From positions 1-57,928 of the IMG/VR virus record IMGVR_UViG_3300045747_000102: a DNA stretch of 57,928 bases; one strand, written 5' to 3'. The stretch's first letter is position 1. Each line of letters begins with the position of its first letter. Shown here piece after piece: positions 1 to 57,928 of this stretch. This DNA comes from a virus. Its lineage: Duplodnaviria > Caudoviricetes. The notes below the pieces were generated by a model. The model was not told where the DNA came from and ran no database searches. It saw only the letters and a list, made by a program, of their open reading frames with translations. The position numbers and the translations under genes were made by a program.

Positions 1-459
1 CTTAACAACGTTCGCGTTATTTGGGGTGACGGTATTAACTCTGTGTCTCTTTCTAGCATCCTTCGTTGTGTGGTTGACGTGGCTGGGTGGTCTGCCGATA
101 ACATAGCATTTGGTATGGGTGGTGGACTGCTCCAACAACTTGATCGCGATACACTGAAGTTTGCTATGAAGTGCTCTGCGGTTGGTGTTCGAACTCGCAT
201 GCCAGGTAGTACCTGGGACACCTACATTAAGTGGCGCGATGTGTTCAAGGACCCAGCAACTGATCCTGGTAAGGCTTCGAAGAAGGGACGTGTATCACTT
301 TACACCTCTGGTGGTGAATATGAAACCTCTACAGTCCCATCACACAGATGGACGGATAAAGGTTTCCAATGGGTAAGTGCAATGGAAACATACTTTGAAG
401 ATGGTGAAGTGAAATTCACACAGACCTTTGACGAAGTTCGTGCAAATTCTAACAAATAG
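1..459 (+). CDS. nadV: Nicotinamide phosphoribosyltransferase (NAMPT/NadV), C-terminal part; 5' end outside window
   Basis: Frame open from base 1: VRVIWGDGI...WSADNIAFGMGGGLLQQLDRDTLKFAMKCSA...VFKDPATDPGKASKKGR, all typical NAMPT C-terminal motifs. Confidence 0.92.
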   Translation, partial: LNNVRVIWGDGINSVSLSSILRCVVDVAGWSADNIAFGMGGGLLQQLDRDTLKFAMKCSAVGVRTRMPGSTWDTYIKWRDVFKDPATDPGKASKKGRVSLYTSGGEYETSTVPSHRWTDKGFQWVSAMETYFEDGEVKFTQTFDEVRANSNK

Positions 460-467
460 GAAATAAA

Positions 468-1001
468 ATGGCCACCGTGAAGATTCCCAAACAACTATAT
501 ATCGTCTCTAAGAATGTGATTGACAGAGAATGGTCCACGCCGGACTATAAAACTTGTACCGAGACTGCGCATAACTTTGGGTTTCTTCATCCCCATGAAC
601 CGACTCTGAAACCAGATGCAAAACGTAAGCAGACTCAGCATGACTGGGCATACTCTGGAGAACAATATCTCCGTGATGGCGTCTGGTGTGTAAAGGGTAG
701 TGATCGTGAATGGCGGCATGGCGATAATCAATGGAAGGTCACTTACTATGACAAGCCGATTGAACCTGAATATGCACCTCGTATCTGGGTGAATGAACCT
801 TTAACTGGTTTCAAGATCATTGATACTGTGAACCGTTACCGCGGTAATAAGCTATTCAAAGTACTTGATCCGCGTGGACTGGAGTTTGAAATAACAGTTG
901 CTTCACTCTTTGAAATCATTCAGATTGGTACAATTGAGAACGGTATCATTAAATCTGCCTGTGTTTGGAAAGCAAACAAGAACCTAGTAGTTGTGGAGTA
1001 A
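468..1001 (+). CDS. Hypothetical phage protein
   Basis: 177-aa ORF with AGGA SD, in operon after nadV. Confidence 0.7.
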   Translation: MATVKIPKQLYIVSKNVIDREWSTPDYKTCTETAHNFGFLHPHEPTLKPDAKRKQTQHDWAYSGEQYLRDGVWCVKGSDREWRHGDNQWKVTYYDKPIEPEYAPRIWVNEPLTGFKIIDTVNRYRGNKLFKVLDPRGLEFEITVASLFEIIQIGTIENGIIKSACVWKANKNLVVVE

Positions 1002-1004
1002 ATT

Positions 1005-1205
1005 ATGTTTAAAGATAGACGTGTGTTGATGGAGCAGGAAATAGTTAATCACAAGATCAACTGTGGTCTTATGTATAAGAAAATTGTGATGGGCATGGCT
1101 GATGCTAATGACTCTAAAATCTATGAGTCCATGAAACTCAAGCTTATGGATATGAGCATTGAGCTTGGGATCGTTGACCAGATGATTGCTCAAGGTGCCG
1201 AATAA
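1005..1205 (+). CDS. Hypothetical protein
   Basis: 66-aa ORF packed between neighbours. Confidence 0.6.
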   Translation: MFKDRRVLMEQEIVNHKINCGLMYKKIVMGMADANDSKIYESMKLKLMDMSIELGIVDQMIAQGAE

Positions 1206-1208
1206 GAT

Positions 1209-1237
1209 TTTACACAAATTGCTACATGTGATATAAT
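1209..1237 (+). promoter_or_regulatory. Early sigma70-type promoter (class 1)
   Basis: TTTACA(1209-14)-N17-TATAAT(1232-37); next ATG 7 nt after the -10 box. Confidence 0.8.
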
Positions 1238-1243
1238 GTACCT

Positions 1244-2059
1244 ATGACAAAAATTGTAGTAGTTTCAGACTTGCACCTCGAGTTTCAGTCGCTCGAAATC
1301 AAAAATATCAACTCAGCGGATGTTCTCATCCTGTCGGGCGATATCGTAGTCGTCGATGACATCTCTGAGACCAATGTGGAGTCGGCTCATCGGTATATCT
1401 GCACACAAAAGTACAGGCAGTTCTTTGAGCAAGTAGCCTCAGAGTTCAAGCACGTAATCTATGTTGCAGGAAATCATGAGTTCTACCACGGCAAATGGGA
1501 AAAGTCTATTGTACAGCTTCGCGAGTTTCTAGTAGAGATTCCGAACGTACATTTCCTGGAACGAGAACATATCATCATTGATGACGTTCTTTACCTTGGT
1601 GGAACTCTGTGGACCGACATGAATAAATGTGATCCACTGACTCTGCATGCTACCCAGGATATGATGAACGACTTCCGAATCATCCGTAATGATGCTGTAG
1701 GATACCGCAAGCTCCGTCCCTCAGATACAGTGGTTCGTTTTCGGCATACTATGGGATATTTCAAGTTACTGCTTGAGATGCATCCAGATAAGAAAGCAGT
1801 CTTGGTCTGCCATCACGCGCCGCACCAGAGATCTATCCACGAGGACTATGTTAACGATTATCTGATGAACGGAGCCTATGCTTCTGACATCTCTGAGTTT
1901 ATCTTGGATCATCCACAGATCAAGCTGGTAACCCACGGCCACATGCACACCTCATCGTTCTATATGATCGGAGATACGCAGGTGGTATGTAATCCACGTG
2001 GTTATGCTCCAAACGACTTAAACGGCGATTTCGACCCATTTCTTATTGCCCAGATTTAA
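1244..2059 (+). CDS. Calcineurin-like metallophosphoesterase
   Basis: Motifs SDLH, GD, GNHE, HH, HGHMH, NPRGY. Confidence 0.9.
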   Translation: MTKIVVVSDLHLEFQSLEIKNINSADVLILSGDIVVVDDISETNVESAHRYICTQKYRQFFEQVASEFKHVIYVAGNHEFYHGKWEKSIVQLREFLVEIPNVHFLEREHIIIDDVLYLGGTLWTDMNKCDPLTLHATQDMMNDFRIIRNDAVGYRKLRPSDTVVRFRHTMGYFKLLLEMHPDKKAVLVCHHAPHQRSIHEDYVNDYLMNGAYASDISEFILDHPQIKLVTHGHMHTSSFYMIGDTQVVCNPRGYAPNDLNGDFDPFLIAQI

Positions 2060-2088
2060 TTTACACATATTCCTGTCTATGATATAAT
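2060..2088 (+). promoter_or_regulatory. Early promoter (class 1)
   Basis: TTTACAcatattcc...TATAAT with 17-nt spacer, immediately after the TAA of the upstream gene. Confidence 0.85.
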
Positions 2089-2094
2089 AATTCC

Positions 2095-2316
2095 ATGGAC
2101 AAACAAGGAAATGCAATGTTTACGGTTATTCGGGTGTATAGCAGAACAGAAGATGATTTTGTGGCCGTGGTGTCGGGTAGCTACATCAAGCGCACATACT
2201 TTCATGTGAGTGAGTTTGTGGTGGCAGATATCATGCAGACTGCTGGTGCTGATGTGGTCATTGGATCTTCATTGTCAAAGACACAGTTCAAACGTACCTA
2301 TAGGCGTTCGGTGTAA
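2095..2316 (+). CDS. Hypothetical early protein (true start may be ATG 2116 after AAGGA SD)
   Basis: ORF directly downstream of early promoter. Confidence 0.6.
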   Translation: MDKQGNAMFTVIRVYSRTEDDFVAVVSGSYIKRTYFHVSEFVVADIMQTAGADVVIGSSLSKTQFKRTYRRSV

Positions 2317-2317
2317 A

Positions 2318-2659
2318 ATGAAATTCCTACAAGAAATTACCGATTGGGACTTCAATCATCTGTATGTCACGGATGATGCCAAGAGTACAATGTATGCATA
2401 CATGAAGAATGGATCAACTGGTTTCTTTGTGTTCTCAAAACCAATCAAGTTCTCTACCTCTGGCCGCAAATTCCGTGAAGTGCCGAATACGTTTGGTTTT
2501 CATCTTGAAGAAGCTAAGGAACCTGGAGCTGTGGAAACTAAAGTACTCGGCTCGAAAGGTGAGCTGTATATTGTGACCGAACTGAAAGGAAATTACTCCA
2601 GTACATGTACTGGGTTCAAATTCCGATCCAAATGTAAACATATTGAAAGTGTAAAATGA
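2318..2659 (+). CDS. SWIM-type zinc-finger protein (degenerate first Cys)
   Basis: V.GSKG..Y.V...STCTGFKFRSKCKH C-terminal motif; start moved to ATG 2318, right after upstream stop. Confidence 0.65.
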   Translation: MKFLQEITDWDFNHLYVTDDAKSTMYAYMKNGSTGFFVFSKPIKFSTSGRKFREVPNTFGFHLEEAKEPGAVETKVLGSKGELYIVTELKGNYSSTCTGFKFRSKCKHIESVK

Positions 2660-2844
2660 TTGATAAAGAATCAGCAGAACGTTTGAAGGCATTTATCGTC
2701 GCCAACTTTATGGGTGTGGCAAATCATCGTACCGAAGGTGGATGTGATACCTGTGGTTATGGTGGTTCTGAATATTCAGAAGTGGACTTGGAAGGTGCAT
2801 TGTCACTAGTGGATGATTTCTTGGCATCCGAGGACAACAAATGA
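2656..2844 (+). CDS. Hypothetical protein with CxxC motif
   Basis: GGCDTCGYG; ATGA overlaps on both sides. Confidence 0.6.
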   Translation: MIDKESAERLKAFIVANFMGVANHRTEGGCDTCGYGGSEYSEVDLEGALSLVDDFLASEDNK

Positions 2845-3071
2845 ACCGTGAACTATTAACCAAATTATACTCTGATGCAGTTGAGTACTGTGTTGCACAA
2901 CCTCCAAATGCAGATGGAACAAGCAAAGCATGGCTGTGGGAAGAGAAGTTTGCCGAGTTGATCGTGCTGCAGTGTGGTGTTGCACTAAATCACAACTATC
3001 CACCCGATGATCTTCTTCCAATTAACGAGGTGATGCATTGTCTTAAAGAACATTTTGGAGTTGAAGAATGA
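2841..3071 (+). CDS. Hypothetical phage protein (EKFAELIV..C / HFGVE family), paralogue 1
   Basis: EKFAELIVLQC...LKEHFGVEE. Confidence 0.7.
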   Translation: MNRELLTKLYSDAVEYCVAQPPNADGTSKAWLWEEKFAELIVLQCGVALNHNYPPDDLLPINEVMHCLKEHFGVEE

Positions 3072-3271
3072 ACGACCTCATTTGGGATTTGTTTAAACAA
3101 TCCGGAATTGATATTGGTGAAGATCAAGAAGGCAATGTCGAAAAGTTCACCGGTCTGATTGTCAAGGAATGTGCTAATTTTGTTGAGAACACATTTGATG
3201 ACGACGGCGGGCACGCCTCTTGCAAAGATTACGCAGAGGGACTCAAAGAATATTTTGGAGTGAAAGAATGA
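3068..3271 (+). CDS. Hypothetical phage protein, paralogue 2 of previous gene
   Basis: EKFTGLIVKEC...LKEYFGVKE. Confidence 0.7.
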   Translation: MNDLIWDLFKQSGIDIGEDQEGNVEKFTGLIVKECANFVENTFDDDGGHASCKDYAEGLKEYFGVKE

Positions 3272-3341
3272 TGTGGTTATCTGTTGTACTGTTTGCCCTT
3301 GCTATTGTATGGGCATGTGAAGGATTTGATGGAGAATATAG

Positions 3342-3554
3342 ATGAAAATGCAAATAGAAGTTAGACATATCCAACTTGGACATAAATGGCACTCCGAAGT
3401 CGTCGAGGTTACTCAGGAAGAATTTGCCACGGCCACTGCTGTGATAAAAGAAAGTCTTGATAAGTTAACTTACCTTGAAATGGATGGTGATATTCTTCCA
3501 GGTGAATTCATTCGGAATCACTGTGTAATTTCTTTCCACTCTTGGGACGACTAA
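3342..3554 (+). CDS. Hypothetical protein
   Basis: 70-aa ORF with GGAG SD. Confidence 0.6.
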   Translation: MKMQIEVRHIQLGHKWHSEVVEVTQEEFATATAVIKESLDKLTYLEMDGDILPGEFIRNHCVISFHSWDD

Positions 3555-3555
3555 T

Positions 3556-3738
3556 ATGTTTCAAACAATTTTTGTTTCATCGCTTATTGGTGCTCTCTTA
3601 TTTTTCTTGGCTGTTGTAGGTGATCTGAATAAATCGGTGAAATATGACAAAGCAATTGCTGCTTGTGAACTGAAACTTCCCCGTGATCAGCATTGTGAAA
3701 TTTCAGCTGTACCTGAGGTGAAGAAAAATGGCAACTGA
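3556..3738 (+). CDS. Small membrane-anchored protein
   Basis: N-terminal hydrophobic helix, CExxLPRxQxC motif. Confidence 0.65.
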   Translation: MFQTIFVSSLIGALLFFLAVVGDLNKSVKYDKAIAACELKLPRDQHCEISAVPEVKKNGN

Positions 3739-3934
3739 TATGCTGAACCGAGAAATTCGGATCAATGATTACGTTGTTTCTTATAACAATCTATATGTTG
3801 TTCTGAACACCAACAAGACCAATGCCAAAATCAAGCTGGTGAATCCAAGTCCCACATCTCGATCACAGATGCGGTACGGCAAAGAAATGGTCATCGTCGA
3901 CCCAGATGCCGTGGTAGCTATACTCGGGCTTTAA
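3728..3934 (+). CDS. Hypothetical protein
   Basis: 68-aa ORF with GAGG SD; TAA abuts next promoter. Confidence 0.6.
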   Translation: MATDMLNREIRINDYVVSYNNLYVVLNTNKTNAKIKLVNPSPTSRSQMRYGKEMVIVDPDAVVAILGL

Positions 3935-3963
3935 TTTACACATATTCCTGGGTGTAGTATAAT
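3935..3963 (+). promoter_or_regulatory. Early promoter (class 1)
   Basis: TTTACAcatattcctgggtgtagTATAAT. Confidence 0.85.
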
Positions 3964-3997
3964 AGACCCTACCAACCAAATCACAAAGGAATCTGAA

Positions 3998-4342
3998 ATG
4001 TCTAAAGCCCCACGCAACTCTTGGTCCATTCTCCCTGCAGGTGAATGTCTTTTTGACTCTCCGAAAGTCACATTGGATCAAGTGATGAATTTTTGGAATA
4101 AAGGTACTGTGGTTGTTTGCAAGAAAGCCAACGGCGGCATCGGTTTCATTGCTGGTGGTTCGGGTAATTATGCAAAGATTGGTGATTTCCATGAATGTCA
4201 TCACGATCAAACCTGGAGAAAGATGGGCGAATGGGAAATCATTGCACAAGTCAAGTATCAAACTGTGAATGGTGAGATCGTTATGGACGTTGAAGGTTCG
4301 ATCGACGGCATCAAGAAGGCTTCTCTCCACGTGTTCAAGTAA
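3998..4342 (+). CDS. Hypothetical early protein
   Basis: AAGGA SD; single gene between two promoters. Confidence 0.7.
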   Translation: MSKAPRNSWSILPAGECLFDSPKVTLDQVMNFWNKGTVVVCKKANGGIGFIAGGSGNYAKIGDFHECHHDQTWRKMGEWEIIAQVKYQTVNGEIVMDVEGSIDGIKKASLHVFK

Positions 4343-4371
4343 TTTACACATATTGCTTAGTGTAGTATAAT
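4343..4371 (+). promoter_or_regulatory. Early promoter (class 1)
   Basis: TTTACAcatattgcttagtgtagTATAAT. Confidence 0.85.
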
Positions 4372-4400
4372 AGACCCATACCGAAACACAAAGGCACAAA

Positions 4401-4559
4401 ATGGAATACACAATCTTGAATTCTAATGAGTTTATCAAACTCATACAGATGGTTAATCATGCTATAGCAAAAGGCTGGGCACCCCAAGGTGGAGTTACCG
4501 TTGGTATGGATCAGGGTTACCAAGTGTACGCCCAGGCTATGATCAAGGAAGCAAAATGA
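4401..4559 (+). CDS. Small DUF1737-like protein (not in ORF track)
   Basis: MEYTILNSNEFIKLIQMVNHAIAKGWAPQGGVTVGMDQGYQVYAQAMIKEAK; AAGG SD; GW.PQGG / YAQAM pattern. Confidence 0.6.
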   Translation: MEYTILNSNEFIKLIQMVNHAIAKGWAPQGGVTVGMDQGYQVYAQAMIKEAK

Positions 4560-4840
4560 GAGGCAAATATTCTCCCACTGTGTCTGCCGCATATCAGGCA
4601 GATCAAGAATGGTGGCACAAGTATTCCCGTGAAGCCGAAGAATGGACTCAGTATGATCCAGAAGGCTACGATTCTTACGGCTACGATGTGAATGACACAG
4701 ATCGTGCCGGAAACCAGGAACATGAGTATTACTACAACGATGCTCCAATCGATTCGAATGAAGACTACAACTGGGCATACTCCGAAGCCTATCAAGCTTG
4801 GGATTTTGACGGAACAAAACCTGTACTGAGAACTGTATGA
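4556..4840 (+). CDS. Acidic Tyr/Asp-rich protein with YDxxG repeats
   Basis: YDPEGYDSYGYDVNDTDRAG. Confidence 0.65.
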   Translation: MRGKYSPTVSAAYQADQEWWHKYSREAEEWTQYDPEGYDSYGYDVNDTDRAGNQEHEYYYNDAPIDSNEDYNWAYSEAYQAWDFDGTKPVLRTV

Positions 4841-5043
4841 TTTCTACTACTTACAATTGCATCACTCCGACGATTCGGATTATGTACACCAACGATCCGG
4901 TGGAAGATGCCAATGATGTTCAGGTGCAACGTTTCATAGCATTTGAATGGAAAATGGTCCGAGGATTTAATAGCTTGTCCGACGACTATGCTTATACAAA
5001 CGCGAAAGAATATGCTCGGAAACTTGCTGGAGAATCGAAATGA
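4837..5043 (+). CDS. Hypothetical protein
   Basis: ATGA-coupled ORF. Confidence 0.55.
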   Translation: MISTTYNCITPTIRIMYTNDPVEDANDVQVQRFIAFEWKMVRGFNSLSDDYAYTNAKEYARKLAGESK

Positions 5044-5255
5044 TTTACTTGTTAATCTCGGCTGTATGCCTATCACTGTATATCCTGATCAATTGGTGGG
5101 ATAAAGAGGATCTTACTCTTGGCATGTTTGGCATGCTTTTGATGGTCGCTGCAATACCGATAGTGAATCTATTTGTGCTGGCACTGCTTGTTGTTGCAAC
5201 ATTCCAAGATAACAGACCCGGAACGGTCATCACAATTTTGAAAGGCCGGAAATGA
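5040..5255 (+). CDS. Small membrane protein (2 TM)
   Basis: Two hydrophobic stretches, IPIVNL motif. Confidence 0.6.
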   Translation: MIYLLISAVCLSLYILINWWDKEDLTLGMFGMLLMVAAIPIVNLFVLALLVVATFQDNRPGTVITILKGRK

Positions 5256-5361
5256 AAACAACTTTATACACCGTTGCTGTGGTAGCATTCATGACTGTAA
5301 TGTTCCTGCCGGCACTATTTTGTATCGTCCGCGAGGAAGTAAAACATAAGCGAGGTCTCAA

Positions 5362-5649
5362 ATGACAGTGGAACCAATGACCCTAGAAGAACGAATTCAA
5401 ATCCATCGAGACTGGGTGAAAGAATTGGGCATCGAATCTCTGATCAAGCAATATGCCGAGTATCAGGTTTTTATGTCTAAGCGGTGCAAGGAACTTCGTG
5501 CAAGAATTGAAGAATTGGAACAGAATATTCAAGCGCCTGAGCCTAAATACACCGTTGGGCATTGTGCCAATAACAGAGTACCCGGTGGATGTCAACTACA
5601 TAACTTGCAATGTGGCTACCCAGATTGTGATAGAAAGAAAATAGAATGA
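5362..5649 (+). CDS. Coiled-coil protein with Cys/His-rich C-terminus
   Basis: HC...GGCQLHNLQCGYPDCD. Confidence 0.6.
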   Translation: MTVEPMTLEERIQIHRDWVKELGIESLIKQYAEYQVFMSKRCKELRARIEELEQNIQAPEPKYTVGHCANNRVPGGCQLHNLQCGYPDCDRKKIE

Positions 5650-5788
5650 AACTTCGTAAAATGAAGCGGAAGTTCTTCCAACACAACGTTGAGATTATAA
5701 ATTACAAAGGCTCACTGATTCTGGCGATTCCTTACTTTGTATCAAAGAAGGTTTCTTTTAAACGATTTATTGAAATACTGAAAGTTGT

Positions 5789-5959
5789 ATGACAAATGTA
5801 ATCCCATTCCAACCCGAGAAGATTCAACCTCGTTTTTGTTCGTTCTGCAAGAAACCCGAAGCGGATTGCAAGTCATTAATTAAATCCGGTGTGTCAAATC
5901 ACTGTATCTGCAATGAATGTATTACTCGATCAAAGAAAATATTGGATGAACTAAAATGA
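5789..5959 (+). CDS. Stand-alone ClpX-type C4 zinc-finger protein (not in ORF track)
   Basis: MTNVIPFQPEKIQPRFCSFCKKPEADCKSLIKSGVSNHCICNECITRSKKILDELK matches the ClpX N-domain pattern CSFC.K......LI.G....IC.EC; ATGA overlaps on both sides. Confidence 0.75.
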   Translation: MTNVIPFQPEKIQPRFCSFCKKPEADCKSLIKSGVSNHCICNECITRSKKILDELK

Positions 5960-6390
5960 AAAAACTTATCGTAGCTCTTGCCCTATTCACTTCCCTGGCT
6001 GTTTCGGCCGAATTGAAAGATTGGTCCGTACTCTCAGGCCCTCCTACAGTAAACAGTACACTAGCATATACGATTATACCTTCTACGGTTGAATCTGTGC
6101 AGACAAATACCGGTCCAGAAACTTGGATTGTAGTTGAAGTATTTCAAGTTGGTACTCCCACAGATATTGTACGGCGCAGAATTCGTACCACTGGTTGTAA
6201 TGTTGGTACAGGAAAAACTACCATGGCGAATATGGATGGTTCGTTCATTAAAGAAAATCCTGTATGGGACTGGGACAAAGGTGGAGACAAGATCTATGAT
6301 CAGATAGCAATTCAATCTTGTGTTGCAGAAATGGCCAAGAAGAAAGCACCAGAGATGAAGAAACAAAGCAACCAAGGACCAAATGTATGA
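5956..6390 (+). CDS. Exported/periplasmic protein
   Basis: Signal peptide MKKLIVALALFTSLAVSA; two Cys. Confidence 0.7.
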   Translation: MKKLIVALALFTSLAVSAELKDWSVLSGPPTVNSTLAYTIIPSTVESVQTNTGPETWIVVEVFQVGTPTDIVRRRIRTTGCNVGTGKTTMANMDGSFIKENPVWDWDKGGDKIYDQIAIQSCVAEMAKKKAPEMKKQSNQGPNV

Positions 6391-6647
6391 CTGACTATTC
6401 AGCAACACCAGCAGATCAATTTGACTACTCAGAATTATCCATGAAGTCCGGAACTCATCTTCCCGGCAGCATTGATAATTCTCAAATTACCTTTTTGAAA
6501 CCACCAGAGCCTGTCGGTTCTTGGGTACTTTATCCAGGTTCGCCTTGGGGAACTGTGCAGTTCCAAATGTACAAACGACCTACAGATGAGCAAATCAAGA
6601 ACACAGAAGAACTGCTCGGCTGGGGTTGGGTAGAGGCGAAGAAATAA
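6387..6647 (+). CDS. Hypothetical protein
   Basis: Start at ATG 6387 (ATGA overlap, AAGGA SD). Confidence 0.6.
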   Translation: MTDYSATPADQFDYSELSMKSGTHLPGSIDNSQITFLKPPEPVGSWVLYPGSPWGTVQFQMYKRPTDEQIKNTEELLGWGWVEAKK

Positions 6648-6676
6648 TTTACATATATTCTATTACCTGATATAAT
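6648..6676 (+). promoter_or_regulatory. Early promoter (class 1) for DNA ligase
   Basis: TTTACA-N17-TATAAT; ATG 7 nt after the -10 box. Confidence 0.8.
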
Positions 6677-6682
6677 CAATCT

Positions 6683-7981
6683 ATGAACATTACACAAATC
6701 CTCACAGAAATTGCCTCCGATCCGTCGACGAACGCAAAGAAGGCTATCATCGCTTCCAATGTCGGAAATGACCTCTTGAAGCAAGCATTCTTCTATGCAT
6801 ACAATCCGCGCTTCAACTTCTGGATCAAAGCAGATTCCCTGGCTACCAAGACTGGTAAAGCCAATGTCTCGGCCGAGACCTTCAAAGTTCTGGATCGCTT
6901 GGTAGCTCGCGAAGTCACCGGCAATGCAGCTCGTGAAGTTGTTACTGCTCATCTGAACACTCTGACTCAGGCAGACCAGCAACTCGTGATCAATATCATG
7001 AACCATGATCTGCGTTGTGGTGCTTCCGATACCCTCGCATCCAAAGTCTGGCCCAAGTTGGTCCCAGAATATCCCGTGATGCTGTGTGACAAATTCAACG
7101 AAAAGACTCGCAAGTATCTCGAGAAATTTGAGAACAAATGTGGTTACAATGTCTCACTGAAGGAAGATGGTGGCCGTGTTCTGATTACCGTGGAAGATGA
7201 CGGTAAAGTAGTTGCACGAAGCCGCAATGGTTCCGAGCTGAATGTATTCGGACTGTTTGATGCAGATTTCTCTGCTTGGCGCGGTATGGTGTTTGATGGT
7301 GAACTCATTATCAAGAATGCAGATGGTACTCCAGATCGTAAGTTCTCAAACGGCATTTACACCAAGCTGGTTCGCAATACTGCTACCAAAGATGAAGTAA
7401 ATAAGTTCACAATCGTTCTTTGGGATGTAATTTCACTTGAGCAATATCTTGGAGGTGTTGGTGAAGTAACCTATGCAGATCGTTGGGAGTCCTTGATCAA
7501 GGTTGCTCCTACTTGGTCCAAGCGCGTGAAGGTAGTCGAAGGCAAGAATGTCAAGACGATTGCCGAATGCCTTAAATTCTATGACGAAATGCGTGATCGC
7601 AAACAAGAAGGCGCAATTATCAAGGTGCTGGAATCTGTTTGGGAAGACAAACGCTCCAAGAACTCCGTGAAGCTGAAAGCCGAAGAATCTGCCGACCTGC
7701 TGTGTATCGGAACTGAACCGGGCCAAGGTAAATATGCTGGAATGATCGGTAATCTGATCTGCTCCACTTCTTGTGGTAAATTGGTGACTGGTGTCGGTAC
7801 CGGCCTGAAGGATGATGACCGCGCCAAAGACCCATCTGAATATGTCGGCAAGATCATCGAAGTCGGTTATAATGAAGTCATCTCGGCCAAAGGTCGCGAT
7901 ACAATGAGTTTGTTTCTCCCAGTGTATAAACAAGTTCGATTCGACAAATCTGTTGCAAATTCTCTAAAGGAACTCAAATGA
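6683..7981 (+). CDS. 30: ATP-dependent DNA ligase (T4 gp30-like)
   Basis: KEDGGR adenylation motif, SRNG, FDGEL, EGAIIK, VKLK, SLFLPV. Confidence 0.95.
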   Translation: MNITQILTEIASDPSTNAKKAIIASNVGNDLLKQAFFYAYNPRFNFWIKADSLATKTGKANVSAETFKVLDRLVAREVTGNAAREVVTAHLNTLTQADQQLVINIMNHDLRCGASDTLASKVWPKLVPEYPVMLCDKFNEKTRKYLEKFENKCGYNVSLKEDGGRVLITVEDDGKVVARSRNGSELNVFGLFDADFSAWRGMVFDGELIIKNADGTPDRKFSNGIYTKLVRNTATKDEVNKFTIVLWDVISLEQYLGGVGEVTYADRWESLIKVAPTWSKRVKVVEGKNVKTIAECLKFYDEMRDRKQEGAIIKVLESVWEDKRSKNSVKLKAEESADLLCIGTEPGQGKYAGMIGNLICSTSCGKLVTGVGTGLKDDDRAKDPSEYVGKIIEVGYNEVISAKGRDTMSLFLPVYKQVRFDKSVANSLKELK

Positions 7982-8253
7982 AAGATATGTGGGGCAAAAC
8001 TGCCTACGTTGGTGTTACGTTTGTACATCCACTCCGTCAAAGTTCTTCTATTTGGATGAACCGATATGAAATTGTTTCTATCGATGAAGAAGCAGAAACA
8101 ATCAAGGCTCGCCAAATAAACCCCAAGAATTCTTTGACTTATAAAGTCTGGGATGGTTCTACCTACCGTGATATGACAGTCGAAGAACGCGCCAAGGTAC
8201 AATCAAAGACAGTGACAATTACTACATTCTCTAACCGTTCAACAATTTTATAA
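7978..8253 (+). CDS. Hypothetical protein
   Basis: ATGA-coupled to ligase. Confidence 0.6.
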   Translation: MKDMWGKTAYVGVTFVHPLRQSSSIWMNRYEIVSIDEEAETIKARQINPKNSLTYKVWDGSTYRDMTVEERAKVQSKTVTITTFSNRSTIL

Positions 8254-8269
8254 ACAAGGAAAACTTAAA

Positions 8270-8554
8270 ATGACAAAATTCATATTTCAAACACAAGACG
8301 AAGACGAAGGCGCCATCACAACAATAGAATTCGAGTCCGATGTTTGGCTCGATGCATTCCCACACTTCTTGAATCTCATGCGGGCTTCTGGTTTTGCCAT
8401 TGATTTTGGTACTGCTTTGTATTCGCCAAAGGCATCCGAAAGCCTGTTCTCCGATCGCGACTTCATGCTTTTTGATTCCGATTTGAAACAAGTATGCAAA
8501 GGTGATTGTGAACACTCAAAAGAGTATTATTGTGGTGTCGGACGCAACAGTTAA
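8270..8554 (+). CDS. Hypothetical protein
   Basis: AAGGA SD; F..LMRASGF pattern. Confidence 0.6.
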   Translation: MTKFIFQTQDEDEGAITTIEFESDVWLDAFPHFLNLMRASGFAIDFGTALYSPKASESLFSDRDFMLFDSDLKQVCKGDCEHSKEYYCGVGRNS

Positions 8555-8774
8555 GTCGGCGGATGGTGTCACAGGGCACCTTCTGTATGACATGGATGGC
8601 ATGTGGTATTTCCGCGTTTACACAGATGGGGAATTTACCGACTATGCCATATTTCACACTGATCTCTGTGTGACGATTACCGATCCAGATGCATTCTTCT
8701 ATAAAAAGGATTCGGGTCTATACCACAGCATCATTGATCATTCACCCCAAACATTAGGAATTGAAACTAAATGA
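8502..8774 (+). CDS. Hypothetical protein (start uncertain)
   Basis: ORF ends in ATGA overlap with next gene. Confidence 0.55.
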   Translation: MIVNTQKSIIVVSDATVKSADGVTGHLLYDMDGMWYFRVYTDGEFTDYAIFHTDLCVTITDPDAFFYKKDSGLYHSIIDHSPQTLGIETK

Positions 8775-9172
8775 GTATCATCAAATCAGGTTATCGAATC
8801 ACTGTGACTTCATGGGAAAATGATGGTGACAATTATGCAACAGAATCAAAAGATGGATTGACTCACGATCGAGTTCGGTACCACTGTGATTTGCTACAAT
8901 TGATTTCTGGAAGCAATTGCAACGATAAAACTGTCTTTGGTAATATGTATGAACCAGATGATGATGAAATTGAGTTGTTTAGAGAAGCAGTCGATAAAGT
9001 CATTGCGACTCATGAAATTGCAGGAGACGACAGTTTTGATTCTGCTCTAGATATCATCAATGAATATACCGGCTCGGGTGATCAATATACTCGGGTTGCA
9101 GAAGAAATTGTGGTAGAATTCATACCAACACGAATTGATATTGAAGACGTAACAAAGGAATTTATTCAATGA
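8771..9172 (+). CDS. Hypothetical acidic protein
   Basis: GY.I.VTSWENDGDNY motif. Confidence 0.65.
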   Translation: MSIIKSGYRITVTSWENDGDNYATESKDGLTHDRVRYHCDLLQLISGSNCNDKTVFGNMYEPDDDEIELFREAVDKVIATHEIAGDDSFDSALDIINEYTGSGDQYTRVAEEIVVEFIPTRIDIEDVTKEFIQ

Positions 9173-10068
9173 CCGAAGGAAAATGTGGCATCTCTGCCAC
9201 TATTATTGCAGACTCGATTAATGCAGACGGAAACCGACTCACTACTTTTGAGTTGGTTTATCCGCGCTTCATCTTGGCTGAAGTGAATACTCATCGTATG
9301 CTTTCGAAGAATTCAGCTTCGTCACGAGCAATCCCAATTGCTAAGATGATGGAGCTGATTGACGAAGCTCCAGCTATGCCTGTGTTCTGGGGAAAGAATA
9401 AGCCCGGTATGTCGGCATCAGAAGAACTCACTGGTGACCAACTCACCGAAGCTAAAATCATCTGGGCTGAAGCAAAAGATACTGCTCTGGAATACGTCTC
9501 TCGTTTGGATGAAGCTCAGCTACATAAGCAAATTGCCAATCGTATCTCTGAGCCATGGCAGATGATGAAGTCTGTTGTATCTGGAACCGAATGGGCTAAT
9601 ATCCTGTGGCTTCGTAATCATGATGCTGCACAGCCAGAGTTCCATGAACTTGCTCGTTGTATCAAAGAAGAATTTGATGCATCTGTGCCTCAGTTTTTGG
9701 CTCCAGGTCAATGGCATCTTCCTTACATCAAATCAGTTCTGGTTGGAAATTTCGGCCAGGAATTTGAAAATAATGTAACGCTCGAACAAGCACAAAAGAT
9801 CTCTGCATCCTGTTGTGCCCAAGTATCTTATCGTAAGCTTGATGATTCTATTGAGAAGGCTTTGGATATTTACGAAAAGCTTGTTGGTATGGATCGTCAA
9901 CATGCGTCACCATTTGAGCACCTTGGTACTCCAATGAAACCTCAGACTGCTTGGTCAGTTCCGGACCGCGGTATTACACACCGTGATATTAAGTCCAAAT
10001 ACTGGTCGGCAAACTTCCAAGGATTTATCCAGTATCGTAAGTTACTTCCAAATGAGGCAGTATGGTAA
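9169..10068 (+). CDS. thyX: Flavin-dependent thymidylate synthase (phage-type ThyX)
   Basis: YPRFILAEVNTHRMLSKNSASSRAIP, HKQIANR, AQPEF, HASPFEH. Confidence 0.92.
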   Translation: MTEGKCGISATIIADSINADGNRLTTFELVYPRFILAEVNTHRMLSKNSASSRAIPIAKMMELIDEAPAMPVFWGKNKPGMSASEELTGDQLTEAKIIWAEAKDTALEYVSRLDEAQLHKQIANRISEPWQMMKSVVSGTEWANILWLRNHDAAQPEFHELARCIKEEFDASVPQFLAPGQWHLPYIKSVLVGNFGQEFENNVTLEQAQKISASCCAQVSYRKLDDSIEKALDIYEKLVGMDRQHASPFEHLGTPMKPQTAWSVPDRGITHRDIKSKYWSANFQGFIQYRKLLPNEAVW

Positions 10069-10355
10069 CAATGATTTGTGATAAATGTGGCTGGGCACAT
10101 TTTGGTGTTACTCGAGATTATGCAGTAAATAGTATCGATGATTTCCTTAAATATTACCATACATTATCTGCAACCGAGAAAACAACCTTTTATGGTGCAG
10201 AACCAGTTACATTTGGCTCTATGTATCGAAAGTATTTGAAGTGTTTCCAATGTGGCGGTCATTATAATGATTTCCACGCAAAAACTGAGGCTGACCGAGT
10301 GCCAATTGGAGTTACGATGCAACCGATTGTTTCTACTCACCAAGACGCTGCTTAG
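10062..10355 (+). CDS. Zinc-ribbon protein
   Basis: CDKCGWAHF...CFQCG. Confidence 0.65.
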   Translation: MVTMICDKCGWAHFGVTRDYAVNSIDDFLKYYHTLSATEKTTFYGAEPVTFGSMYRKYLKCFQCGGHYNDFHAKTEADRVPIGVTMQPIVSTHQDAA

Positions 10356-10430
10356 ATCGCCGTAGAACGGTCGTTTAGTGGCTTGGGTATAGTAACATAC
10401 CAACTCGGCTTGTAGACGACTTAAAAATAA

Positions 10431-10459
10431 TTTACACATATTCTCACACATGGTATAAT
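10431..10459 (+). promoter_or_regulatory. Early promoter (class 1)
   Basis: TTTACAcatattctcacacatggTATAAT. Confidence 0.85.
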
Positions 10460-10489
10460 GAACCATCTTCTGAAAACAAAGGAATTCTC

Positions 10490-10570
10490 ATGGACTACAT
10501 TGACATTGCTGTGATTGCCGTAACTCTGGTCTACATTGTTGCCAAACTCCGCTTCCCTGAGACATTCTGA
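10490..10570 (+). CDS. 26-aa single-TM peptide (not in ORF track)
   Basis: MDYIDIAVIAVTLVYIVAKLRFPETF with AAGGA SD, first ORF after promoter. Confidence 0.5.
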   Translation: MDYIDIAVIAVTLVYIVAKLRFPETF

Positions 10571-10586
10571 ATCCAAAGGAAAAATC

Positions 10587-11054
10587 ATGCTTATTACTCA
10601 TAAAGCTCGTTGCATTTGGCCCAAGAGCCGTGGTGTTTCTACTCAACCCGGTGAAAAGTCTGACTGCACAGTTCGCGCAGCTGTGAATGCTACTGGTCTT
10701 CCGTACCAAAAGGTTCACGATGTATTGAAGTTCTATGGTCGTCAAGATGGCCAAGGTGCTGAACAACGTACATGGGCTCGTGCATACCGTTCTCTTGGTC
10801 TCAAGCTGATCGGAATATTTGGTAAGTCTAAAACTGCCATGTCAGAATGGAATATGCTGGAACGTGAATATGCCCACCCAGTTGAAAACTATGCCGGTAC
10901 TTCCATCAAGAACTTTGTAAAGTCTCACCCACGTGGAACCTACGTTTGTCTGACACACAATCATGCATTTGCAATTGTGAGAGGTGAATTGGTTGACTCG
11001 ACTCCATTGCTCTTGAACACTCGCATTACCGTAGCTTATGAGGTCGTATCATGA
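10587..11054 (+). CDS. Hypothetical protein, possible papain-like fold
   Basis: DCTVRA near N-terminus and HAFAI..G..VD near C-terminus (Cys/His/Asp order); start at ATG 10587 with AAGGA SD. Confidence 0.6.
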   Translation: MLITHKARCIWPKSRGVSTQPGEKSDCTVRAAVNATGLPYQKVHDVLKFYGRQDGQGAEQRTWARAYRSLGLKLIGIFGKSKTAMSEWNMLEREYAHPVENYAGTSIKNFVKSHPRGTYVCLTHNHAFAIVRGELVDSTPLLLNTRITVAYEVVS

Positions 11055-11287
11055 AAACATTACTAGAAACCCTGAACACCGAAGCTCCTGTGATTGTGCA
11101 ATTTCGCACAAAGAAGAACAAACTTCGGACAATGGCTTGTACCCGGGATTTGAAATCAATCCCAACTGAACAACATGCTGGAATTAATTCTCCAGTCCTC
11201 AATCAACCTGGAATTCTCTGTGTCTATGATTTGCTGATCAAAGAGTGGAGAGCTTTCCGAATCGACTCGGTAACCTCATATGACTAA
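11051..11287 (+). CDS. WYL-like SH3-fold protein (DUF2693-like), paralogue 1
   Basis: VQFRTKK...RTMACT...VYDL..KEWRAFRIDSV. Confidence 0.75.
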   Translation: MKTLLETLNTEAPVIVQFRTKKNKLRTMACTRDLKSIPTEQHAGINSPVLNQPGILCVYDLLIKEWRAFRIDSVTSYD

Positions 11288-11753
11288 AGTAACCAAAATT
11301 TTGCTAGACATGGATGGCGTGAAGTGTAACTTCATGAAATCATTCGACGCGATTCAAATGCCGAATTCGTACAAGAAGTTCCGACTCTCTGTGCTGCATT
11401 TGCGGATCTTTGAAACTCTAGAGTGGATGCCAAACGGCCGAGCTCTTGTAGAATTCCTTGATACTCTAGATATTCCAATCGAGTTGCTTACGTCACGGGG
11501 ATCTCGTGATGATATTCTCGGGAACGAAGCGATACGTCAAAAGAATGTATGGCTTGATAAGCATGGCATTCAGTATCCACGGAACTTTGCTCGGACTGGA
11601 CTTGAGAAGGTTAAGCATTCTCTCCCGGGAACATTGTTGATCGACGATACACCAAAAGTAGTTGAATCGTTCCGTACTGGGCAAGGTAAAGCAATTCTGT
11701 ATGAAGATTCAAAGTTCGAAGAAATGAAAGAACTAATTAAGGCACATCTATGA
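11280..11753 (+). CDS. HAD-family 5'(3')-deoxyribonucleotidase-like protein
   Basis: LDMDGV, LLTS, K..WL, LIDD motifs. Confidence 0.85.
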   Translation: MTKVTKILLDMDGVKCNFMKSFDAIQMPNSYKKFRLSVLHLRIFETLEWMPNGRALVEFLDTLDIPIELLTSRGSRDDILGNEAIRQKNVWLDKHGIQYPRNFARTGLEKVKHSLPGTLLIDDTPKVVESFRTGQGKAILYEDSKFEEMKELIKAHL

Positions 11754-12052
11754 AAACAGTAACTGTACTGGGTAAGATTAAACCCGAAGAAGCTGAAATC
11801 TGCAATATTCTTTTGGAAGAATGCGCAGAAACAATTCAAGCAGTCTCAAAGGTGTTTCGCTTCGGTTGGAATTCTTGCCACCCAGATAAGCCGAATTACA
11901 CCAACAAGGAACATCTGACCGAAGAACTCGGTGACCTGGTCTGTATGATCAAAATCCTGTGTGACAAGGGAATTGTCTCGATGGAAGATATTTCTCGGTA
12001 CGCAGAGTTCAAGCAGAATAAACTCAAGATCTATTCGGATATTAAGCTATGA
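11750..12052 (+). CDS. MazG-like nucleotide pyrophosphohydrolase
   Basis: EECAETIQAVSK..RFG...EELGDL. Confidence 0.8.
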   Translation: MKTVTVLGKIKPEEAEICNILLEECAETIQAVSKVFRFGWNSCHPDKPNYTNKEHLTEELGDLVCMIKILCDKGIVSMEDISRYAEFKQNKLKIYSDIKL

Positions 12053-12378
12053 GATGTAAGCAAGGTGATCTGGCATACATTATCAAGGCACTACGACCCG
12101 AGAATGTTGGGAAAGTAGTTCAATGTGTCGAGTGCATTGGTTTCCATGAACGGTTCCAAGCATTCGGACTACATGGTGAGACTTGGGTTTCACCAGATTC
12201 AGATTACCTTTGGGTGATTAAGAATTCAGGTTCGATCACAACTCTGTATGGTCCTGCAAAGGAAGCGGTGATCCCAGATTCTTGGCTTCGGCCAATTAAG
12301 GCAGATCCCTCAGATACTCTTGATGAAGATATTGCAGAGGATTCTGGTAAAGAATTAGTTTATAATGATGAAAGATGA
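12049..12378 (+). CDS. Hypothetical phage protein
   Basis: CKQGDLA...N.GKVV...PDSWLRPI. Confidence 0.65.
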   Translation: MRCKQGDLAYIIKALRPENVGKVVQCVECIGFHERFQAFGLHGETWVSPDSDYLWVIKNSGSITTLYGPAKEAVIPDSWLRPIKADPSDTLDEDIAEDSGKELVYNDER

Positions 12379-12992
12379 AAATGGCAGTTTATAAAGATAT
12401 CCCAGAGAATACATTTGGTCCAACTCCAGCAGCAATGTATCTGTGTCGCCTCTTGAATGAAGGCAAGAAAGAACTTGAACGACGCTCGATGGGTCGTCGA
12501 ATTACCGGGACCTCTGCTCAGATTAATCAGCTGATCCTTAGCTATGAATCCGGTTGCCTAGGACCAAAGACCCTAGCGAATTGTCTGCGCCTGATGCGTG
12601 AAGAAATCTCTACTGGAAATTTCGGAATCACAATTGAAGAACAACTCTGCCGCAATGTGCAAATCGGCTATATCAAGCAAGGTATTCGTCTTGCTACCGT
12701 GGGTCGTAAGGCTGAACGAGTGATGTCATCCCCTGTGGCTAAGTCATCAAAAGTATTGTCTGAACAGGGTGATGATGGAATTTATGATGAATACTTCTTC
12801 CGTGATTCAGAAACCGGCACACAATATAAGGCGGGTGAAGGTTATCAATATATAGATGAATTCGGTGGAAGTTGGACCGAAGTGAATCGTCTTAAATCAG
12901 AAGAAGTGAATCACATCACTCCAGAACTATTGCACGAACGTTCGGTTCGTCGGTGTATTCGGCTCAAAAAGCCTCATGTTTCTCAACTGTAA
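12375..12992 (+). CDS. Hypothetical protein
   Basis: 205-aa ATGA-coupled ORF. Confidence 0.65.
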   Translation: MKMAVYKDIPENTFGPTPAAMYLCRLLNEGKKELERRSMGRRITGTSAQINQLILSYESGCLGPKTLANCLRLMREEISTGNFGITIEEQLCRNVQIGYIKQGIRLATVGRKAERVMSSPVAKSSKVLSEQGDDGIYDEYFFRDSETGTQYKAGEGYQYIDEFGGSWTEVNRLKSEEVNHITPELLHERSVRRCIRLKKPHVSQL

Positions 12993-13005
12993 AGGAAAAT
13001 TCTAA

Positions 13006-13866
13006 ATGTTTATTTTGATTATTGGTGCTCTCGTTGCGATCGCACTGTTTGTGGTTCTTCACTTTGTTCTGAAGACATCTTCTGGATTGGCAATTGCCGG
13101 TGCCCTGGCCATATTTCTCTCTGCCTTCATTTTTGATTGCGTAACCATCATTCCAGCAGGTCACGTTGGTGTACAAGCTACATTCGGACAGGTCAATTTT
13201 GAACCTCTGGCCGAGGGTTTACACTTTGTAAATCCACTCAGCACGATTACAAATGTTGATGTACGATTGGAAAAGGCCCAACTCACTGGGAAATCTGCCG
13301 GTACAAAAGACCTACAGGTCGTACACACAGATATTACTGTGAACTACCGACTAGATCCAGCGAAGGCTCCTGTGATTCTTAAGGACTATGGTCTGAACGT
13401 GTCCGATAAGATTCTCGATCCATCTGTGAATGAGGCATTCAAATCTGTTACTGGTCATTACACCTCAGAGGAATTGATCACCAAGCGTGATCTGGTATCC
13501 GCGGAAATCCTACAACACGTAAAGGATAAGGTTCATGGGTATGATATTGTCGTAAGTTCAATCAGCCTGGTTAACTTTGCGTTCTCCCCAGAGTATCAAA
13601 AGGCTATTGAAGCCAAGGTTATCTCGGTACAACAAACTGCTAAGGCAGAGCAAGACCTACGACGAATTGAAGTAGAGGCTAAGTCCCGGATTGCTCAGGC
13701 AGAAGGTGAAGCTAAGGCTATTGCGATTCAGGCAGCTGCTATCCAATCAAATGGTGGTGCTCAATATGTCCAACTGCAGGCCCTGGAAAAATGGAATGGA
13801 GTACTTCCCACCATGATGTCTGGTGCTGTTCCATTCATTAATGTAACTCCACCCCCAGCAAAATGA
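13006..13866 (+). CDS. SPFH/prohibitin (Band 7) membrane protein
   Basis: N-terminal TMs, IPAGHVGV, EGLHFVNP, TKDLQ, AIEAK, AEGEAKA, EKWNG.LP. Confidence 0.92.
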   Translation: MFILIIGALVAIALFVVLHFVLKTSSGLAIAGALAIFLSAFIFDCVTIIPAGHVGVQATFGQVNFEPLAEGLHFVNPLSTITNVDVRLEKAQLTGKSAGTKDLQVVHTDITVNYRLDPAKAPVILKDYGLNVSDKILDPSVNEAFKSVTGHYTSEELITKRDLVSAEILQHVKDKVHGYDIVVSSISLVNFAFSPEYQKAIEAKVISVQQTAKAEQDLRRIEVEAKSRIAQAEGEAKAIAIQAAAIQSNGGAQYVQLQALEKWNGVLPTMMSGAVPFINVTPPPAK

Positions 13867-14294
13867 TTACCCGAGCCCAAGCCAAAGAATTAGTCATCAA
13901 GAAGAATTCTGCGGCGCTGATTAAAATCATTCGGGCATCAAAGGCAGCTATCTTCGCACAAGGAAGAGGCTGCTTTATTGATGAATACGGAGTTGATTAC
14001 GTTGATCCCAAGAGAAACATCCGGGATGCAATTGGTGTGCTGGTACCATTTTACTCAAATGGAAAACTGAAGCGGCATTATGGGTTGATCTCCGAAGAGG
14101 CACAGAAGCCTATTGTCCGTGTGATTCAGAAAACATACCATGTTGAGATCAATATTCCAAATGAGTACAATAGGTTTGTGAGAACTTTGCAGGAACTGCA
14201 ATACATCCATGACGAATGCTTTGATGATAACAAACTGGAAATGTCTAAGTTCTTAGACCGATGCCAGAAACTTGAAGAAAGAATTGTATGCTAG
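13863..14294 (+). CDS. Hypothetical protein
   Basis: QG....AIG.L...LQ.IHD pattern. Confidence 0.6.
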   Translation: MITRAQAKELVIKKNSAALIKIIRASKAAIFAQGRGCFIDEYGVDYVDPKRNIRDAIGVLVPFYSNGKLKRHYGLISEEAQKPIVRVIQKTYHVEINIPNEYNRFVRTLQELQYIHDECFDDNKLEMSKFLDRCQKLEERIVC

Positions 14295-14461
14295 AACGTG
14301 ATGAAAACGGCCGACTAAATCCAATCGAAGAAATCAATGGACTTTGGTATTTTTGGAACGAAACTTGGGCATTTTCCCATGGTCCTTACAAAGACAAAAG
14401 AACTGCTGAATCGGCAATGGAAGCATACTGCTTGACGTTAGACGGACCGATTGAGCCATAA
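14288..14461 (+). CDS. Small hypothetical protein (not in ORF track)
   Basis: MLERDENG...WYFWNETWAFSHGPY...; TAA abuts next promoter. Confidence 0.55.
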   Translation: MLERDENGRLNPIEEINGLWYFWNETWAFSHGPYKDKRTAESAMEAYCLTLDGPIEP

Positions 14462-14490
14462 TTTACACATATTCCTCACTGTAGTATAAT
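14462..14490 (+). promoter_or_regulatory. Early promoter (class 1)
   Basis: TTTACAcatattcctcactgtagTATAAT. Confidence 0.85.
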
Positions 14491-14519
14491 AGACCCATAC
14501 CGAAACACAAAGGAAAAAT

Positions 14520-14762
14520 ATGACTAAAGATACCGTTGAACTGCAAATCCAAGAAATGGAAGCTGAAATGGCTAAGGTTGCTGTGGCTGCACAAGTTGCG
14601 TTACTACACCAGGCTCGGCTGAGTCTCAAGAAGGCTCGTGTAGACATTAAAGCTGCTCTGGGCGACACGGATGTCGGTCATCAATACCTTTCGGATCTGG
14701 CTGACATGATTGAAGAACTCGATCACGACTGTGCCGATCTGTGCTATAACGGAGGAATTTGA
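14520..14762 (+). CDS. Hypothetical helical early protein
   Basis: AAGGA SD after promoter. Confidence 0.65.
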   Translation: MTKDTVELQIQEMEAEMAKVAVAAQVALLHQARLSLKKARVDIKAALGDTDVGHQYLSDLADMIEELDHDCADLCYNGGI

Positions 14763-14764
14763 TC

Positions 14765-14929
14765 ATGAACAAAATCTATTATTACGCCAATGTGCTGATC
14801 GGGGTGCCTTTGCTTTTCATTGTGGCATTCAGTATGAATATGTGGAAGCTGACCAAACAGGCATTTCGTTGGTCTGTTGCTGAGACAAAAAGCGCATACC
14901 AAGAAAATCGTCGGCACTACAAGATGTAA
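14765..14929 (+). CDS. Small membrane protein (not in ORF track)
   Basis: GGAGG SD; MNKIYYYANVLIGVPLLFIVAFSM...; TAA abuts next promoter. Confidence 0.55.
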   Translation: MNKIYYYANVLIGVPLLFIVAFSMNMWKLTKQAFRWSVAETKSAYQENRRHYKM

Positions 14930-14958
14930 TTTACACATATTCCTCGTTGTAGTATAAT
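14930..14958 (+). promoter_or_regulatory. Early promoter (class 1)
   Basis: TTTACAcatattcctcgttgtagTATAAT. Confidence 0.85.
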
Positions 14959-14983
14959 AGACTCATACCGCAAAGGAATTGAA

Positions 14984-15217
14984 ATGTTACCGACTATACT
15001 TGCAACAGTCCGTGTGTATAATCAAAACTATACGCCCATGAACGGCCAGGACTTTCAAATTTCAGAAGAACGAACCGTGGAAGTACTTCAATTGAATCTG
15101 AATTCTTCTGGTATGCGTGTTCGCTTTAATGATTCTTACCAAGGCAAAACTAAAGTTGTGACTCAGGATATAGGTATTGATGCATTCTTTGCACAGTATG
15201 CAATTGTCCGTCTTTAA
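14984..15217 (+). CDS. Hypothetical early protein
   Basis: Single gene between two promoters; AAGGA SD. Confidence 0.65.
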   Translation: MLPTILATVRVYNQNYTPMNGQDFQISEERTVEVLQLNLNSSGMRVRFNDSYQGKTKVVTQDIGIDAFFAQYAIVRL

Positions 15218-15246
15218 TTTACACATATTCCTCATTGTAGTATAAT
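15218..15246 (+). promoter_or_regulatory. Early promoter (class 1)
   Basis: TTTACAcatattcctcattgtagTATAAT. Confidence 0.85.
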
Positions 15247-15275
15247 AAACCATCTTCTGAAACAAAGGAAAAATC

Positions 15276-15818
15276 ATGGTCTCCAAGGAACAAATCATCT
15301 CTCTGCTTGCAACCAACGACAAGGCTGTTGCCCGTGCCTTGGTTGCCCTGAATGACCGTCAGACTGCAGACGAACAGCAAAACCAATCTACTCGCCTGGA
15401 CAACGGTATGGGTTTCAAACCCTGCCATGCTCGCATGGGTACCTCGATGGCTGAATTCTTCCAAAAGAACGGTTACCTCTCTCCCAAGCAAATTGCCTAC
15501 TGGCGCAAGGTTGATGCCAACGGTTCCATGCGAATCGGTTGCTACTGGAAACAGTTGATGGAAGTGGCTGCTGCTAAGGAAGCCACAAAGGCTCAGGTTC
15601 TGCCCAAGTTCCTGGTTCCCGGTGGTTTTCGGACCAAACTGATGAACGAAAAGGTTGAACTCGAAGAAACCCTGGCTGCATACAACGAAGGTGCTTTCGG
15701 TGATGTCTCTGATGAAGCATATGATCGTATCTTCGGCCGTATGGAACAAATCTCTGAGGCACTGGAAGAACTTGATCGGTGCGAATACAAGATGCGCCGT
15801 GACGGAATGATGGTATGA
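15276..15818 (+). CDS. Hypothetical early protein
   Basis: RAL..L..RQTADEQ...NG.GF...LS.KQ pattern; AAGGA SD. Confidence 0.7.
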   Translation: MVSKEQIISLLATNDKAVARALVALNDRQTADEQQNQSTRLDNGMGFKPCHARMGTSMAEFFQKNGYLSPKQIAYWRKVDANGSMRIGCYWKQLMEVAAAKEATKAQVLPKFLVPGGFRTKLMNEKVELEETLAAYNEGAFGDVSDEAYDRIFGRMEQISEALEELDRCEYKMRRDGMMV

Positions 15819-16006
15819 TGCTCACACAAGTCAAGAAGCACAATGGGATCGTGTTCTACGGTTATACATACGGAACCAATCCCACTCCCTATTGGTCAAT
15901 GAAATATTACGAGGAAACATGTCCCAGCCCAGCCCAAGCAAACGAACGAGTTTACCAAATCCGTTCGCACGATTTTCACCCTCCGATTCCAGTGTTTCTG
16001 CCATGA
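15815..16006 (+). CDS. Hypothetical protein
   Basis: ATGA-coupled ORF. Confidence 0.5.
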   Translation: MMLTQVKKHNGIVFYGYTYGTNPTPYWSMKYYEETCPSPAQANERVYQIRSHDFHPPIPVFLP

Positions 16007-16149
16007 GCCCCTTTGAACTTGGTTATTCTGACGGTTATCATCGTCATGCTAAATCCAATCCGTTTGATCTGGATTCTGTTCCGTACACTGAATATGAAAA
16101 TGGTTACAAAGCTGGCGGGGCTGTCCGCACACTCGGAGGATTGATGTGA
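16003..16149 (+). CDS. Small protein with RMF/CrpP-like GY..G...NPF...GY..G pattern
   Basis: MSPFELGYSDGYHRHAKSNPFDLDSVPYTEYENGYKAGG; start at ATG 16003 (ATGA overlap). Confidence 0.5.
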   Translation: MSPFELGYSDGYHRHAKSNPFDLDSVPYTEYENGYKAGGAVRTLGGLM

Positions 16150-16385
16150 TTACTTATCTGAAACAAATTTTCTCGAAAGAAAAATACAAAATCGTTGCCG
16201 TGATTCACATGAAGTCTGGCAAGAAATACAAAGTACCCTGTGATGTATTGAATTTCAAATCCACAGATGGAGTATTGACTTCATATTCATTTGAAGGTGC
16301 AATGTATAAAGCATTCCGGTTCATGAACATGAACGAAGTTGAATTCATTGCATGTGAATCCTATTCTCGCTTTGGAAGGTACTAA
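16146..16385 (+). CDS. Hypothetical protein
   Basis: GGAGG SD, GTG start. Confidence 0.55.
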   Translation: MITYLKQIFSKEKYKIVAVIHMKSGKKYKVPCDVLNFKSTDGVLTSYSFEGAMYKAFRFMNMNEVEFIACESYSRFGRY

Positions 16386-16386
16386 A

Positions 16387-16542
16387 ATGTACAAACTACT
16401 AATCATGATTCAGCTCGGCTCGAGCCATTCTTCTCAACTTGCTTCGTATGATTCTCAAGTAGATGCCGACCTGGCTTTTCTGTTGATCAAAAAAACGAAC
16501 AACGCTTACAATTTTACCGTTACTAAACTTTACAAGGAATGA
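16387..16542 (+). CDS. Hypothetical protein
   Basis: ATG 16387 after GAAGG SD. Confidence 0.5.
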   Translation: MYKLLIMIQLGSSHSSQLASYDSQVDADLAFLLIKKTNNAYNFTVTKLYKE

Positions 16543-16805
16543 AAATGACCACAACCGCACAAAATGCCACTCTCGGCGACCTGCTCAAAGATACTGTGGT
16601 GACCGTAAAGTTCACCAAGGTATCTGACGGCTCTGTTCGTACGATGGCTTGTACCAAGAACTTTGCCCTGATTCCGGCAGCGGAATATCCCAAGCAGGAT
16701 TCTCTCCCGGCCAAGATCAATGAAGAAATTCTGAAAGTCTACGACATGGAAAAATGCTCTTGGAGGTCTTTCCGCAAGGATTCTGTTATTTCATACGAGG
16801 TGTAA
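16539..16805 (+). CDS. WYL-like SH3-fold protein (DUF2693-like), paralogue 2
   Basis: VTVKFTKVSDGSVRTMACT...VYDMEKCSWRSFRKDSV. Confidence 0.8.
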   Translation: MKMTTTAQNATLGDLLKDTVVTVKFTKVSDGSVRTMACTKNFALIPAAEYPKQDSLPAKINEEILKVYDMEKCSWRSFRKDSVISYEV

Positions 16806-16806
16806 C

Positions 16807-16962
16807 ATGGACTTTATGCATCTGAAGCAGACAAAAGAACTTCGTGATCTTCGAGAACGGAACGAGGAACGCCTGAAACTTGCCAAGGAAAAGCTTGGTG
16901 ATAAATGGCTCCTGCATCCTACACAGCAGATTCCCCGAAAGTCACTGAATCTAATTAAATAA
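16807..16962 (+). CDS. Small hypothetical protein (not in ORF track)
   Basis: GAGG SD; MDFMHLKQ...KEKLGDKWLLHP. Confidence 0.55.
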   Translation: MDFMHLKQTKELRDLRERNEERLKLAKEKLGDKWLLHPTQQIPRKSLNLIK

Positions 16963-17078
16963 CAAATACCATCTTATGATGCATATCTGAAGGTCGAACC
17001 CTGTAATAAGGTGATGATGCCGGAACTCTTGTGTGGATAACGGAAACGTAGGAGCGGAGATAAGATGGGATTTTGTTA
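16960..17078 (+). ncRNA. Candidate structured non-coding RNA
   Basis: Intergenic; CCATCTTAT(16969-77) pairs with ATAAGATGG(17060-68), extended by TAACAAA/TTTGTTA; internal CCG..CTCTT/AGGAG.CGG and ACG-GAAA-CGT hairpins; ATTAAATA late-promoter motif at 16954-61. Confidence 0.45.
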
Positions 17079-17128
17079 ATTGGCAGCAACTTTGTGATGG
17101 TGCTGGATAGAGTACTGGAGACAAGGTT

Positions 17129-17371
17129 ATGAAAAAGAAACGCAATTATGAGAATGGGATAGACTATCCAAACGACTTTACTCAGTCCGATTTTTTGGAC
17201 TCTGTAAGTTGTTCGGAGCTCATTATGGATACTGTTCCAATGGCTCTGATGTCTATGTTTGAAGATCCAAATGCGGCACCTGTGTCAGAATCGAAATTTG
17301 CTGCACTTGAACCAGCCGAAAATATTTGGGACACACCGAATATAACTCGGCATGATAAGCTGAATAAATAG
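17129..17371 (+). CDS. Hypothetical acidic protein
   Basis: 80-aa ORF with AAGG SD. Confidence 0.55.
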   Translation: MKKKRNYENGIDYPNDFTQSDFLDSVSCSELIMDTVPMALMSMFEDPNAAPVSESKFAALEPAENIWDTPNITRHDKLNK

Positions 17372-17375
17372 AAAA

Positions 17376-17720
17376 GAATGGTAGTAAACTGATCGTAAGA
17401 AACGATTGCAACACCCGGGTGCAATTCCCGGCAGCTCCACCAAAAGTATTTTGAAAAATTGATTCCGTAGGACTTGCAAGGAAACGCGGAAAAGATTGAG
17501 CACCGTGCTCTGTAGTCATTCACGGCGAGTTACGACTACCAAAATACTTTTGATGGGGCTGACTTAGGATCGACTGCGAAAGAAGTAATATTGTATTGGC
17601 TACTCGTCACGGATAGACGTAAAAAGCAAAAACGCAATTAAATGCAAACGAAGAAAGATTCGCTCTGGTCGCATGATCAAGCTGAGGACTAGAAATTGTT
17701 CCTTATCATCCAAACAACAA
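17376..17720 (+). ncRNA. ssrA: tmRNA, circularly permuted two-piece gene (acceptor piece - intervening segment - coding piece); ends approximate
   Basis: T-arm CCGGG-TGCAATT-CCCGG (17415-31) plus CAGCTCC-A-CCA (17432-42) lies upstream of GGGGCTG-ACTTAGGATCGAC (17555-74). 7-bp acceptor stem with G3.U70. P2 pairs TGCGA/TTGCA and GCTACT/GGTAGT. Tag ORF 17644-17676 = ANEERFALVA*. Confidence 0.93.
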
Positions 17721-17721
17721 A

Positions 17722-17750
17722 CTAGATGGGGCCTTCGGGCTCCATTTTAG
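17722..17750. terminator. Bidirectional intrinsic terminator between tmRNA and terminase
   Basis: ATGGGGCC-TTCG-GGCTCCAT followed by TTT, at the convergence of the two halves. Confidence 0.8.
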
Positions 17751-17752
17751 TT

Positions 17753-19390
17753 TCAGTCATAGCTTACATCTGATGTAAGCCAATTCTGTAATGGATCGCG
17801 CGAAGGACCAGATGAATGAATCATATTGAAGTCCATTGTAAGATCTTCCATGCCATCTGAAAATGCTCCAAACGGAGTCATATTTTCCATGATGTAGGCT
17901 TCGTTCTTCTGTGCCAATAGGTGCCGAATATTCACATTGGTTATATCGGCAAACATAGATTGTTTTGATAACCATCCGAAGAGCCACAAGCAAGTAGTCA
18001 AGTCATCATTGATATTCGTATCTGATGCCTGATATGAAACACCCTTTTGCTCAAATACATTCAGCTCTTGGATGATGTCAAAAGAATTAAGAATAAGTAC
18101 TTCACCTTCTACCAATTCCTTTAGCACAGAACAGCCAATGGACTTCACTCGTTTCGTAGTTCGTACACCAGGATAACCATTGCCCTCGGTTACATTTTCT
18201 TTCACTGTGAAATAGACGTTTGCATACTCAAATTCGTAAAATATAGTATTAGCAATTTCCTGTCCGGCATCGTTAATTTCAATCAGACAATATGCGTCAT
18301 TATACTGCTTAACGGTGTTAATGATCATGAAAGGATACGTCGTCAGTCCAATGGTGTTGTCTTTGAACGTAGCAGCGACTCGGTACGGTGTAGTAGTGAT
18401 GTCGAATATAACGAATGCGGAAAAGTCTAAATGCTGTCCCCGCGATGTATCTACTGTGCAAGCATATGAATGACCCTTTTGTGGCTCTTCATAGATCTTC
18501 AATCCCCCTTTGATAAACTTCGGATCAAAAAATGGTATTGTAGCCATTTTCTCACCAGAGATCAGAGTCTTTGAAGAACCGTGGAAGGTACAGTCAATTT
18601 CCTGTGCTGCCTTTACTGGTCCAAGATTTTTAACCTGTTCATCATACCAAGCCTGATCGCGGTCTGGGTGAGCTGACCAAGGAATGTTGAGCGGCACAAA
18701 TCCGTTTCGCCCAGCATTAGCCTCTACCCAGATCTTGTAGAACATATTCATACCCTTTGGTGTAGAGGATATGAAGATCTTTGTTTCTTTACCAGAAGAA
18801 AGTACTGGGAACACAGAAGTCATGAATTCTTCTGCTATGTTGTTTGGGATAAATGCAATTTCGTCGACATATACGTGGGTACAAGATTGACCCCGGATAG
18901 CATTAGGTGACGTAGCAGCCGTAAAGATCTTTGAGTTGTTGTCTAGTTTGATAGAACCTTTGTTCCACTCAACTACACCCTGCTGAATCCAAAACGGTAG
19001 ATTTTCATATGAGAACTGAATACGAGAAAGAATTTCCCGTGCCATTGCTGCCTTATTGGCAAGGATAGCAATGTTCTTGTCTGAATTGAACAGGATTACC
19101 CAAAGGAAATAAGCTGCGGTAGTAATCGTCTTACCCATCTGCCGAGCAGTAAGCACCACCGCTTTTCTGTTCTGGTGGTAGGTAAGAATGATGTCTTCTT
19201 GAAACGGATAGAGGCCGAACGGCACAGTTCCGCGGTCAACGTTAATGACCTTGACATACTTCTTGATGAAGTAAACTGGATCTTTAGAACACTTTATCCA
19301 CTCGTCTACCTGCTCTGAGGTAAATGAGATTTGGACACCAGAAGCCTTTAGGTTAAGTTGTCCATTATAGCATTCTGGTCTAGTAGCCAT
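17753..19390 (-). CDS. 17: Terminase large subunit (T4 gp17-like)
   Basis: KCSKDPVYF, ARQMGKT Walker A, ILANK, VYVDEIAF Walker B, ISSTPKGMNMFY, VDTSRG..DFSAF, NDDL. Confidence 0.95.
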   Translation of the reverse strand: MATRPECYNGQLNLKASGVQISFTSEQVDEWIKCSKDPVYFIKKYVKVINVDRGTVPFGLYPFQEDIILTYHQNRKAVVLTARQMGKTITTAAYFLWVILFNSDKNIAILANKAAMAREILSRIQFSYENLPFWIQQGVVEWNKGSIKLDNNSKIFTAATSPNAIRGQSCTHVYVDEIAFIPNNIAEEFMTSVFPVLSSGKETKIFISSTPKGMNMFYKIWVEANAGRNGFVPLNIPWSAHPDRDQAWYDEQVKNLGPVKAAQEIDCTFHGSSKTLISGEKMATIPFFDPKFIKGGLKIYEEPQKGHSYACTVDTSRGQHLDFSAFVIFDITTTPYRVAATFKDNTIGLTTYPFMIINTVKQYNDAYCLIEINDAGQEIANTIFYEFEYANVYFTVKENVTEGNGYPGVRTTKRVKSIGCSVLKELVEGEVLILNSFDIIQELNVFEQKGVSYQASDTNINDDLTTCLWLFGWLSKQSMFADITNVNIRHLLAQKNEAYIMENMTPFGAFSDGMEDLTMDFNMIHSSGPSRDPLQNWLTSDVSYD

Positions 19391-19396
19391 TAGATA

Positions 19397-19879
19397 TTAC
19401 GCGAAACGCACAAGTCCAGTAGTAGAGTTGTTTGCCGGCATAGTGAGAGTCAAAGTACCGTTGGTGATCGTTTGAGCCGTGAAAGTATGAACCGACACTG
19501 CTTTATTACCCTGAGTTGAGTTATAAATCAGAACACAATCAAATGATGGTCCAAGAGTACCAGTTACAGTCCATGCAATGGAAGCAGACAAGGTTGTGTA
19601 AGCCGTACCTGTGGAGGCAGATACTGGAGTTGATGCCGGAGCAATCCAGGTAACAGCAACACCACCTGCAGTATAACCAGTCACTGGGGTAACTTCGGAT
19701 GCCGAGACTGCTGTATAGGTAGCAGTAGTAGCATCAACAGTACCAGTAGCTTGGAAAAGCGCGGCCTTGAAGACGTCAGCAGTGTTGATTGTGCGTGCTG
19801 GATTGGTAGCTGTTAGGACGTGTTGTCCGGTTAACAGCTCAGTTTTAAATGAGGTGCATATTGCCTGAGTATTTGCCAA
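19397..19879 (-). CDS. Putative virion structural protein (TTG start)
   Basis: TQAICTSFKTELL.G.H...FKAALF...GYTAGG...LIYN; AGGAG SD; late promoter upstream. Confidence 0.65.
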   Translation of the reverse strand: MANTQAICTSFKTELLTGQHVLTATNPARTINTADVFKAALFQATGTVDATTATYTAVSASEVTPVTGYTAGGVAVTWIAPASTPVSASTGTAYTTLSASIAWTVTGTLGPSFDCVLIYNSTQGNKAVSVHTFTAQTITNGTLTLTMPANNSTTGLVRFA

Positions 19880-19904
19880 GGTGTTCTCCTGATGGGTTTA
19901 TTCT

Positions 19905-19912
19905 TATTTAAT
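19905..19912 (-). promoter_or_regulatory. T4-like late promoter ATTAAATA
   Basis: Motif about 25 nt upstream of gene start; recurs before many late genes. Confidence 0.65.
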
Positions 19913-20094
19913 CAGTTGGCGAACGCAGAACCAAAGACACCTTGTTTAAGGTGCATCTGAACGTCACGTTTAACTAGTTCTTCACCTAGCCAGTATTCTT
20001 GCCAAGACACAATCTCTGTGTCATTTTCGTGCGAACCTTCTTTGTAGGTGCAATCTTCTGAGTTAATTTGTCCGTTTGGTGTTGTGATAATCAT
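19912..20094 (-). CDS. Hypothetical protein
   Basis: 60 aa; W.EYWL.EELV.R.V. Confidence 0.6.
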   Translation of the reverse strand: MIITTPNGQINSEDCTYKEGSHENDTEIVSWQEYWLGEELVKRDVQMHLKQGVFGSAFAN

Positions 20095-20105
20095 AATAAT
20101 CCTTG

Positions 20106-20396
20106 TTAACCGCCTGCAAAAACATTTCTAGATCCGGCTGCAGACACATCGCCGCAATCTATATCATCCCCAATTCTGTGAATTGGCTTTCCTTCTATTG
20201 ACACAGTGGAAGAACCAGTAGAGGCTTTCCCATCATGTGAAGATGTGCCTAACGAATGAGTTGGATAATGTGCTCCAACCACCGTGGCTAGTATACTATT
20301 TATGGACACGGTAGACTGTCCTGCTGTATCCGCGGCTCTGGGTTCATAACCATGACCTGCCGATTTGTCTACACCTACCCGGGTACATGCTGGCAT
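20106..20396 (-). CDS. 5.4: PAAR-like baseplate spike tip (T4 gp5.4-like)
   Basis: GH...H...H...GSSTV.IEGKPIHRIGD.IDCGD.SA.GS.NVFAG. Confidence 0.88.
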   Translation of the reverse strand: MPACTRVGVDKSAGHGYEPRAADTAGQSTVSINSILATVVGAHYPTHSLGTSSHDGKASTGSSTVSIEGKPIHRIGDDIDCGDVSAAGSRNVFAGG

Positions 20397-22327
20397 TATG
20401 CTAATTCCTTCTTAACGGCAGCCTTCAGTGCTAAGTTGGAAGCCGTATAGTTATAGTGGACAACGAGTTCATTCACCTGAGTCTTGGTCTCTAGAAGCAG
20501 TTCATCATAGTAATTTACTACAACATAGAAACTCTTGTTCTGGACGGCAGGAGCTGTATATCGTGTGATTCCAAAGTATTTATCGGGAAGATCTTTGAAT
20601 CTACTCACGGTTTGGACATTTTGATCCATATCGATGTATTCTATAGTCCGTTCAAAGACGTCATCAGCCTGACCTGTAGCATACACAGAATTTCCTACGG
20701 CATATAGATCCACACCTGGTAGTGGTTTTGAGAATGCATAAGCCGTGACTGGATATGGAGCAACCCAAGAAGTGGTGAATGGAACGAATTCCGTGGCTTC
20801 CTGAGTAGTGCCTGTAATTTCTGGGAAGTCACCAATAACATGCATGACCCCAGTCTGTACTTGAGACTGAGAACCAGACAGAGCAACTTGACGTTCTGGA
20901 TATACTCCACCAGGTCTTACAATAGACTGAACACCAGTAATTGGCGTACCTGTAATCTGACCACCGGTTGTTCCAATTGTACCAGCAAGAGCTGTAATTG
21001 TATTAGAACCTAGCAGTGCAGATTCGGTGTTGAATGAAGCAGGAGAACCAGGTGTAACTGTGGACTGAGCACCAGTCAGAGCAACCGAGATCTGTTTAAG
21101 AACATTGCCGAGAGTAGCAGAAGAACTTACACCAGTAAGAGCAAATATTCTTGATGCGGTTAGCGAACCAGCAGAAGAATTGATCGTAGCTGATGTCAGT
21201 GGTATGAATGCTCCCTGAAGTCCAGTTACAATTCCAGTAGATACAGTAGACTGAGAACCAGTAAGAGCAATATTGACTATCTGTGCAGGTACTTCAATAC
21301 CGGTAGATACAGTAGACTGAACACCGGTCAGTGCATAGGTATTAGTCTTGGCAATAGAACCAGAAGAAACTGTGGACTGAACACCAGTAAGTGCTGATGA
21401 TGCTACCGCAGCTGCTGTAAGAGTTCCTGCCGTATTGGTAGTTTGTTTACCTGTAAGTGCTGTAGAAGTTACCTGAGCACCAGTTAGAGTTCCAGCTGAT
21501 TCGGTAGACTGAACACCAGTAAGAGCAGTAGAAGTTACCTGGGCTGTGGTCAGAGTTCCAGCAGATTCTACTGATTGTACACCAGTGAGTGCCTTACTGA
21601 CCGTCTGAGCATCTGTTACAGAAGAAACAGATACTGTAGACTGAACACCAGTGAGTGCTTTAGATACCCCTTGAGCAGAAGTTAGAGTTCCAGATGTAAC
21701 TGTGGACTGAATGCCATTCAGTGCAGTAGAGGTTACCTGAGCAGAAGTAAGAATTCCAACCGAAGCTGTAGATTGGAAACCAGTTAGGGCTGTGGTAGTT
21801 GTCTGTGTTGTTCCGACAGATCCGGTAGCCGCGGTAGATTGGAAACCAGTTAGTGCTCGGGTGACTGCCTGAGAACCAGTAAGAGTTCCTGTGCCTGCTG
21901 TGGACTGAACACCAGTAATAGCAAAAGTTATTACCTGAGAACCGGTTAGAGTACCAGCAGATTCAGTAGATTGGGCACCAGTAAGTGCTCGGGAAACGGT
22001 CTGTGTCCCGGTTAGAGTTCCGGTAGATGCTGCTGATTGGAAACCAGTCAGAACTGTGGAAGTTGCCTGGCCAGTACTAAGAGTTCCAGTAGAAACTGTA
22101 ACTTGTTTACCGGTAAGTACAGAAGTTTGAGCTGCGCCACCAGTAATGGTGCCTACTTGAGCTGTAGATTGGAAACCAGTAAGCGCTTTAGATACTGCTT
22201 GAGTACCAGTAAGAGTACCTACCTGAGCTGTAGATTGGAAACCCGATAGATTGACTGTAATGTCGCCTGATACGACATTTAGCCCACCTAGTGAGAACGA
22301 ACCTAATGAGCCGGAACCAAAAGACAT
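20396..22327 (-). CDS. Thr/Ser/Gly-rich tandem-repeat virion protein
   Basis: About 22 repeats of about 22 aa (ALTGxQSTxxxGTLTxxQxxxx) followed by a globular C-terminal domain. Confidence 0.75.
   Translation of the reverse strand: MSFGSGSLGSFSLGGLNVVSGDITVNLSGFQSTAQVGTLTGTQAVSKALTGFQSTAQVGTITGGAAQTSVLTGKQVTVSTGTLSTGQATSTVLTGFQSAASTGTLTGTQTVSRALTGAQSTESAGTLTGSQVITFAITGVQSTAGTGTLTGSQAVTRALTGFQSTAATGSVGTTQTTTTALTGFQSTASVGILTSAQVTSTALNGIQSTVTSGTLTSAQGVSKALTGVQSTVSVSSVTDAQTVSKALTGVQSVESAGTLTTAQVTSTALTGVQSTESAGTLTGAQVTSTALTGKQTTNTAGTLTAAAVASSALTGVQSTVSSGSIAKTNTYALTGVQSTVSTGIEVPAQIVNIALTGSQSTVSTGIVTGLQGAFIPLTSATINSSAGSLTASRIFALTGVSSSATLGNVLKQISVALTGAQSTVTPGSPASFNTESALLGSNTITALAGTIGTTGGQITGTPITGVQSIVRPGGVYPERQVALSGSQSQVQTGVMHVIGDFPEITGTTQEATEFVPFTTSWVAPYPVTAYAFSKPLPGVDLYAVGNSVYATGQADDVFERTIEYIDMDQNVQTVSRFKDLPDKYFGITRYTAPAVQNKSFYVVVNYYDELLLETKTQVNELVVHYNYTASNLALKAAVKKELA
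20845..22249 (-). repeat. Degenerate about 66-bp coding tandem repeat
   Basis: Recurrent (a/t)ga(c/t)tg(a/g)a(c/a)accagt units on the + strand encoding TG(V/F)QS. Confidence 0.8.
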
Positions 22328-22333
22328 TTAGTC

Positions 22334-25300
22334 CTACTTTCCGATAAGTTCGTTTAGTTTTCTATTTGTTTCGGCCAATTCAGCTCTTAGAATTTCTATG
22401 ATCGACTTCATTTCTACCACTTCTTTTGCAAGCTCCACGGCAGAAACCATAGCAGCATTGCCGTAGGCAACAGAAAGATGTTCACCATCTAAAACTGCTT
22501 CTGGAAGAAGAGTTTGCAAGCTCTGAGCTGATACACCAACCTGTCTTAAATCATTATCAATCCGAGTATAAGAACCGTGTTTGATGTCTGCAAGTTGTTC
22601 AACAAAGTTAGTAGCAAGAGGAGCCCAGTCTTTCTTTAATCTTTCATCTGAATATGCTGTTACATTGCCTGTAGCAACAAAGCTGCCACCCGCATTAACT
22701 TGAGCACCATCGCCACAAAGTTGAACTGTTCCATTAGATAAATTCCATGCGAATGGTCTAAATGTATTCCACGATGCTGTGTTTGCTGCAGCTTGTGTAG
22801 TTTGAACAGCGGATGATAGTAAGTAAACATTAGATCCATCATTACGTATCATTGCATTGTACCACGTCGAAGCAGAACCGGCAACTGCATGGAACTGTCC
22901 AACTGATGGAGTTCCTGATCCAATGAAGACCGTACCTGTATATGCATTGGCAGTATTCAGAGCATTGGCAGTTGCCGCAGTACCATCAATAGATGTAATG
23001 CCAGTAAGAGCAATAGCAGCCGAAGCTCTGTTATGAGCAATAGATGTGGTACCAATGAAAAATGTCGCAGAAGGTGCTACATAGTTAGTACCTGCAACAA
23101 AGTTTGCAGCACGGTAATCTGATGCATAATTAGAATTAGCAGAATTGTCGCCGGTATTTGTACCTGAACTTGAACCAGAAAAGTTGGCTGAATTGAATGT
23201 TCCAGCTACATAACCACCTGCAGTCATGACACCGGTCGTGGGAACAAAAGATAACTTTGTTCCGGATGTCATTATTGCCTGTGCTCCACCGTTACCAATA
23301 GAAGATACCCAGACAGGATAATATGAAGCAGATGCAACAACGTTGTCAGAGATGTAAGATGAGCTCGATACGCCGGAAAAACCGGCTGTAAGTCCTGATG
23401 CAACACCAGTACAGTTAGTTAGTACACCCGATGCTGGTGTACCTAGAGCACTATTTGTTGTTAGGGCACCAACTTGAGCTGCCGTAGGTGCAGACCAAGC
23501 ACCATTACCGTTCAACCAAAGAGCCGTATTTGAAGCACCCTGTGTAGTAACAATACCAGAGGTTGTACCGTTCAGTGTTGCAATATTATGAACGTGATCT
23601 GATCTGGCAACCAGTGTAGAAGTACCAACAGCTGCTGTTCCAATAGCGGCCGGGGCAGCAGTAGCTAATTGACCGATCTGAGCATTTGAAATTGTAGCTG
23701 TCACTGTTTCAAATGCTGTTGCCTGGAAGCCAATAGACCAACCAGAATTCATCAATACAGTCCGGCCATTATATCCAACTAAACATTCAGTCACAAAAAT
23801 TTGTGGATACGACCAAACAGTTCCGAGTTCACCGATGTAAATCACGGCCTTGCCTCCAGCGGTGTAACCTAAACGAACTGTGTAGTTTAAGTTTACACCG
23901 GCTGGAGCTGTTATATAAGCAAATGGATTGTTTGCCCAAGTATTTCCTGTAGCATATGCATAACCGCCTGCATCAACCTCAAATGCTGTATTAGCTCCAT
24001 AAAGATAAATTTTTATTTTTACCCGCATCATAGAGTCTAACATACCTACGGGTAGTGTAATTGCTATAGCACCGGTCTGAGATGAAGTATTTGTTACATA
24101 ATAGCCGCCACCTGGATTGACTGTTCTTGCATATGACGTATCTGTAACACCACCAGCACCCATACGGAGTCCACCATTGGACATGAATGTACCAGCAACA
24201 ACTTCTGTATTACCTAGACCTGCCGTAATTTCTGTATTAGCATTTCTTACACCAACTGCTGGATCAACCCAATAACTTCTGATGCCACCTGTATTGATCA
24301 AGTTGGCACCAGCATCCTGGAGTGTAAACATTCTAGAGATACCAAGGCCGGCAGCAGCTGTGCCTGTTGATTTTCTGATTATCTGTGAGCCACTTGGAAC
24401 ATCCGTAGTACCAGCAGATGAATAGACCGAACGATAACCATCGCCATTGATAGAGAATATAGGTGTTGCATATGCATTTCTGAACACAAAGCCGCGGTTC
24501 GTACCGTTGGTCATTGTGAAATACATGTTGTAATCCGATGTACTTTCACCAGGAATTCTACCACCATATGTAGTATCAGCAGAGGTTGACATCATCATAC
24601 CATAGCTAAGAGCGGAGCCACCCCAGAAACCGTAACCGTAGTTATTGGCAGCTTTTGTGTATATGCCGTTGGTATTGAATCCATGAGTTATACCATCGGT
24701 AGAACCCGAAGCATACATCACAAGTGTACCGGTACCAGAATTCGTAATAGTTGGAATGCCTGCACCGTATACACCACCCCAGGAAATATTCAAACCAGAG
24801 TTCAGTGTGAGACCTTGTGTTCCGCGAACTGTCAATCCAGTATCAGTTACTTCGGCCGCAACAGCTGTATTCCAAAGTCCGGGTACCAGTTTGATAGTTT
24901 TGCTGGCAGCATTGGGGCTAATTATCATGTTGCCGATGCCATTGGTGATCAAAGAATCACCTGCAACTGCATTAGCTAATGCGCCAGCAAATAAATTTAA
25001 ATTGAAGACGCCGCCGCCAGCAGTTGTATTTGTGAACGTAACTGGAGTTGTGTAGCTTGCATTAGCTCCAGACAGACTCATCGTAACACCATTGATGTTA
25101 TATGGGAACGTAGTCTGCATGTTTGATGCGACTGTGAGCCAAGAATTCAAAGTTCCGACACCGGAAGCATTAGTCCGAGCAAAGTATAGCAGACCGTTAG
25201 CAGGTGCCATCCCAATTGTCGAATATGTGGTGTTGTCTGGCTTCAGTGCCATAACAGAATACGATAATGCCCAACCAGATGTTGCATCCGAGAAACCACC

Positions 25301-26224
25301 TAGCCATGCACCAATATTGCCAGCTGTAACCAAGTTAGTGGCAGACGCTGTAAGAGAACCGATCGGTAATGTACCGGTAAGACCTGCAGAAGATATTCTA
25401 AACTTTTCGGTAGTTGTTCCGTTTACCCCATTACCGGTCTGGAATCCAATCGCAGTTGCTTGGTTGTAGATCTTGATACCAGAATTGTATACGTTAGCAT
25501 CAACTGCACCAAGATCAAGATAACCACCTTGAGCAGTTACACCATAACCACGTACGGAACCACCATAGGTCTGACCAAGTACGTTGTCGGTTAGATAAAG
25601 TCTGGCTGTAGCAGCTTCATAGATTGTAACGCGGCCGTTGGTGCCCAAACCGGTAGAAGTATTGACACCCACATTACCAGAGCCATCAACGCGGACACGC
25701 TCGGTATTATTCGTACCGAAAGTCAGCGGAGTATTTGCTCTGTTCCAGACGTAAGTCATTGCAGAGTCTTGAATGATGTCAAATGATGCTCCAGTCAACG
25801 GAGTTGATCCATGTCCGGCCAGAGATAGATAAGAAGATTGACCAGTAATAGAGCGAACAGCTACCACATTTGGACCAGCTGTGGGCACAGAAACATCTAG
25901 TTTATAAACAGGAGAAGCCGTACCGATACCGACATTGCCACCGTACTGAGCAAGTTTGATTGTTCCAGTATCTAGCACTTCAATGCTTGGCATACCAGAG
26001 ATGTCATTCACCGAGAAGATTGAACCAGACAGAGTATTAGCGACAGAGAATAGTTGACCAGCCGAACCTTCTAAAGAAATAGTTCCTGACTGTGTTGGAT
26101 AGACTCTAAGTGAAATTGGGAATGGACCCGTAGACGATGTGGCACCGGTAAAGACAATCTTGGGGTCATCTGTGGCCGATCCCACATTCGGAGTGATTAC
26201 GATGTTTTTGTCAGTAAGTGCCAT
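22334..26224 (-). CDS. Long tail fibre / receptor-binding protein with C-terminal S74 intramolecular chaperone
   Basis: GNVGIGT.SP repeats, ARSDHVH, and C-terminal GNVTAYSDERLKKD...GVSAQ..Q..LPEAV...LSVAYGN plus coiled coil. Confidence 0.88.
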   Translation of the reverse strand: MALTDKNIVITPNVGSATDDPKIVFTGATSSTGPFPISLRVYPTQSGTISLEGSAGQLFSVANTLSGSIFSVNDISGMPSIEVLDTGTIKLAQYGGNVGIGTASPVYKLDVSVPTAGPNVVAVRSITGQSSYLSLAGHGSTPLTGASFDIIQDSAMTYVWNRANTPLTFGTNNTERVRVDGSGNVGVNTSTGLGTNGRVTIYEAATARLYLTDNVLGQTYGGSVRGYGVTAQGGYLDLGAVDANVYNSGIKIYNQATAIGFQTGNGVNGTTTEKFRISSAGLTGTLPIGSLTASATNLVTAGNIGAWLGGFSDATSGWALSYSVMALKPDNTTYSTIGMAPANGLLYFARTNASGVGTLNSWLTVASNMQTTFPYNINGVTMSLSGANASYTTPVTFTNTTAGGGVFNLNLFAGALANAVAGDSLITNGIGNMIISPNAASKTIKLVPGLWNTAVAAEVTDTGLTVRGTQGLTLNSGLNISWGGVYGAGIPTITNSGTGTLVMYASGSTDGITHGFNTNGIYTKAANNYGYGFWGGSALSYGMMMSTSADTTYGGRIPGESTSDYNMYFTMTNGTNRGFVFRNAYATPIFSINGDGYRSVYSSAGTTDVPSGSQIIRKSTGTAAAGLGISRMFTLQDAGANLINTGGIRSYWVDPAVGVRNANTEITAGLGNTEVVAGTFMSNGGLRMGAGGVTDTSYARTVNPGGGYYVTNTSSQTGAIAITLPVGMLDSMMRVKIKIYLYGANTAFEVDAGGYAYATGNTWANNPFAYITAPAGVNLNYTVRLGYTAGGKAVIYIGELGTVWSYPQIFVTECLVGYNGRTVLMNSGWSIGFQATAFETVTATISNAQIGQLATAAPAAIGTAAVGTSTLVARSDHVHNIATLNGTTSGIVTTQGASNTALWLNGNGAWSAPTAAQVGALTTNSALGTPASGVLTNCTGVASGLTAGFSGVSSSSYISDNVVASASYYPVWVSSIGNGGAQAIMTSGTKLSFVPTTGVMTAGGYVAGTFNSANFSGSSSGTNTGDNSANSNYASDYRAANFVAGTNYVAPSATFFIGTTSIAHNRASAAIALTGITSIDGTAATANALNTANAYTGTVFIGSGTPSVGQFHAVAGSASTWYNAMIRNDGSNVYLLSSAVQTTQAAANTASWNTFRPFAWNLSNGTVQLCGDGAQVNAGGSFVATGNVTAYSDERLKKDWAPLATNFVEQLADIKHGSYTRIDNDLRQVGVSAQSLQTLLPEAVLDGEHLSVAYGNAAMVSAVELAKEVVEMKSIIEILRAELAETNRKLNELIGK

Positions 26225-26248
26225 GTATAAATCCTATTGCGTATGCTA

Positions 26249-26256
26249 TATTTAAT
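26249..26256 (-). promoter_or_regulatory. Late promoter ATTAAATA
   Basis: 25 nt upstream of fibre gene start. Confidence 0.65.
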
Positions 26257-27648
26257 TCAAATTCCGTACCGACCTCTAAGTGCATAAAAGTTCTGTTTGA
26301 CCTCGTCTGGAAGTAATGCTCGTGAGTAGATTGAGAACTGACCGAGTTTTCCCGAGTAAGTGGCAAAAGTACCAAGTCCTGCAGCCATGAAAGCATTCGT
26401 ATATCCTGCAGTAGTAAATGCAGTCTGTGTTGCATTGATACTTACTGAGCTATTAAGAACACCATTTAGATACACCAAGACTTTTGGTACACCAGATGTA
26501 GTAGAACCGAATCGGTCAAATACGACACAGACGTGATTCCACTGAGTATTCGTAAAGCCACCGACCCAGTTTATCTGACCTTCTAGATACGTGGGTCCAA
26601 TGAGGTAATAGATACCATCAGCACCGATACCGAATCTGAATCCATTGGCATCCGCAGTATTTGAGTAAAGCAGACCTTGACCTACAGCAGTAGGAGCATT
26701 CTTGACCCAAGTATTGAAAGTGAAAGAAGCCAGAGCTGGTATAGGTGAAGGGAAGACCAAACCGACCAACGCAGAAGTTCCATTCAGACCAACATTAGAA
26801 GAGAAGTCAAAACAATTTGCTGCTCCATCTACTATCACAGGTGGAAAGCGCCGGACAGCTACACCAGATGATAGTCCCATAAGATCGGTGATTGTTGAAC
26901 CACAATTGTTTTGAAGTTGAGCAATCGTAGGTTCTGTGCCGTCCTTTAGATCTACACGAGGTTGGAACATCTCTATTGCTGAGGTTGCGTCTGTGCCGTA
27001 ATAGAAGAATGCACGGTGACCCATTGCAGTTGCATTAGATGGAAACTTCACATCATTGGGAACATTGCCACCAAGAGTGGATAGTTTAGCCGTTGTAGAG
27101 TAAACACCAGATTCAGCATGTGCCGTAGTACCAGTCCATGTAGATGGGAATATGTGACCGACGTAAAGATACCACTGATTTAGGACTAGTCCACCAATAC
27201 CAACATAATGCCAATAAGGATTTGTTTGGGATGCACCAGTACCTAGATCAAATGTATCACCCGTTCCATTTGTGTGTAAACCGAAGTAAGATGTTCCGGT
27301 AGTGGTTGCTGATATTCTACGAACCCAGACAGAGAATCTATATAGTTTCGTAGGATCGGCAGGGATAGTTCCGCCACCTTGATCCCAACCACCGTCTGCA
27401 GTGTTTAGTCCATCAGTCATACATTTCCAAACCATGCTTGAATTTCCCCATGGGTCTGTATCAAGTAGTCTTGTGTTTTCTGCAACAATAGAAACCATAG
27501 GATAACCAGTTGTCCCACCTGTACCTGCTGTCCAATAGTCCCATCTAATGAGAGAACGATTGCCGACATTGGATTCAACAGAAGCCGGGTCAACACAGCA
27601 TATTACATCTGTACCCCAGACAGGATCTGCCCCAGTTGTTATACTCAT
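26257..27648 (-). CDS. LamG/ConA-like lectin-domain virion protein, paralogue 3
   Basis: W.HVCVV, VYLNG, IYSRALLPDEVKQNFYALRGRYGI. Confidence 0.8.
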   Translation of the reverse strand: MSITTGADPVWGTDVICCVDPASVESNVGNRSLIRWDYWTAGTGGTTGYPMVSIVAENTRLLDTDPWGNSSMVWKCMTDGLNTADGGWDQGGGTIPADPTKLYRFSVWVRRISATTTGTSYFGLHTNGTGDTFDLGTGASQTNPYWHYVGIGGLVLNQWYLYVGHIFPSTWTGTTAHAESGVYSTTAKLSTLGGNVPNDVKFPSNATAMGHRAFFYYGTDATSAIEMFQPRVDLKDGTEPTIAQLQNNCGSTITDLMGLSSGVAVRRFPPVIVDGAANCFDFSSNVGLNGTSALVGLVFPSPIPALASFTFNTWVKNAPTAVGQGLLYSNTADANGFRFGIGADGIYYLIGPTYLEGQINWVGGFTNTQWNHVCVVFDRFGSTTSGVPKVLVYLNGVLNSSVSINATQTAFTTAGYTNAFMAAGLGTFATYSGKLGQFSIYSRALLPDEVKQNFYALRGRYGI

Positions 27649-28829
27649 ATTCCGTACCTTCCGCGAAGAGCAGTGAAGTTCTGTAGCACTTCATCGGCAG
27701 ACAATGCTCTAGAATAGATTTTTGCTGCAGATATTTTTCCATTGTGGCCGGTACCAGTTTCTGCCTGTTTTCCAATCCGAACGGAATATCCGGAACCGGC
27801 TGGCATTAGACCGACCTTGGCCAGTGAAGAAACTTGTACTCCATTTGCATAAAGTCTCATATTGATACCATCGTATGTCCCAACGAGATTTATCCAGGTA
27901 TTCAGTGCAGGTGTGTAAGATGTTGTTGTATCTGACGCACCAATGGTATGAACAAGCCACTGTATAGATGTCACGTCTGGATTATAAAAAATCCACCTGT
28001 CTGCGGTATCACCCAACTGATGCCAATCTGAGAATACTCGATTGCCAGCAGTTATAGATGCAAAATAAATCCACATATCTACTGTGATGACCCCAGTAGG
28101 TTTGATAGAAGTATTAGAACCACAATCTATAAAATCTGAACCACCAAAAGAAAAAGTACCATCAGATGCATATGTGAGACTAGTGGCTGTGAGAGTATTA
28201 TTGCCTGTCAGATCAACGAGTGCTTGTGTATTAGTTCTGATACCAGCTACATATGGGCTCAAGTATAAATTCTGCTCAAACTGAATGTCATATGCATCAA
28301 ATGTCTGATTCAAGAATGTAGCATCTGGAGCTGCTAGTCCAAAGTTAGCATATGCTCCCAAAGTAGGGCTGGTTGCATAGTTGAAATTTTCCGTGAGTTG
28401 GTACCAATCATTTCCAATTGCCACAGCTGATGTTGAATGCGTGGTGAATGTATTATTTGTTCCTTCTGGGTTACCCTTCGATGCATCAATGTACCATGCC
28501 GCCGCAGCACCAGGACCGTTGTACTTGATCTTACATGAGTAAGTATAGTTCACACCCGTAACCAAGCCGGTGCAATTTATTCTTGCTCGCGGAGTTGTGC
28601 CGGAAGCTGTTGTGATGGTGTATCTATTTACAGTTCTGGGTTGTCCAGCAGCATCAAGAGCAGTAACAGAGACTGGACCGGTACATGCAGTGTACACCGT
28701 TGAGACAAATGGTACAGTAGCAATTAGATTAGTCGTTGGAGCACCTTTCCAAGACTTCTGAGTATTGGACATATCCGTGTAAAGCACCAGACCGTTAGTA
28801 ACTATAGAGGGAGAATGAATTAAACTCAT
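27645..28829 (-). CDS. LamG/ConA-like lectin-domain virion protein, paralogue 2
   Basis: PSIVTNGLVLYTDM..., W.NLVGTYDG..MRLYANG, IYSRALSADEVLQNFTALRGRYGI. Confidence 0.85.
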   Translation of the reverse strand: MSLIHSPSIVTNGLVLYTDMSNTQKSWKGAPTTNLIATVPFVSTVYTACTGPVSVTALDAAGQPRTVNRYTITTASGTTPRARINCTGLVTGVNYTYSCKIKYNGPGAAAAWYIDASKGNPEGTNNTFTTHSTSAVAIGNDWYQLTENFNYATSPTLGAYANFGLAAPDATFLNQTFDAYDIQFEQNLYLSPYVAGIRTNTQALVDLTGNNTLTATSLTYASDGTFSFGGSDFIDCGSNTSIKPTGVITVDMWIYFASITAGNRVFSDWHQLGDTADRWIFYNPDVTSIQWLVHTIGASDTTTSYTPALNTWINLVGTYDGINMRLYANGVQVSSLAKVGLMPAGSGYSVRIGKQAETGTGHNGKISAAKIYSRALSADEVLQNFTALRGRYGI

Positions 28830-30526
28830 AGTCCGAATCTCCCACGGGTTGCCGCAAAATTCTGTGTTACTTCCAATGCCGATAATGCTCTATTGTAAAC
28901 TCGTGTAATAGCAATAGAACCATTGAAAGGATAAGAAGATGCAATCGTTGCAGCAGAGCCACCATAACGACCGATGTACTGATTAGTTTGTCCTGTATTC
29001 ATTAAGCCCGTGACTGCATTTTGTGCCACCAATTTGCCGTTAACATAGATTGTCTTCAATCCAGATCCCACAGTTGTTACTAGCTGATTCCAGACACCAG
29101 CAGTGACATATGTCGCAGTAACAATAGAAGAATCTTGTGGTGTCAGACCTATAGTTCTAAAGTAGAAATTGCCCGAGACATCTAGAAAATTAGAATACTG
29201 AGTATTCACCTGACCCTTTTCAAATAAGAATCCAGACTGCAGTGTTAGAGTAGGTTTGAACCAAGTTTCCATTGTGACTGACTGAGTATCAAATGCGGTC
29301 GAAGTTGGCCATTCTACCCAATTTGATGATCCATTGTAAGAGTAAGTACCATCTGATGCATAAGTTAATGCCCCAGCTCGGGTAGGAATATTTGTGTTAG
29401 TCATATCAACTAAGCACTGCTCTGTAGTTCTGAATCCGGATGCTTGGAATGGACTTACATTAGGTGAGGCTTCTATCTGTGAGCAAGCAAGGTCCCAAGA
29501 GGATGCGGCATAAGCTGCAATACCACCGGCAATTTCTCGGTTGATGTTATACTCCATGGCCGATGCAACTGAAGTACAAGTAACCGTGAAGAATACTCGA
29601 ACCCAGCCGTTGTCATGGTATTGGACACCAGAATTGGTAATCGTTCCGATAGCAGTTAAAGCAACTGATGTAGCAGAAGTCCAGGTGATTGTGACTCCGT
29701 TATACCCAGAAGGTGCTCCGTATACATAACTTGTGAAGTTAATTTTCGTATCACCAGAGACCCATTTGAAAAATGTCGAGCATGTATACGGCATACCAAC
29801 TGTGGGTATGTAAGTCCGAGTGTATGCCTGAGCACCAGCACCAACACCAGAATTGATATATCTATCGGCAGTAGTAAATCCAAAAGGATCCACACCAACA
29901 TCGGTAGTCGTAGTTACATAGGTAGAAACACCCCAAGAATTGACTGAGGTTGGATAAGGGTGTAAATTTACGGTATTTGTTCCAGCAAATGGAGTGGCAA
30001 AAGCAGACTGCTCTACTTGTACATTTGCTATAAGGACATACCCAGCAGTTGAGGCAGATAACATGTAAGCTAGAACACGAGCATTAGTTGTACCTGCAGC
30101 TACATGGCCGTTATACACCAACCGTTGCCAAGTTCCTTTTTTAGTCAGATCGTAGTAGATACCAGATCCGGCCGCTGCCTGTTCATTGTACATAGCAACA
30201 GCAGTACCGGTATAATCAGGAGAGACATATATTTCCATCTGATATGAATACTGAGTACCAATGACAACGGTTATATCACGGCCGTGGTACCGATTGCCTA
30301 AGGTATATGCATCAAAGCGGAAACAAGTTTTACTTGGGTCTCGTGGATCTGTGACCCATGTACCGCCGGCAGAGCCATTTACTGGGTGGTAAGTTCTAGA
30401 GGCAAAGTCACCGTCTGCATACATGTTTTGCACGGGTTTACCCAAGAAAGATTTCTTACTGTTACCCATGTCGTGGTGTAGCACCAGACCGTTGGTAACT
30501 ATTTGTGGGTTATATGAAGTGCTCAT
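28826..30526 (-). CDS. LamG/ConA-like lectin-domain virion protein, paralogue 1
   Basis: PQIVTNGLVLHHDM..., NGWVRV carbohydrate-binding-like insert, YNRALSALEVTQNFAATRGRFGL. Confidence 0.85.
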   Translation of the reverse strand: MSTSYNPQIVTNGLVLHHDMGNSKKSFLGKPVQNMYADGDFASRTYHPVNGSAGGTWVTDPRDPSKTCFRFDAYTLGNRYHGRDITVVIGTQYSYQMEIYVSPDYTGTAVAMYNEQAAAGSGIYYDLTKKGTWQRLVYNGHVAAGTTNARVLAYMLSASTAGYVLIANVQVEQSAFATPFAGTNTVNLHPYPTSVNSWGVSTYVTTTTDVGVDPFGFTTADRYINSGVGAGAQAYTRTYIPTVGMPYTCSTFFKWVSGDTKINFTSYVYGAPSGYNGVTITWTSATSVALTAIGTITNSGVQYHDNGWVRVFFTVTCTSVASAMEYNINREIAGGIAAYAASSWDLACSQIEASPNVSPFQASGFRTTEQCLVDMTNTNIPTRAGALTYASDGTYSYNGSSNWVEWPTSTAFDTQSVTMETWFKPTLTLQSGFLFEKGQVNTQYSNFLDVSGNFYFRTIGLTPQDSSIVTATYVTAGVWNQLVTTVGSGLKTIYVNGKLVAQNAVTGLMNTGQTNQYIGRYGGSAATIASSYPFNGSIAITRVYNRALSALEVTQNFAATRGRFGL

Positions 30527-32988
30527 TCTTCTATAACCAGTTTATCTATATCTTGTCTCGTTCCGTTAACTGTGAAGAAGCAATCTATGGAGCCGAAGAG
30601 GTTTTCATTTCCAATGATCACGGTGTTATTCTGAATAGACTCGACATAGAGTTTTTGATGCTTACCTATAGGTGTAAGCTGTACGGTAATAGAATCTGGT
30701 TCAACCAGAGCAGTCCAATAGTCAGGAAGTTCAATGACTTCACCTTTTAGACGGCCGCGGACATAGACTCCATGTTCAGGACCTTCCAAAGATCCATATC
30801 GAAGTTTCAGGCCGACTTTAGTTGGGTGTGGGATCAAGAACGACTTAGATGCAGCAGAGAATGCACCGGCAATAGTCATATTACCTGATGTGGTATTGAT
30901 AGCTGCAACTGGTGCGACACCAAATTGGCCGAATGTTATACCGCGGCCTGCTCCATTACCCATGCTCAATTTCATGGAGTAATCTGTAACTGGACCGTAT
31001 ACATAATCGGCGGCAGAACCCATCAAGATACTATAAGCACCAGTTGAATCCCAGAATTTATATCCGTTACCTACCGATGCAGGAGTATAGATAGAACCAG
31101 TAGTTGCATTACCACGAGCAGTAACAGTGGCTAATGTATCTGCTTCGGCTGTAAGATATGAACCAGCAGGCTGGGCGCCAATCGAGTTGTAAGAAATTGT
31201 TACAGCAGCAGAGCCAGTATAGGTAGAACCAGAAGCTGCACCAGTACCAGAATTGTTGAATGTTACGGCACTTGGATTTGGTAGAGTAGATGGAATATCT
31301 ACCGTCATTGCTACTGTGCCGTCTTTGTCGGGCAAAGTCCAAGTTCTAGAAGCAGTAGACGCGTTTGTGAAGTAATTTGTGAATGTATTTGCAGCATTCT
31401 TCAAATTCAGCTTATACAGAGTAAGTCCCGGGACCCCACCAGTTGCATCAATGGAAGTTATAGCAATCTTCTCTGCATCTACTTCTGTAAGAGCAGCTTG
31501 TACATCAGTCGCCACAATATTGCCAGTTGGAACATAGCTGATAGCTGTGGCTGGGTGAGAATTTGGATCTGTCAGACCAGCCAATGCTCCGTGATTTGCC
31601 TGAGCAAGAGCTGTGATAGATGCTTTGGAGCCAATAATCTTTGTAACAGATTCAATACGGCACCGAGCTGTACCAGCAAATGCAGTACCAAATCTGTACA
31701 CTATTTGATACAACGGTACGATTTCTTGGAAAGGCATTGTACCCCAAGAAAGCGAGTTTACTGATACTGCTTGAGCAACGGCAAGAGTGCCAAAGACTGC
31801 TTGGTGAGGTACCAAAATAATCTGTGTTGCAGCTGTAATAGATGGAACACCAAAGACCCAGTACACACCATAGTTGTTAACTGTATCTAGCACTGTCATC
31901 TGCCATGTAGCACCTGTGTACTGATTGTACATTGGAGTCGAGGCAGAATAGATAAGAGGAAGCGTCTGAGTAGAAATTGTCCAATCACCTGCAGCACCAG
32001 TTCTATTCATACAAGTATAGACTGTGCCACCTGGAGCTAGAGCTGTAGTTGTAGTAAATAGGTCTTCATCTGCCATGACACCAGATGCAATACCAAAGCG
32101 AATGTTTGCATCTGAAGGTGTTGCTAGAACATAACCAGAAGCAGCAAAGCCGGAAATTTGTTGAGTACCATCAGCTGCATGAAGCCGTGCATGAATCCAT
32201 ACATCGGTCTCTGCATGGTGGTGTTCTTTCATACAGATGCCGGTAGCAGTAGCCGCATCATAGAAAACATAAGCTACCGGAGCTGTGTAGTCAAGATTCC
32301 AAACCGTCTGTGATGCAACTAAAGTACCAGTCGCGTCATAATAGATAAACCAACCACCCTGAGTTGCTGGGTGAGCCAATGCTTGAGCACCGGTTTTGGT
32401 GTACTTAACTCCATGGACAAAGAAGTCGAAAGTGCCACCAGTAGGTGTGATTGTGACAGTCCGTGTCGCAGAAACATAACCCAGAGAAACATAGAATGCC
32501 TGAGCCGAATCTACTGGGAAACCAGACATCGGGCATTTGCCGGCCACAGTGGCAATTGATGGATAATCCGTATCTGCTACTGCCGCTCCAACTAAACCTG
32601 ATGTAGCTTTAAGGACACCATTCAGAGAAGATGATAGAGTTGTTGCTCCATTTACAGTAAGATTTGCTACTGCCGCGGTAGCAACTAGGCCTAGACCGAT
32701 CTTTCGAGTACCAGCAGCCCACGAAACTGCTGCATTAGCATTTGAAGATGCGTAGATAGTCGTCCGAGTAAGAATATTACCGGTGCCCCAAGTGCCAAGC
32801 CCCGTTTCCCAACCCCCTAGAGGTCGGCCGGAGGCGTCTATATCCTCTGCATAATATGTAAATGTGTCTCCATTTGCGGCGACCGTAGACGCCGCTCTAT
32901 AGCCCGTAGTTGCACCCAGAAGAGTAAATGCTCCTGTACCTGTAGTAGTACTCGTTTCTTGAACTCTATCTGCAACAATTAATGCCAT
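30523..32988 (-). CDS. Tail fibre protein
   Basis: N-terminal ADRVQETSTTTGTG..TL.GA, ATDVQAAL.E, C-terminal KSFLIPHP...LRYGSLEGPEHGVYVRG..LPDYW..LV domain. Confidence 0.8.
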   Translation of the reverse strand: MALIVADRVQETSTTTGTGAFTLLGATTGYRAASTVAANGDTFTYYAEDIDASGRPLGGWETGLGTWGTGNILTRTTIYASSNANAAVSWAAGTRKIGLGLVATAAVANLTVNGATTLSSSLNGVLKATSGLVGAAVADTDYPSIATVAGKCPMSGFPVDSAQAFYVSLGYVSATRTVTITPTGGTFDFFVHGVKYTKTGAQALAHPATQGGWFIYYDATGTLVASQTVWNLDYTAPVAYVFYDAATATGICMKEHHHAETDVWIHARLHAADGTQQISGFAASGYVLATPSDANIRFGIASGVMADEDLFTTTTALAPGGTVYTCMNRTGAAGDWTISTQTLPLIYSASTPMYNQYTGATWQMTVLDTVNNYGVYWVFGVPSITAATQIILVPHQAVFGTLAVAQAVSVNSLSWGTMPFQEIVPLYQIVYRFGTAFAGTARCRIESVTKIIGSKASITALAQANHGALAGLTDPNSHPATAISYVPTGNIVATDVQAALTEVDAEKIAITSIDATGGVPGLTLYKLNLKNAANTFTNYFTNASTASRTWTLPDKDGTVAMTVDIPSTLPNPSAVTFNNSGTGAASGSTYTGSAAVTISYNSIGAQPAGSYLTAEADTLATVTARGNATTGSIYTPASVGNGYKFWDSTGAYSILMGSAADYVYGPVTDYSMKLSMGNGAGRGITFGQFGVAPVAAINTTSGNMTIAGAFSAASKSFLIPHPTKVGLKLRYGSLEGPEHGVYVRGRLKGEVIELPDYWTALVEPDSITVQLTPIGKHQKLYVESIQNNTVIIGNENLFGSIDCFFTVNGTRQDIDKLVIEE

Positions 32989-33308
32989 TATGGGGTCTCA
33001 GGTTTCTTTGATTCTAAATATTTATTGAACGCATTAGCACCAGCCCAAGCTAGCATATAACCGGAGAATAGGAATTCGGTGAGCAGTCCATGACGCGTCT
33101 GATAGATGATGATCCATGTCGACACGAGAAGGGAAAGTAGTTGTCCGAACTTAGATAACGAAAAAGTTCCATCTGCATTTGTGACGATCTGTGATGCATC
33201 AAATGTAGAATCTTTGATATGCCAAATTGCAAGGATAACAACCACGGCAAATCCGGCTAGGATAAGAATGATCGTTTCTATATTTAAGTTTAAATCTGCT
33301 AAGTTCAT
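32988..33308 (-). CDS. Membrane protein (about 3 TM), possible holin
   Basis: Three hydrophobic segments, S.SK motif, basic C-terminus. Confidence 0.55.
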   Translation of the reverse strand: MNLADLNLNIETIILILAGFAVVVILAIWHIKDSTFDASQIVTNADGTFSLSKFGQLLSLLVSTWIIIYQTRHGLLTEFLFSGYMLAWAGANAFNKYLESKKPETP

Positions 33309-34159
33309 TTTGTCCCCATGAAGAATGGAATTGAAAGAATCACTTTATGAATCCAACCACCAATGGTGGTTTTATTCGTCATGGTCGAAACTGGTGCTGT
33401 CCATACGGCATCTGCATTTTGAGCTGCAGTTGGTATGGTCATTGAATCTATGATTGCTTTAATCTGTGCCAACTTAACTGAGTTAGCATCCATCTCAGTT
33501 CTGATATCTACAGGTAGAGTTGCAATAGTTCCCTGTAAAGTTGCCAGAGTACCTTCTACGGTATCGGTTTGAGTTTTTGCCAGAGTAGCATCTAGACCTG
33601 CATCTTTAAGAATCTTGCCAGCTGTATTTGCCGTGGTGTAAGTAGATAGATCCGTGTTCCATGGGTTAGCTGCTGCACCTACAGAGTCAAGTTTCTGGCC
33701 TGCAGTACCGACTCCATATGCCCCAAGATTGTTTGCAGACCAAACTGCATCTGCAACTTGAGCTACTGTGCCAATCCCACCACCAGTATTTGTAGTAATA
33801 GTAACGGCTTGCACTGGCTGAGAATAATTTATTCTGACGACAAAATTTCCAACTGTGTCAACAAATGGATCTCCACCACCCGCCACCAGAATAACACCAC
33901 CAGTTACGGAAAGAGTGTGGTTTGTTTCTTGTGGTCTAATTCTCCAACCATTCTGAAGAAAAGCATATGTAGGTACTGAAGTTCCGGCAGTTGCATCAAT
34001 AGGATCTCCACCCACAGTAGAAAACATAGGTAGATACTTTGAATTGTCTCCAGTCAGAAGCCAATCCACCCATCTGCTATATAGATCTAGAACAGATAAA
34101 GTTGTTGTCCCTGTCGAGAGTATGGCGAGCTTGTTTACGCCATCAAATGTTATTGCCAC
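33305..34159 (-). CDS. Putative virion structural protein (GTG start)
   Basis: N-domain DLYSRWVDW..GGDP..FL.NGWRIRP; ADAVW repeats. Confidence 0.65.
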   Translation of the reverse strand: MAITFDGVNKLAILSTGTTTLSVLDLYSRWVDWLLTGDNSKYLPMFSTVGGDPIDATAGTSVPTYAFLQNGWRIRPQETNHTLSVTGGVILVAGGGDPFVDTVGNFVVRINYSQPVQAVTITTNTGGGIGTVAQVADAVWSANNLGAYGVGTAGQKLDSVGAAANPWNTDLSTYTTANTAGKILKDAGLDATLAKTQTDTVEGTLATLQGTIATLPVDIRTEMDANSVKLAQIKAIIDSMTIPTAAQNADAVWTAPVSTMTNKTTIGGWIHKVILSIPFFMGTK

Positions 34160-34186
34160 GGATAATCATACCTCAGTTATTTTTAA

Positions 34187-34194
34187 TATTTAAT
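34187..34194 (-). promoter_or_regulatory. Late promoter ATTAAATA
   Basis: 28 nt upstream of GTG 34159. Confidence 0.65.
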
Positions 34195-34205
34195 GACGCA
34201 AACTA

Positions 34206-34236
34206 AAGGAGGCGCTAACCAAAGGCGCGCCTCCTT
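34206..34236 (-). terminator. Intrinsic terminator / stabilising hairpin after 620-aa gene
   Basis: AAGGAGGCGC / GCGCCTCCTT 10-bp inverted repeat. Confidence 0.7.
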
Positions 34237-34252
34237 ACTAGGTCAAATTATA

Positions 34253-36115
34253 TTAGACGTATGAACGTTCGGTTTCACCGGTAGCAGATAGAGAAATTGC
34301 CTTGGAAGCGGTAAGAGTACCAGTCACAACCACAGGCTTAGATTTACCCGGATTACCAAGCACCAAGGTCACTGCAGCATCAGTACCACCTGTACGACCA
34401 CCTTGCACGTTGCCGGTGTAATCATAAGTGAATGCAATCGAACCAGATGTAATTGTACCAGCAATTGGTGATCCAGCAGCATTATTCACAGTAACAGCCG
34501 TTGCAGTACCGTAGTTACCTGCTGGGTTAGTTGTGAAATACATGCGGTAGTAACCAGTGGATGCAGATGTGAGGTTAGCATTTGAAGAAATGATACCAGC
34601 AGAAGCATATGGATAGTCGCGGGTGGCGGCCGTGTTGTCATATGAGGTGAAGGTGTTGACATCAGAAGATGCATAACCCATCAAAGTCACACCAGTTCCA
34701 CCACCATTTGCATTGGCAGGAGCATAGAAACCAGCTTTAAGAGCAGAACCCACGAAGTTTAGTGTCTGAGAAGCAGTCTTACCAACGATGGCACCAGCAG
34801 AAGCAAGTCCGTTGATGTTTGAGTTTTGACGAAGAAGGTATTGAACCTTAGTGTAAATTTGCTGAAGTGAAGCTGGGATTGGAGCAGCACGTTGAAGTGT
34901 GAACGAAGCACCAGAAGCAATACCAAGCAGACCAGTAGTAATTGGCACAGAAGATGCAGAGCCGCCAGTACCAGAGATTGTGTACACACCCTTAGCTGCG
35001 CCGTTATGAATAGTAAGAGTACCACCGTAGTAATCAGCAATTGTAATACCTGCAGCAGTTGTGGTCATTGTAACTGCTGCATTAGCACCAGCACCATCTA
35101 CACCAGAGTAAGTACCAGCATCAATTACAATACCAAATGCACGAGGTGTACCTGTTGTATCAATGTCTCTGTTAAAAGCAGTTGGGAAGTACTTGACATT
35201 GATCATCGAATAGATAGATCCTGCATTACCACCGGAAGTATAAACACCTGGGTTAGCAGTGATAGCTACAACGAATGTATTGGTAGCAGCAGAAGAAACG
35301 GTATAGACACCGTTATAACCAGTAGGCACAACACCTGTGATGTTAACAATGTCACCTGCTACATAACCATGTGAGGTTGATGTAAATGTTGTAGTTGTAG
35401 CATTAGTCCAAACTGCTGTGGTAATTGCCTTTGCACCAGCAACAAATGTGTCATCCTTAAGAATGTCCAAATCTGTTTCATTTGAAAGCAGCACGTTAAC
35501 AATGTTAGCGCCTGTACCAGTCTTACCAGTATCAGCCAACACAGAGTCTTTGTACTTTTTACCGTATTCGCGGACATAACCTTTGAAGAATGTCTGTGTG
35601 TTGAATGTCGTTGTAGCGGCATCAGCAGCAATATCACCATAAACCTGAACACCCTGGTTAGCAGCATCTGTATACAAGAAGTTTGTAGCTGCACCAGTTG
35701 ACGTAGTTTGATAGTACAACTGAGAACCAGCAGAAACAGTACCCAGAGAAATAATACCTGCATATGTACGAGCAAGCGTACCTGCAGAGTTGTATTCTGA
35801 CCAGCCGCCGTCTCTCATGTAACCACGTGAAGCATTAGAATCTATTACCGAGAATTTCCAACCGTTATATGTTGAACCGTCGGTACCCATAAGGAACTGT
35901 CCAGACAACACGTCCAAAGCGTAGAATGGGAATGGGAAATCATTATATGTGGCAGTGGTCCAAAGATCGACGAACTTTGAATATAGGGCCTGCCAAGATA
36001 CACCGTCTTTAGCAACAAGATTACCTGCTACGTTAAGTGTGATGATCTTATTTGTTGTGTCTACTGTAAGTTCTGTACCTACAACTAGACCAGCTTTTGT
36101 CGTAATTTTTGCCAT
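34253..36115 (-). CDS. Putative major virion fibre/structural protein
   Basis: 620 aa, T/G/A-rich; DGVSWQALYSKFVDLW N-domain; one HG...GD.V.I.G....YNG barrel; own late promoter and downstream hairpin. Confidence 0.7.
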   Translation of the reverse strand: MAKITTKAGLVVGTELTVDTTNKIITLNVAGNLVAKDGVSWQALYSKFVDLWTTATYNDFPFPFYALDVLSGQFLMGTDGSTYNGWKFSVIDSNASRGYMRDGGWSEYNSAGTLARTYAGIISLGTVSAGSQLYYQTTSTGAATNFLYTDAANQGVQVYGDIAADAATTTFNTQTFFKGYVREYGKKYKDSVLADTGKTGTGANIVNVLLSNETDLDILKDDTFVAGAKAITTAVWTNATTTTFTSTSHGYVAGDIVNITGVVPTGYNGVYTVSSAATNTFVVAITANPGVYTSGGNAGSIYSMINVKYFPTAFNRDIDTTGTPRAFGIVIDAGTYSGVDGAGANAAVTMTTTAAGITIADYYGGTLTIHNGAAKGVYTISGTGGSASSVPITTGLLGIASGASFTLQRAAPIPASLQQIYTKVQYLLRQNSNINGLASAGAIVGKTASQTLNFVGSALKAGFYAPANANGGGTGVTLMGYASSDVNTFTSYDNTAATRDYPYASAGIISSNANLTSASTGYYRMYFTTNPAGNYGTATAVTVNNAAGSPIAGTITSGSIAFTYDYTGNVQGGRTGGTDAAVTLVLGNPGKSKPVVVTGTLTASKAISLSATGETERSYV

Positions 36116-36136
36116 GAGTTAATGCCCCTTTATTTC

Positions 36137-36358
36137 TTATTGATTATTTAATGCTGCAATGAGAGCCGAATTGTCTTTGTATTCTTGTACATCTATTGAG
36201 TAGTTCGAATTGAAGTACCGTTTGATCTGTCCGCCTACCTGGATTGGATCCCCAGATGGCATAAACTCTGTGTTGTCATCTAACATAGTTGGGAAAACAT
36301 CTTGGATAATCTTTCCAAGAAATTGTCCATCAGTTGATGAAATGATTTGAACTTTCAT
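36137..36358 (-). CDS. Hypothetical protein
   Basis: 73 aa; ATG overlaps upstream TAA. Confidence 0.6.
   Translation of the reverse strand: MKVQIISSTDGQFLGKIIQDVFPTMLDDNTEFMPSGDPIQVGGQIKRYFNSNYSIDVQEYKDNSALIAALNNQ
36145..36152 (-). promoter_or_regulatory. Late promoter ATTAAATA
   Basis: 30 nt upstream of ATG 36115. Confidence 0.6.
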
Positions 36359-39300
36359 TATGCGTAATTCCTATCTATAAACTGTGCAATTGGTAATGAA
36401 CCCGAGACCGATGGAAGTGTGTAGTTTCTAATATAGAATGGAACATATCCTGCTTTAAACACCCCAATATCTACCAACGAAGAAGAAGAATAAACGTAGT
36501 TGTAAGTTGTTCCAACATTAGCATCTATATTTAATTTCTCTGTAGAAGTACCAGCACCTAGAATAACGATGTCCGAACCGGTCTGAAGTCCGGTTAAAGT
36601 CAAAGTAATAGTATCTAAAGGAAGCAAAGTCTGTTGGAACACAGAACTTGTAACAGTAGGAATCTTAATAGCCTGAAGCAAGTTGGTTGCTGAATAAGTA
36701 TTCGTCTTGACTTTGATCTTTAGTTTGAAACCCTGTGCTGCTGTGATACCGGTTTCTGCATGGATACCACAAGCAACAAATCGCTGAAGTGTAGAAGCAA
36801 CACCAGCAACGGACAATGTAATCTGATTTGCTGTGTTGATTGAAGCAATAGTTGTACCAGCAACAAATGTAGTTGGTAGAGTTGTAGCATAGACATAGTC
36901 ACCAACTTTTAGACCGTATGTAGAAGACACACCGGTAATAGTAGTTGAGGCAGCATTTGCAGATGTAGTGGCAAGAGTATAAGTACCAGCAGCAAATGCA
37001 ATGACTTGGACACCATAAGTTCCAGGGCCACCCTGAGGTGCATCAATGATACTTGTGATAATTGTGTTAGCAGTCACACCTGTACCAGAAAGAATACAAC
37101 CTTCGTACAGAGTACCTGAAGTCACAGCAGTAACAGTAAGAATATTGCTTGTGATTGAACCAGTCACAACAGTAGAAGTTGGAGTTACTTGATTGACAAC
37201 GGTAAGAGCACCAGCTGTAATTGACCATGTAGCATTACCTCTAGCCGCATTAAACCAAACATTACCCCAGTTGGCAGAATATCCTGCACCTTTATCTATC
37301 TTATAGAAGATATCATGATAGTATTGGTTAGCCGTCATTATAACTGGTCTAGTAGCAGTATAAGGAGCAGTTGCCCCATAGGTAAATCTAGAATGACCAA
37401 TGATCCAGTCAGGAGTGGTAAATTCTACGTCATCACCAATATTCAACATAGCAATTGTGCCAGTTGAAGTAAATCCAGAACCAGCATCTAATTTGTTAAC
37501 TGTGTAATAGTTGACCGAAGTCTGCTCATTCATCTGAATTGCTATAGCACCTAGTACAGGATTTATAGTTCCACCTGATGCCCAGACACCAGGATTCTTT
37601 GTCATAGTTACGGCAAAAGTCGTAGCAGTAGGAGCCGGAGAAGCAAGCACAGTAAATGTTCCATTGAATCCTGAAGTCATTTGATATGATGTTGGGGCAA
37701 CGGCAGATGAAACTGTATTAGCAATAGTTACTTTATCACCAGCAACAAATGGATGACCAGTTTGAGTAGTAAATGAGCAATATCCAGCTACGTTCCAAGC
37801 TGTACCGGTAACTACAGTGTATGTAAATGGTGTGAAGAAGTCCTGGAAAGTATGACCATAGATAGCGGTCTGGCCGGTCGGCAGTGCAGAAGTAAATGCA
37901 CCGGTTGTCTGTTGAGCAGATGATGCTAAATACATAGTCCCATTGGTAGCAGCAGCAATGGCGGCAGTTAACTGTCCGATATATTGACCAGAAGCACCCC
38001 AGATTAAAGTATCTTTAGCGAGAGTTACGTTACCCGAGAATGTCAAAGCAGTAGATGCTGCTGTTGCTACAGTCAATGTATTTGGAATCTGATTACCAAA
38101 CACAGCCCCTATTTTCTTAGCAGTAGTATTCAGTGAAATATTGTTGTAACCAAGATTAGTAGCTGTAGCTGGAAGAGCTAGTCCCCATACATCTTCCCAT
38201 TGCAAATTGCCGTATGAGTTATCAATTGCAGATTGAATACCAAGTCTCAGAAGTGTGGTGTAAACTTGCTGGATTCTAATATTGTTGGCACCAGAAGCAG
38301 CAACACCAAGTATAATTGAACCCATAGCATTAGCAGATCCAGCAGACAATGGAGCAGTAGCAGATCCAACTCTCATCAATCTAATATTTGTAGCACCAGT
38401 CAGTGGGGACAAAAGAGCAGAGTAAGGTTGAGTGTTAACTGTGATACCTTCACCAAATGTAATACCATCAATCTTAATCGCGCTAGAGTTAGCAGACGGA
38501 ACGAATATAGACATTGGGATAGTTGTTGCAGTAGCACCTTCCAATGTATCCATATAATCAGTATTTGTAAATGTAAGATTAGACGAAGTGACTAATGATG
38601 CCTGGCCTCCGACCAACTGGTTGTCAGTGTAAGTCATGTTAGAAGAACGTGTCGTCAACAATGTACCGGAACCTGCATTCCGTGCAGAACCAGACATAGT
38701 AGCGGTAGTTCTTAAGACATGAAGTTTGTTATTTGTCCAAGTTACATTTGTGGCATCATTGAAAATTGCGCAGAAATGGCCGGCAGTTGTTACATGAAAT
38801 CTAGATAGACGGCAATTAGTAACGGTGCCGGTTGAATAGCAAAGACCAACAGCAAGTGCAGCTGCAGACACAGAAGCAGTAGTACCAGTGAGCACAGCTG
38901 TCAGCAGACTTGACATCCCAGTACCAACATCGTTAAACTTATAGAACGAAGCAATTTCAGTAATGTAAGTAGATTCTAGCAGAGCAACGTGATTCATCAC
39001 ATATGAGAATCCCTGTTGAGAAGAAATATACCAAGAAAGACATGCTTTATCAATATTGATAACACCGGTCACACCACCAGTAAGTAACTTTGGTCGTGTT
39101 GTAAGAGTAGCAGATGGTGCTACCGAAGCAAGTACACCGGTCACTGCTGTCTTTGTTGCATTAGAAGTAATGACGTTTGGTATAAGAATCTTTAGACCAG
39201 CAGGCGGTGTGTAACCCCAAGCATTAGTACCGTCTCCACCAATTCTGGCCTGGCCCGAGCCCGCCAGCATGTGAATTTGCTTACCTTGTTGAAAGTTTAC

Positions 39301-41667
39301 CGGGAACGCAGTTGCCGTAGCAACGCAATTTGCAGTATTGGACCAGAATTCATATGTGCAAAGATTATCAGATACCCATGTACCAGGATTAGAAGCCATA
39401 GCAATTCTAAATGATGTAGCAGTTGGGCAATCATAGACTTCAAAAACACCATCATATGTAGAAGGTGTAGAGAATGTATTTTCTATAATCATACCTGCAT
39501 ATAAATTATGAGCATGAGTTGTGTTGATTGTAAGATACCCAGCAGCCCAAGACGTAGAAGCAGTGGTAAGATCAGAAACTAAAGTACCAGAAGAAGCAGC
39601 AAAAGTTCCCGGATTACTTGTCATTGCAGCAGTAATAGTTACCGTAGTTGCCGAAGCATATGACTTACCAGTGCAGATAAATTCGCCGTTATATGGAGCA
39701 GGTAGCACACCCATCACAGTAAAGTCATCTCCAACTGCTAGGTTATCTATCCACGGACCCAGAGTTGTCGTTGTGAAAGTAACAACGTTGGCTGCCCAAG
39801 AAGCAGTAGAAATAACGGCATGAGTAGAAACTCTTTCAATCCACATACCAGCATATGGTTGAAGCGAGACTGTAGCTGAATAAGTTGGAAGCTGAACAAT
39901 TTGTTGGGCAACACCCGAAGTAGTAACACGAGCCCAACCAGCACCACCAGTGCCAGCAGTAGTTCCAACCAATGAAGTAGCAACAATAGTAAATGTAGTC
40001 GCTGATGGCACAGAACAAACTCTAAAGACACCATTATGAGCCAGAGTAGAAATACCTCTAAGAGTTACTTTAAAACCAGAACCAGACAATGCAGTAACGG
40101 ATGCAGGAATACCATGAGCAGCTGCTGTGGTTACTGTGACTAGATTCACGGTTGCAGCTGAGGTAGATGATACAACAAATGGCAGGGTAGATGGATGGAA
40201 CCAATCTCCCAAAATTTCCATTGTTCCAACTCGTGGGATTGTGAACACGCCAGCTTCGCCACCCACAACTTCTAACCAGCCTGGTTCTTCTGGGGAGGCA
40301 GCAGTAGCAACCGGAGCCGCTGCTCCTTGACCAGAAATAGTAAGAGCACCATCATCGAATGGTCCATTAAGAACATTCTTCACTTTGATCCAACCAAGAG
40401 CTGGAATGATAGAACCTGTAGTATTAGCTGTGGTGGTTGTATTGACTGCTTGGCCTGCAGAGAATGAAGACCAAGCACCTAAAAATACTGATTTTACAAC
40501 TTTAGTCACAGTACCTGTTGCATTAGAAGCAGGAGTTGAACCAAGTGTGAAGCTAAATGTTGTTGCTGTGGTCGCAGTAACGGTGAATGTACCATTATAG
40601 TTTGTGGTACCAGAAATAACAACTGAGTTGCCAACAACTATGCCATGATTAGCAGGGATAGTAATTGTGGCCACCGAAGCTAAAGCGGTGGCCGAAGTAA
40701 GAGAATAAGTCTGAGTCTGGTCGCATCTTGGTTGTTTCATACTCCGGCCGGTGCCATAATAAAATGCCGCGGTAGGTGTCTGAGTAACTAATGAGTTTGC
40801 ACGACCAACACCCGCGGTTGCAGTCACATGTGCTGATAGAGTACCAATATAAACACCGGCCGAAGAATAAATCGGCTGACCTTCTGTGAGGGTTGTAGTA
40901 CCAGTGAATGTGAATGCAGTAGTAATATTGCTTGTAACTACAGTTGTTGTAGCTAAAGTCTTGAAATAAGCACCTGGATTAACTGCCAGAGCATAAGTAT
41001 ATGTTGTTGTAGTCGGAGTACCAGTAAGTTCAAACAGACCATTATATCCGTCAAGAATATCTGTACCGCGAAGTCCACCAATGCCAATCCAATCACCAGT
41101 AGCATAACCGTGTGGATCAGAAGTAGTAATAGTTGCTACACCACCAGACCATGTAGCATCAATAATAGTCTGTGTTGGTGGCTGGTAGTAATAAGCAAGG
41201 GCGGTAGCCTGAGCTGCAACAACTGTGGCTGCTAGTGTGCCTGTTGTGGATGCAGTGATTGTACTAAGCAAGGTACCCATATAGGTACCAGTAGCAGTAT
41301 AGAATTTAGTACCTGCAACATGAGTAACTGCAGCAGTAAATGTAAGTGCAGCAATTGCTGCCAACATTGTAGTTGGTCCAGCTAACAGGGCACCAGGAGT
41401 AGTACCAGATCCTGCCGTGAACGGAATCATCTTAACGTTTCTACCGTCAATAGTTAGACCACCATTAATAGCAGTGGCAGAAACCGTAACCGAATCTAGA
41501 GAACCATTAGATGCACCAGGAGAAGAAATGTGTCCAATGTTGTACCGAGTATCCGTATCAACAATCAGTTTACCGTTATTTTGTAGATAGACGTCAACAC
41601 CGGCCGCAGGCTGAGGAGCTTGACAGAGATCAAAATTGCAAGATGCTTCATGAATGAGGGATGCCAT
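36358..41667 (-). CDS. Giant (1769 aa) virion fibre/adhesin-like protein
   Basis: T/A/G-rich; about 6 repeats of an (H)G...GD.V.I.G....(Y/F)NG.F.V..P..TTF barrel; central beta-helix-like segment. Confidence 0.75.
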   Translation of the reverse strand: MASLIHEASCNFDLCQAPQPAAGVDVYLQNNGKLIVDTDTRYNIGHISSPGASNGSLDSVTVSATAINGGLTIDGRNVKMIPFTAGSGTTPGALLAGPTTMLAAIAALTFTAAVTHVAGTKFYTATGTYMGTLLSTITASTTGTLAATVVAAQATALAYYYQPPTQTIIDATWSGGVATITTSDPHGYATGDWIGIGGLRGTDILDGYNGLFELTGTPTTTTYTYALAVNPGAYFKTLATTTVVTSNITTAFTFTGTTTLTEGQPIYSSAGVYIGTLSAHVTATAGVGRANSLVTQTPTAAFYYGTGRSMKQPRCDQTQTYSLTSATALASVATITIPANHGIVVGNSVVISGTTNYNGTFTVTATTATTFSFTLGSTPASNATGTVTKVVKSVFLGAWSSFSAGQAVNTTTTANTTGSIIPALGWIKVKNVLNGPFDDGALTISGQGAAAPVATAASPEEPGWLEVVGGEAGVFTIPRVGTMEILGDWFHPSTLPFVVSSTSAATVNLVTVTTAAAHGIPASVTALSGSGFKVTLRGISTLAHNGVFRVCSVPSATTFTIVATSLVGTTAGTGGAGWARVTTSGVAQQIVQLPTYSATVSLQPYAGMWIERVSTHAVISTASWAANVVTFTTTTLGPWIDNLAVGDDFTVMGVLPAPYNGEFICTGKSYASATTVTITAAMTSNPGTFAASSGTLVSDLTTASTSWAAGYLTINTTHAHNLYAGMIIENTFSTPSTYDGVFEVYDCPTATSFRIAMASNPGTWVSDNLCTYEFWSNTANCVATATAFPVNFQQGKQIHMLAGSGQARIGGDGTNAWGYTPPAGLKILIPNVITSNATKTAVTGVLASVAPSATLTTRPKLLTGGVTGVINIDKACLSWYISSQQGFSYVMNHVALLESTYITEIASFYKFNDVGTGMSSLLTAVLTGTTASVSAAALAVGLCYSTGTVTNCRLSRFHVTTAGHFCAIFNDATNVTWTNNKLHVLRTTATMSGSARNAGSGTLLTTRSSNMTYTDNQLVGGQASLVTSSNLTFTNTDYMDTLEGATATTIPMSIFVPSANSSAIKIDGITFGEGITVNTQPYSALLSPLTGATNIRLMRVGSATAPLSAGSANAMGSIILGVAASGANNIRIQQVYTTLLRLGIQSAIDNSYGNLQWEDVWGLALPATATNLGYNNISLNTTAKKIGAVFGNQIPNTLTVATAASTALTFSGNVTLAKDTLIWGASGQYIGQLTAAIAAATNGTMYLASSAQQTTGAFTSALPTGQTAIYGHTFQDFFTPFTYTVVTGTAWNVAGYCSFTTQTGHPFVAGDKVTIANTVSSAVAPTSYQMTSGFNGTFTVLASPAPTATTFAVTMTKNPGVWASGGTINPVLGAIAIQMNEQTSVNYYTVNKLDAGSGFTSTGTIAMLNIGDDVEFTTPDWIIGHSRFTYGATAPYTATRPVIMTANQYYHDIFYKIDKGAGYSANWGNVWFNAARGNATWSITAGALTVVNQVTPTSTVVTGSITSNILTVTAVTSGTLYEGCILSGTGVTANTIITSIIDAPQGGPGTYGVQVIAFAAGTYTLATTSANAASTTITGVSSTYGLKVGDYVYATTLPTTFVAGTTIASINTANQITLSVAGVASTLQRFVACGIHAETGITAAQGFKLKIKVKTNTYSATNLLQAIKIPTVTSSVFQQTLLPLDTITLTLTGLQTGSDIVILGAGTSTEKLNIDANVGTTYNYVYSSSSLVDIGVFKAGYVPFYIRNYTLPSVSGSLPIAQFIDRNYA

Positions 41668-41697
41668 TAAATTACCTTATCGTTAAATTCTAATTAT

Positions 41698-42156
41698 TTA
41701 AGGCATTTTGATCTTAATTTTGATCCAATCCCAAAGCGCATAACCGATCATCATTACTATACCCCATGCTATAGAACTAAATATCTTCTTTTTGATGTCA
41801 ATACTTAGAGCCTTGCGTTCTTCTTCTTTATCATCTTCAGTTTTGTGATAAGTATGGTGTTTCCCTACTCCATTCAATCCTTCCGGGATTGCCGATATTA
41901 GAGTTTTTTGGTCGGCAGAAACCTTCTTTATTTCATTGATTGTAGCCTGGAGCATCTGAGACAATTTATTGTACTGATCGGTAGACTTAGTAGAATTTGC
42001 ATGCATCTCGTCCAAGATATTTTTGAACTTGGTCATCTCATCTTCTGTGTGGACCTTTAGTTCTTCAAATATCTTTTCCTGACCTTCTTTAAATTCCTGC
42101 TTGAGATCTAAATATAGAGCCTGTCCATCCGAATTTGTTTGATTATTATTGTCCAT
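41698..42156 (-). CDS. Coiled-coil protein with C-terminal TM helix
   Basis: Heptad-rich N-part; IFSSIAWGIVMMIGYALWDW TM. Confidence 0.65.
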   Translation of the reverse strand: MDNNNQTNSDGQALYLDLKQEFKEGQEKIFEELKVHTEDEMTKFKNILDEMHANSTKSTDQYNKLSQMLQATINEIKKVSADQKTLISAIPEGLNGVGKHHTYHKTEDDKEEERKALSIDIKKKIFSSIAWGIVMMIGYALWDWIKIKIKMP

Positions 42157-42583
42157 TTATTGCAAAACATCCATGTTTGATAGAGGTTTTCTTGTCTAAC
42201 AAAGAAAACTGAGGTCTCCATCTCATTATAGTTTTGACACAGTATGTGCCATTCGGCGTACTAAGAGGCAGGTAGAACATTCTGTGAACGTTGTTCATAC
42301 CTTCTTCGTATTCAACAGAACCGATCTGAAGTTCGATCTGGTATCCGGTGTCTTTGTTCGTGATTAGTTTATTTACATTCGCAGTAAAATTATCAGTAGC
42401 ATTGATAGTAGAAGTGGCAGCGATAAGATAAAAATCTTTTGTCTTTGTGATTGTATAGTCAGCGACTATATCCTCGATTGGTGGTTCATCAGTGAACATA
42501 GAATTGTACACAACCAACCCCAGACCGAAGGTGAATAGGAACACGATCAGACCCACTATACGAAGAATATAAGAATTATTCAT
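42146..42583 (-). CDS. Single-TM protein with periplasmic beta-domain
   Basis: N-terminal TM; LP...P.GTYC...W.P..SL...C. Confidence 0.65.
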   Translation of the reverse strand: MNNSYILRIVGLIVFLFTFGLGLVVYNSMFTDEPPIEDIVADYTITKTKDFYLIAATSTINATDNFTANVNKLITNKDTGYQIELQIGSVEYEEGMNNVHRMFYLPLSTPNGTYCVKTIMRWRPQFSLLDKKTSIKHGCFAINGQ

Positions 42584-42851
42584 TTCTAAGAGATTTTTCT
42601 ATGGAAGCAATGCTTGTCTCAATTTTTTCAATTTTTTCAAGCACCATACCGATAGTACTGGGTTTCCGTCTATCGGCGAAATCACTTGTGTCTTGAAATT
42701 CTGTGTCATCGTGATGAGAGAAGATTCTCGCGAATATGATCTGCAACACCAACAAAAATATGAAGGTTACAAATGAAGCTACTATAGTAGCAAAAACTAA
42801 CGATTCCCAAGATTGCATCCTATCCTCGTGTTTTGTATCCAGATCTGACAA
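42576..42851 (-). CDS. Single-TM protein with C-terminal coiled coil
   Basis: Hydrophobic residues 17-40; DRRK. Confidence 0.55.
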   Translation of the reverse strand: MSDLDTKHEDRMQSWESLVFATIVASFVTFIFLLVLQIIFARIFSHHDDTEFQDTSDFADRRKPSTIGMVLEKIEKIETSIASIEKSLRNE

Positions 42852-43239
42852 AAATCCATGCTGCTGCTATGGCTAATGATGTTTCACCTGAAATTGCTGC
42901 TGGAGGCGGCGTAACAGAATTATACATTGCAATAACTATGAATGTCCAAAAGATCGCATTCCAACCTGCAAAACACTGAGCAAATCTCGTGAAATAGTTT
43001 TGAGACAGTAATAGATATAACTGCAAGAGTCCAGATATAAGGAAAACAGTTGCCCAGATATTTTCTACGGCTAATTTAGCCATAATAGAATATGTAGGTC
43101 TGTCAAATGTATTACCTGGCCAAAATAGGGAAAGTGCCCAGATCATCTCGGCCATGAATAGTATAAACTTTGCCGCATGAAGATCAGAAAAGAAGATCAA
43201 ATAGATGATATGTTTGGTAGTTTTATGGCGATTCGGCAT
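42820..43239 (-). CDS. Multi-pass membrane protein (about 4 TM)
   Basis: Start likely ATG 43239 (MPNRHK); four hydrophobic segments. Confidence 0.65.
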   Translation of the reverse strand: MPNRHKTTKHIIYLIFFSDLHAAKFILFMAEMIWALSLFWPGNTFDRPTYSIMAKLAVENIWATVFLISGLLQLYLLLSQNYFTRFAQCFAGWNAIFWTFIVIAMYNSVTPPPAAISGETSLAIAAAWIFVRSGYKTRG

Positions 43240-43243
43240 GTTG

Positions 43244-43972
43244 TTATCTATAGTTATAAGTAAGGCGATCTGCCCAAACTTTGTCATAATTTGCATTACC
43301 TTCAGCCCAAACCTCAGTTATATCATTATCACCGGCAATTGTAACTTTTCTGATTCTCCATACAGGAGAAGATTCTAATGCACCAACTACTGCTTCTGCC
43401 TTGTATAGCTCAGAGTCAGTAATAAAATCAATACGTTTAGCAAATGGCATTTCTTCATCTGTGACTGTGGTGCCACCCGTGTTTGTTGGAATTGTAAATA
43501 CAATCTTATTTAATGCTGCAGAATAGGTCATGACTGCGCCATCTACTAGACCCGACTTATCGAGGTCATCCATACGAAGAATTCTGACTTCACCTGAACC
43601 TGCACCACCAAATCCAGATGCTACATTAGGTTTTGCATCTAGTTGTTTCTTGAGATTTGCAATGTCACCCTGTAGCTTCTTGACTATGTTTGCCAGTTTC
43701 TCTTCTGATTTGGTTGAAAGATTATCTAGTTTCTCTGAGACAAGTTCCTGTACCTCGTCCTGGCTGATAATCTTGGCTTCGAGTTCATCTACCTTAGATA
43801 CTACATTTTGACGCTTCTGCTCTACTACTTTTGCAGATGATACGGTCTTGAACAGCTCGGTGAGCAATGGAGTGAATTCAGCCTTCTTTCGCTCTTGTTC
43901 CCGAAGTTCCTTTAACCGTTTATCTTCTTTTCCTTTTCGGATCAGTTCTGCAAAAGAGTTTAGATCTGCCAT
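43244..43972 (-). CDS. Coiled-coil virion-associated protein
   Basis: Coiled coil, GGAGSGEV.I..MDD linker, C-terminal WRIRKV...WA.G...Y.KVWADR..Y.Y domain. Confidence 0.65.
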   Translation of the reverse strand: MADLNSFAELIRKGKEDKRLKELREQERKKAEFTPLLTELFKTVSSAKVVEQKRQNVVSKVDELEAKIISQDEVQELVSEKLDNLSTKSEEKLANIVKKLQGDIANLKKQLDAKPNVASGFGGAGSGEVRILRMDDLDKSGLVDGAVMTYSAALNKIVFTIPTNTGGTTVTDEEMPFAKRIDFITDSELYKAEAVVGALESSPVWRIRKVTIAGDNDITEVWAEGNANYDKVWADRLTYNYR

Positions 43973-44442
43973 TATTTTGTCATCGTTAAGTTTTGAGTCT
44001 GATCAATCATTTTCTCTTTGATCAGAGTTTTAAAAAGTTTCTGTGGTGTCACGGTTGGATAAAGACCCAACAACAAGGCACAGACATAAGAGCAATATTT
44101 CTTATTTGAAGAAGAACAGTTCAATCCAAATAGGGACATGATAGCACCAGGCCAATCATACTTTTGTCCGTCATTAGCAATGAACCAATTGTGCATATCC
44201 TTTGCATCTCTCTGAGTAATCTTCGAACCATCTGGGTTTTTGAGTTCAAACAATTCAAAAATTTCCCATTTATCATTCTGCTCAATATATTTAAGCCGTA
44301 CACCTCCGTCACGAGCAGAGGCAGATCCGAACTCTCCATCCGAGAACACAAGTTCGCAATGTGAATACTTAGAAAAAGTAGTCAGGGAAATGAGTTTATC
44401 TACCCAATCTCCATTCTTTGCTAGGTAAAATGCGATTTTCAT
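43972..44442 (-). CDS. Permuted papain-like (NlpC/P60, YaeF/YiiX-like) amidase
   Basis: His (YSHCELVF) precedes G.KYDW.G and catalytic Cys (KYCS): permuted H-before-C order. Confidence 0.75.
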   Translation of the reverse strand: MKIAFYLAKNGDWVDKLISLTTFSKYSHCELVFSDGEFGSASARDGGVRLKYIEQNDKWEIFELFELKNPDGSKITQRDAKDMHNWFIANDGQKYDWPGAIMSLFGLNCSSSNKKYCSYVCALLLGLYPTVTPQKLFKTLIKEKMIDQTQNLTMTK

Positions 44443-44463
44443 TATAACTCCACTGTTTTCACT

Positions 44464-44471
44464 TATTTAAT
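44464..44471 (-). promoter_or_regulatory. Late promoter ATTAAATA
   Basis: 22 nt upstream of ATG 44442, just after a terminator. Confidence 0.7.
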
Positions 44472-44474
44472 GCG

Positions 44475-44496
44475 AAAAGAGGCCGAAGCCTCTTTT
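44475..44496 (-). terminator. Intrinsic terminator (UUCG loop)
   Basis: Minus strand AAAAGAGGC-TTCG-GCCTCTTTT. Confidence 0.85.
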
Positions 44497-44514
44497 AAGA
44501 TAGTCTAATAAATC

Positions 44515-44736
44515 TTAGACGATTGTCACTGTCTTCCAAATGACGCCGGTGGACCAAGCCAGAGCGTAAGGAGCAGAAGCACCAAATTGACCGAACACAC
44601 CTGGGTTAGATGCTGCAGGCAGAATGGCTTCCAGACCAGCAAGATTCAATGCGGTTGGAAGGGTAGAAAGAAGAGTAGAAAGAGGCTGATGGGCACCAGC
44701 TGCCATCAGAGTCGTTTCGCGTGTAGATAATGTCAT
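44515..44736 (-). CDS. Small monocistronic late protein
   Basis: 73 aa; AAGGA SD; own late promoter and terminator. Confidence 0.7.
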   Translation of the reverse strand: MTLSTRETTLMAAGAHQPLSTLLSTLPTALNLAGLEAILPAASNPGVFGQFGASAPYALAWSTGVIWKTVTIV

Positions 44737-44777
44737 GGTAAGGTTCCTTTATAAATCCGTTGTCAACGTCGACCAAC

Positions 44778-44785
44778 TATTTAAT
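44778..44785 (-). promoter_or_regulatory. Late promoter ATTAAATA
   Basis: Overlaps the gp41 stop codon, upstream of the 73-aa gene. Confidence 0.65.
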
Positions 44786-46220
44786 CAAAGGAAAATCCGT
44801 CAAACCCATGTTTAACAGGTTTGATTGAGTGAAGTACATCTAGATTGAAAGTATCAGCAAATGTGTCATTAGCCGTCTCAATTTTCGGTTTAGCCTTTTC
44901 TGCACCGTTTCTAGTACCAGAGTTGAATTGGATCTTAGATGCTGATTCTTCAAGATCAAATAGTCGCATCTTACCGTAATCTACACCAGATAGGAACTTG
45001 TTCGGTTCGTCAAGATTCTTATACCGATTCTTCAGTTGTTTGAACATCATCTGCTTGAGTTGCTTGAGCTCGTCTGTATTGATAATTGCACACATCCAGT
45101 CAGCAATAGCAGGAACACCAAAAGATTCAGAAGTCTGCGACATATCAACATCGGAGTTACCGACACCAGCTCGGGTAGTCTGAACAGCAGAGATACATGC
45201 AAAGTTGCCGTTAATTGCTAATGCACGAAGTTCTGCACCAATGGACTTTACAATAGTGTAGGAATTTGCACCTCCACCAGCCTTGTGTCGTTCGGATAGA
45301 CAAATTGACATATAGTCAACGATGACCAGATCTGGTATAAAATTCTGCTTGGTCTTGTACTCTTCTAGTAAGGCTCGGAAATGTCCTGGATGTGCTCCCT
45401 CAGTCGGATATTCCTTGATCCTCAGCTTGCCCTTAGACATAGCAGCGACCTGTGCGAATTTGTTATCAAATACCGGCTTAGATATCGACTCAAGTGTATC
45501 AAAATCAATGTTCATTAGGTTAACGTCAATACGTTTAGCAATTTCAAACTCGGCCATTTCCATCGTTATGTACAGTACATTATACCCGGCCTTGAGTGCT
45601 CCGGCTGCAAAGTTCGTCATAACCAAAGACTTACCGCCGTGAGGTGGAGCCAATAGAACATTCAATGTTTTACGAGGGAAACCACCGCGCGTAATCTCAT
45701 CAAAGATCTTGAAACCAGTTGGAATACGAGCTTCGTTGAGATGGTAGTAATCGTACCGATCATCGGCCTCTTCAATGTAATCATGGCCGACTGAGGTATT
45801 GAAGCAGATTGAAAGTGCTTCCTGTAGGATAGATGGAATAGCCTCTGGAGTCTTGAGTTTATCCTGGCCGTCAACGATGAGCACAGATTCACGAAGTGCA
45901 TTGAATAGAGCACGTTGTTTACAGAATTTCTCAGTTTCTTCAATAAGAAAATCCAGGCCTTCTGTGAATTCCTCAGTAGAATCCAACACAGAGACCAATG
46001 CGTCATACACAGGCTTAGAGCCTTTGAGATTTTCAATCTCAATTCTCATTGCTTGCTTTGATGGAACCTTATTATATTTGTGGAAGTACCGTGAATAGAT
46101 CTTGAATAGATTCTTGTCTTCCGGTGTAGAAAAATATTCTTCCTTGATATGTGGAATTACCTTGCGAACATACTCCTCGTTGAGAAGCAATTGTGAGAAA
46201 ATTAGTTGTTCTGGTTTCAT
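44781..46220 (-). CDS. 41: Replicative DnaB-like helicase (T4 gp41)
   Basis: GHDY, APPHGGKS Walker A, YITMEM, IKEYPT, VDYM, QTTR, SESFG.PA.AD, KQLKNRY. Confidence 0.95.
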   Translation of the reverse strand: MKPEQLIFSQLLLNEEYVRKVIPHIKEEYFSTPEDKNLFKIYSRYFHKYNKVPSKQAMRIEIENLKGSKPVYDALVSVLDSTEEFTEGLDFLIEETEKFCKQRALFNALRESVLIVDGQDKLKTPEAIPSILQEALSICFNTSVGHDYIEEADDRYDYYHLNEARIPTGFKIFDEITRGGFPRKTLNVLLAPPHGGKSLVMTNFAAGALKAGYNVLYITMEMAEFEIAKRIDVNLMNIDFDTLESISKPVFDNKFAQVAAMSKGKLRIKEYPTEGAHPGHFRALLEEYKTKQNFIPDLVIVDYMSICLSERHKAGGGANSYTIVKSIGAELRALAINGNFACISAVQTTRAGVGNSDVDMSQTSESFGVPAIADWMCAIINTDELKQLKQMMFKQLKNRYKNLDEPNKFLSGVDYGKMRLFDLEESASKIQFNSGTRNGAEKAKPKIETANDTFADTFNLDVLHSIKPVKHGFDGFSFD

Positions 46221-46251
46221 ATTTAAAAGCTAAGATGGGCCGACATGATCT

Positions 46252-46280
46252 ATTATATCACATCGGCCCTCGAAAGTAAA
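46252..46280 (-). promoter_or_regulatory. sigma70-type promoter (class 2) for gene 41, embedded in a stem-loop
   Basis: Minus strand TTTACTttc-N-TATAAT, 17-nt spacer; GGGCCGA(46237-43)/TCGGCCC(46263-69) inverted repeat. Confidence 0.75.
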
Positions 46281-46284
46281 AATC

Positions 46285-47355
46285 TTATTCGGCTTCGAGT
46301 TCTTCTTCTAGAGCAACCAATTCCTCTGTGAACATGGCACCAGACGAAACTTCATACTTGGTCTTCACGAAAGCATCAAATGTTGGATCTGCAAGGATCG
46401 GACCCCAGAATACTTCTGAGTTCGTATCAGCCATACGCCAATTCTTGGCTTCAAGCTCTCCGGTCTCCGGATTGCATTTTGTGTACCAACCGTTCTTTGG
46501 TTTCACAACATGCTTGGATTCAAGAGCAATATCCATAAGAGCAGAATAGATATTGATACCCTGACCGTGGAGAACCTGCACTGGGATCTTAGACTTTTCA
46601 CGGACGAAGCGAGACTTTTCAACGTTGATGATAAAGTTGTATCCAGTCAGCTCAGTACCGTCCTTCTCTTGTTGACGACCAAGAATAAAGATGGCAGAGG
46701 CAGAGTAATAGATACCAGTTCCACCAGAGACAACAGCCTTCGAGAACATTTCCTGAGTCATGTAGGTATGGTTCACAACAACCATTGGAAGTTGCTTCAG
46801 CGTCAGGTGCGGAGTTACCATACGGAACAGAGACTTGAGTTGCTTAGCACGGGTCATATCTGCGACAGATTTTCCATCCAGAGCGTCATCAACTTCCTTC
46901 TTCGAAGCAATATTACCGGCAGAATCCAAAGCAATGAATACCTTGTCGCCGCGCTTGATTTCTTCCAACTGCTTCATAATGTCGAACTTAAGTTCTTCAA
47001 TAGTTGTGACAGGAGTATGAACGACACGAGTCATGTCAATTCCTACGGCATCAAAATACGACTGTGGAGTACCGAACTCAGAGTCGTAAAACAGACCGAT
47101 AGCATCTGGGTAAGTGTCCAAATATGACTTCAGCATCAAAAGAGTAAACATCGTTTTGAAGTGCTTCGATGGACCGGCCCATATGATTAGACCCGAACCA
47201 AAGCCACCATTGATTGAGCCGGACAGAGCAACGTTGATTGCAGGTACGGCCGTTTTCACACGGTCGGTTATATCAAAGAATGTAGAGTCTGCCAGGACTG
47301 CTGTTTCCTTGATAGTTGAGTTCTTCTTGATTCTGTCTAGTAGTGCATTTGCCAT
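46285..47355 (-). CDS. uvsX: RecA-like recombinase UvsX
   Basis: NVALSG, AGPSKHFKT, FYDSEFG, ASKKEV.DAL, DMTRAKQLKSLFR, GGTG..YS, KSRFVREKSK. Confidence 0.96.
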   Translation of the reverse strand: MANALLDRIKKNSTIKETAVLADSTFFDITDRVKTAVPAINVALSGSINGGFGSGLIIWAGPSKHFKTMFTLLMLKSYLDTYPDAIGLFYDSEFGTPQSYFDAVGIDMTRVVHTPVTTIEELKFDIMKQLEEIKRGDKVFIALDSAGNIASKKEVDDALDGKSVADMTRAKQLKSLFRMVTPHLTLKQLPMVVVNHTYMTQEMFSKAVVSGGTGIYYSASAIFILGRQQEKDGTELTGYNFIINVEKSRFVREKSKIPVQVLHGQGINIYSALMDIALESKHVVKPKNGWYTKCNPETGELEAKNWRMADTNSEVFWGPILADPTFDAFVKTKYEVSSGAMFTEELVALEEELEAE

Positions 47356-47356
47356 T

Positions 47357-47665
47357 TTATTTTCCTTCGTTGTATAAATTAAAATCTATCGGGTTAACTA
47401 TATCACCATCTTTTGAGTATTTTTTACCACCGAGAAGTTCAAAAAACGATTTACCATTGTATAAAAAGTTTCTAACATCTGTGAGTATAAAGCCATCTAC
47501 AATTTTTCCAAGATCATCAAACAATAAGCATTCAGTTGTTTGAAAATGTGCATTTATTAGAAATTTTTCTTTTTTATACTGAGCAGGTAACCAAAGATTT
47601 TCCGAACTAATTAAGTTCTTTGCTATTTCTGGTAATTCTGGATTTATAGAAATAAGTCGTATCAT
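47357..47665 (-). CDS. Hypothetical protein in AT-rich insert
   Basis: 102-aa ORF; visibly AT-richer than neighbours. Confidence 0.5.
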   Translation of the reverse strand: MIRLISINPELPEIAKNLISSENLWLPAQYKKEKFLINAHFQTTECLLFDDLGKIVDGFILTDVRNFLYNGKSFFELLGGKKYSKDGDIVNPIDFNLYNEGK

Positions 47666-47791
47666 TTTTGAGCAGAAATATTTATTTTAGAAAATTTAGC
47701 TGCATCAGTTCCCAAATATTATTAGAAGATTGATCTATGTTGTTAGCATTTGTAGATATGCTTCTTCTATAGATTTATTCATAAATTTTCC

Positions 47792-50278
47792 TTAACCGAA
47801 GAAATCATCGAGTGAATTTTCTTCTTCCAATTGCCATTTCATTGCATCCATAATCTTGACCAATGGGTCTAGGAATGCCTTAGAGAATTGAGTATCATAA
47901 TCAATGTACCGATGAAGATTGAATTCCTTTGGTAGTTCGGATGGGAAGCCGATGATGTTTTCTCGTAGTGTATTTGGTTCAATGAGTGCTACATACTTGA
48001 TCTTGTCACCTTCTTTAATCAGTTCATATTTCTTGGTCAGATCATTTTTCAGGATCAGATTGTTGTACAACAGAGCCGCTCTCACAGCAATTGGACAACC
48101 CTTGGCATAGATAGAATTTGAATCCGAGTACTCTCGCATGTTATTAGCAGAGCGTGGGAATGCAATTTCCTCTACCGAGTACGAATGGAAGTTCTTTTGA
48201 CACTTCGTAATGTACTCAAGCAAAATGTCACGGTCAGCATGATCCAAAATCAACTTAATAGCTTCCGTAAGCCATTCACGTACTAAGTCAGGAGTCGAAG
48301 ATCGGTTGGTCTCAATCCCAGTGATCTTGTACTCGGGTTGAGCATATCGAACACCTTCATTATCAAGTACCTTCTGGCAGTTTCGCTTTTTAGCCAAGAC
48401 AACAGTAGTCGAAGAAATTGCCTCTGGTTTGAAGTACAGCTTGTTCTCATAGAAGTTGAGTCGGTCCGAGATTTCCTTAGTAGATTCATTCAAAGCCTTA
48501 GCCAAGAAAGCATCAATGAATTTCAGCACAAATGTAGCCGTTGCATCATCGGTCATTTTCTTGGGAGCAAGTTCTACCAATTTATCAAAGCGGACACAAA
48601 GTGAATCGGTATCATTATAGACTACATAGTCCATATCAATTTTGCAAACCTTGGACATGAACTGATTTGCTCTGCGAGACACTGCCTGAATTGCATACTG
48701 ACCAGTTGTTGTAATACCCTCGGCAATTCGGTTGTCAAAGAAGAGAAAGTATTTATTGGCCATAGCACCGAATAGGGAATTCAGCTGAACCTTCACGGCC
48801 AATTGAAGAACACCAAACCGTGCCGAAGCCTTTTTGAAACTCTCGTCATGAGTCTTTTCATACTCACGTTTGAGCCGTAGCATCTCATCCTTTGCAGCCT
48901 TACGTTTACCGAACATTGACTCGGTAAGTCGTGGCATCACTCCACGAGTATCTCTGCGATAACGAGAGCCATTAGCAGCAAGAGCAAACTCGGATTCGTT
49001 AGCAATATCTGTGTTAAGTAATGAATCAATTGACACTCCGTCAATCATGTCCACGAAGGTCTCGGGTGACATGTTCAGCGACATAATAAAACTTGGATAC
49101 AGAGAAGTTGCATCAAGCACACCAGTCCACTTATACAAACCTGGTACAACATCCTTCACATAACCACCGACAATCTGTTGATCTGAAGATTGATGTTTCT
49201 TCATTGCACAGAATGTATTTTCTTCATACAGAGTAGAAAGAATATAGGACTCCCAAGTCTTCACGGGAGAATAGACATCCGAATAATTTACTTTGGTCAG
49301 ATAAGCAAGAGTCACAGCAAGATAGATCAGGCCGAGTTTGTCCTCAAGCTTAACCAGCAAGTTCACGTCCTGGATGTTGTAGGAAACAAAGCCATCGGTT
49401 TCACCCTCGGTGTCATCCCAGCCCTTTTCGTAATGCTCACGGAATGAAGCATACTTGTTTTCGGTCTTGCTTTCACCAATTTCAACCTGGCCGATGTACC
49501 CAAGCTTGTAGCTTGGACGGTTGATAAACCGGAACTTCTTGTACAGATCCAACATATCAAGCACAGTACGACCAGAGATTTCATACTTGAGATACTCACG
49601 GTCCATGATCGTTTCTGTCTTGGCATCCACATGACCGAATGGAGATAGACGATTCAAAGCATTCTGACCAAGCAGCTTGATGATACGAGAGCCGAGATAT
49701 GCCATGTCGAACTGAACTACATTCCATCCAGTCATAATGTCAAAGTCGACCTCGATGCAATAATTGATCCACTTTGACAACAGATCCTTTTCATCCCGGC
49801 AAACGATGTATTCAGTTCCCTGAGCATTAGATGGTTTCACACCAAATGTGATCATCTTACCCTTCTTGTTTGAGTAGCAAGAAATTAGGAGCACTTCCTC
49901 CGGAGCATTCTTGGTGTCGATACCACCTTGTCCGGTTGTAGTTTCAATGTCCGTGAATAGGATAGATAGATTTGTAAGTTCGACTGAGAGTTCACCTGGA
50001 AAGTTACGGTGAATGAAGTCATATTCATACCGATCATTTCCGTGGATGTTCATGACACCCGAGTAAGATTTGATGTAATCTCGAGCTGCCCGGATGTCTG
50101 CAAACTGCACTTCAGCCAAACTTTCTCCGTATAAAGATTTGTACTTTTCGGACATCCCCGGCACGTATAACGTGGGCATGTGGGTAGCATTGTTTGACTG
50201 AATTCTTACACCATCTTTGTACCCGCGGAAGTAAATTTTATTGAATCTCTGTTCGACTGCTGTATAAATTATGGTCAT
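47792..50278 (-). CDS. 43: Family B DNA polymerase (T4 gp43)
   Basis: ExoI DIET, ExoII GWN...FD, ExoIII YNIQDV, DATSLYPS, K...NSLFG, YNDTDS, C-terminal clamp-binding SLDDFF. Confidence 0.96.
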   Translation of the reverse strand: MTIIYTAVEQRFNKIYFRGYKDGVRIQSNNATHMPTLYVPGMSEKYKSLYGESLAEVQFADIRAARDYIKSYSGVMNIHGNDRYEYDFIHRNFPGELSVELTNLSILFTDIETTTGQGGIDTKNAPEEVLLISCYSNKKGKMITFGVKPSNAQGTEYIVCRDEKDLLSKWINYCIEVDFDIMTGWNVVQFDMAYLGSRIIKLLGQNALNRLSPFGHVDAKTETIMDREYLKYEISGRTVLDMLDLYKKFRFINRPSYKLGYIGQVEIGESKTENKYASFREHYEKGWDDTEGETDGFVSYNIQDVNLLVKLEDKLGLIYLAVTLAYLTKVNYSDVYSPVKTWESYILSTLYEENTFCAMKKHQSSDQQIVGGYVKDVVPGLYKWTGVLDATSLYPSFIMSLNMSPETFVDMIDGVSIDSLLNTDIANESEFALAANGSRYRRDTRGVMPRLTESMFGKRKAAKDEMLRLKREYEKTHDESFKKASARFGVLQLAVKVQLNSLFGAMANKYFLFFDNRIAEGITTTGQYAIQAVSRRANQFMSKVCKIDMDYVVYNDTDSLCVRFDKLVELAPKKMTDDATATFVLKFIDAFLAKALNESTKEISDRLNFYENKLYFKPEAISSTTVVLAKKRNCQKVLDNEGVRYAQPEYKITGIETNRSSTPDLVREWLTEAIKLILDHADRDILLEYITKCQKNFHSYSVEEIAFPRSANNMREYSDSNSIYAKGCPIAVRAALLYNNLILKNDLTKKYELIKEGDKIKYVALIEPNTLRENIIGFPSELPKEFNLHRYIDYDTQFSKAFLDPLVKIMDAMKWQLEEENSLDDFFG

Positions 50279-50302
50279 ATGTTTTCATTGAATGTAGAAT
50301 TT

Positions 50303-50330
50303 ATTTTATCACAATAGAAGTGAAAGTAAA
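50303..50330 (-). promoter_or_regulatory. sigma70-type promoter (class 2) for gene 43
   Basis: Minus strand TTTACTttc...tgaTAAAAT, 16-nt spacer. Confidence 0.6.
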
Positions 50331-50376
50331 AACAAAAATGGCCCACAAGGAGCCATTCTGTTAACTGTGTAAACTG

Positions 50377-50544
50377 TTATTCTGATGTTTTGTCGGCCAT
50401 AGCTTCTTTAACAATAGCCACGACTTCGGACAACTTACGTACGATCACTCGACGGCCGTTTTCAAAATCATTCACATACACCAAAAAGCCGCCGTCAATC
50501 TTCTCGATTGACACATTCATTTCTTTAAAATCTAGATTCATCAT
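50377..50544 (-). CDS. Small hypothetical protein (not in ORF track)
   Basis: MMNLDFKEMNVSIEKIDGGFLVYV...; ATG overlaps dsbA stop; AGGAG SD. Confidence 0.6.
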   Translation of the reverse strand: MMNLDFKEMNVSIEKIDGGFLVYVNDFENGRRVIVRKLSEVVAIVKEAMADKTSE

Positions 50545-50825
50545 TACTCCTGTGGTCCGAAGACTTTTTCATACAATTCAACAATGTTTTCTTGGTCAAC
50601 TGACACGGCAGCCAAGTTCTGCTTATGGTAAATCTTTGCCATCTTGACGAGGTAACCCTTAGGCAACTCAGAGCCAGTGGAAAGATCGGCAAATAGATTC
50701 TTGAGAAAATCCTTTTCACCTTCAATTCGGGTAAACGATGCGGAAGCCTCTTGCATTGCATCTTTGATAGCCTTCAGGACGATTGGGTCATTGGGCATTG
50801 TGATTTGGTTGGTTTCGACGATCAT
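50544..50825 (-). CDS. dsbA: T4 DsbA-like double-stranded DNA-binding protein
   Basis: I.EAS....I......K...YHKQN...E.IVELYEKVF resembles T4 DsbA. Confidence 0.8.
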   Translation of the reverse strand: MIVETNQITMPNDPIVLKAIKDAMQEASASFTRIEGEKDFLKNLFADLSTGSELPKGYLVKMAKIYHKQNLAAVSVDQENIVELYEKVFGPQE

Positions 50826-50849
50826 AATATGTTCACTTCTTTCTTGGGG

Positions 50850-51080
50850 TTACAAACTATATAGCATTTTGATTAACTGGTTTACTTCCTCTTCCTTCGT
50901 AAAGAACTGAAGTTTGAAGTTGGATTCCAGCATATCCTGAACCACTATCAGGAATGTTTTCTCAGTCACATCATTGTCCATCATGGACAATTTGACCAGG
51001 AACCGATTGTTAATAAGAAATTTCTTAGACTTAATCAGTTCCTGGAAATGACTTTGCGGTTTTTTAGTTTTCTTTTCCAT
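50850..51080 (-). CDS. Hypothetical protein
   Basis: 76 aa; ATTAAATA at 51105-12 upstream. Confidence 0.6.
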   Translation of the reverse strand: MEKKTKKPQSHFQELIKSKKFLINNRFLVKLSMMDNDVTEKTFLIVVQDMLESNFKLQFFTKEEEVNQLIKMLYSL

Positions 51081-51115
51081 ATAGGTACCAATCGTTGATA
51101 CCCATATTTAATAGA

Positions 51116-51553
51116 TTACTTGATTGCAATCATTGATGGCTTGGTTTTCTCGGGAACCAGTTTGGTTAAACTAATTGTAAGAATTCCATCTGCCATTTGA
51201 GCATCGGTCACCTTGATGTTGGTCTCAAGCAGGAATCTGCGTTCAAAATTGCGTTGAGCAATTCCGTTCCAGATCCATTTTTGACCAGCCATATCGGCAG
51301 TCTTGCTCTTTTCACCTTTAACAATCAGGGTGTTATCAGGTCCATTTTCGAGAGTTACCTCTGACTTGGAGTAACCAGCCAGAGCAATTTCGATTGCATA
51401 ATTATTTTCAGATGTCTCAATGATGTTGTAAGGAGGAAACGAACTTTGTGGTTGTTTACCTTCATAGAACACCGAGAGTCGGTCCGTGAGGGTTTGAGCA
51501 CCAATAAAATCTTTGTAAAGATTGTTGATGACGGAAGGGTCGAGATATGCCAT
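51116..51553 (-). CDS. hsp20: Small heat-shock protein (Hsp20/IbpA-like)
   Basis: FPPYNI, IEIALAG, GIAQRNFERRF.L, A.M.DGIL.I.L. Confidence 0.93.
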   Translation of the reverse strand: MAYLDPSVINNLYKDFIGAQTLTDRLSVFYEGKQPQSSFPPYNIIETSENNYAIEIALAGYSKSEVTLENGPDNTLIVKGEKSKTADMAGQKWIWNGIAQRNFERRFLLETNIKVTDAQMADGILTISLTKLVPEKTKPSMIAIK

Positions 51554-51590
51554 GTTAAACTCCTATAAGCAAGTTTTTTCTTCAATTTAC

Positions 51591-51614
51591 TACAGACCCC
51601 GAAGGCATCTATAG
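51591..51614 (-). promoter_or_regulatory. UUCG hairpin between regA and hsp20
   Basis: Minus strand CTATAGATGCC-TTCG-GGGTCTGTAG, imperfect stem. Confidence 0.5.
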
Positions 51615-51627
51615 ATTCAGGGTGGAA

Positions 51628-52038
51628 TTACCCTAAATTCTTTGTCCGGTTACCCAGAGTGTACTTAGCAATCAGTGACCATTCTTTTTTCTCTTTGAAC
51701 GGTACTATTTTTATCTCTGAAACAGACGACAAAAATTCGATATCAGCTTTATTTAATACGGCACAGAGGCCCCATTGCCCTAAAAATTTGGAAATTGTAT
51801 TCCGTCTACGATAATCATCTTCAGAAATGTCGGCCGTTTTGCCGTCAAGTAGAAAAAGTTCCTTAAAGTGTACAATGTAGTATTTGCCCTGTTTGTGCAG
51901 GATATGACATGTCTGAAATAAGGTTTTGTTTTTCTTAGAGGGGATTCCTATTCTGGTTAGTGTTTCTTTAATTAGCAAAAATGAATCAGGTTTGTCTAAA
52001 GTAATTTCTACACCAACGCTAGGTTTTTGTTCTTTCAT
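51628..52038 (-). CDS. regA: Translational repressor RegA
   Basis: PDSFL.IKETLTRIGI, LFQTCHILHKQGKYYIVHFKELF.LDG, RRNTI..L.QWGL; start at ATG 52038. Confidence 0.96.
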   Translation of the reverse strand: MKEQKPSVGVEITLDKPDSFLLIKETLTRIGIPSKKNKTLFQTCHILHKQGKYYIVHFKELFLLDGKTADISEDDYRRRNTISKFLGQWGLCAVLNKADIEFLSSVSEIKIVPFKEKKEWSLIAKYTLGNRTKNLG

Positions 52039-52429
52039 TATTATTCTTCCCACCATGTTTGTCCAGTTCAGCTTGTACTGCTTCCGGACCAAGTAATTTA
52101 TAAATTTCTGTACCACGCTTAGTAGACACATTCATCCGAGAACAAATATACTCTACATGGTCAGTATTTAAGGTAGAAGATTCCTTCTTGGACCACATCT
52201 TTTGGAATGCACGATTCTGTGGAATTCCCTTTAGATAAAAATCATACTGGATCTTTTTATCTAACCCAGAATATTTATCCATGCACTCAGCAAAAAGAAC
52301 AGTCCGATCAGAGTTAGAAAGAATCCGATTTACCATGAACGGAGCATATTCTTTGTTGAACAGCTCGTCAGTGGTGTACAGATCTTCCTTAGTCTGAAGG
52401 ATAGATTTTGCAATGTCAAATGGGCTCAT
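52019..52429 (-). CDS. 62: Clamp loader small subunit (T4 gp62)
   Basis: SPFD..KSI, Y.PFMVNR.LS, QYDFY; position between 44 and regA. Confidence 0.9.
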   Translation of the reverse strand: MSPFDIAKSILQTKEDLYTTDELFNKEYAPFMVNRILSNSDRTVLFAECMDKYSGLDKKIQYDFYLKGIPQNRAFQKMWSKKESSTLNTDHVEYICSRMNVSTKRGTEIYKLLGPEAVQAELDKHGGKNNNERTKT

Positions 52430-53364
52430 TGGAATTGGCAGTCACGCATGACTTGGATGCAGAAGGCGGCATTGTTAATTTCTTGATCAATCGAATGTGA
52501 AGCCTTGAACTGGGATTCACCGATCAGAAGAATCAACTGAGGGATAGATTGTGGAATTAGCAGTCCAGCAATTTTGTCATAGAACAAACGATAGAACTGA
52601 GACGAATCCATCTGGTTATTAGCAATCCACTGGCGAACCTTGGTGAATGATTTTTCCTTCAGGAAGCCTGCAAGTTCGTTAATGCCAGTATCATCAATAG
52701 TAGCCAAAATGCCGGAATCAATAGTACCAGATGACGAATAACGTTGAAGCTCAACAATCGTCTTACGGAAGTCAGGAAAGTTCTTCGAGACCAAACCTGC
52801 CACAGATTTCTTATCATACGTCACACCCTCGGAATCCAATACTTTACACGCAGATTTGAACATCTGAGCCATTGCCGTTTGTTTTTCATCCTTAGAGAAT
52901 TTGAAGTCAATACGAGTCAGACGAGATTGCAGAGGGGAGATGATACGCTCAGGGAAATTACACGTGAAGATAAACAGAGCATTCGAGCTGAATTCATCCA
53001 AGAATCCACGAAGTGCCGGCATAACCGATGTGGGATTCAAGTAATCTGCTTCGTCCAGAACCACAATTTTCTTGGAGTCCGTGAATGAAACGGTAGAAAC
53101 AAATTGTGTTATTTTAGTACGAAGTGTGTCAATGTTGCCATCCAATGATGCATTGATAAACAACACATCAGCGTCAAGGAAGCCAGAGATGGCATAAGCA
53201 CACGTTGTTTTGCCTGTGCCTGGAGGGCCACAGAATAGATAATTTGGAAGATTACCGGACTCTAATTGTTCCTTTAGCATCTTCTTCACTGTTGCTGGAA
53301 GAACCGTATCGTCAATAGTCTTGGGACGATATTTATGTTCCCAAACTTGATTCTCAAAACTCAT
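52426..53364 (-). CDS. 44: Clamp loader large subunit (T4 gp44)
   Basis: KYRP.TIDD, GPPGTGKTT, INAS, LDEADYL, FIFTCN, PLQSR, FPDFRK. Confidence 0.96.
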   Translation of the reverse strand: MSFENQVWEHKYRPKTIDDTVLPATVKKMLKEQLESGNLPNYLFCGPPGTGKTTCAYAISGFLDADVLFINASLDGNIDTLRTKITQFVSTVSFTDSKKIVVLDEADYLNPTSVMPALRGFLDEFSSNALFIFTCNFPERIISPLQSRLTRIDFKFSKDEKQTAMAQMFKSACKVLDSEGVTYDKKSVAGLVSKNFPDFRKTIVELQRYSSSGTIDSGILATIDDTGINELAGFLKEKSFTKVRQWIANNQMDSSQFYRLFYDKIAGLLIPQSIPQLILLIGESQFKASHSIDQEINNAAFCIQVMRDCQFQ

Positions 53365-53432
53365 AATAAAATTTTTCCTTTGTCACATTAGTAGGACATT
53401 ACACCGTTAATGTATCAAATACGATACATACA

Positions 53433-53473
53433 CATAGATCGGTACAAGAACACACATTCCATACCGATCTATG
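53433..53473. repeat. 12-bp perfect inverted repeat (plus adjacent 7-bp hairpin 53410-53429) in the 45-44 intergenic region
   Basis: CATAGATCGGTA / TACCGATCTATG; ATGTATC / GATACAT. Confidence 0.8.
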
Positions 53474-53479
53474 ATCACA

Positions 53480-54139
53480 TTAAGACCAGGAAGAGTTCTT
53501 TTCGTTCGCGATGTAGATTTCGTAGTTGATCGTCTTGGAAACGAACTGAGCAATCTTCTTGGAACTCAGATTGACTTCATAGATGCTTGGGGGCATTTTC
53601 AGATTTTCCAACTTGATGTACGAAGAGAATGACTGATCGGTCGTTCCGACTTCAACCGCAAAGGTGTTTGAGCTTGGATTCTTTGGGTCCAGAACCGTAC
53701 AAGTAATAGACGAACCATCACCTTGAATGAGCAAATCTGTAGCCGAAAGAACAGAACCTGCCTTGATCAACGACTTCAGATCTTCCTCGGAGAGTTCAAA
53801 CGAAGCATCAGTCTTGGGCATCTTGATAGCCTTGTCCGGATAGTCCAGAACTTCGGAAGCCGCAAAGACATATTGCACTTTGTTCTTACCTTGGGAAATG
53901 GTGACCGAATTGTCATTCAGGGTAAACTCGGGATCAGTAAACAAAGATACTACACCCAGGAATTCTGGCAGATTGTAGATGCCGAACTCTTGTTCAAACT
54001 CATCCTCGACTGTGGCTGTAACAAAAATGTTCTTGGCAACAGTTCGTGTCGTAAGAACCTTGCCAGCCTTGATCAGAATGTTCTGATTGATAGATGAGAA
54101 GTTACGAAGCACTTCAAGAGTTTGTTTGGATAATTTCAT
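53480..54139 (-). CDS. 45: Sliding clamp (T4 gp45)
   Basis: MKLSKQTLEVLRNFSSINQ.I, FGIYNL.EFL..VSLF, IANE; start at ATG 54139 with AAGGA SD. Confidence 0.95.
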   Translation of the reverse strand: MKLSKQTLEVLRNFSSINQNILIKAGKVLTTRTVAKNIFVTATVEDEFEQEFGIYNLPEFLGVVSLFTDPEFTLNDNSVTISQGKNKVQYVFAASEVLDYPDKAIKMPKTDASFELSEEDLKSLIKAGSVLSATDLLIQGDGSSITCTVLDPKNPSSNTFAVEVGTTDQSFSSYIKLENLKMPPSIYEVNLSSKKIAQFVSKTINYEIYIANEKNSSWS

Positions 54140-54170
54140 TGGGAGAGTCCTTTTCATGATAAGATAGTTA

Positions 54171-54199
54171 ATTATAAACCAAATAGAAACGAAAGTAAA
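54171..54199 (-). promoter_or_regulatory. sigma70-type promoter (class 2) for the 45-44-62-regA operon
   Basis: Minus strand TTTACTttc-N-TATAAT, 17-nt spacer. Confidence 0.75.
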
Positions 54200-54201
54200 A
54201 T

Positions 54202-54381
54202 CTATTCTTTACAGGTTATTGTATATGGCGGCTGTGTAGGCCAATTTGGTGTTTCAGGGACGAAAGTTGGTCGAACTGCTGGTGGTCCGAAATGAACCAA
54301 ATGCGCAGTTCGTCCCTCAACGATCACAAGCCGTTCTCGTAGCTCGTTGAGTTCTTTTCTTAGTTGTTCTACTTCGGTCAC
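54202..54381 (-). CDS. Small coiled-coil/Pro-rich protein (not in ORF track)
   Basis: GTG start overlapping upstream TGA; MTEVEQLRKELNELRERL...PPYTITCKE. Confidence 0.5.
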   Translation of the reverse strand: MTEVEQLRKELNELRERLVIVEGRTAHLVHFGPPAVRPTFVPETPNWPTQPPYTITCKE

Positions 54382-55205
54382 AGTGAGTAGCTTACGTTTT
54401 GATCTTTTTCACGAGAATCAAGTTCGTACTGAGAACGGATAATATTGTTGGTGCGGACAACTTCATTCAGCACGGTAAACTCGTTGTTTGCATACCGGAT
54501 GAATGCAGCAGTATCCTTGGTGAAACATGCACCACCAAAGCCGTACCGGCCATCTGGGCCCGGGACAGTAGTATGGGAAGGTCCGATACGTGGATCGTTA
54601 CCAATAGCGGCTACGACTTCGGAGTAGTTTGCACCATTCTTAGCACAGATAGCTTGGAACTGATTCCAGAACAGGACCTTAGCCGATAGGAAGGTATTCA
54701 TACCGTACTTCACAAATGAAGCTTCAGGAGCCGTCATGTGGAAAGTTGCAGCAGGTTTGCAAATGGAGTAATTTGTGTAAATACTTTCCAGTTTCTTCGT
54801 CATGATGATGTCGCCACCATACACGTTCGAGATTGGATTTTCAAAGTCCCAGTTTGCGTTGCGCTCAGTGAGGAACTCTGGGTTGTAAATGAAGTTTGGA
54901 TATTCATCGGCCAAGCGTTGCACAATATCTGGAACCACGGTAGATTTCAGGACCAACAGTGTGTCCATATCTTTCAGAGCTGCCATTGTGGATTCTACAA
55001 TTGAAGAATCAATAGCACCAGAGGCAGACATAGGAGTCGGCACGGCAATGAATACTACATCGAGCTTCATGTTCTTCATCACTGAAATATCTACACCGCG
55101 ATCGAGTTTAGGATCTACGATGAACAAGTTGTTGTTCTGGAAGCCGTGTGCTACAGCCTTGCCTACGAACCCATATCCGACCACACCAATATTAAGTTTA
55201 CTCAT
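54378..55205 (-). CDS. ugd: UDP-glucose 6-dehydrogenase (short form lacking the usual C-terminal domain)
   Basis: GYGFVG, FIAVPTP, LKSTV.P, YNPEFL.E, KY..N.FL..KV...N, D.RIG, GFGGACFTKD (catalytic Cys). Confidence 0.88.
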   Translation of the reverse strand: MSKLNIGVVGYGFVGKAVAHGFQNNNLFIVDPKLDRGVDISVMKNMKLDVVFIAVPTPMSASGAIDSSIVESTMAALKDMDTLLVLKSTVVPDIVQRLADEYPNFIYNPEFLTERNANWDFENPISNVYGGDIIMTKKLESIYTNYSICKPAATFHMTAPEASFVKYGMNTFLSAKVLFWNQFQAICAKNGANYSEVVAAIGNDPRIGPSHTTVPGPDGRYGFGGACFTKDTAAFIRYANNEFTVLNEVVRTNNIIRSQYELDSREKDQNVSYSL

Positions 55206-55232
55206 GATTTTCCTTTCAAGTTTGTTATGTAT

Positions 55233-56189
55233 CTATTTAGTCAAAGATCTAAAGTAGGCAATTGTCTTTGCCAGACCTTCATCGAGCATAATCTCTGGTT
55301 CCCAGTTAAGAATTTCCTTAGCCTTTGAGATATCTGGACGACGTTGCTTTGGATCATCAACCGGCATATCTTTAAATGCCAGTACTGAACGAGTACCAGT
55401 TTGCTCGCGAATCTTTTCAATAAGTTCCATGAGGGTAAACTCATTTGGATTACCGATGTTCACGGGTTCGATGAAATCATCTGGAGTTTCATCCATCAGC
55501 TTACGGAAACCACGGATCAGATCAGATACGTAGCAGAATGAACGAGTCTGTTTGCCTAAACCGTATACAGTGAATGGCTCATGCTTCAGTGCTTGCATGA
55601 TAAAGTTAGATACAACACGACCATCCTTAGGATCCATATTCGGACCATAGGTGTTGAAGATACGGACGATCTTGATAGGAACACCAAACTGCTTCGAGAA
55701 GTCAGTCATCATGGTTTCTGCAGCACGTTTACCTTCGTCATAGCAAGAGCGTGGGCCCACGGTGTTCACGTTACCGAAGTAAGATTCTACTTGAGGGTGA
55801 ACAAATGGATCACCGTAGACTTCTGATGTCGATGCTTGGAATACTTTGCACCCTGGATAGTGATAAGCATAATCCAAAGCATTCTCGACACCCTTCAGTG
55901 ATGTCATCAAAGTCTTATACCGATCTGCCATATAAGCAGGTGGAGAAGCTGGACAAGCCAAATTGTAAATTTCATCAAATGGTGTACGGAGATCCAAATA
56001 CGAATTACGAACATCACGAATGTGGAACTTTAAATTTAGATTACTTTCTAAATGGTCCAAATTGTTGAGACTCCCAGTTGAGAGATTGTCAATGCCTGTG
56101 ACATGATAGCCATCAGCAAGGAGAGAGTTCACAAGATGTGAACCGAGAAAACCAGCAGCGCCAGTAACTAAAACTTTTTTCATATTCAC
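55233..56189 (-). CDS. UDP-glucuronate decarboxylase (UDP-xylose synthase, UXS-like extended SDR)
   Basis: GAAGFLG, NLACPASP, ASTSEVYGDP..HPQ.ESY.GNVN..GPRSCYDEGKR.AET, RIFNTYGP.M..DGRVVSNF, DDP.QRRPDI are all UXS-typical. Confidence 0.9.
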   Translation of the reverse strand: MNMKKVLVTGAAGFLGSHLVNSLLADGYHVTGIDNLSTGSLNNLDHLESNLNLKFHIRDVRNSYLDLRTPFDEIYNLACPASPPAYMADRYKTLMTSLKGVENALDYAYHYPGCKVFQASTSEVYGDPFVHPQVESYFGNVNTVGPRSCYDEGKRAAETMMTDFSKQFGVPIKIVRIFNTYGPNMDPKDGRVVSNFIMQALKHEPFTVYGLGKQTRSFCYVSDLIRGFRKLMDETPDDFIEPVNIGNPNEFTLMELIEKIREQTGTRSVLAFKDMPVDDPKQRRPDISKAKEILNWEPEIMLDEGLAKTIAYFRSLTK

Positions 56190-56422
56190 CCCATCAAATT
56201 TTCAAGAGACATTTCATCATCATAAACTTCAGGAAAATCAATTTTCTTAATGCAACTTTTTGTAATAGCCTTCAGACGAGGCTGGTCAATAAGTGTAGCA
56301 AAATCATGAAGATCTTCCTTACTTCTAAATCTTATCATAATAGTATAGCCTGTAAAATCTTTTGGGATAAACTCAGGTCGTACCGTTACTTCTTCTACTT
56401 CATTTTCAAAATCATCAAACAT
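56186..56422 (-). CDS. Small glycosyltransferase-associated protein, paralogue B
   Basis: PEF...I.IRF.SKEDL.DFA.LIDQP.LK...K...K.I.FP. Confidence 0.65.
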   Translation of the reverse strand: MFDDFENEVEEVTVRPEFIPKDFTGYTIMIRFRSKEDLHDFATLIDQPRLKAITKSCIKKIDFPEVYDDEMSLENLMG

Positions 56423-56423
56423 C

Positions 56424-56720
56424 TTATACCTCTACCCAGACGTACTTACCGTTAGAACCGCGTTCGCCACCTTCGAGGGGAGGATACCAAATGGATTTAG
56501 TAGAACGCTTAGCGGGGGCTTTGAGCTGTGGCTCATCGACCAAGTCAGCAAACTTGTCCAAAGCTTCTTTATCCTTGATATTCACAACCAGAATGAAAGG
56601 TGCCTCGTTGTTTTCCTGTTCGTAGAAGGGAAGATCATACCAGCCACCTGGTTCAAATCCATCCTCCTGCCCGGTCAGACAAAATAGATCAATGTCTGGA
56701 TTTTTCAATTTCGTAACCAT
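56424..56720 (-). CDS. Small glycosyltransferase-associated protein, paralogue A
   Basis: W.DLPFYEQE...LVV.IKDKEAL.KFA.LVDEP.LK.....TKSIWYP. Confidence 0.65.
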   Translation of the reverse strand: MVTKLKNPDIDLFCLTGQEDGFEPGGWYDLPFYEQENNEAPFILVVNIKDKEALDKFADLVDEPQLKAPAKRSTKSIWYPPLEGGERGSNGKYVWVEV

Positions 56721-57646
56721 TACTTCACTCCAAATTCTGCTTCAAGGTAGTTGTCTGTATTTAGTACAGTGTACTTCGAGGTGATATCATCCTCATTAGA
56801 CAACTTAACCAATTTTAAACCATAAGCATTGGGATCACGAGAAATTTTTGCATCGGCGCGTAGCTTAAGCTTATTGTTCCGTTGGAATGAAGAATAGTCA
56901 ACTGAGTGGTGCCAACGTCCCCATTTCTGAGTAATTTCTACTACATCTGGATGTTGGTCATACAGACTCTTGGCAAATGTGTACCGATTGTCAAACTCTT
57001 GAGTATTTCCCAGTTTATAGATTTCCTCAGTGTTGCCGCCCTTCATAGTCAGTGTAGCTGCTTTACCACAAGTAAACTGATTCAGTAGAACCGTGCAATT
57101 GCCGTCCTTCAGGATTCGTAGTGAAAGATCCGTATCCTCATTGTACCGACCACGCCATCGGTGTTCGACTGAGTTGTCAAGCAAGATGCACGAGTAGATT
57201 CTAGTGTTCAAATAGTAAGGAGCCTTCTTGACGAACGAAGGTGTGAAGTAATGGTAGTTCAGACCAGACATCTTCACGTTTTCAAATCGGTCAGTAAAAT
57301 CCTCACAGACTCGGAATGGAGCAGTAGAGCGGACACGCAGCTTAGAATTCTTGTGCAGACGGTAAAGGTACCGAATATTGTCATCAAGAATCCAGTGGCG
57401 TTTATGACCCTCAGAGATGGAATGTTCCCAGACCCAATTACGAGCTGGGATGCCACCTTGACCAAGATTGGAAAATGGAAGCACTAGGATTTTCTTGGGA
57501 TCAATCACAGCCGCATAAGCATCATACTCTTGCGGTTCAATGACGATTCGATAATCTGCACCTATCTCTTCAAGAGTACGAGAGGTCATCCGGGATTCGG
57601 ACCGACCCTTGGAAATGATATAGATTGGATAGCGTGTCTGCTTCAT
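56720..57646 (-). CDS. GT-A glycosyltransferase, GREB1/TET-associated (TAGT)-like DNA-base glycosyltransferase
   Basis: YPIYIISKGR, IEPQEY..Y, ARN..WEHS, HWILDDNI, RIYSCILL, WRGRYNEDTDLSLR.LK.G.CT, MKGGNT. Confidence 0.8.
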   Translation of the reverse strand: MKQTRYPIYIISKGRSESRMTSRTLEEIGADYRIVIEPQEYDAYAAVIDPKKILVLPFSNLGQGGIPARNWVWEHSISEGHKRHWILDDNIRYLYRLHKNSKLRVRSTAPFRVCEDFTDRFENVKMSGLNYHYFTPSFVKKAPYYLNTRIYSCILLDNSVEHRWRGRYNEDTDLSLRILKDGNCTVLLNQFTCGKAATLTMKGGNTEEIYKLGNTQEFDNRYTFAKSLYDQHPDVVEITQKWGRWHHSVDYSSFQRNNKLKLRADAKISRDPNAYGLKLVKLSNEDDITSKYTVLNTDNYLEAEFGVK

Positions 57647-57654
57647 GTTTTTCC

Positions 57655-57927
57655 TTAGACGTATTTAGTCAAGTCTGGTGCAACGTAATTCTTACCTTTG
57701 CCAATCTTGCCACCAGGCTGAATGACTGCCTTACCATCTTCAAACTTAGAGTCGTTTGAATTCAGCACTTCGTCATCGGCACCATTCTTGTCAAATCCTG
57801 CGAGGAATGCAACACCGTTCAGAGTCACATCAATGTCGCAGAGAGCATCCAAACATGCTACACGATCTTGTGTGCCAAGTTGTTTGCCGTTCTTCTTGAG
57901 TTCGTTGCCGATCTTGTGCATCATTGC
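57655..57927 (-). CDS. MazG/PRA-PH-like NTP pyrophosphohydrolase, C-terminal part; 5' end probably outside window
   Basis: LDALCDI.V...G, EV..SN.SKF, GKI.KG..Y..PDL. Confidence 0.8.
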   Translation of the reverse strand, partial: AMMHKIGNELKKNGKQLGTQDRVACLDALCDIDVTLNGVAFLAGFDKNGADDEVLNSNDSKFEDGKAVIQPGGKIGKGKNYVAPDLTKYV

Positions 57928-57928
57928 A

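Follow-up and report, generated by a model that had tools for sequence, protein, structure and literature searches.

A conserved helix closes an unremarkable intervening segment in a phage permuted tmRNA gene

The DNA analyzed here is a virus record from IMG/VR, 57,928 bases long and with an estimated completeness of 33%; we call this whole stretch the window. Among its products are a large terminase of the T4 type, a ligase, a DNA polymerase, and a recombinase and a helicase that resemble UvsX and DnaB, respectively. The whole stretch is present in four public runs labelled as pond or wetland metagenomes. It probably derives from a large T4-like freshwater phage with a two-piece tmRNA gene. 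The parts of this gene are listed in Table 1. Two Rfam covariance models recognize it above their cut-offs: RF04321 (tmRNA_permuted), with 99.5 bits against a cut-off of 47 at 17380-17676, and RF01850 (beta_tmRNA), with 90.7 bits against a cut-off of 84 at 17329-17749. The parts stand in permuted order: first the T-arm and the 3′ acceptor strand with its CCA, then the 5′ acceptor strand, and then the tag frame. The third pair of the 7-bp acceptor stem is G17557 opposite T17436, the G3·U70 pair of alanine identity. The tag frame, which aligns to the tag region of the model, runs for ten codons from a GCA resume codon at 17644 to a TGA at 17674-76; read from the sequence, the tag peptide is ANEERFALVA, with the alanine resume codon first. 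At its end, the terminal hairpin and U-run of the gene directly abut the stop codon of the convergent terminase gene. Downstream of the terminase lie, both on the minus strand, a 643-aa protein (20396-22327) whose sole match, CoxG-like, is weak and local, and a fibre-like protein of 1296 aa (22334-26224) that combines a gp34-type trimerisation domain with a chaperone end of the Peptidase_S74 kind. A minus-strand ORF of 113 aa at 17182-17523, which runs across the acceptor piece and half of the intervening segment, has no Pfam or PHROG match at E ≤ 0.1, and we took it as spurious.

Table 1. Positions in the window of the parts of the permuted tmRNA gene and of the adjoining terminase gene
Feature	Positions	Strand	Basis
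Circularly permuted tmRNA gene	17380-17750	+	Rfam
Acceptor piece (5′ pairing strand, T-arm, 3′ acceptor strand, encoded ACCA at 17439-17442)	17380-17442	+	RF04321 and RF01850 alignments, sequence
Intervening segment (IVS), 112 nt, between the encoded CCA end and G1	17443-17554	+	Sequence, Rfam
Closing helix, 5′ strand, including the last C and A of the CCA end	17441-17453	+	Perfect 13-bp pairing, pair probabilities
IVS interior with three idiosyncratic hairpins, non-conserved filler (probable reading)	17454-17539	+	z -0.82, no relative, no Rfam match, longest ORF 13 codons
Closing helix, 3′ strand, followed by A17553 and T17554	17540-17552	+	Perfect 13-bp pairing
Coding piece (5′ acceptor strand from G17555, tag frame 17644-17676, terminal hairpin)	17555-17750	+	Rfam, RNAfold, sequence
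Terminal hairpin with U-run ending the tmRNA gene	~17726-17752	+	RNAfold of precursor, sequence
Large terminase, T4-type, convergent with the tmRNA gene	17753-19390	-	Pfam Terminase_6N 2.6e-23, Terminase_6C 2e-08

The feature under study is the intervening segment (IVS). The original prediction gave it 112 nt, at 17443-17554, and this layout is confirmed; it makes the IVS of the window some 85-100 nt longer than the Rfam consensus loop. ARAGORN called 0 genes in the window, although the two Rfam tmRNA models pass their cut-offs. Probably the long spacer defeats its search for permuted genes, so such tmRNA genes would be overlooked in routine phage annotation. In gene order, encoded CCA, G·U alanine pair, and tag frame, the gene resembles the bacterial permuted tmRNA genes of the Caulobacter type (alpha- and beta-proteobacterial and cyanobacterial; RF04321, RF01849-51). 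It differs from them in the IVS, since the Rfam loop is ~25-35 nt long and modelled as unpaired, whereas the window has 112 nt and a long in-register stem. For studied two-piece tmRNAs, it is reported that the IVS is absent from the mature RNA (PMC7335160, PMC11915505), that a 372-nt precursor in Orientia gives pieces of ~80 and ~240 nt (PMC7335160), and that the content of bacterial IVSs is variable and includes a tRNA gene and a repetitive element (PMC11915505). Two-piece tmRNAs of phages are also already in print: PMC9004378 describes OM43 phage Melnitz and the pelagimyophages, which, like the source of the window, are large aquatic T4-like phages with a complete permuted ssrA. Those genes are described there as alphaproteobacterial in type with a glutamine riboswitch at the 3′ domain, whereas in the window the beta type is the best older Rfam model and Rfam found no riboswitch at the tmRNA gene.

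The IVS is closed by a helix. Its 5′ strand, CAAAAGTATTTTG, pairs perfectly with its 3′ strand, CAAAATACTTTTG, over 13 bp, at exactly the coordinates originally given. It had been predicted that this helix continues the acceptor stem across one C·A mismatch and buries the CCA end, and the pairs as read out agree: C17440 lies opposite A17553 as the mismatch, the discriminator A17439 pairs with T17554, the last four bases of the IVS are TGAT, and the 7 bp of the acceptor stem (17432-17438 with 17555-17561, the third pair being G·U) follow directly. The duplex in the window thus counts 7 pairs, 4 positions with the one mismatch, and 11 further IVS pairs, or about two helical turns. When the 377-nt precursor was folded with RNAfold, the pairs of the acceptor stem and the closing helix had probabilities of 0.99-1.0. 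The whole IVS folds at -34 kcal/mol with a z of -4.5, and 1 of 200 shuffles was as good. This excess is due to the closing helix, since the 86-nt interior alone reaches -20 kcal/mol and a z of -0.82, with 29 of 200 shuffles as good. We also forced 17443-17453 to be unpaired in the thermodynamic model. This cost ~15 kcal/mol, and the acceptor stem still formed with a probability of 0.99. With or without the closing helix the acceptor stem therefore forms, so the helix is not required for equilibrium folding, and a role as a folding clamp finds no support in equilibrium folding.

We then considered whether other phages have the same helix. A terminase search gave 79 loci, and the records behind 50 of these were searched with RF04321, which passed its cut-off in 3, gave weak matches in 2, and found nothing in 45. 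An exact 18-mer spanning the 3′ helix strand and G1 returned 15 loci. Five of them are chance matches in coding DNA; the other ten are tmRNA genes, among which 7 different IVSs occur, with lengths of 63-175 nt. A pattern blind to the IVS, consisting of both acceptor strands with 90-120 free bases between them, hit at least 120 IMG/VR stretches. The matches listed in these searches provided 96 distinct IVS strings from 130 loci plus the window. A filter for tmRNA-like downstream sequence passed 81 and dropped 15; among those dropped, L133 ends at the edge of its locus, L139 looks real and has a variant downstream motif, and the rest look coding. By shared 8-mers, the 81 IVSs from the matches listed fall into 43 clusters.

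The helix recurs in nearly all of them. Under a strict rule, the exact register from the discriminator base is kept in 38 of the 43 cluster representatives from the matches listed, and in all 38 the helix starts with A-U, C·A, C-G, and A-U and goes on with a paired run that has 3-5 pair types per column. Among the matches listed, helix positions 4-13 are 95% paired in register, compared with 35-60% when the 3′ strand is slid by 1-3 positions, and cognate strands form 9.5 of 10 pairs, compared with 6.7 for strands taken from different clusters. This pairing control was made at the level of clusters, as an earlier non-cognate control had been inflated by family members (95th percentile, 15). Leaving aside the ACCA/UGAU part, 42 of the 43 listed clusters have 9-25 in-register pairs, with a median of 12; counting the acceptor stem, ACCA/UGAU, and the helix together, at least 20 stacked positions are found in 42 of 43 clusters, again among the matches listed. 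The helix of the window, with 14 pairs in 15 positions, equals the phage median for the listed matches, and the TGAT that precedes G1 in the window does so in 73 of the 81 distinct phage IVSs listed. The exception to the in-register helix is the L129/L213 cluster, which looks like something else; in L213, tRNA-like sequence comes directly after the CCA end, without a closing stem.

The kind of pairs that vary shows on which molecule selection acts. Of 342 helix cells in the matches listed, 316 are Watson-Crick, 20 are G·U, 0 are A·C, and 6 are other. An excess of G·U over A·C points to selection on the transcribed strand, that is, on RNA and not on DNA. One could also imagine that the inverted repeat acts at the DNA level, where a hairpin or cruciform would serve as a site of recombination or homing for the exchange of IVSs, with the RNA helix a by-product. 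Such a site would fit the block replacement of IVSs between nearly identical genes, described below, but a DNA hairpin has to form on each of the two strands and would not tolerate the asymmetry in these 342 listed cells, and the swapped cassettes bring their own, different stems, which means that the stem travels with its cassette and that there is no fixed site. We consider a DNA site very improbable. The closing helix is a conserved, covarying, selected RNA element of phage two-piece tmRNA genes.

Bacterial genes with the same acceptor strands look different. In species-representative genomes of bacteria, 39 of 120 listed matches with 20-50 nt between the strands are tmRNA-like, 36 of them distinct, and the hairpins in these short listed IVSs frequently fail to keep register. 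With 90-120 nt between the strands, only 5 of 121 listed bacterial matches are tmRNA-like, and 2 of those 5 look coding, compared with 81 of 96 distinct strings of 63-175 nt among the listed matches in phage contigs. From these counts, long, stem-closed, in-register spacers appear to be a phage trait.

The interior of the IVS behaves differently from its stem. The earlier interpretation of the IVS stood for the helix, which is conserved and covaries as RNA in 42 of 43 clusters among the matches listed, and did not stand for the structure of the interior as an argument for a cargo. The three predicted inner hairpins, TTCCG/CGGAA at 17463-67/17487-91, GAGCA-ccg-TGCTC at 17498-17510, and GTAGTC/GACTAC at 17512-17/17534-39, are all present and are returned by RNAfold. 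From them it had been argued that a spacer meant to be discarded would have no need of so much structure. This argument fails for the three hairpins, since the interior folds no better than shuffles. It is also typical of its kind: over 42 phage IVS interiors among the matches listed, the median z is -0.72, and 5 of the 42 are below -2.

If the interior were a cargo, the IVS might be released as a stable structured small RNA that, for instance, regulates as an sRNA, acts as a ribozyme, or lures anticodon nucleases away as a decoy. In favour of this, 3′ exonucleases would be expected to have difficulty with a stem-closed RNA whose ends are almost flush, the whole IVS has the low z given above, and, as described below, the slot holds selected cargo in other phages and interiors are swapped as blocks. 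We therefore looked at what the interior resembles. The hairpin loops have 17, 3, and 5 nt in the centroid structure, and none is a 7-nt anticodon-like loop. ARAGORN found no tRNA gene and Rfam no tRNA at E ≤ 10 in 17430-17565, and a search with Rfam 15 at E ≤ 10 for ribozyme and sRNA families gave only tmRNA models and noise. The best match other than tmRNA was RAGATH-23 on the minus strand, with 16.3 bits against a cut-off of 92.6 and an E value of 0.49. The longest ORF in the IVS of the window has 13 codons and a TTG start without an SD-like motif, unlike the mini-genes of other phages, in which an ORF of about 25-50 codons behind a ribosome-binding site takes up the IVS. A promoter and terminator scan of the IVS found no plus-strand signal, with counts near those of shuffles; a terminator-like match occurs on the minus strand only, at the GAGCA hairpin.

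Relatives of the interior were sought as well. No second copy was found in 1.75 Mb of fetched loci, and a 20-mer from the interior and a 22-mer across the CCA/IVS junction each had 0 matches in IMG/VR. Exact patterns for close relatives had 0 matches in two metagenome scans; the record of the window itself may have been excluded from all these pattern scans. In addition, blastn in distant mode with 17329-17760 found no match in a phage GenBank collection. A covariance model of the three-hairpin interior found only itself in 88 sources totalling 787 kb, namely, the window and 87 of 115 tmRNA-bearing loci, the 28 omitted loci having an IVS identical to an included one. Three weak matches of this model (E 1-10) lie outside the IVSs of their loci and were discarded.

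Comparison by full IVS was made with one close relative, the nearest phage, which has a complete genome of 192 kb and a terminase 91% identical to that of the window. It keeps the mature tmRNA parts and the first eight helix pairs, while its interior is alignable in one short patch only and folds into different hairpins. In this relative (L003:7922-8260), the tmRNA gene lies ~2.3 kb beyond the terminase, whereas the two abut in the window, which indicates an insertion or rearrangement between them. In another relative, with a terminase 90% identical to the window's (L002:5651-6440), a 223-aa ORF without a Pfam match occupies the position of the tmRNA gene. It shows a GIY-YIG-like YVY...FYIG pattern, seen by eye only; the last ~40 bases and the terminal hairpin remain of the tmRNA gene, and upstream is a T-arm-like hairpin, but ARAGORN called no tRNA.

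Contigs of relatives from four public runs gave the same picture as the nearest phage: the mature parts match at 90-100%, followed by unlike sequence. Positions 17470-17537 are without read cover in these four runs, and we did not count this as evidence but used the loose ends of contigs instead. A contig of run X7 diverges after 17446, with one difference in the 77 bases before; a contig of run X10, an RNA library from a relative that was compared at the level of contigs, diverges after 17453; and a contig of run X5 is unlike the window before 17548 and matches from there. In runs X5 and X6, pieces of 31-34 nt (within 17413-17446) lead into terminator-like hairpins; these pieces were not counted as IVS variants. 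A 26-base stretch of the T-arm and 3′ acceptor strand within the same positions is identical in Elusimicrobiota, Saccharibacteria, and Hyphobacterium assemblies (L220-L231), and given this shared 26-mer the short pieces are probably unrelated bacterial tmRNA 3′ ends. The 26-mer is too short and too conserved to name a host, and we did not use it for that.

The sequence and structure of the interior are thus not conserved between the window and either the nearest phage or the contigs of relatives, one of the outcomes that the original prediction had itself named as speaking against it. Its stable, cloverleaf-like cargo RNA has no counterpart in any tRNA, ribozyme, or Rfam family at E ≤ 10, no 7-nt loop, no conservation, and no structural look-alike or other copy in the loci searched, and its interior, ordinary among the 42 listed, folds like shuffled sequence. 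We regard release of the IVS as a stable small RNA as quite improbable. A dedicated cargo RNA in the IVS of the window is unlikely, and a cargo of any kind is a minority possibility.

What the slot holds in other phages bears on where such an interior could come from. The flanks of L191 and L150 agree at 81 of 81 positions upstream and 158 of 160 downstream, yet the two IVSs, of 104 nt and 102 nt, are unrelated, each bringing its own, different closing stem. Among the matches listed, genes whose mature parts are at least 80% identical have IVSs from different clusters in 58 of 118 pairs. Unrelated IVSs between near-identical flanks indicate that the content of the IVS is replaced as a block. 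Some of this content is coding. ORFs of at least 20 codons occur in 12 of 43 listed clusters, whereas 50 shuffles gave 6.5 such clusters on average and never more than 10. The largest family, with an IVS of 103 nt (L104, L141, L167, L103, L111, L119, L127, and others), has a hydrophobic ORF of 30 codons that is open in 17 of 17 variants among the matches listed and has its ribosome-binding site and its stop codon in the two strands of the closing stem. Variation in this family is highest at third codon positions, and 589 of 1752 codon differences between the listed variants are synonymous in frame; the other two frames give 210 of 1805 and 120 of 1799. This pattern of substitution indicates that the same slot carries selected mini-genes in other phages. 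Further phage spacers have different ORFs of 27-50 codons (L193/L195/L135, L105, L184, L199, and L086). In L192 and L194/L106, the 3′ part of the IVS has a GGTTCAAxTCC T-loop hairpin set against the 3′ strand of the closing stem, in a tRNA-like layout.

Given block replacement and mini-genes elsewhere, an orphan non-coding insert such as that of the window could still be lineage-specific cargo. The IVS would then be a cassette slot in which whole inserts with their own stems are exchanged as accessory payloads on the strong tmRNA promoter, and the interior of the window would be a lineage-specific non-coding payload and not filler. If this were true, the interior might be, for example, a small RNA directed against the host or a rival phage and released in equimolar amounts with the tmRNA. 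We hold a payload in the window to be improbable.

In our preferred reading, the interior is filler, and the precursor would mature as follows. A single transcript of ~375 nt would be made from the permuted gene, and in its tRNA-like domain the acceptor piece would pair with the start of the coding piece. By analogy with the studied two-piece tmRNAs, the 112-nt IVS would be excised and discarded. The closing stem would prolong the 7-bp acceptor stem through ACCA/UGAU, with its one C·A mismatch, into a coaxial duplex of ~24 bp, and this duplex may both mark the excision site and shield the tmRNA fold from the interior. A double-strand-specific cut, for which host RNase III is the likeliest enzyme, would detach the interior; RNase P would then make the 5′ end at G17555, 3′ exonucleases would trim to the CCA end, and the released piece would presumably be degraded. 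The 86-nt interior with its three hairpins would be unselected filler, probably left by the turnover of cassettes in the slot, with no function of its own. Overall, the IVS is probably a discarded spacer with a selected stem that marks and insulates the excision site and an interior that is freely replaceable.

Three features together suggest a site for a double-strand nuclease: the helix is exactly in register to the acceptor stem, the duplex has a minimum length of about two helical turns, and a 13-bp duplex on the 3′ end would block exonucleases. The RNase III step taken alone is tentative, and we find it somewhat easier to doubt than to accept. RNase P reads a free RCCA, and a buried CCA end would be expected to hinder it, which makes the order of the cuts uncertain.

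It may instead be that the helix is an insulator or folding clamp only and not a nuclease site, with the IVS removed by the usual tRNA enzymes: RNase P would cut at G1, and the CCA end would be made by RNase E or tRNase Z together with exonucleases. Bacterial RNase P prefers a U at -1, and U is invariant there in 38 of 38 representatives from the matches listed. The C·A mismatch at the middle C of CCA, conserved in the same 38 of 38 listed representatives, could keep the CCA end openable, and variable cargo would need insulation. For permuted precursors in general, a review names RNase P and tRNase Z, "probably," as the processing enzymes (PMC3985003). But an insulator could do without exact register to the acceptor stem and without a minimum of 9 further pairs, and the short bacterial IVS hairpins among the matches listed frequently fall out of register. 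In the model, the acceptor stem does not need the helix to form, and a 13-bp duplex on the 3′ end would be expected to block the trimming exonucleases unless it is cut or unwound. We judge an insulator alone, together with the enzymes it calls for, to be possible but rather unlikely. Either way, the position and conservation of the closing helix make a role in maturation plausible.

For excision at a stem, the closest working analogy is with the 23S rRNA intervening sequences. In helix 25 or 45 of the 23S rRNA of Salmonella, Leptospira, and Coxiella, such sequences are excised by RNase III without re-ligation. They would share with the phage IVS a variable, sporadic insert, a long closing duplex, removal from the precursor of a stable RNA, and a functional RNA left in pieces. 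They differ in the host RNA and in position, and fragmentation is caused by the insert there, whereas in tmRNA it is inherent to the permuted gene. On this analogy, cleavage of the phage IVS by RNase III is predicted. Some 23S rRNA intervening sequences carry an ORF (PMC4990558). A second likeness is to the permuted tRNA genes of Cyanidioschyzon, green algae, and Thermofilum. There, the 3′ and 5′ acceptor ends are connected by a spacer that RNase P and a 3′ endonuclease take out (PMC3978253); these spacers differ in having 1-74 bp, and the tRNA passes through a circular intermediate and has its halves ligated, whereas the tmRNA pieces stay separate.

In the main text of the papers searched, we found no publication on a conserved stem of phage IVSs, on block exchange of IVSs, or on genes inside them. 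What our analysis adds beyond those papers is that in phages the spacers are long and closed by a stem, which covaries and lengthens the acceptor stem to about two turns of helix, and that the content of these spacers is exchanged as a block. The IVS of the window is an ordinary member of this phage type of spacer, with a stem that is real and conserved and an interior that is unremarkable, and annotating its three hairpins as a new RNA would not be justified. The conserved stem also raises a testable question, namely, how permuted tmRNA precursors are cut, which the review gives only as "probable" (PMC3985003).
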